Source: Octopus bimaculoides
Taxonomy: Eukaryota
Direction of reading: 5' to 3'
DNA: 32,888 nucleotides
NCBI RefSeq assembly: GCF_001194135.2
Contig: NC_068982.1
Coordinates: forward strand, 42,984,344-43,017,231
Of this stretch, positions 1-32,888 are shown one piece after another (position 1 is the stretch's first letter; each line of letters opens with the position of its first letter). The translations under genes were made by a program, and so were the position numbers. Under the pieces are notes generated by a model, which saw only the letters and a list, made by a program, of their open reading frames with translations, made no database searches and was not told where the DNA came from.

Positions 1-329
1 CATACATACATACATAAAAACATACATACATACATAGATACATACATACATAGATACATACATACATAAAAACATACATACATACATACATACATGCATA
101 CATACATACATACATAAAAACATACATACATACATACATACATACATACATAAAAACATACATACATACATACATACATACATACATACATGCATACATA
201 CATACATACATAAAAACATACATACATACATACATACATAAAAACATACATACATGCATACATACATACATACATACATACATGCATACATACATACATA
301 CATACATACATACATACATACATACATGC
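1..329. repeat. (CATA)n microsatellite with recurring CATAAAAA/CATG/TAGA variant units
   Basis: Directly visible tetranucleotide array running off the window start. Confidence 0.97.
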
Positions 330-469
330 ATATATTGTGCGCTTTTTTAGTTTTAATTTGCAAATTATTGCCTCTATAAGATGCCATTTTAACATATATA
401 TTTTTTAAGTTAAGAAATCTAATTTTTCATATGAAATATTGCATGTGGATAAGACTGTTGATACTATCT

Positions 470-1290
470 GTTAAATTGTAAATGATTAGATTAACTGAGT
501 CTCAAGTTGTTTAGCTCAAAATCAACATCAATCAAGTAGACCGATTGTCAAGGAACGCCAATGCTGTGACAATTCTCTCTCTTTTTATGCATAGCATATC
601 TTGATTTGTAAAGTGTACTTACTTTTTAGAACGTAAATGTGACATTTGTGAGAGAATAGTTCTTTATTTCTGTTAGTTCAACCAACAGAAATAGAGACTC
701 CTTCGATGACTCATTACTCAATTCAAAGCATATATTTGTAGAAACGTGGCAGATAAACGTTAGGAACCATAACGATCGAATCACTATCGAGGTATGTATT
801 ACTATATTAGAAAACTGTCTAGGATTAATATAGTTGTATATAAATAAATTATAGCAAATTAAAGATGAATTTGGCCTACGTATACATACAGTATACGTTG
901 GGCAAACTCTCAAATACATTGATTCAACTAAATTCTTATAGAATCTTCTCGACTGCATCACACCCATTAACGCCTTTAAACTTATTGAATATATCTAAAT
1001 TATTAAAAGTGAAATTTATTTCTTACGGGCCCTGTAGGGCTTGTTGCTAGACATTTCTTTTTTTTTTGTTTCTCCATATGGATCTAATTCTTAAATATCT
1101 TGAAGTTTTCTTTTTCATAGCAGACGTAGTCGGCTTTATTTACCAGTCAGATTCTCCAAAATTATCAGATTTTCTTTTTCTCTCAATGTACAAGCATTTT
1201 TTTTCTAAACTAATGATACTATTGGGATATTTGAATCGTTGAAGAATTTTGTTGTTCTTAAATTTTTTACCCTTTTGACAGAAATTTAGT
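470..1290 (-). mobile_element. Possible highly decayed hAT transposase C-terminal remnant
   Basis: Minus-strand frames with stops give ...YSLTNVTFTF*K...RYAMHKKRENCHSI...LIDVDFE and ...ERIVTALAFL. These loosely follow the hAT dimerisation-domain spacing (M...R.N..S...L...DFE). No TIRs found. Confidence 0.3.
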
Positions 1291-2528
1291 GAAAGAACAC
1301 ACACGCTTACACTACATATAACCTTACAGCGCTACACAGATACGCTCACACAAAAACACATGCTCGTATTTATATAATAAAGCTTCGGCGATCGAAAGTA
1401 TTATATATTATGTTAAGCAACATCCTGTCAAGGGATCTGTAAAACCATATTTGAAAAACATTTCACACTGCTTTCAACATGGCTCACCCACGCGCAGACA
1501 CGCATGGATGTTAAAACGCCTCTCGAGAGGACGGTTAAAAGTTGTATAGAAAAAAAATGTAATGCAGGCATCAAAGTTAGATAAACATTAATACTTTAGA
1601 GACCATCTGTATCAACTAGATTTGATATGTTACAACTTCCGGAATCTAGCAGTCTCATTTTTCTTGAATAGGCTTTCAAAAAATATTATAATGCCGTTAT
1701 GATTTTGATCAGATATTGACTTTGTTCGTCAATGAGATAAATTTGCAATTATTAGTGACTCGCATTGATTATGCGGAAATCCCAATTTGTTTTAGATATC
1801 CTTAAAAGATACAAGCATCTTACTAGCGCGTGTGCTATCCTACAATCGATCCCGAAAAAATAAAAGGCAAGCGAGATTTTGAAGTCGTAACAGTTTCTCT
1901 GTAGTGTGACATCCCAAATTAGAGAGAGAAAAAGCATATAATTTAACTTGCTTTATCTCCGAATTCATCGACTTTAACTCATGAGGCACGAACATCTTAA
2001 AATTGAATGGGTTAAAGAAAATAATTCGCGGTCTTCGCTTTTCTTGGGAACTGTCTCTTAGTCTAAGACATTTAATACAATATAATAATTCAATTCTATT
2101 AATCAAAGAAACTAACTCCAGGTTAATTACAGCATATATGAGACTCCATATTGATTCACACAATATTGATTCATACAATAAAGTATTCAATTCTTCCAAG
2201 GAGAATATCAACTTTCTTCTCTATCACAGCCATTTAGTTATTTTAGAAAAGAGTAAACAAATACGTCTGTGTCACCCAGTGACAACCTGGGAGCGAAACT
2301 GAACATTTTGTGGTGCATTACAAAACGGAGATTGGACATTCTGAAATTGAAAAACAAAATTTCATGTTAACTTATCATTAAATGTTTCAAACATTCAGAT
2401 AAAATAACATCGGACAGAAAGATTCCCAATACTAACTTTAGACTTTCTACTTCTCAATTTATATTTCATCAGATTCTACACATCCTTCAGTTCAATCGAT
2501 TAGATGTTATAATTAAAATCATAGTGAT

Positions 2529-2576
2529 GCGGCGAGTTGGCAGAATCCTTAGCACGCCGATCGAACTGCTTAGCGG
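2529..2576 (+). mobile_element. SINE family 1, 5' head only (interrupted by the Tx1-like element)
   Basis: gcggcgagttggcagaatccttagcacgccg...tgcttagcgg matches the heads at 12190 and 27464. The sequence continues at 4031 (ggtatttcgtctg). Confidence 0.85.
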
Positions 2577-2710
2577 ACTCTGTGAAGTTGATACGTGAGT
2601 TTGTGTTGAACTGTTTATTGAATTGTTGCCATTGCTGATTGAATCGTTGTTTGAATTGTTGCCGGAGTTGTTGATTCGTTGATTGTTGCTTTGGTTCCCA
2701 TTGTGGGAAA

Positions 2711-3607
2711 ATGGAGAAGGAGCTAGAGGCAGGCCCAAGTTATGCGGCCGCAACGGGCAAAGGAGTAGATGCACGAGTAGTGTGTGGAGGTCCACGAGAT
2801 AAAAGTGGAGCCTAGAAAGATGAAGGAGAGTGAGAAATTAATCACAAAAGAAGGAAACATTTTGAAGCTGACACCACCGGAAGAGCTATCGGCCAACGTG
2901 ACAAAAAGAACGGTTATATTTAAAATCATGAAGGCAGCCACGAGAAAGATAGAAATACCACCGATAGAGGCCACAGAGGAATGTGTTAAGACTATAAAAA
3001 GATTCACAACATACATTACGAGAGGGAGAAGAAACGCCACTGTGGAGGTGCGCTTCACAACGGAGGAGGAAGCAATAAAGCACTCCGCAGAGGCAATAAG
3101 GACAGAGGAATGGGTGCTCTTATCTTCGTACTGCGGCAAACGTGTGACCAAGGTACGAGTGGGTAAGGTGCCACCCGAATTGAAAGAAGACTGGCTCATG
3201 ACAGCCATAATATATAATATGAAAAACGGGAAGATACTAAAGGCTACAAAGACCCAGAAGGTAGATTACTGGGGATATGGGATCGAATTAACGATTCAGG
3301 CAACAACGGAGGACTTGAACAGTGTGGTGGAAGAGATTGTGCTGCCAGAAGATGTGAGANNNNNNNNNNNNNNNNNNNNNNNNNNNNNNNNNNNNNNNNN
3401 NNNNNNNNNNNNNNNNNNNNNNNNNNNNNNNNNNNNNNNNNNNNNNNNNNNNNNNNNNNNNNNNNNNNNNNNNNNNNNNNNNNNNNNNNNNNNNCTAACA
3501 GAACAGGAGGAGAGACATGAGAGTGTGGACCAGGTAGTATAGGACAAGGCAACAGGAAAAGAAACAGAAAAAGAGAATCGGAACTCAGAGTTGCTAATGA
3601 ATAAAAC
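2711..3607 (+). pseudogene. LINE ORF1 (RRM-type nucleic-acid chaperone), frameshifted and gapped
   Basis: ATG at 2711 gives MEKELEAGPSYAAA (SYAxA is a common ORF1 N-terminal motif). A frameshift near 2783 leads into the 2784-3542 ORF with VEVRFTTEEEA and TKVRVGKVPPEL (L1/Tx1 ORF1-like RRMs). N-gap 3360-3494; Glu/Lys-rich tail. Confidence 0.72.
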
Positions 3608-3798
3608 AGAAAAAGTATGGAAGACTAGGATAAAAGAAAATTAAGACAGGCAACTTTATCTCTAGCCACAATTTACGATCATTTTTTACTTTTCATTTCA
3701 AAAAGGTGTGGCTGGAGAAGAGATGTCTGTCGGAGTGTACGTTCCAAAAGAAATGGAAGCATGTTGCACGAATGTTGTGCGTACAAGGAACCGTGTGA
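3608..3798 (+). pseudogene. Extreme C-terminus of Tx1/L1 ORF2
   Basis: EKVWKTRIK/IKTGNFISSHNLRSFFTFHFKKVWLEKRCLSECTFQKKWKHVARMLCVQGTV*. It aligns by eye with the ORF2 end of the second Tx1-like copy near 19520-19720 (AKEAM*GTQLKGMWTLFFDQALNFFKF*LQMSRLEK). Confidence 0.7.
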
Positions 3799-4030
3799 AT
3801 AGACGAAAAAAACAAAACAAAAAAAAGGTACCAGCGATAGATCGGGGTCGGAGCGTGGCCTGATCATTGCTTCATTTGTATTGTCCCTGTATTGTTAATT
3901 TCATTCGATTTTTTAATATTTTATTTAATTTTTAAAAGTCACATTTAATGTAAAATCATACTGCATTACTGATCCCATCTGTTGTTCTGTCCATTTCTAT
4001 GTTTAGCCCCCGGTGGGCAATAAAGAAATT

Positions 4031-4213
4031 GGTATTTCGTCTGCCATTACGTTCTGAGTTCAAATTCCACCGAGGTCGACTTTGCCTTTCATCCTTTCGG
4101 GGTAGATAAATTAAGTACCAGTTACGCACTGGGGTCGATGTAATCGACTTAATCCATTTGTCTGTCCTTGTTTGTCCCCTCTATGTTTAGCCCCTTGTGG
4201 ACAATAAAGAAAT
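4031..4213 (+). mobile_element. SINE family 1 body with Tx1-like 3' tail
   Basis: B-box-like gagttcaaattcc and gtcgactttgcctttcatcctttcgggg core. The tail ttgtcccctctatgtttagccccttgtggacaataaagaaat resembles 3997-4029. Confidence 0.9.
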
Positions 4214-4415
4214 CAGAATCCTTAACACACCGGGCGAAATATTTATCGGCATTTAGTCTGCCTGTACGTTCTGACTTCAAATTCCGCCGAGTTCGACTTT
4301 ACTTTCATCATTTCGGTGTCAATAAATTAATTATCTGTATTTCACTTGGGTCGATGTAATCAACTAGTCTCCTCCCACCAAATTTCAGGCCTTGCACCTT
4401 TAGTAGAAAGGAAAA
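4214..4415 (+). mobile_element. SINE family 1, lacking the first ~12 nt, standard tail
   Basis: cagaatccttaacacaccgggcgaaat...aaatttcaggccttgcacctttagtagaaag is homologous to 12190-12404. Confidence 0.9.
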
Positions 4416-5449
4416 TTAAAACTGTAGTGTGTCTAATGACAGAACAAGACAAAAGACTGTCAGGTCTGAGGATGAGCTAATAAGACCCTAGTTCTTATTC
4501 TCAGTAGCTATGTGTGAACTGAATTCATGGTATTATATACTGAGGTAGTGTAGAGGAAAGTGTTTTGTTAAGAGACATGCCAAAAAGTCCAAACTGAATG
4601 TTATTTCATACACTACAAACAAGGAATCCAATAAATAACGAGTTTTTCAGCTCACTTCTAAAGAGGATGCCAGTATAACATCCTATAAAACATTAATTAA
4701 CAGACTGAACGGTTTACATTTATTGGATTATTTGCAATACCGGAATTTGTTTGAATCATGATGTAAAACAACAACAGTGTCTTCAAATATCTAATTAATA
4801 CTCATTCTTTTTTAACTTGTTTTAGATTTTAACTATTAGTAGATATTTAGTCCAATTTTAGGACAAACATTTTTAGTTAAAAGATACAAATATTAAATAT
4901 CAATATTAAGTTCGACTGTATTGAATCTACAGAAAACTTTGACTTCATGTGATGTGTTCGTGAAATCTTGATTGTTTCTTCTCTCTGCCTCTTCTCTCGT
5001 AAGAGCAACGGTTTTAGTTTCTGATCTTGTAAGCTGCGAGCTATGATTGTCAATATTGTCGAAGCTCAACTGCTGCATCCACCTCGCCTTTTGTCCTATC
5101 ACTACTATGTTTCACGCTCAAAATCATGTTCTTAACTCTTTGCTTAGTCATTTCTTAAATCCATTTGGAATTATATCACTGTTCACATTACTATTCTTGC
5201 GGTACCAATCTTCAAAAAGTCAGACAGAAATGCATCAATGAAAAAAGAGCAACAAAATGCATGTGCCATGTAATTTTATCCAGTGTCATTTAAATCATGA
5301 TTTCTATTATTGGCTGTAAAGGCCCAGGAAGTTGCAGTAGAGTGCAGTGAGGAAATACGATATCAATAAGATATATACATACATTAAGTAAAACAAAGAA
5401 ATCAATAATGGCAATGAAGGACGATTAGCAAAAACAATGGATAAGTAGC

Positions 5450-5480
<31 letters not shown>

Positions 5481-5503
5481 GTAATAATGATAATAATAAT
5501 AAT
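5450..5503. repeat. (AAT)n microsatellite, probably the tail of the adjacent minus-strand SINE
   Basis: Visible trinucleotide array abutting the SINE 3' end. Confidence 0.95.
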
Positions 5504-5672
5504 TCTTTCTAATCTGAGCACGAGGGATGGGATTAAATCGATTACATCTACCTCGAAAAGATGAAAGGCAAAGTTGACCACGGCGGTATTTCATCTCAGA
5601 ATGTAAAAAGGCGGACGAAATGCAGCTGAGCATTTTGTCAACACGCTTACGATTCTACCAGCTCTCCACATT
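5504..5672 (-). mobile_element. SINE family 1, diverged
   Basis: Reverse complement of the core: gatgaaaggcaaagttgacc...tctcagaatgtaaa...ccagctctcc. Confidence 0.8.
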
Positions 5673-5689
5673 TAGAATAATGATAATGA

Positions 5690-5885
5690 TAATTCTTTCA
5701 AATTTTGGTAAAATGCCAGCAAATTTAGGGGAGTGGTTTAGTCGAATACATCCACTCAGTATTTGAAGGTTACTTATTTTATCAATCCTGAAAGGCAGAG
5801 TTGATCTAGGATGCATTCAAATGCAGAACGTAAAGTCTGGATCAAACAATGCATGATCTTTTTCTGATGTGCTAGCAATTCTGGT
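5690..5885 (-). mobile_element. SINE family 1, old copy
   Basis: gccagcaaattt...ggtacttattttatcaatcctgaaaggcagagttgatc...cagaacgtaaag matches the reverse complement of the family core. Confidence 0.7.
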
Positions 5886-6996
5886 AGTAAACCTAGTACA
5901 AACCCTACTGCTGGGAAACGGTTCATTATTATACGAAGAAGAGAACGGAACTCAGGGTTGCTAATTAATAAAATGTTCAATAACATATATAATGCTTATC
6001 ATATATAAATCAGGGAACCGTAAACTGTCCTTGCAATGAAAATGAAAGGATATGCCCTCTAGGACCTTTGATTTTCATTTATCGAAACAATTCGTAGTTA
6101 TAGATATATAACACTATTTAAAAAGATCAAGTGTTTTGTTTTTTGAGTAGCCTACAATGCACTACAAATAGAACAAAAACAAATAAGTAAAATCTATATA
6201 GGTACGTTAGCTTCTTTTTTTTTTTTTTGTAGGATGGGTATGTCTATAACTCCTTATATACTCCTACAACCGAATCATGACCCTTAAATCTTTTTCTCGT
6301 CCAACGGTTTTTTCGTTTACTTTTCCTTTCGTCAAATTTAATGACAATGAATTTGCTACTTGATTTAGCCCCACCCCAACAAAAGTCCCAAAACAGGATT
6401 TATGGTTGTATTTCGTGTGAAATGTAACTTATGGGTTTACAATTACAACATTTCGAATGTTAAAAATCGAACTTGTCAGAAATATGATACTGTTATTATG
6501 AAAGTTGCTCAGAATCCAGACAAATAATTGCTTCGTTTAAATCCTCGAGTTACCAATGCTGACTTTACAATAATATCTATATTATTAACGAATGCAGTAA
6601 GCGGTCGTTTTACTTGTTCTAGTTAATATTTTCCGTTCTATTTAAAGCTGGAGCCTTCGTAAAATTGTAGAATAGTTAATTTTCACTTCAAGCATTTTGT
6701 GTTCACATTTTGACCGTATTCAGATAGGTTCATTCAATCTTGTATCTTTTATTCCTTTTATTTTTACTTTATTATTTATATATATTTTATTATCTATATA
6801 TTATATATTTTGTAGTTAAAATACTCAGCATAGCAGGGATTATTCAATTAGATAACTGAGAAACTAATGTGAGAAATCTGGACCATAATCTCACCTCTTG
6901 ATATTGGTGATATTTTATCTTTTACAGAATTGTTTTATGTATGTATGTATGTATGTATGTATGCGTGTTTTATTGTATGTTTATATGCTTATATGT

Positions 6997-7440
6997 GGAG
7001 GCGCAATGGCCCAGTGGTTAGGGCAGCGGACTCGCAGTCATAGGATAGCGGTTTCGATTCCCAGACCAGGCGTTGTGAGTGTTTATCAAGTGAAAACACC
7101 TAAAAGCTCCACGAGGCTCCGGCAGGGGATGGTGGCGAACCCTGCTGTACTCTTCCAACACAACTTTCTCTCACTCTTACTTCCTGTTGTGCCTGTAATT
7201 CAAAGGGCCAGCCTTATCACACTGTGTCACGCTGAATATCCCCGAGAACTACGTTAAGGNNNNNNNNNNAAGGGCCAGCCTTATCACACTGTGTCACGCT
7301 GAATATCCCCGAGAACTACGTTAAGGGCACACGTGTCTGTGGAGTGCTCAGCCATTTGCACGTTAATTTCACGAGCAGGCTGTTCCGTTGATTGGATCAA
7401 CTGGAACCCTCGACGTCGTGAGCGACGGAGTGCCAACAAC
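6997..7440 (+). mobile_element. tRNA-derived SINE, head A + 3' module X (contains a 10-N gap and a 57-bp assembly duplication)
   Basis: A-box tggcccagtggttagg and B-box ggtttcgattccc. The head is near-identical to 16107. The 3' module is shared with 7486-7761 and ends in a caacaac tail. Confidence 0.9.
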
Positions 7441-7485
7441 ATATGCTTATATGCTTATATATTATATTTGGTTGTAGAAAATGAA

Positions 7486-7761
7486 GATGCATGGTTTAGT
7501 GGTTAAGATATTCGACTCGCGATTGTAAGGTGGTGAGGTCGATAACCGGCGGCGCGTTTTGTCCTGAGCACGATACCTTAATGTTTCTCCATTTCACCCA
7601 GCTGGCAAAAATGAGTTGTACTTGCATTTCAAAGGCCCAACTTTGTCACATTCTGTGTCATGTTGAATCTCCCGCAGAACTAACTTAAGGGTATGCGTTT
7701 CTTTGGAGTGCTCAGCCACTTTCACTTTAATTTCACGAGTAAGCTCTTCCGTTGATCGGAT
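7486..7761 (+). mobile_element. tRNA-derived SINE, head B / CORE-like centre + 3' module X
   Basis: Degenerate A/B boxes. gtcctgagcacgatacctt...cacccagctggcaaaaatgagt resembles a CORE-type domain (recalled). The segment from caaaggcccaactttgtcacattctgtgtc onward matches 7201-7395. Confidence 0.75.
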
Positions 7762-7901
7762 CTGCAAAATACTTAGCAACATTTCTTTCGGCTTTTCGTT
7801 CTGGTTTCAAATTCCACTGAGATAGATTTGCCTTTAATCCTTTCGCGTTTAAGCGCTGAGGGACGATGTGATCAACTAGCAGAATAAGCGACCACGTAAA
7901 G

Positions 7902-8222
7902 TAGATGATCCCAACCATTACGGCGTGGACCAGTATCGGACCATGGATCAGTTGGTACCGGACCGCGCACAAAGAATAAATCTTTGAAATTTTACTTCTA
8001 TTTTATTGATTATCGTAGTCTGCCGAATGTTTTTGCATTATATTATATATGCAATACACATGCATTATATTATATATGCAACGTATATTCATTACATATG
8101 TAATAATTGAATTATGTATTGTGCACTTTATTGTGATTTATTATGTCCGTAATCTCTTGATCCGTGGAAAAATTATCTTACATTAAACAGGCCCATCGTA
8201 CAAAAATGGTTGAAGAGCACTG
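7902..8222 (+). mobile_element. hAT-Charlie-type MITE (MER1-like ends)
   Basis: Imperfect 15-bp TIRs tagatgatcccaacc / ggttgaagagcactg. 8-bp TSD acgtaaag (7894-7901) / acgtacag (8223-8230), 7/8 identical. Subterminal tccgtggaaaaattatctt...aaaaatggttg resembles Charlie/MER1 ends. Confidence 0.8.
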
Positions 8223-8411
8223 ACGTACAGGAGTCTTCGTCACCACTTATGCTACTAGGCAGTCCGCTTAGATTGAGAGCGAGAGTTTGCGTGAGATTCC
8301 GTAAACCGCAATAGTCGGCTATTCCTTTGTAACTTCCCTGTGTTCTTTTTTATATAATCTTTGAAAGTAACAATACATTGACTTTTCATTAATCCAGCAC
8401 ATGATATTCAT

Positions 8412-8437
8412 TGTATGTGTGTGTTTCTGTATGTGTA

Positions 8438-8495
<58 letters not shown>
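8412..8495. repeat. (TG)n microsatellite
   Basis: Directly visible. Confidence 0.95.
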
Positions 8496-8497
<2 letters not shown>

Positions 8498-8776
8498 CAC
8501 GCGCATGTGCAACATTTCTACAATCAAATATAATGTACATACATAAAAAAAAACGATTAAATGGAAAAAGACGTATCACCAATGTCAAGAGGTGAGACTA
8601 TGGTCCATTTTTTTACAATTAGTTTATCAGATATCTAATTGAATAATTCATGATACGCCGAGTATTTTTACTTAAATCATCTCAAGGCTGAATTAATGCC
8701 ATCGATTCAACATTTCAACAAAACATAGTAATGTATAATTAATTGTATATTAAGTCTTCATTATACTTTTGATACA

Positions 8777-8822
8777 ATGTATGAGTGTATATACAAGCAT
8801 GCATGTATATATGTATGTATCG

Positions 8823-8857
<35 letters not shown>

Positions 8858-8898
8858 CATAAACATACATACACACACACACATATATATATATATGT

Positions 8899-8932
<34 letters not shown>

Positions 8933-8935
8933 CAT
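8777..8935. repeat. Compound (TA)n/(CA)n/(TATG)n microsatellite
   Basis: Directly visible; it generates the IYIY ORFs. Confidence 0.95.
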
Positions 8936-9931
8936 AATGTGCGTGTTTTTCTTGCATATTTTTTAATTTTTACATCTGTCCAGTTAGGGAACTGGTTTCC
9001 AAATGTGACAGACGTATACTCGACAAAAGTCACATACCGGCCTGTAAGGAATCTTGCGTACTTTTATAGTGCTACTAATGTCTGAGCATATGTATATATT
9101 ATTTTGTATTACTTTACCTTATCTGTTTATCTATACAGTTTCTATTTCTATGCCTTCTCTGTGTGTACATGTTGGTTACGTACTTTCTGTTCCATTCTCA
9201 TTCTTTTAATTTCACATATAGAACTTCCTTCTTCTTTCATTCTCCGTCCACTTACTCACACATACAAACTCACATATTTATGGATACCTCTGAGCTAGCA
9301 TATGGACAAATATGTTTGAATACTGCCTCTAACCATTACTTAGAGTTTCATGGTTGGAGACAGTATTCAGATGATGACGGCTGGTGTTGAGAACTCCGTT
9401 ACATTATAGAGCAAGGATGGGCAACAATGAGAATCAAGAATTATTTCCCTATATAGGGAGGTTTGGCATAATCATTATGTGAAGGAACACAAATATCAAA
9501 TAAACTAAAACTAAATTTAAGATTTGAAATAAAAAAATATACTGTCCAATGATAACATATATGCCATTGAGGGTTTTAAAATGCGAACCCAAAATAGCCT
9601 GCATTTATCCATGTTACTTGGAAAAAAATTAACTGTTGTTTTCAGAAAATATCCTTAATTGGCAAGTACTTAAAACCGACCACAAAAGCACCCAAAATAA
9701 TTAACAAACTTTGAATCTAAATGCTTTGAAAAATATACCTCAACTTATATCTTATTCTTGAGTTAATATTTCTGAATCATTAGCATATAATTAAAATATT
9801 TGCAAGTTAATATAATTCACTCGCACAAACAAATTTTTAAAGATCATTCGAATAATACCTATTTCTTCTATATATGAGAAAAAGAAAAATAAACTATAAA
9901 ATGATAGAACGATATATGCATATGTAAAACT

Positions 9932-9971
9932 CTATCTATCATCTGTCTGTCTGTCCGTCCGTCTGTCCGTG

Positions 9972-10029
<58 letters not shown>

Positions 10030-10052
10030 GCTAGCTAGCTAGCTATCTATCC
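9932..10052. repeat. (TCTA)n/(TCTG)n/(TCCG)n/(CTAG)n compound tetranucleotide array
   Basis: Directly visible. Confidence 0.95.
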
Positions 10053-10129
10053 ATCTATCTATACACACATACATATGCGTAGAGAGAGTTAATACATACA
10101 TACACACACGCACACACAAAAAACATATC

Positions 10130-10525
10130 TTGATAATAAGGAGAATAAAGAATTTGAACATTCAAACTTTATGTTTATTTACAGTTGGTTCATTCACGTG
10201 TTTCGATTGCATTAATTGCATATTATTGTATATTTATTTGCAGCGATTTATGCATTATTAGTACTATCTCTTCAGGATGTATAAATATGACATTGTTCGA
10301 AGAGGAATTTCAAACTAATAACGGAGGAAAATTCCTCTTCGAACAATGCCATATTTGTACACCCTGAAAAGGGCGTACTAATAATGCATAGATCGCGGCT
10401 TATGAATATGCAACAATATGCAGTCAATGCGATCGAAACACGTGTCGGAAAATTATTTTAATGAACCTACTGTAAATAAACATAAAGTTCGAATGTTCGA
10501 ATTCTTCATTCTCCTCATTATTAAT
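10130..10525. mobile_element. ~400-bp fold-back palindrome, possibly inverted Penelope-like pseudo-LTRs
   Basis: Perfect inner 20-bp arms 10291-10310 / 10329-10348 with an 18-nt spacer. Imperfect pairing continues outward ~180 bp. The arms carry CTGAAGA/CTGAAAA ... CGAAAC motifs. The palindrome is certain, the class is inferred. Confidence 0.7.
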
Positions 10526-10781
10526 ATTGTACTTTTATAAATAGAGAAATTCGGTATCTGCTATATATATATGAGAGCATGCTTCAAGCATCGAAGAATG
10601 TAAAAAGGGAGAAAATAGACAGCTTCTCATGATGCAGAAAGTTTATATATTAATGGATCCTACATAATTCTTTTCTAGACTGTTCTTTTCTTCCGACGAC
10701 GGGACTTTGAGTTCAAAATATATTAAGATATTATCAAACTTTCCGCATTGTTAGAAACTATTTTCTCTCTTTTTACATTCT

Positions 10782-10784
<3 letters not shown>

Positions 10785-10831
<47 letters not shown>

Positions 10832-10960
10832 NNNNNNNNNNNNNNNNNNNNNNNNNNNNNNNNNNNNNNNNNNNNNNNNNNNNNNNNNNTATATATGCAT
10901 ACACATGCATACACGCACATACATACATATATACATACATACATACATACATACATACAT
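10785..10960. repeat. (TA)n, N-gap 10832-10889, (CATA)n
   Basis: Directly visible. Confidence 0.95.
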
Positions 10961-11326
10961 CTTCAAATTAAATAAAAATAAAAATATTCGCTTTGTATCG
11001 CGATTTCTCCAAGGTCTCTTGAAAATCAATAAACTATTTGTGACAATCTTCGCGTATTATTGATATATGTGAACATGAACAAATGTATTAGAATCTCTTC
11101 ATGTGACAAATATTTGCTTTTTTAACCACGAGGATCATATTTGGATGTTTAAGTTTTAAGTGTAAGAATGTGTAAAAATAATCCTCTTAATTGGAAACAT
11201 TCATCTTATGTTTTCGTTTAATATATTTTCATGGACGTAGATATACGTATAGACACATACATATGCATACACACGCACAGATGCGCGCGCACACACACAT
11301 ACTTACGTATAATTACATATATACAT

Positions 11327-11449
11327 ATGTGTGTGTGTGCGTGTGTGTGTGTGTGTGCGTGTGTGTGTGTGCGTGTGTGTGTGTGTGTGTGTAAGCATGT
11401 ATGTATATCAATATATATGTATAGGTGTGATCTGGTGTGTTTCTGTCAT

Positions 11450-11497
<48 letters not shown>
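11327..11497. repeat. (TG)n (to 11392) and (CT)n(AT)n (11450-11497) microsatellites
   Basis: Directly visible. Confidence 0.93.
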
Positions 11498-11498
<1 letters not shown>

Positions 11499-11817
11499 CC
11501 CTAATTCTTTTGTCCCTCTGCCTCTACTTCTCTCTCTTCTATCCCCACGTGACCGGTGTTCGGCTAAGTCTGACCTTTCTTGCGCGGCTATTGTGCGTGC
11601 AATATCGTTATTTCTCCATTTGCCTGTGAAATCTTGTATCCCGGCTGTAAGGCCTTATTTCCATATACACCAGCTTAATTTTATTCGTCCTTAGTCGAAA
11701 GACACCTGTTCTTATGTCCCGTTATTATTCCTACTGTATTTGGGTAACATTGTTCGTTTTTTCCGTCCTTGTTTTTGTATACATTCTCTGCTTTCTTCCA
11801 AGGAATCTAATGCTCTA

Positions 11818-11980
11818 ATGAGTTCAAATTCCGCCGATTTCGACTTTCCCTTTCATCCCTCCGGGTCAATAAATTAAGTACCAGTTACGCACTAGGGGGT
11901 CGATATAATCGACTTAATCCCTTTGTCTGTCCTTGTTTGTCTCCTCTATGTTTAGCCCCTTGTGGGCAATAATGAAATAA
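11818..11980 (+). mobile_element. SINE family 1, 5'-truncated, with Tx1-like 3' tail
   Basis: gagttcaaattccgccg...gtcgatataatcgacttaatccctttgtctgtccttgtttgtctcctctatgtttagccccttgtgggcaataatgaaataa. Confidence 0.9.
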
Positions 11981-12185
11981 GAAACGTTAGCACGCCGGGC
12001 GAAATTCTTTGCGATATTTCTTCTGTCTTTATGTTCTGAGCTCAAATTCCACCGAGGTCGACTTTGCCTTTCATCCTTTCGGGGTCGATACATTAAGGAC
12101 CAGTTGCGTACTGCGTCGATCTAATCGACTGCCCCCCCTCCCCCCAAATTTCCAGCTTTGTGTCTAGAGTAGAAAAAATATTTCT
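11981..12185 (+). mobile_element. SINE family 1, lacking the first ~14 nt, standard tail
   Basis: Starts gaaacgttagcacgccgggcgaaat and ends tgtgtctagagtagaaaaaata. Confidence 0.9.
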
Positions 12186-12189
12186 AAAA

Positions 12190-12404
12190 GGTGCCGAGCT
12201 GGCATAAACGTTAGCAAGCCGGGCGAAATGCTTAGCGGTATTTCGTCTGTCTTTATGTTCTGAGTTGAAATTCCGGCGAGGTCGACTTTGCCTTTCATCC
12301 TTTAGAGGTCGATAAATTAAGTACCAGTTGCGTACTGAGGTTGATCTAATTGACTGACCCTCCACCCAAAATTTCGGACCTTGTGCCTAGAGTAGAAAAG
12401 AATA
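12190..12404 (+). mobile_element. SINE family 1, full-length
   Basis: ggtgccgagctggcataaacgttagc (A-box-like), gagttgaaattcc (B-box-like), tail gtgcctagagtagaaaagaata. Confidence 0.92.
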
Positions 12405-13178
12405 GGATCTTTTTTAAAACGGGGGCCACATTTTTCATTAATGTTTTACGTAGTGTTTTTGGTACCGAAAGACTTTCAAACTTCGTATACTTATCTATTT
12501 TGTNNNNNNNNNNNNNNNNNNNNNNNNNNNNNNNNNNNNNNNNNNNNNNNNNNNNNNNNNNNNNNNNNNNNNNNNNNNNNNNNNNNNNNNNNNNNNNNNN
12601 NNNNNNNNNNNNNNNNNNNNNNNNNNNNNNNNNNNNNNNNNNNNNNNNNNNNNNNNNNNNNNNNNNNNNNNNNNNNNNNNNNNNNNNNNNNNNNNNNNNN
12701 NNNNNTGTCTTATTTCGATAATTTCAACCAATCACTGACAAGTATTCAGTTGTTTACATTTACTCCTTTGGCTCATTAAGCGATGTAAAGCGTATTTAAT
12801 CTCCATACCTTCGTTTTATTTGCTTTTTTCATTTTAAATTTGCTTTTTTCATTTTAAATTTGCTTTAACCCTAACCCTAACCCTAACCCTAACCCTAGGG
12901 TTAGGGTTAGGGTTAGAGTTAGGGTTAGGGTTAGGGTTAATTGTTTCAGAATCGTTTGTTTATGTAGTCGGCACTTAATGTATATCGGCTGAATGGACGT
13001 CAGTGATTGGTTGAAATTACAGAAATACGACAACTTTAACATGGAATAATTTATGGATTTCTTTTTTTTTTAAGAAGACTAAGAGAAAAAGATGTTTTAT
13101 ATGACACATTCTACCAGTGTTCCAAGTTTCAAAGTGTTTCGTTAATGAAAAATGTGGCCCCCGTTTTAAAAAAGATCC
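12405..13178. mobile_element. Non-autonomous TIR element (MITE), perfect 37-bp TIRs, 8-bp TSD; Merlin-like
   Basis: ggatcttttttaaaacgggggccacatttttcattaa (12405-12441) has its exact reverse complement at 13142-13178. TSD aaagaata at 12397-12404 and 13179-13186. GG termini plus an 8-bp TSD fit Merlin; the superfamily is inferred. N-gap 12504-12705. Confidence 0.9.
12865..12940. repeat. Inverted telomeric-type array (TAACCC)5-TAGGG-(TTAGGG)6 with one TTAGAG variant
   Basis: Directly visible; palindrome centre CCCTAGGG at 12893-12900. Confidence 0.97.
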
Positions 13179-13382
13179 AAAGAATATATATTATAACGTA
13201 AAAAGTATAATAAACAAACTAATAGATTAACACTAACTAAAGTTATATCTTATTACATAATAGCGCCAATCCATAAATAGATTAACACCGCAAAGTATCA
13301 CAAAGTATCACAAAGTAGTTAGAGCACATACAAAAATGCATTAATTATTGACACAAGAATCTTTTATAATTACTTTTTTTTT

Positions 13383-13585
13383 CTACTTTATTCAGTCATT
13401 GTAATGCTGTTATTCCGGAGCAGCACCTTAAAGAGTTTAGTCGAACGAATCGACCCCCAGTTTTTTCATTTTTCAGTCTGGTAATTATTCTATCGGATCC
13501 CTTTTGTTGAGCCACTAAATTATGTGATCATAACAAACAAACACGTGTTAAGTGGTGCCGGGTTACAAAGATTCACACACATACA
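13383..13585 (-). mobile_element. SINE-like interspersed repeat, family 3
   Basis: ttcagtcatt...ggagcagcacctt...tttagtcgaacgaatcgacccccag...aattattctatcgg is the reverse complement of a sequence homologous to 31598-31810. Confidence 0.65.
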
Positions 13586-13654
13586 CACACATACGCATAC
13601 ATACATACTTACATACTTAGGAGAAAATCTATAAAACAAACTAGCAACATTTCC

Positions 13655-14232
13655 ATCAATGATTTGACTGTTTCCCCTACATCTGACGAAGAATGTTACA
13701 GGTATCTAGGGGTGAATGAAAACATATTTTACAATGACACCTGTAACAAAACACGTGTCACTAAAGAATATTACAGCCGAATCGAGAAAATTTGGACCTT
13801 AGAACTCTCTTCGCTCAATAAAACAATGGCCCACAATGTGTTTGCAGTGCCATTACTCATGCTAAAATTTGGGCTGCTTGATTGAACGCTTCATGAGATC
13901 CGAGCCATTGATGTCAAAACCCGAAAAATACTAACAAGCATACATAATTTCAACATAAACAGTGACGTAGAACGCCTCTACCTAAAACGAAAACAAGGCG
14001 GCAGATGCTTAACATCGGTCCAAAATGCTTTTGAGAATATCGTATCATATCTATTCGGTAACATCTTTTAAACATCAAGTGTCGAAGTGTATCCCTTTAA
14101 AAAATTTGCACAAATGAGGCTAATAACATCATAAGACTTGGAAGGCAGCTTCTTGAGCAACATTCTTTGGCCAAAAAAGTCGCATGACTCTACGTCAACG
14201 TATTATCAGTTAAAAGGATGAGCCTATATGCG
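13655..14232 (+). mobile_element. R4/Dong-clade non-LTR fragment (RT C-terminus/thumb)
   Basis: YRYLGVNE...KEYYSRIEKIWTLELSSLNKTMAHNVFAVP...FGLLD*T..EIRAIDVKTRKILT...DVERLYLKRKQGGR, then frameshifts. Confidence 0.85.
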
Positions 14233-14490
14233 CAGAAATTTTTGTTGGGTCAGTTTAAGTTAATGGTAAAGCACTGGACGCGTAATCACGGGGATCTGAG
14301 TTCGTGTCTCATGGCTGGCCGCCAACAGATTTTTCTGCAAAATATGGATGGTTTTATCTTGTTCGTGCTATATTATTGGCACTATCATGCGTTTGAGAAT
14401 AAAATTATTTCCTTATCTGTATCTTTCAATACATCGCAACGCTTCGAAAGCAAACATTGTTGACTTTCAACGTAAGTAGAATTTAATATA
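14232..14490 (+). pseudogene. tRNA-Thr(CGT)-like cassette, unit 1 (tRNA-like 14249-14319) + shared ~170-bp body
   Basis: Acceptor gtcagtt/ggctggc, D-arm aatggtaaagc, loop cgcgtaa, T-arm ctgag-ttcgtgt-ctcat. The anticodon stem is defective. Flanked by a 17-bp inverted repeat. Confidence 0.7.
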
Positions 14491-14616
14491 TATATATTTA
14501 ACATCTCATACATTCATTTACACATACATAAAATAACTGAGGATATTTCCAAAAAGATCATCTAAGACATTAAGTCAGACAACAATAAATTCAAAATTGC
14601 ATCCATGCTAAACATA

Positions 14617-14870
14617 TGAAAAAAATCTGTCGGTGACCAATCATGAAACACGAACTCATATCCCTGTGAATACACGGATAGTGCATTACCATAAAGCTAA
14701 ACTGTCCCAACGATCATTTCTGTAAAATATGGATAGTTTATCCTGTTCATGCTATACTATTAGCAATATCCTGCGTTTGAGAATAAAATTATTTTCTTAT
14801 CAATATCTTTCAATACTCTCAGCGCTTCTAAAACAAACTTTTTTTATTTTCAACTTAAGCTGAATATAAC
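14617..14870 (-). pseudogene. tRNA-like cassette, unit 2: head inverted (14634-14707, minus), body on plus strand
   Basis: The reverse complement reads gttgggacagtttagctttatggtaatgcac...atgagttcgtgtttcatgattggtcaccgacagattttt. The downstream ctgtaaaatatggatagtttatcctg body matches units 1 and 3 in plus orientation. Confidence 0.75.
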
Positions 14871-14914
14871 GTACGATAGCATCTTATAATGCTAGATCTA
14901 TATATCTTAAATTT

Positions 14915-15110
14915 GCAGAAGAATTTGTCGTTAGGTCAGTTTAACTTAATGGTAAAGCATTGACGCGTAATCACAGAGATGTGAGTTCAAGACTCCTGGC
15001 TGGCCGCCGACAGATTTTTCTGTAAAATATGGATAGTTTATCCTGTTCATGTTATTATTAGCATTATTCTGCGTTCGAGAATAAAATTATTTCCTTATCT
15101 GTACCTTTCA
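14915..15110 (+). pseudogene. tRNA-Thr(CGT)-like cassette, unit 3 (tRNA-like 14935-15005) + body
   Basis: ggtcagtttaacttaatggtaaagcattgacgcgtaatcacagagatgtgagttcaagactcctggctggccgccgacagatttttctgtaaaatatgg. It runs into the N-gap 15118-15378. Confidence 0.7.
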
Positions 15111-15417
15111 TGTATATNNNNNNNNNNNNNNNNNNNNNNNNNNNNNNNNNNNNNNNNNNNNNNNNNNNNNNNNNNNNNNNNNNNNNNNNNNNNNNNNNNN
15201 NNNNNNNNNNNNNNNNNNNNNNNNNNNNNNNNNNNNNNNNNNNNNNNNNNNNNNNNNNNNNNNNNNNNNNNNNNNNNNNNNNNNNNNNNNNNNNNNNNNN
15301 NNNNNNNNNNNNNNNNNNNNNNNNNNNNNNNNNNNNNNNNNNNNNNNNNNNNNNNNNNNNNNNNNNNNNNNNNNNNNNTATATGTATATGTTTTATATAT
15401 ATATATATATATAAAAC

Positions 15418-15451
<34 letters not shown>

Positions 15452-15837
15452 AGTACATACGTTCATATATAAAATTAAGAAACAACACCTCCTCTCCGCA
15501 CTTTAAGATGATATGCATTGATAAGATCTCTCCTTCCCTCTCTGTCTTGCTAAACTGCTTATCGAGATAAATAATACAGAAGCGTTGTTCTTTCTTTTCA
15601 AATGAATCTCTTGTAACGCTTTCTTCTGATTTTACTATGTTTTTTTATTACATTTTACGGGACCTTACAAGAGCCAGGCTATTATTAAGAGTGTGTGGCT
15701 CAGTATATGGCCCCTGTCATCTAGGTGACAATCGACCGTCAGAATTATAGAGTTAATGCTTGACATTAGTGCCATTGATACAGAAGATAAGAGAATCAAG
15801 AGATGGGGAGATTAGTGGATGAGGTTAGAAGCAAGAG

Positions 15838-16106
<269 letters not shown>

Positions 16107-16427
16107 GGGGGCGCAATGGCCCAGTAGTTAGGTCAGCGGACTCGTGATAGGAGGATCGCGGTTTCGATTCCCAGACCGGGCGTTGTGTGTGTTTATTGAG
16201 CGAAAACACCTAAAAGCTCCACGAAGCTCCGGCAGGGGGTGGTGGTGACCCCTGTTGTACTTTATCGCCCCAACTTTCGCTCACTCTTTCTTCCTTCCTG
16301 TTTCTTGAGTAAAGCTGCGATGGACTGGCGTCCTGTCCAGCTGGGAGGAACACATAGGTCATAGAAACCGGGAAAACGAGGCCATGAGCCTGGCTAGGCT
16401 TTAAAAGGGCGCATAATAATAAATAAT
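16107..16427 (+). mobile_element. tRNA-derived SINE, head A + 3' module Y
   Basis: The first ~190 nt are homologous to 6997-7190. It then diverges into gctgcgatggactggcgtcctgtccag...gaaaccggg...aaaagggcgcat and an (aat)n tail. Confidence 0.9.
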
Positions 16428-16429
16428 AG

Positions 16430-17720
16430 ATATATATGGTGGTTGTCTACTCCTTATACTGTATCTGACCACCTCCTGTACCTATACCTTAGATCCATCA
16501 TGGCGTCTGGCGTGGCTTTTTAAACCAGAAAATATTTTGAAGAGACACCCACATAGATTGCACATCCGATTTGGACCAGCAAGAGCTGCAGTTTTGTTCT
16601 GATCTTTTGAGATCTTAAAATGTCTTTTGAGGCTTCTTTAGATTTGTAGACCTTATGGCACTGAAAGGCATGCATAGACATATAGGCAGAATAGTTGGTG
16701 GCGGTTCATTTCACATAGGTCCGCAAATGAGATTTGAGCCCAGCAAAAGAAAGCATGGTCTGTCACAAACTGTGCATACAAAAAGGTCATTGTACTTCAC
16801 CTGCTCGATCGTAACATTCCTCTTTAAATCTCTCTTGAGTCTTGCATCCGTTATTCTGGCCTCTTCAAGCGCTTTCACTCCACATCACACACTTTTTCGC
16901 CATCCAGCTCGATCCAAAGCAATGGTTTCTATGTCCTCTGGATCCATTCCAAGTGACTTCATGGTAGTCCTTATGCCGTCCTTAAACCTCTTTTCAGGTT
17001 TACACCGATAGCGTTTCTCCTCTCCAAGTTCACCATAAATCAGCACTTCGGGTGTGCGTTCATCCACCATTGGAACAATATGGCTACACCACTACATTTG
17101 GTTTTTCAGAATCATTGCTTTAATTGAAGTGATGCTTGCAGACGCAAGAACATCTTTGTTCGGAGTTAAAGAACTCCATTTAATGTTTAAAATGCGATGA
17201 AAGCATTTTTGGAGGAATTGTTCTAACAATTTGAAATGTCTTTCATAACACGCCCATGTTTCAGAAGAATACAACAGAGATGGTAAGACAAATGATTTGT
17301 AAAGAGCCAATTTTGTGTTGTTATTTATATGTCGTTGGCCCCAAACGCGTGACTCCAAACCCTTTGAATTCGCAGATTTATTTCTGTGTCCAGACATCCA
17401 TCATTCTGTACAGAGCTTCCAAGGTAGATGAAAGAATCTACAACCTCAAGTAAGTTACCCTTAAAAATGTTATGGTGCCACAAACAGCACCATATGCAAG
17501 GGGATACATTACAACTGGGTTTTTTTTTTCAAGTTGATGGTGAAACCAAAATCATCACAATCTGAGTCAAATACAGATACAAAGAATTGCAGACCTGTTT
17601 CAGAATAACTGACTAGATCGTTATCGTCAGCATATGAATTCCCTAATGAGTAAAATAAAAACCTTCGTTTTGAATTTCATAGGGCGGAGAAACACCCGAG
17701 CAGCCAACGGCATCCGAGAA
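16430..17720 (-). mobile_element. RTE (BovB-like) LINE 3' half: RT to C-terminal zinc fingers and 3'UTR
   Basis: KTKVFILLIREF-YADD (17623-17634), FIYLGS, TKLALYKSFVLPSLLYSSETW, LIYGEL, KRFKD...ALDRAGWR, C2H2 fingers, stop at 16482-16484. Multiple stops and frameshifts. Confidence 0.92.
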
Positions 17721-17997
17721 TTCAGATCGCTAAGATGTGGTAGCTACGCGACTCGAACATAAAGGTTATCTCTATTGTCATCGGAGCATTGGATGCAACA
17801 CCATCCAATCTAAAAAAGAAAACATCTGAAAACCTTAGAAATACCCTACAATCTTGATGTATTGCAAAAGTCGGCATTACTCTGCATGCATATTGCGTAA
17901 AGTACTGTCTGTCTGAGGTCCTTGTGAGTTGACAAAGCCCCAGTAGACACACTATCTTCAATCAACAACCTCGTGATATTGTGTACTGTACGACATC

Positions 17998-17999
<2 letters not shown>
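17721..17999 (+). mobile_element. R4/Dong-clade 3' end (RLE endonuclease C-terminus + 3'UTR)
   Basis: FQIAKMW*L...IKVISIVIGAL...LQKSALL..HILRKVLSV*, followed by (TAA)n. Confidence 0.82.

Positions 18000-18058
<59 letters not shown>
18000..18058. repeat. (TAA)n array, ~19 units
   Basis: Directly visible; lies between the R4 3' end and a minus-strand SINE 3' end. Confidence 0.97.
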
Positions 18059-18061
<3 letters not shown>

Positions 18062-18150
18062 TCAAATGTTGGCACAAGGCCAGAAATTTCGAGGAAGGAG
18101 CTTAGTCGATTACATCGAACACAGTACTCAACTGGTATTTATTTTATCGA
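18059..18150 (-). mobile_element. SINE family 1, 3' fragment
   Basis: ttggcacaaggccagaaattt...agtcgattacatcga...actggtatttattttatcga. Confidence 0.8.
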
Positions 18151-18169
18151 ATACAACTCTGTTGTCAAC

Positions 18170-19154
18170 GCGGAAAACAGTCCAGGATGCTTGCTGCTCT
18201 TATAATTAGCAATACGATAGCTACCGAAAATATGATACACCTAAAATCGTTTAAGAAAAAATATGAATAACAAAGATTAAACAGCAGGAAGATGAAAACA
18301 ATGCGTCGGCAACACCTCAGAGAAACAGAAGGGAAAGACAAGACTAACACCAAGTAGTGGCTAAGAAGAAAAGTGATCTGAAAGGATGCACCGGAGAATT
18401 GGATATACTGCGTCCAGGAATATGCTCTGGGAACTAATTATACCATGTTCCAAATAGATAAGAATTGCCTCTTTGTAGGATTTGTGGCAGCAAAAAACGA
18501 AACGATCTCACATGTTGAGAGAGAGTGTAGCAAACTGGGCCAAAAGGAATACAATAGGAAATACGATAATATGGCTAAGTTTGTTCACTGGTGATTGTGT
18601 GAGAAGTTCAGTCTTGGAAGAACACAGAAATGGTACGAAAATGAATCAGAAGGCATTACTGAAAATAATGAATCGTGTAGGATTTTACAATCCAATTTAA
18701 CTCTCTAACAGGCGCCCGAAGACCAGACAGTTTTGTAGTAGATTAGTGGGAAAAGGAAACTAAGATTATTGACATTGCCATATCTGCAGGCACACGCGGA
18801 TGTGACCAAGAGCTGGGAATGGTGGGAAAATACTAGTTATTAAAATACGAAATTGCAAAAATGCCAGCAGAGTAGCTATCATTTCATTATTTGTATGGGC
18901 ACTAACAACCAAGATCGAGAAATATGTTGGAGAGATTGGAATTGACATGAGGGTTGAGCATGATAAAAAAAACTGCTCTGTTGGAGGATTTTGTGATTGG
19001 TATTTGGGTGTTAAGTATCTTCCAGGATATTTAACATCGAGGTTCTGAGTTTTATAATTCGTAGAAAGAAACCTTGAGAGACCCAGGGAGACCTTTGACA
19101 ACAGGTTGCTGTCCGCCCACACAGAATTAATCGGAGCAAGTAAGATGTAAAATA
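18170..19154 (+). mobile_element. R4/Dong-clade fragment: CCHC knuckle + PD..D RLE endonuclease + 3'UTR
   Basis: CRICGSK-ETISHVEREC (18474-18528, +1 frameshift), VHW*LCEKF, KWYE, RRPD (18717-18728), IIDIA (18766-18780), GKY*LLKYEI, KTALL. Confidence 0.88.
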
Positions 19155-19242
19155 GAAGAAGAAGAAGAAGAAGAAGAAGAAGAAGAAGAAGAAGAAGAAG
19201 AAGAAGAAGAAGAAGAAGAAGAAGAAGAAGAAGAAGAAGAAG

Positions 19243-19271
<29 letters not shown>
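19155..19271. repeat. Perfect (GAA)39
   Basis: Directly visible; it is the source of the poly-Leu ORF 18766-19311. Confidence 0.97.
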
Positions 19272-19273
<2 letters not shown>

Positions 19274-19519
19274 GTATACATAAAATTACATTCAGTGAAG
19301 ATGCTATGCACTACACACCATCACTCACACATACATATATGTATATTCCTTTTTACGGTTGAATTTGAAGTAGAATATATATATATAAATAATAGCGTGT
19401 ATATATTGGGTTAAAAACCCATTAGACCGAAAATGTCCCAGGCTGCCGTAAGATACGAGAATTTAGAAATTACATTAAGAAATCTAGGGTAAATAGTTTC
19501 TCTCTTGTTATTCCTCTCA

Positions 19520-20400
19520 GCAATGAGCTAAAAGTAGGCTCATTCACTCGAACCAGGGTTGCTAATCTCGTCTACATTTAATTAACTTACAAGGGGGGCG
19601 GGCAGTATCCATTTCTCTAGCCTTGACATCTGTAATTAGAATTTGAAAAAATTGAGGGCCTGGTCGAAGAAAAGTGTCCACATTCCTTTCAGTTGTGTCC
19701 CTCACATGGCCTCTTTCGCCATTGCCACTAGGCAGAGCAATCTGCGGGTACGAACCATGTGTCTCTAAAAACGATTTCATCACTCGGCACACATTTCCAA
19801 CAAAGCTGGCTGGCGGTAGTTCTGTGCTTGCAGAGATTATCCCGAACCAGCATTTCACTTAGGTGGTATTACTAGGTCAAAGATTCTTATAATTTATCCA
19901 TAGTGCACCGAAATAACCCAACCGGATAGCTTTCCTGTTGACAACCAAAATTTCCTCCAGAATGTTGCTTCTCTTTCTCACCACAAGCTCTGACAGTATT
20001 ACATTAGTCTCGATGTGCTCTAACACTGGACTGTAGCTCCATCAGGTAGGCGAGCTGTTGACAAAACAGTATCAGACAAATTTGTTCTTCATTCAGAAAG
20101 CTCTACAGATGTCATAGTCTCATCATTATCCACGGCATATCGACCCCTCTGAGCAGAAAGCGTTAATAGTAGATGCATCTTCTAGCCAGCGAAACATCTT
20201 TACACAACAAGCGTAAAAGCAGACGTTCCAACCAGACCAGAACTGGGACAGGGTATGACTGTCGAAGAGTAATATATAACGACGGCGACATACACGTTCA
20301 CTACGTCTATCTTGAACCTTCATGAATAGCTTTTTCTCAGAACGTAATAAATATTCAAATTAGGTGGCTTCGGACTTTTGCTATTTTGCATGATTGTTCA
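19520..20400 (-). mobile_element. Old Tx1/L1-like ORF2 3' half
   Basis: Frame-hopping translation: KIDVVNVYVAVVIYYSSTVIPCP, LERLLLRLLCK, RGVDMPWIMMR, LVRDNLCKH...CWKC..DE, LVAMAKEA, LNFFKF*L...RLEK, RLATLVRVNE. Confidence 0.75.
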
Positions 20401-20639
20401 GAAATATTCCTAAACAGGAAATGGGTTATAAACAATGATACTGTAACATTTATTTATAAACATGTTTTATGTTCTGATTTTATTTAAAGAAAACTGGCAT
20501 AGATAAAAATTGCAATAAATGCGCTTAGATTTGTAAACAAGTTTTACGAACAAAACTAAATATAGTAAATTTCTTTCTCGAAGTTTAGTAATAGATTCAC
20601 AGAAGGAAATATTTATCCTCTCTCGTTATCTCTGTCGTA

Positions 20640-20717
20640 ATCTTTTTCTCTTACTGTCTTCCTCCACGCCTCACTTTTCCTCTGTCTCTGTTTCTCTCTC
20701 GCCCTCGCTCTCTCTCC

Positions 20718-20752
<35 letters not shown>

Positions 20753-20790
20753 ACTCACTCGCCCTCATACAAATTCTCACACAGGCACAA
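20640..20790. repeat. Pyrimidine-rich (CT)n/(CA)n tract
   Basis: Directly visible. Confidence 0.85.
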
Positions 20791-21892
20791 ATATACATCA
20801 ATATACAATATATACATTTTTATTTGTTTAGTCTTAGATAAGACATAGTTTGTCTTATTAAAGAAGTCAGTTGCGTATTAACCGACAGTCACACTGCTAC
20901 AGGCGCATAAACTCGAGCATCCGAAATACAGATTAGCGGACGTTGAACCATATTGGTTTATTTTAACTAAGCACATTTTTAAAAAATGATGGGTGTGACG
21001 TAATTGAATGGCAAGGTCAAAAGTAACCCTGTATTTTATTGATAATTGTCAATAGATTGCAGTATTGATAATGTCCAACAATACTTTGGACAATAGGATT
21101 ACAGAACAATTACCAAATGACCTTCAAGTCGAAGATAATATGCAACTCGTACAACTTGTTCACTTATTTCTATTACAAAGACAGTGGAAGTCAGGGATAT
21201 GATGATTATGCAGTTCTGTTCGAGAAAACGATAAGACTTTCGTCCATAAATCCATCGAATATCTGCTGCTAATTTTGTTTGGCTTCAGCTCAACCTTGTT
21301 AGAAAAATCCTGTGCTGTAACCATCTCACTTTCTTTATATTCGTTTTACAGTATTTATGTGTCTATAACTACATCATTCAATGTGTACCTACTCTTTTTA
21401 AGGCAACAGGATGAGATAAGAAGGATATTTGCCTGATATGCCTTGCTGATTGAGTGATCACTTAGGCTTCCTCGTAGTTTCCTCAAACAACTATCATAAC
21501 ATGCTACAAAACAGTTTCCTTTGGATGATCAATACTTTTTAGTCAAATAGAGAGGCTGGACTGACAGCATTCATGTCCTTTGCGGTTGTAGGTGTTTCTG
21601 GAATTATTTGCTTGAATACATGTATATACTGAAGTTATGTTAGGGATTGTGGTGCAGAAGTCTATGTGTTGTGATTCTGTCTCTAGGGGGAAGGAGAACT
21701 GGCGGGATCTTAAATAAACGTTAATGTTTAAATATATTTAATGCCTAGAACATTAGTCTCTCGTTAAAATTATTGTAATATTTTCAACAATTGAGAAGTT
21801 AACTCCTCGAATGTTTCGGTCTTGTTATGATCTCATCATCGAAATTTATATTTCATTTTACTTTATACAAATATGTGATTATATTTTGCACT

Positions 21893-21938
<46 letters not shown>

Positions 21939-22144
21939 GTGGGGTGTATGTATGTATGTGTAATGGAATAATGATAGGCAAGCGGGTGGAGAGAAGACAG
22001 TTGAGGGATTGTTTAGCGTGTAACCGAACTAACTAGCAGTATGAAATATAAACAGATACGTCGGGGAGCGGGGATTGTTGCATTTGGTGAATTAAGTCTA
22101 AATCTGTGTTGTCGAGGAGGTATATGTTATATTATCTATATTTC

Positions 22145-22282
22145 GTACTTAGCGGTATTTTATCTGTCTTTACATTTTGAGTTTAAATTTTCCATGTAGT
22201 CGACCTTCCCTTTCTGGAGTCGATATAATCGACTATTTTCTCCCGCAAAATTTCAGGCCTTGTGCCAATAGTAAAAAATATC
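22145..22282 (+). mobile_element. SINE family 1, internally deleted
   Basis: cttagcggtattttatctgtc...gtcgatataatcgac...aaatttcaggccttgtgccaatagtaaaaaat. Confidence 0.75.
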
Positions 22283-23059
22283 ATCTACATTTTGTGCTTG
22301 GGAGGTATGCTAAGCTTTTGTTGTCACGGTATCTTGACTAGTTGAACGTTTCTTCTTATTATTGTATTGCATCTAACAGTTTCGATTGGTTACAGTTGAG
22401 TGACAACAAATGATTTGATGTAGTTTGCCTCAACAATACCATTCTTTTATCAAATACAAAATTACACAGTGCACATTATATGCAATAATATACTGCATGG
22501 GTATGTTATGTCACATTCGGGCCTGCTGCACTCACTCCATTGGTTCTCAAACCGCGCTTTACGAAACTAGCAAGTACCAGGCTTCTTCTGTACTTAAATA
22601 TTAGGGAAGATTTTTGTCCCATCTTCATTTTACGAATGAAGAAACAGAATAGAGTTTTCATCTATATTTTCCCTGTTCCTTGGTCATTGTTTTAGACAAG
22701 ATAGAGTTTAAAACTATTTTAATTTTACTAAGCAAGGCAATTTGTCTAACTCGTTTTCAAATTTCCCAGTCTCCCTCATCAGGTTGGAGGGTATTCTGCC
22801 TCTCTCCTCAAGTAAAAAAACTGGCCCAAAGGACGCCTGTAAGGCCATTTTAACTGATGTATGCTATGATGGTGACAAGAGTAGTGGACGATTAGGTGCA
22901 CCAAGCTGGAGCACAACAGCTACTGTTGAATATAAAGTATGCAAGCTCGTGAGTTGAGGCTCCCCATTTTTCTTAACTTGTAGAGAAAGTTGCCATCTTT
23001 TTCTAACCTACAGGTAAAATGTATATTACACGATGAGTATCCTAAGTCACTCGTATTCT

Positions 23060-23610
23060 GTCTTCTTTCTCCTCCACCTCATCATCATAATCCTTATCAT
23101 CATTCGATAAAAACTTCCGTCCTTATTGAAGTTGTAGATGCTACTCCTGCTGGTAATAATGAGAGTGTCTGACGGCATTGGCGCAATATGCTGTAGTGTA
23201 GCAGCAGTGCTAGAAGTGACGGAGGTGTTATCATTGGTGGTGTTGGCTCTACTCATAATCCTGATGAAGGCGATAGTGGTTATAACAATAGTACTGTTGA
23301 TGATGGTGGTGATGGTGGTGCTGCTGTCGGTAGTGATTACGATGGTTGTGACAGGTGGTCGTCGTCGTAGTCGTGATGGTGGTGTGTTGGTGTTGGTAGA
23401 GCAGATAGTAATATTGGAGATTGAGTCTGTAACGGTACTGGTACTGGCGACGGTATAGCTAGTGAGAGTGGTAGGTAACTGAAGGGATAATGGTAGTGAC
23501 GATCAGACTAGTGTTGATAACTATGACAGAAGTTTGTTGCAATTGTCGCTCTTACCCTCATTGTCGTGTTCGTGTTCACGGTGATGGTGGTGGTGTTCAT
23601 GATCGTCAGC
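23060..23610. repeat. Decayed trinucleotide low-complexity tract (GGT/GAT/AGT/CGT)
   Basis: Mosaic of short 3-periodic runs. Confidence 0.7.
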
Positions 23611-23815
23611 TTGTTTTTTTTTCCCCCCTTTTTCTTCAGACCGATGTAAATAGAGATTTATGTAGAAATCATTGTTGTTTTGTTTGTATATTAATTATAG
23701 TTTTATACCTTTCTCTGGCTGCTTAATTGTTTAGGTATGAAAACTGATCTGTGTCAAGAGCGAAGACAGCAATTATTGTAGGCTAATCAAATTCCCCTTA
23801 TTTTGTTTGATATTT

Positions 23816-23816
<1 letters not shown>

Positions 23817-23862
<46 letters not shown>

Positions 23863-24412
23863 NNNNNNNNNNNNNNNNNNNNNNNNNNNNNNNNNNNNNN
23901 NNNNNNNNNNNNNNNNNNNNNNNNNNNNNNNNNNNNNNNNNNNNNNNNNNNNNNNNNNNNNNNNNNNNNNNNNNNNNNNNNNNNNNNNNNNNNNNNNNNN
24001 NNNNNNNNNNNNNNNNNNNNNNNNNNNNNNNNNNNNNNNNNNNNNNNNNNNNNNNNNNNNNNNNNNNNNNNNNNNNNNNNNNNNNNNNNNNNNNNNNNNN
24101 NNNNNNNNNNNNNNNNNNNNNNNNNNNNNNNNNNNNNNNNNNNNNNNNNNNNNNNNNNNNNNNNNNNNNNNNNNNNNNNNNNNNNNNNNNNNNNNNNNNN
24201 NNNNNNNNNNNNNNNNNNNNNNNNNNNNNNNNNNNNNNNNNNNNNNNNNNNNNNNNNNNNNNNNNNNNNNNNNNNNNNNNNNNNNNNNNNNNNNNNNNNN
24301 NNNNNNNNNNNNNNNNNNNNNNNNNNNNNNNNNNNNNNNNNNNNNNNNNNNNNNNNNNNNNNNNNNNNNNNNNNNNNNATATATACATACATACATATAC
24401 ATACATATATAT
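23817..24412. repeat. (TA)n, N-gap 23863-24379, (CATA)n
   Basis: Directly visible. Confidence 0.95.
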
Positions 24413-24902
24413 AAGCATATAGTTTTTCGTGACTTTGATTTTGACATTGCTTATTTTTGCCTCTGCTTTTTTTTTTTCTGGGTTAAACTTCAATTTCATT
24501 CAGAGCTATAAAACGGATTTCGTTAGTTGCCGTATTAAATGATACGCTATAGTCTTGTTTCTTCGTTTTGTCGACCGTAGAGACGAGGGTAGACTAATCT
24601 ATTATTATTTTACTGAGAGAAGAAAAGATACGGAAATATCTAGAAAGGAGGGAAAGAGAGAAAGAGAGGCAGGCAGGCAGAGAGGGGTGCAGAGGGGGAA
24701 ATAAAGCAAGGGGCGATAGTGAAACAGAATAAGTTGAAAAAACTACTATTTGTTTATGTCTGGATTTTGCTTTCGGTATTCCAATAATCTATGTCGTGTG
24801 TATATGTATGGATATATGTATATATATACATATGCATGCTTATATATGTATTTATGTATACATGTAAATATTTGTATGTATACTTATGTCTGTTAAATGT
24901 GT

Positions 24903-24903
24903 A

Positions 24904-24938
<35 letters not shown>

Positions 24939-24997
24939 TTCTCTCTTCCTTCTCTTTCTTTCTCCCTATATATATNNNNNNNNNNTATATATATAGG

Positions 24998-25047
<50 letters not shown>

Positions 25048-25060
25048 TAGATAGATATAT
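24903..25060. repeat. (TCTA)n and (AGAT)n arrays either side of a 10-N gap (24976-24985)
   Basis: Directly visible. Confidence 0.93.
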
Positions 25061-25081
25061 GCATATATATACATACGCATA

Positions 25082-25410
25082 CAGGGTGCGATGGGTAAAT
25101 TGTTGCCATTTTATGTTTTTTCTTTTACGAATGCGCATTGTTTGTCTTTGATCTTGTCGACTCCACAGTATAGTAGGGTCAGTTGGACACCGTATGTGAG
25201 AAAGACAGCACCGTGACGCAATTCACTCTGCCAAAGAGAGCGTCCAGAATAGTTACAGAATCCGAAGTCGTCTGGAGGCCGTGTTTAAAGCCAATGGCGA
25301 TTCTATTGAATATATTTACTCTTTAGTATTTCAAGATATTTTAACGTAATTTTAGTAAATACATCTGTTAAAATGGGATGTCAGTGTTATTTTCATTTTT
25401 GCATAATTTA
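25082..25410 (+). mobile_element. Tc1/mariner deletion derivative, right TIR missing
   Basis: TA|CAGGGTGCGATGGGTAAATTG start. The Tc1-like C-terminus RIRSRLEAVFKANGDSIE lies at ~25256-25311. Confidence 0.78.
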
Positions 25411-25419
25411 TGTTGTAAT

Positions 25420-27420
25420 TCATGTTGTAAACATAACAATGGTTTACAGAGCAATTGAGGCTTACATAAAAATAGTTGTTCTACCCTAATTTTGGGGTGC
25501 TGATTTCAGATACAAAACCAGTTTTCATTCATCACCTCTAGTATTTCAGATATATATTATTATGATTTTGCGACAATTCGTGAAGCATTTATATGATCAA
25601 TTTCTATTTTGTTTTCCAGATTTTTGTGATACACATGATATATATATCTACAATGGTTTCAGGCACTTCAAAACACCGAGAATGCATCAGCAGGGCAAAT
25701 TCATTTTGCTACGTATGTGGGGATTTCACGACAGTTGTAGAGCCCCGAACAATTACTTCCCTCCAGAGAAGTGTTTACTTTCATTATTTTGACTGTAAAA
25801 TTGGAAATCAGGACAAATCCTGAGCACCTCACATCTGTTGTAAACTCTGCTACAATGGAATAACTGCATGGCTTAACGGCAAGAAAGCAGCCTTCAACTT
25901 TTCTGTCCCGATGGTCTGAAGCGAGCCAGGAAGCCATGCAGATGGTTATTGTTTTTGTCTAACAATTATAACAGCTTTCAATGCTTCTTCCGGAAAAAGA
26001 TCAAATATCCCAACCTTCCATCAGCTATGAGACGTGTCCCCCACTCAAATGATCTCCCTTTCCCTACACGCTCCAGCAAATAAGGGTCGTCTTCTTCCTT
26101 CATCAGATGAAGAAATGCCATCAAGGGAACATTCTGCCAAGTCGACCTCTTCTAATGACAATGTCTCTGTTTATTCAGGAGCAAGTGGTAATGAGCTCCA
26201 CTGGATCACACAGGAACACCTGAACGACTTTGCCCGTGATTTGTAACTATCTAAGCAGCAGTCAGAGCTCCTGGCATCCTGGCTTAGGCAGTGGAACCTA
26301 GTCAAGGCAGATGTAAGGACCACCAATTTCAGAACACGGAACCAGGACTTTGCTTCCTTCCTCGACATCGAAAACAGATTGTGCTACTGCACAAATGTCT
26401 CTGGCTTGTTCACTTTTCTTGGTGTCCCACACACTCTCTCAAATTGGCATCTTTTCATACACACTACCAAGTGAAGTCTGAAGTTTGTGCTCTTGCGCAA
26501 TGGGAATAAATATCCCAGCATTCCCTTTGCCTACTCAGTCCATCTGAAGGAGTGGTGTGATACTGTGGAGCTCCTTTTGGAAGCTCTCAAGTACAACCAG
26601 TACCAATGGAACCTGCGGGGACCTCTAGGTAATTGGGCTCCTTATGGGTATGCAAGCGGTCTTCACAAAGTACTGTTGCTTTCTCTGTCTCTGGGATAGT
26701 CGCGTTGAGTCCAAGCACTACAAGCAGAAGGACTGAGGATCTAGGGGCACTTTAGTGCCTGGTGAACACAGTGTCCAAGAAAATCCTCTGGTGGACATGA
26801 ACAAAGTGCCTTTGCCTCCTCTTCATATCAAACTTGTGCACTCTGTTCCCAGCTCTGAGGTATGCTAAGCTCAAGGAGGGCATCTTGGTCGGATCTCAGA
26901 TCGGAGAGGTGCTGAAGTATAAGGAGCTTCTTACTTTAAAGGAACTGAGAGCATGGAAAGCATTTAAGTCAGTCTGCTATGGTTTCTTTGGTAACACACG
27001 GGTACTAGATTACCAAGTGTGTCTTGAGAAGTTGTTACAGTCTTATGAGGATATGGAATGCCGACTGTCACTCAAAATTCACTTTCTCCACTCCCATCAC
27101 AACTTCTTCCCTCCGACGCTCGGAGCTGTGTGTGATGTGCATGGAGAAAGGTTCCACCAAGATATTACTAAGATGGAGATCAACTACCAAGGTAAGTGGA
27201 GGCCTAGCTTGATGGGGGACTTTTGCTGGATGCTCTTACGTGACATCTCGGAGGTAAATTACACAAGATCGACAAAAGAAGAACAAAAACTTCACTTCTG
27301 TCTGCTGTACTATGATTTGTGTGCATTGTATTATCCACGTAATTTAGTTCCATCAACGTTCTGTGGCTATGCTGTTGTTTTTCTGTAATATGCTTTTGTA
27401 ACAGAAGGAGTTTGTGATAA
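25420..27420 (+). mobile_element. Near-full-length CMC-superfamily (Chapaev3-like) DNA transposon, decayed; termini uncertain
   Basis: Subterminal ...ctaccctaattttggggtgctgatttcag... and the transposase motifs listed in the next feature. The right end is cut by a poly-T run and a SINE. Confidence 0.78.
25653..27300 (+). pseudogene. Chapaev3-like transposase, disrupted
   Basis: FCYVCG, DKS*APHICC..C, FSVPMV, YPNLPSA, LNDFARDL*LSK, SGTxxLASWLRQWNL-like segment, LLRNGNKYPSIP, WDSR (~26693), PPLHIKL followed by an in-gene deletion, AKLKEGI.VG.QI, SLKIHFLHSH, DVHGERFHQD, YQGKW...DFCW.L.RD. Many stops and frameshifts. Confidence 0.88.
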
Positions 27421-27461
27421 AAATTTTTTTTTTTTTTTGATCATTTAATTCATATATGTAC

Positions 27462-27680
27462 GTCGGCGAGTTGGCAAAATTGTTAACGCACCTGGCAAAA
27501 TGCTTAGCGGCATTTCACCCATATTTACTTTCTGAGTTCAAATTCCGCTGAGATCGACTTTGCTTTTCATCATTTCGGAGCCGATAAAATAAGTACCAGT
27601 TGAGAACTAAAGTCGATGTAATCGATTTACCCCTTTTGCTGAAATTGCTTGCCTTGTGCCAAAATTTGAGACTAATAATT
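27462..27680 (+). mobile_element. SINE family 1, full-length, diverged
   Basis: cggcgagttggcaaaattgttaacg...tgcttagcggcatttc...gagttcaaattccg...ttgccttgtgccaaaatttgagactaataat. It shows the uninterrupted form of the site split at 2576/4031. Confidence 0.9.
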
Positions 27681-27777
27681 TAACTCTTCTGTTACTAATT
27701 TATTAACGGATTGAATGTAAACTTTTGTCGTTTTTCAATTTGCAGAAGTGACATTTATTCGATTGAATCGGCAACCT

Positions 27778-27834
27778 CAGTGTATGTTATAGATTTTCGT
27801 GTATGCTGTAGATTTCAGTGTATGCTATAGATTT
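27778..27834. repeat. 19-bp minisatellite x3 (cagtgtatgctatagattt)
   Basis: Three adjacent imperfect copies. Confidence 0.85.
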
Positions 27835-27859
27835 ACATTTCTGAGGGATAAAATCTAAA

Positions 27860-28070
27860 TTCAGTATCGGAGCGGTTTGAACGTCTTGCCATCCAGTGCG
27901 GATGCATCAGATGTCTGGACATGATTGCGGAATATATCCAAGAGGCTCAACGTTACCGTGGAGGATGCAGAGGGGTTGGCACAAGACTGTCAGCGATGGA
28001 GAGCACTGATAGAACTGGTCTCTGGGACCACTATTCTGGGATGGCCCCAACCCCATCAAGCAAGAGCCTG
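27860..28070 (+). mobile_element. RTE-clade LINE 3' fragment
   Basis: RIRCLDMIAEY / KRLNVTVEDAEGLAQDCQRWRALIE follows the RTE C-terminal R..W.D...AQDR..WR pattern. Confidence 0.68.
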
Positions 28071-28371
28071 AAACAGCATAAGCAGTGATTTGAACTCAGC
28101 GTGGAATAGGACATAACCCAAATCTTTAAAGAATTTAGTCTGTTAAGTACTCGTTTACTTCTGTCACTTAATGGCCTTTTAATAACGTATTTATTTGTTG
28201 TAAAACCCCTCACATGTTTGATATAAAGCATATAACTCACATATAAGTAAAGTCTACCTCTTGATTTAAAATAAATTTTGAGTTCGGAAAGAAAGCGGTC
28301 AGATATAATTAACTCCTCTTTTAGAAATGTATTCGATCACATTAAAATCAAGCACATCATACGCAAAGTAC

Positions 28372-28473
28372 GTATGTATGTAAGTAAATATGTATGTATG
28401 TATTATGTATGTGTGTATGTATGTATGTATGTATGTATGTATATGTACACACATACATGAATATATACATATT

Positions 28474-28513
<40 letters not shown>

Positions 28514-28687
28514 NNNNNNNNNNNNNNNNNNNNNNNNNNNNNNNNNNNNNNNNNNNNNNNNNNNNNNNNNNNNNNNNNNNNNNNNNNNNNNNNNNNNNNN
28601 NNNNNNNNNNNNNNNNNNNNNNNNNNNNNNNNNNNNNNNNNNNNNNNNNNNNNNNNNNNNNNNNNNNNNNNNNNNNNNNNNNNNNNN

Positions 28688-28733
<46 letters not shown>

Positions 28734-28780
28734 GTATATACACACATGTATGCATGTATGTATGTATGTATGTATGTATG

Positions 28781-28810
<30 letters not shown>
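28372..28810. repeat. (TATG)n/(TA)n arrays around the N-gap 28514-28687
   Basis: Directly visible. Confidence 0.95.
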
Positions 28811-28812
<2 letters not shown>

Positions 28813-29499
28813 AACGACATTTATAGACCTGACATATAACATAAGCGTCATTAATTCTTACGCAGAATAAAACACCAAACAAAATGGAGTAGGGGGTAGG
28901 TGACTAAATAAACAACTGAAGACGGTTTCACTCTTAAGCCTGACAAGGCTTCGTATAAGAGTGGCTGTAAACCAACTTTTATGACATTGACTTCAAAGCT
29001 AAATACCGGTTACGAGATGAGTCTTTTTCAGGACGAGAAATAAATAAAACTAAAAAAATTAGACAAAATTATTGCACCCCAATGGGGAACTCTATGTGGG
29101 TGGATGTATTTAAGTGGTAAAACGTATGAGGAGTGTAAAGATTATAGAGAACAGAGTGTAGGGGAGAAGCGAAAATATCTACTGTATTAAAGAGACAAAT
29201 AAAAACAAGTTGAAGGGAACTGCTTAAAGGGGTAAATATGATGACGGAGTTTTATTTTTGCTAAAGAAACTCAAGATATATTACTCAGATAGTCTAATAT
29301 TTCTTTATTGTACGAAATCTGTCGTTATTAGACAAGCAATATTTGATTTATTTATTAGGAAAGACGTCACCCTGAAAACATGAAATATAACTAGTACAGC
29401 AATATATGCAAGATATATGAAAACTTTATAAGTATCATGCAATTGTTAACATCTTTACAGCGGGATTTTTACGTGGTGCCAGTAATTCATGGACAGTAG

Positions 29500-30310
29500 A
29501 ACACAGGAAGTTGTTTTATTCATTGTTATATCGACGATAAGGTTCCATATGTACAATCTTAGGTTATAGCATCGAAAGCCGATCAGTATCCTCCACAGCT
29601 TTCTGTATCGGTCTCCAGTGAGACAACTGTCAATGTCAATGTCCAATCTCCTCATGTTATAATTAACCATAGCATTCTATCGTGCCTTAACCTGATTTCT
29701 TGTATCGCTAGCCAACTCTGAATACAGGATTGCAGTCGGTAACATCCTTTTCTGCATTCTTTGGACATACCCTAGCCATTGGGTGTTTCAGTGATCGAAT
29801 GTCTCTTCCAAAATAGGTAGGCTTGACCTTCTCTGAGGTCGAACTGTTCCCCCACCTTACCTTTTCAAGTGATGTTCATGAACTGTCTTAGATGTACGAT
29901 CAGGAATATGTAAGATATGCTGCTTGTAGTATAAGTCCATGCTTCTGATCTATGATATAGGTGAATCACTTTGTTAATGGTAAAAGATTTCACTTTACTT
30001 GACCTCAGCCTTCCAGTCGTCACTCCTGCTCGTACTGCTGTCTAGTTCGATACTGAGACTACCTTCACTGCAAATTTTACTGTCCAACAAGGTTGAGATG
30101 AATGCTTTTTATCAGCTTCTACTCTTTGATGATAATGGTCCTAGATTGTCCCAACTGGTTCGAGTCGGGACTTCACTGATGGCGAATTTTAATGTTCAGT
30201 CTTAACTTTTGTAACTGCACATTCAAAAGTTTCCAGTGGACATTGCATATCTCTGCGCTATGCCAAAGCAAGAACACAACCAATAGCATATCTCTGGTTA
30301 AGACACAGTA
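29500..30310 (-). mobile_element. Old RTE LINE fragment (late RT to C-terminus)
   Basis: Frame-hopping: RDML...HSAE, KLRLNIK, LLDSKICSEGSLSIELD, HLRQFMNIT*K.KV, WLGYVQRMQKRMLPTAILYSEL, RKLWR. Confidence 0.75.
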
Positions 30311-30994
30311 ATGAGTTTTGTTTGCAAGTGATGATGCAAAGGGAAATTAGAAAACATAAAATTGCTTTGCTTTGATTTAATATCGATAGTAGTTATAACA
30401 TAGAAAATAAGGAAACGTCGTATTAATTACTATTATCCGTTTCAATTACTCTAAGATATCTTTCATTCAAGTTGGCTGACATGCTATTTTACAAATTTTG
30501 TTCCTCCTTTAGCAGAAGTGGTAAATATCATAAACATATAGAAACCTGAGTATTCGAAACTTCAAATAAACTAGATTCCTGAAATCCTCAACAATTTCTT
30601 CTGTTACCGATTAATACAGAATATAGAAAATAGTGTTGAAAATTACGACAAGGAATATTGGAAACTGTCATTCTCTTTTAATCTTGTTACAAGTAATATT
30701 ATTATTCATTCAATAATCCCAGTTCAGCCTAGATTTTATGTAAACACCGTAGCATATTCTGTATGTTAATCTATTATCTTCAAAACTGCGGATTTGAGCC
30801 CAGAACACTTAGACACTAACAGCAACAAAATAAAAGGCTCTGCGTAGAATTACACAGACTCGCTCATCTCGGTATAAGATAATACGTCTCTATTTTGACT
30901 TTAAATTAAGTGATGTACATATCTCAAAATAAAGTACACAATATTCATATACATACATTACGAGAGTGCGAAAGCCATAGTTATTTTTTCCTAA

Positions 30995-31190
30995 TTCTGT
31001 AACAATGCCAGCAAATTTTAGGGGCGAAAGCAAATTCATTATATTAAACGTAGTACTGCACTTGTACTTATTTTATTGACTCCGAAAGGCAAAGTCTACC
31101 TCGGTGGCATTTGAACTCAGTACGTAAAGCCAAAGGAAATGCCATTAAGCCTTTTCCCCGGATGCTAATGATTACGCCAGCTCGCCACTT
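30995..31190 (-). mobile_element. SINE family 1, diverged
   Basis: gaaaggcaaagtctacctcggtggcatttgaactcagtacgtaaag...gctaatgattacgccagctcgcc. Confidence 0.82.
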
Positions 31191-31239
31191 TTACCAAATC
31201 TGTAATTATAAAAAATATACGTACATTCATACATACCCC

Positions 31240-31249
31240 ACCCCGCACG

Positions 31250-31282
<33 letters not shown>

Positions 31283-31403
31283 NNNNNNNNNNNNNNNNNN
31301 NNNNNNNNNNNNNNNNNNNNNNNNNNNNNNNNNNNNNNNNNNNNNNNNNNNNNNNNNNNNNNNNNNNNNNNNNNNNNATATATATATATATATATATATA
31401 TAT
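31240..31403. repeat. (CA)n, N-gap 31283-31377, (TA)n
   Basis: Directly visible. Confidence 0.93.
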
Positions 31404-31597
31404 AAAGGAATTCCTGAAGAAAATCTATTGGCATATATGTCCATACTGTTGTTGACATCAGATGCCCGAATACTGTGGACGGGCTTTAAACAGTTTACTA
31501 CTAGGTGCCTACCTGAATATGAAATTATTACTTTATATACATATGTGTGTGTGCGTATGCATGTATGTATAATATGTATGTATATGTATATGTTTAT

Positions 31598-31810
31598 ATG
31601 TCTGAGTTTGTGTTTGTGAGCCCAACACCACTTGATAATTGTTGTTGGTTTGTTTACATCCTTGTAACTTTGCAGCTCGATATACCAGAAGGAGTGAGTT
31701 AGTCCCAGGCCTAAAAAAATAAGTACAGGAATCGATTCTTTCGACGAAAACTCTTCAGTTCTGGGCCCCAACATGGCCGCAATCCAATAACTGAAACAAA
31801 TAAAGGATAC
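31598..31810 (+). mobile_element. SINE-like interspersed repeat, family 3
   Basis: tgtgtttgtgagcccaacaccacttgataat...aacatggccgcaatccaataactgaaacaaataaagg is homologous to the reverse complement of 13383-13585. Confidence 0.65.
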
Positions 31811-31844
<34 letters not shown>

Positions 31845-32111
31845 TGTTTGAAGCTATAGCAAATGCAATATCACTTGAAACTGAAGACTTACTGAATATT
31901 TTTTGTAAACTTAAACCAGATGGTAATGCAAAGTCGATTGTCACACTTCTTCGAAGTCTATATTATCTACATTAGTTTTTGCACACACATAGAAATGTAT
32001 GTATGTATGTATGTATGTATGCATTAACTTTGACTGAGGGTGTTAGTACACCCACAATGCTAGAAACAAGAGCTAAAGCGCTCTGATGCTGCAGTCAATG
32101 CACATAATTGT

Positions 32112-32424
32112 ATACATACTGACAATGAACGTAAACAGCGGGAAACGGCAGTCGAGATGTCCCTATACTATCGGATAATTTCGGCTTTAAACTGCTGCCT
32201 ACTTTAATTATTTGTATACACATTAGCGATTCGCTAAATCATCCATAGATTTCTTTGGTGTAGACATATATACTAGCGGCGATCATGTCCGGAATCTGGC
32301 GAGTAGTGCCAATCCTGCTGAAGAGGGACTAGTGTTAAAGCCGAAACTGTCCGACAGTACACCGACAGGACAGGGATATCTCGACTGCCGCTTTCGGCTG
32401 TTTACGGTCTCTGTCAGTATGTAT
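32112..32424. mobile_element. Inverted-repeat element (~80-bp arms, 144-bp spacer), possibly Penelope-derived
   Basis: 32112-32190 is the imperfect reverse complement of 32335-32424, which has an 11-nt insertion. CTGAAGAG (32318) ... CCGAAAC (32341) lies at the inner edge of the right arm. Confidence 0.65.
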
Positions 32425-32888
32425 GTAAGCAATCGTGAGCCTTGATATGTTTGTGTACGCACGCGGGCTTATGTGTATATACATACATACATACATACAT
32501 ACACACACAGACACATACATTTATATATATAAATATATATATATAAGCAATGTTAATTCTCTAAATGAAGTATTAACAGTAACTGCACGATAAAGTGTAG
32601 TATATTGCCACTTAAGTGTGGCTGACCCCTAGGGGTGGATGTTACTGTTGCTTTTAGCCCCAGGAGGACATCTCCTCCAGCTGGCTTATCGACACACGAC
32701 TGTGTCCTGTTTGCCAAGGGAAGTTATCCCTCTCACCATGATCTGTAGCACGAACGGATCCGGATTTCAGGGTTATTTCCCTTCGTCGGCGTTCGACAGC
32801 CACTGACCTTGGTGAGAGAGACAAAAAACCTGGCAATCTTATATCTACTTTTCCAGTGAAATTCTTCACTGATATCGAAAAGGTGAAA

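What the first reader, a model, noticed from the sequence alone, without database searches (positions are those of the whole stretch)
14232..15110. Three tandem tRNA-Thr-like cassettes bracketed by inverted repeats, with the middle cassette flipped
Seen: three units share a ~170-bp body beginning ctg(c/t)aaaatatggat at ~14334, 14720 and 15020. In units 1 and 3 the tRNA-like head points forward. In unit 2 it is reversed while the body stays forward. In unit 1 the head lies between gcagaaatttttgttgg (14232-14248) and ccaacagatttttctgc (14321-14337), a near-perfect 17-bp inverted repeat, and unit 2's inversion ends map to these repeats. Inference: IR-mediated inversion of a Pol III promoter cassette, either a one-off hairpin/template-switch event or a recurrent switch that uncouples the body from its promoter. 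Alternatively it is a tiny MITE that captured a tRNA. The anticodon stems are broken, so these are not functional tRNAs.
Basis: partly seen in the sequence, partly recalled or inferred. Interest (0 to 1): 0.7.

Follow-up and report, generated by a model that had tools for sequence, protein, structure and literature searches.

The report
Flipped tRNA-like module in repeat cluster
Three decayed copies of a ~255-base repeat that begins with a threonine-tRNA-like piece lie side by side in a draft animal genome, and in the middle copy that piece was turned around in place between two short inverted repeats, which looks like an ordinary one-off rearrangement and not a genetic switch.

Summary
Three units lie at 14232-15117. 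Each has a ~105-nt head (a tRNA-Thr(CGU)-like core between 15-17-nt inverted repeats) joined to an AT-rich body of at least 150 nt. Heads 1 and 3 point forward. Head 2 (14621-14722) is the reverse complement (79% over 102 nt, E about 1e-21), while body 2 stays forward and in register. The heads are not working tRNAs: ARAGORN finds none, and Rfam scores only head 3, at 20.3 bits against a threshold of 29.

My best reading is a small local cluster of a decayed tRNA-derived repeat in which one head was inverted in place between its flanking repeats, by template switching or by recombination between the repeats. The event looks old and single.

The "Pol III promoter uncoupled from its body" idea is weakened. 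A T5-T7 run, which resembles a Pol III terminator, sits between every tRNA-like core and whatever follows it.

The MITE idea lacks target-site duplications. A genuine TIR element 1.8 kb upstream shows them clearly.

No other copy exists in the window or in any collection I could search, so head orientations could not be counted genome-wide and reads could not be checked. One point remains unexplained: head 2 carries 15 private substitutions and its body only 3. Interest is low to moderate.

The parts
14232..14248 (+). Unit 1, left inverted-repeat arm GCAGAAATTTTTGTTGG
   Evidence: pairs with 14322-14338 (14/17 WC; RNA fold)
14248..14324 (+). Unit 1, tRNA-Thr(CGU)-like core (degenerate)
   Evidence: relaxed ARAGORN -ps80; no call at default; no Rfam hit at E<=10
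14322..14338 (+). Unit 1, right inverted-repeat arm CCAACAGATTTTTCTGC, holding a T5 run (14330-14334)
14335..14486 (+). Unit 1 body (AT-rich, about 150 nt shared with unit 2), followed by a low-complexity, non-homologous spacer 14487-14618
14619..14635 (-). Unit 2, reverse complement of the right-type repeat arm (AAAAAAATCTGTCGGTG on +; T7 on the minus strand)
14632..14707 (-). Unit 2, inverted tRNA-like core, the most decayed copy
   Evidence: (I1); ARAGORN only at -ps70 with a 4-base 'anticodon'; no Rfam hit
14706..14723 (-). Unit 2, reverse complement of the left-type repeat arm (CCCAACGATCATTTCTGT on +), fused seamlessly to the forward body; 6-nt overlap of forward and inverted homology at 14717-14722
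14720..14869 (+). Unit 2 body, forward, in register with bodies 1 and 3; 46-nt spacer 14870-14915
14916..14930 (+). Unit 3, left inverted-repeat arm CAGAAGAATTTGTCG
   Evidence: 15/15 pairs as RNA including 2 G-U; 13/15 WC
14934..15008 (+). Unit 3, tRNA-Thr(CGU)-like core, the best-preserved copy
   Evidence: Rfam RF00005 at 14935-15005, 20.3 bits, E=0.23, below gathering score 29; relaxed ARAGORN
15008..15022 (+). Unit 3, right inverted-repeat arm CGACAGATTTTTCTG with a T5 run (15015-15019)
15020..15117 (+). Unit 3 body, truncated by assembly gap 15118-15378, so the cluster may continue

Best explanation
This is a small local cluster of at least three copies (the third runs into an assembly gap) of a decayed composite repeat of about 255 bp. 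Each copy has a tRNA-Thr(CGU)-derived pseudogene module with its own T-run, held between 15-17-bp inverted repeats, followed by an AT-rich body of about 150 nt.

In the middle copy, the segment bounded by the inverted repeats was turned around in place. The likely mechanism is pairing of the two arms as a hairpin or cruciform, followed by an inter-strand template switch during replication, or else recombination between the arms. Either route leaves the body in its original orientation and register.

Shown: the three copies, the inversion, its ends in the repeats, and the non-functional state of the tRNA-like parts. Inferred: the mechanism, that it happened once and long ago, and that the locus has no function.
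For: (1) Head 2 is the reverse complement of heads 1 and 3 over 102 nt (E about 1e-21), while body 2 is forward and in register.
(2) The inverted homology stops inside the repeat arms. At the body side it overlaps the forward homology by 6 nt, as expected for a breakpoint within an inverted repeat.
(3) The repeat arms are present in the uninverted copies, so they predate the flip. They are rarer than chance: 13/15 occurs around 0.35% and 12/15 around 1% of random sites. Unit 3 folds into a 15-bp stem, z=-4.45.
(4) Three copies lie within 0.9 kb and none in the other ~30 kb, even by nhmmer profile. The window's common SINE-like repeat, by contrast, has 7 or more dispersed copies. This fits local duplication better than repeated insertion.
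(5) No target-site duplications of 6 nt or more flank heads or units. A real TIR element at 12405-13178 shows a clean 8-bp duplication.
(6) Copies differ by 10-25%, so the events are old and the copies are not assembly duplicates.
(7) In-place inversion of the segment between two stem halves by template switching is documented in PMC8794818. Small repeat-bounded inversions are well known in plastid DNA (PMC6824564, listed).
Against: The spacers and the sequence upstream of the heads are not significantly alike, so a tandem-duplication origin is inferred from clustering, not shown. TRF does not call an array.

Only the body-side junction can be read. The other junction has no forward homology to compare with.

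Head 2 is more diverged than a simple flip predicts. Head 2 against head 3 is 75%, while body 2 against body 3 is 90% (Fisher p=0.008). Head 2 has 15 private substitutions and its body 3. This needs an extra assumption: error-prone synthesis at the event, exclusion of the inverted head from gene conversion among the direct repeats, or a separate origin.

The repeat in unit 2 is at chance level (10/15). The assembly is a gapped draft and no reads were available. No copy from any other locus or genome could be found.
Confidence: 0.55

Rival explanations
1. These are members of a dispersed tRNA-derived SINE family (head + body + tail) that landed three times in one spot. Unit 2 would descend from a source copy or subfamily whose head was already inverted, so the flip did not happen at this locus.
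For: The head/body layout and a total length of about 255 nt are typical of tRNA-derived SINEs (general knowledge; PMC4758252). The spacers between units are unrelated. Head 2 is an outlier while body 2 is not, which fits a different source copy. Body 1 ends in a (TA)n-like stretch.
Against: A conserved 15-17-nt leader lies upstream of the tRNA-like +1 in all copies. A T5-T7 run sits between the tRNA-like core and the body and would end a Pol III transcript. No target-site duplications were found. There is no other copy in 32 kb, although the window's true high-copy SINE-like repeat occurs about every 5 kb. An inverted-head copy has no forward internal promoter with which to propagate as a SINE.
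Confidence: 0.17
2. The ~105-bp head with its inverted repeats is a separate mobile module, a tiny MITE that captured a tRNA. It inserts in either orientation at a preferred site at the start of the body.
For: The terminal inverted repeats begin with CAG...CTG and bound the tRNA-like core. Both orientations occur at exactly the same position relative to the body. Head 2 has a divergence history different from its body.
Against: No target-site duplication flanks any of the three heads. All three bodies carry a head at the same base, which would need three identical site-specific insertions. No solo head or headless body occurs in the window. The repeats are imperfect, unlike the genuine TIR element at 12405-13178 (37/37 with an 8-bp duplication).
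Confidence: 0.07
3. Head 2's orientation is an assembly artefact of a gapped short-read draft.
For: The window has nine N gaps, and a 57-nt perfect duplicate either side of a 10-N gap at 7203-7326. One gap starts 400 nt downstream of unit 2.
Against: Head 2 differs from heads 1 and 3 by 21-25%, so it is not a misplaced copy of them. Its flanking repeats are too short and imperfect (10/15) to confuse a k-mer graph. The junction with body 2 is seamless.
Confidence: 0.08
4. This is a recurrent or programmed invertible cassette, a switch that flips the tRNA-like Pol III unit.
For: Only the geometry: a promoter-like module between inverted repeats, seen in both orientations.
Against: The T-run already separates the tRNA-like core from the body in the forward state. 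The repeat arms are short, mismatched and decayed in the flipped copy. The flipped head is the oldest-looking copy. None of the ten ORFs scanned hit any Pfam family, recombinases included. The tRNA-like parts fail tRNA detectors.
Confidence: 0.03

Closest known systems
Small inversions bounded by short inverted repeats (template-switch 'loop inversions' in hairpins, PMC8794818; plastid small inversions, PMC6824564)
   Same: The flipped segment is exactly the one between two short complementary arms. The flanks keep their orientation. The arms exist before the event. No enzyme or target duplication is needed.
   Different: The 'loop' here is about 72 nt and is a tRNA-like sequence. The documented RNA-gene cases mostly flip 4-8 nt. 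This locus is nuclear and apparently neutral, and recurrence has not been shown.
tRNA-derived SINEs of molluscs and other animals (e.g. families reviewed in PMC4758252)
   Same: A tRNA-related head with degenerate A/B-box-like motifs is followed by an unrelated body. Total length is about 255 nt. A tRNA-Thr origin is known for some mollusc SINE heads (Lsa_3 and Lsa_4).
   Different: The copies share a leader upstream of the tRNA start. A T5 run lies between the tRNA-like core and the body. There are no target-site duplications and no clear tail. The copies are clustered, not dispersed. No conserved SINE domain could be tested.
Tandemly repeated tRNA genes and tRNA pseudogene arrays (general knowledge, e.g. 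Xenopus tDNA repeats, Entamoeba tRNA arrays)
   Same: A tRNA-like unit with its own downstream T-run recurs head to tail with spacer DNA.
   Different: Only three copies are visible. The period is irregular (385 and 300 nt) and the spacers are not homologous. All copies are pseudogenes.
MITEs / foldback elements, such as the one at 12405-13178 in this window
   Same: Short inverted repeats bound a non-coding core.
   Different: The neighbouring element has 37/37 terminal repeats and an 8-bp target-site duplication. The heads have 13/15 to 14/17 repeats and no duplication.

Membership tests
Functional tRNA gene | Cloverleaf that passes standard detectors | tested here: not met
   ARAGORN at default finds 0 genes. 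Rfam RF00005 reaches only 20.3 bits for head 3 against a gathering score of 29, and finds nothing for heads 1 and 2 at E<=10.
Functional tRNA gene | Intact 5-bp anticodon stem and U33 | tested here: not met
   The relaxed ARAGORN drawings show 3-4 pairs with mismatches and G at position 33.
Functional tRNA gene | Run of 4 or more T shortly downstream (Pol III terminator) | tested here: met
   T5 at 14330-14334 and 15015-15019; T7 on the minus strand at 14619-14625.
tRNA-derived SINE | tRNA-related head with A and B boxes | tested here: inconclusive
   The D-loop and T-loop motifs are recognisable. By eye they match the textbook box consensus at only 5-7 of 9 positions.
tRNA-derived SINE | Copies start at or near the tRNA +1 and have no terminator before the body | tested here: not met
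   A conserved 15-17-nt leader and a T5-T7 run between the tRNA-like core and the body occur in all copies.
tRNA-derived SINE | Target-site duplications around each copy | tested here: not met
   No shared flank word of 6 nt or more. Old duplications could have decayed.
tRNA-derived SINE | Many dispersed copies in the genome | not testable with these tools
   No other copy in the window. The source genome is not in any searchable collection.
MITE | Terminal inverted repeats | tested here: met
   14/17 in unit 1 and 13/15 in unit 3, rarer than chance at about 0.3-1%. Decayed in unit 2.
MITE | Target-site duplication directly outside the repeats | tested here: not met
   None around any head. 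Contrast the 8-bp duplication AAAGAATA at the element 12405-13178.
Repeat-bounded small inversion (template switch or repeat recombination) | Inverted segment ends within a pair of inverted repeats and the flanks are unchanged | tested here: met
   Inverted homology 14621-14722 corresponds to 14334-14233. Forward body homology starts at 14717, a 6-nt overlap. The upstream flank has no homologue, so that side cannot be judged.
Repeat-bounded small inversion (template switch or repeat recombination) | The same repeats are present in uninverted relatives | tested here: met
   Units 1 and 3.
Programmed invertible switch | Both orientations present in a population; dedicated recombinase | not testable with these tools
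   No reads were available. The ten longest ORF translations gave no Pfam hit of any kind.
Tandem repeat / satellite | Head-to-tail copies with a regular period and homologous spacers | tested here: inconclusive
   Spacings are 385 and 300 nt. The spacers are not significantly alike. TRF makes no call. The array is cut by a gap.

The most novel reading that the evidence does not exclude
The tRNA-like core between inverted repeats could be a genome-wide module that flips or moves on its own. That would make it a family of Pol III-type cassettes found in both orientations next to the same body, giving either a eukaryotic invertible element or a tRNA-carrying MITE. A side effect would be long hairpin RNAs from oppositely oriented neighbours: heads 1 and 2 already form a 102-nt inverted repeat, and the fold has z=-11.2.
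Probability: 0.07. Interest if true: 0.6.

Novelty: new member of a known kind. Interest (0 to 1): 0.22.

Why it matters
If the reading is right, the locus is a tidy natural example of a roughly 100-bp in-place inversion mediated by 15-17-bp inverted repeats in an animal nuclear genome. It is useful as an illustration of template-switch or hairpin mutagenesis. It also warns repeat annotators that the head and body of a composite repeat can disagree in strand. It has no evident bearing on gene function.

It would matter more only if a genome-wide census showed that such flips recur in this family.

Tried and rejected
1. Other copies elsewhere. I translated unit 1 and searched the 5.8-billion-protein index (nothing) and the 1.84-billion representative set. 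The two hits were a low-complexity repeat protein and an ankyrin-repeat protein, both chance.

2. Exact-pattern scans with conserved body and head words. I scanned JGI metagenomes, GTDB genomes and IMG/VR. BLAST showed that every hit matched only 20-30 nt, which is chance.

3. Related genome DNA. I fetched 74 kb around relatives of the window's transposon ORF and LINE fragment from ENA assemblies ERZ21867824 and ERZ25878582. These hold neither this element nor the window's common SINE-like repeat, so they come from another taxon.

4. The window's own ORFs are not on record, so neither the source record nor extra flanks could be obtained.

5. Is the body's 3' part derived from the LINE just upstream? 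The shared 15-mer at 14025/14387 is within shuffle expectation. Rejected.

6. Is the 134-nt spacer before head 2 a reverse-complement body, which would make the locus a fold-back inverted duplication? No similarity above shuffles. Rejected.

7. Do the sequences upstream of the three heads share homology, which would extend the repeat unit? Not significant. My by-eye alignment was not supported.

8. The 'CCA' after the acceptor stem in unit 1 as a sign of retro-copying of a mature tRNA. Units 2 and 3 have CCG, and CpG decay explains the CCA. Not pursued.

9. Relaxed ARAGORN as proof of tRNA identity. It is unspecific at that setting.

10. The taxon. The composition, the TTAGGG-type repeats and a SINE-like repeat that I recall from cephalopod sequence suggest a mollusc. 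That rests on memory only and was not confirmed. The octopus genome paper is not held.

Full report
**Setting.** The window is a draft eukaryotic scaffold. It has nine N gaps, about 34% G+C, many microsatellites and TTAGGG-type repeats. No tRNA gene and no Rfam family reaches threshold anywhere in it. A degraded LINE reverse-transcriptase fragment in the + frame lies directly upstream of the finding, at about 13511-14065. It is 52-54% identical in protein to an ENA metagenome protein. I could not identify the organism. A mollusc or cephalopod origin is my recollection from the look of the common SINE-like repeat, not a result.

**The observation.**
- Self-BLAST and the repeat finder show three units.
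- Head 1 is at 14232-14337 and head 3 at 14920-15022. They are direct repeats, 85.6% identical.
- Head 2, at 14621-14722, is their reverse complement: 79.4% to head 1 over 102 nt (E=3e-21) and 75% to head 3.
- The bodies (14334-14486, 14719-14869, 15019-15110) are all forward and 84-90% alike. The third is cut by gap 15118-15378.
- The motif CTG[CT]AAAATATGGAT starts at 14335, 14720 and 15020.
- There is no further head or body in the window, by BLAST or by nhmmer profiles.

**Anatomy of a head.**
- Each forward head is a ~73-nt tRNA-like core between complementary arms. Unit 1 has GCAGAAATTTTTGTTGG (14232-14248) and CCAACAGATTTTTCTGC (14322-14338), 14/17 Watson-Crick.
- Unit 3 has CAGAAGAATTTGTCG (14916-14930) and CGACAGATTTTTCTG (15008-15022), 13/15 Watson-Crick. 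All 15 pair as + strand RNA with two G-U pairs, and the fold has z=-4.45.
- In 20,000 random 73-nt segments of this window, flanks this complementary occur at 0.35% (13/15 or better) and 1% (12/15 or better). The repeat is therefore real but not 'near-perfect'. In unit 2 it has decayed to chance level (10/15).

**tRNA likeness of the core.**
- The core shows an 8-bp acceptor-like stem, the D-loop motif TTAATGGTAAAGC, the T-loop motif GAGTTCAAGACTC and a CGT 'anticodon' in a broken stem.
- Rfam's tRNA model scores head 3 at 20.3 bits (gathering score 29) and finds nothing in heads 1 and 2.
- ARAGORN calls Thr(cgt) only at 80% stringency. At that setting it is unspecific: 21 calls in the window against 14.2 in shuffles.
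- 'Degenerate tRNA-Thr-like' is therefore a fair description, and the isotype is tentative.

The outer part of the 3' arm holds a T5 run in units 1 and 3, and a T7 run on the minus strand in unit 2. It lies immediately after the tRNA-like core. From what is established about animal Pol III termination, four or more T's would end a transcript that starts in the head before it reaches the body.
- The head therefore looks like a self-contained tRNA-gene-like unit with its terminator, not like the promoter of the body.
- Flipping it would not 'uncouple' anything that was coupled.
- The same feature, together with the conserved leader upstream of the tRNA start, argues against a classical SINE.

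**The inversion.**
- The inverted homology of head 2 runs from the second base of the left arm to the thirteenth base of the right arm of head 1 (14233-14334).
- Forward homology with unit 1 resumes at 14717. The two homologies therefore overlap by 6 nt (TTTCTG, 14717-14722), which is both the end of the right arm and the complement of the start of the left arm.
- This is what a breakpoint inside an inverted repeat looks like.
- The other junction cannot be judged, because the sequences upstream of the three heads share no significant similarity.
- The 134-nt spacer before head 2 is not a reverse-complement body, so the locus is not a fold-back inverted duplication.
- No target-site duplication of 6 nt or more flanks any head or unit.
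- By contrast, a true TIR element 1.8 kb upstream (12405-13178) has 37/37 terminal repeats and an exact 8-bp duplication. The window can therefore show such hallmarks when they exist.

**Most likely history.** A composite repeat of a tRNA-like module plus a body was multiplied locally. The evidence is three copies in 0.9 kb and none in the remaining ~30 kb, while the window's common SINE-like repeat is scattered about every 5 kb. Later, one module was inverted in place by its own flanking repeats. In-place inversion of the sequence between two stem halves by inter-strand template switching is documented (PMC8794818). Small repeat-bounded inversions are commonplace in plastid DNA (PMC6824564). 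Divergence of 10-25% among copies makes the events old. It also rules out the copies being assembly duplicates.

**What does not fit neatly.** Head 2 is more diverged than its body.
- Head 2 against head 3 is 75% identical, while body 2 against body 3 is 90% (Fisher p=0.008). Units 1 and 3 show no such contrast.
- Private substitutions number 4, 15 and 9 in heads 1, 2 and 3, against 6, 3 and 8 in the first 95 nt of the bodies.
- Possible reasons are error-prone synthesis during the event, continued gene conversion among the direct repeats from which an inverted segment is excluded, or a separate origin of head 2 (a SINE subfamily or a mobile head). I cannot choose among these with three copies, and this is the main reason my confidence stays near 0.55.

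**Searches for relatives.** All were negative.
- Translated-repeat searches of the two protein collections found nothing real.
- Exact-word scans of JGI metagenomes, GTDB genomes and IMG/VR gave only chance 20-30-mers.
- 74 kb of ENA contigs that carry relatives of the window's transposon and LINE hold neither this repeat nor the window's common SINE-like repeat.
- Window ORFs are not on record.

**Verdict.** The 'switch that uncouples a Pol III promoter from its body' and the 'MITE that captured a tRNA' readings are not supported. This is a new instance of known kinds of things, namely a tRNA-derived repeat and a repeat-bounded small inversion, and is of modest interest.

Noticed in passing
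window 12397-13186: A TIR element lies at 12405-13178. It has perfect 37-bp terminal inverted repeats (12405-12441 / 13142-13178), an exact 8-bp target-site duplication AAAGAATA (12397-12404 / 13179-13186) and a subterminal inverted repeat (12706-12749 / 12989-13032, 84%). Its centre is a palindrome of telomere-type repeats, (TAACCC)5 followed by (TAGGGT)7, at 12866-12939. It contains an N gap (12504-12705) and abuts a copy of the common SINE-like repeat. The 8-bp duplication suggests a hAT-like or foldback element; the internal telomere-repeat palindrome is unusual.
   Followed up: partly
window 4028-4413, 5546-5677, 7764-7845, 11819-12404, 27467-27638, 31038-31192: An abundant SINE-like repeat of about 220 bp is scattered through the window. 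It includes a 1.9-copy tandem at 11982-12404 (TRF period 224). It is absent from 74 kb of the ENA relatives fetched.
   Followed up: partly
window 7203-7259 and 7270-7326: A 57-nt stretch is repeated at 100% identity on either side of a 10-N gap. This is most likely a gap-closing or scaffolding artefact and a reminder that the assembly is a draft.
   Followed up: no
window 14225-14730: Heads 1 and 2 form a 102-nt inverted repeat (79%) 286 nt apart. As one RNA the region would fold into a long imperfect hairpin (-162.7 kcal/mol, z=-11.2). This is a by-product of the flip. It could in principle give hairpin-derived small RNAs or promote further rearrangement.
   Followed up: partly
window 14621-14722 versus 14723-14816: The inverted head has 15 private substitutions and its own body has 3 (heads 1 and 3 have 4 and 9; bodies 1 and 3 have 6 and 8). 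This is unexplained. Gene conversion among the direct repeats that excludes the inverted piece is one candidate.
   Followed up: partly
window 25433-27402: A transposon-like region has about 80% nucleotide relatives on large ENA metagenome-assembly contigs (ERZ21867824). Its 195-aa open frame (26801-27385) belongs to a family of more than 260 predicted proteins and has no Pfam match.
   Followed up: partly
window 13511-14065 (+) and 17095-17400 (-): Degraded LINE reverse-transcriptase C-terminal fragments. The first ends about 170 nt upstream of unit 1. The 15-nt match between it and the repeat body (14025 / 14387) is within chance.
   Followed up: yes
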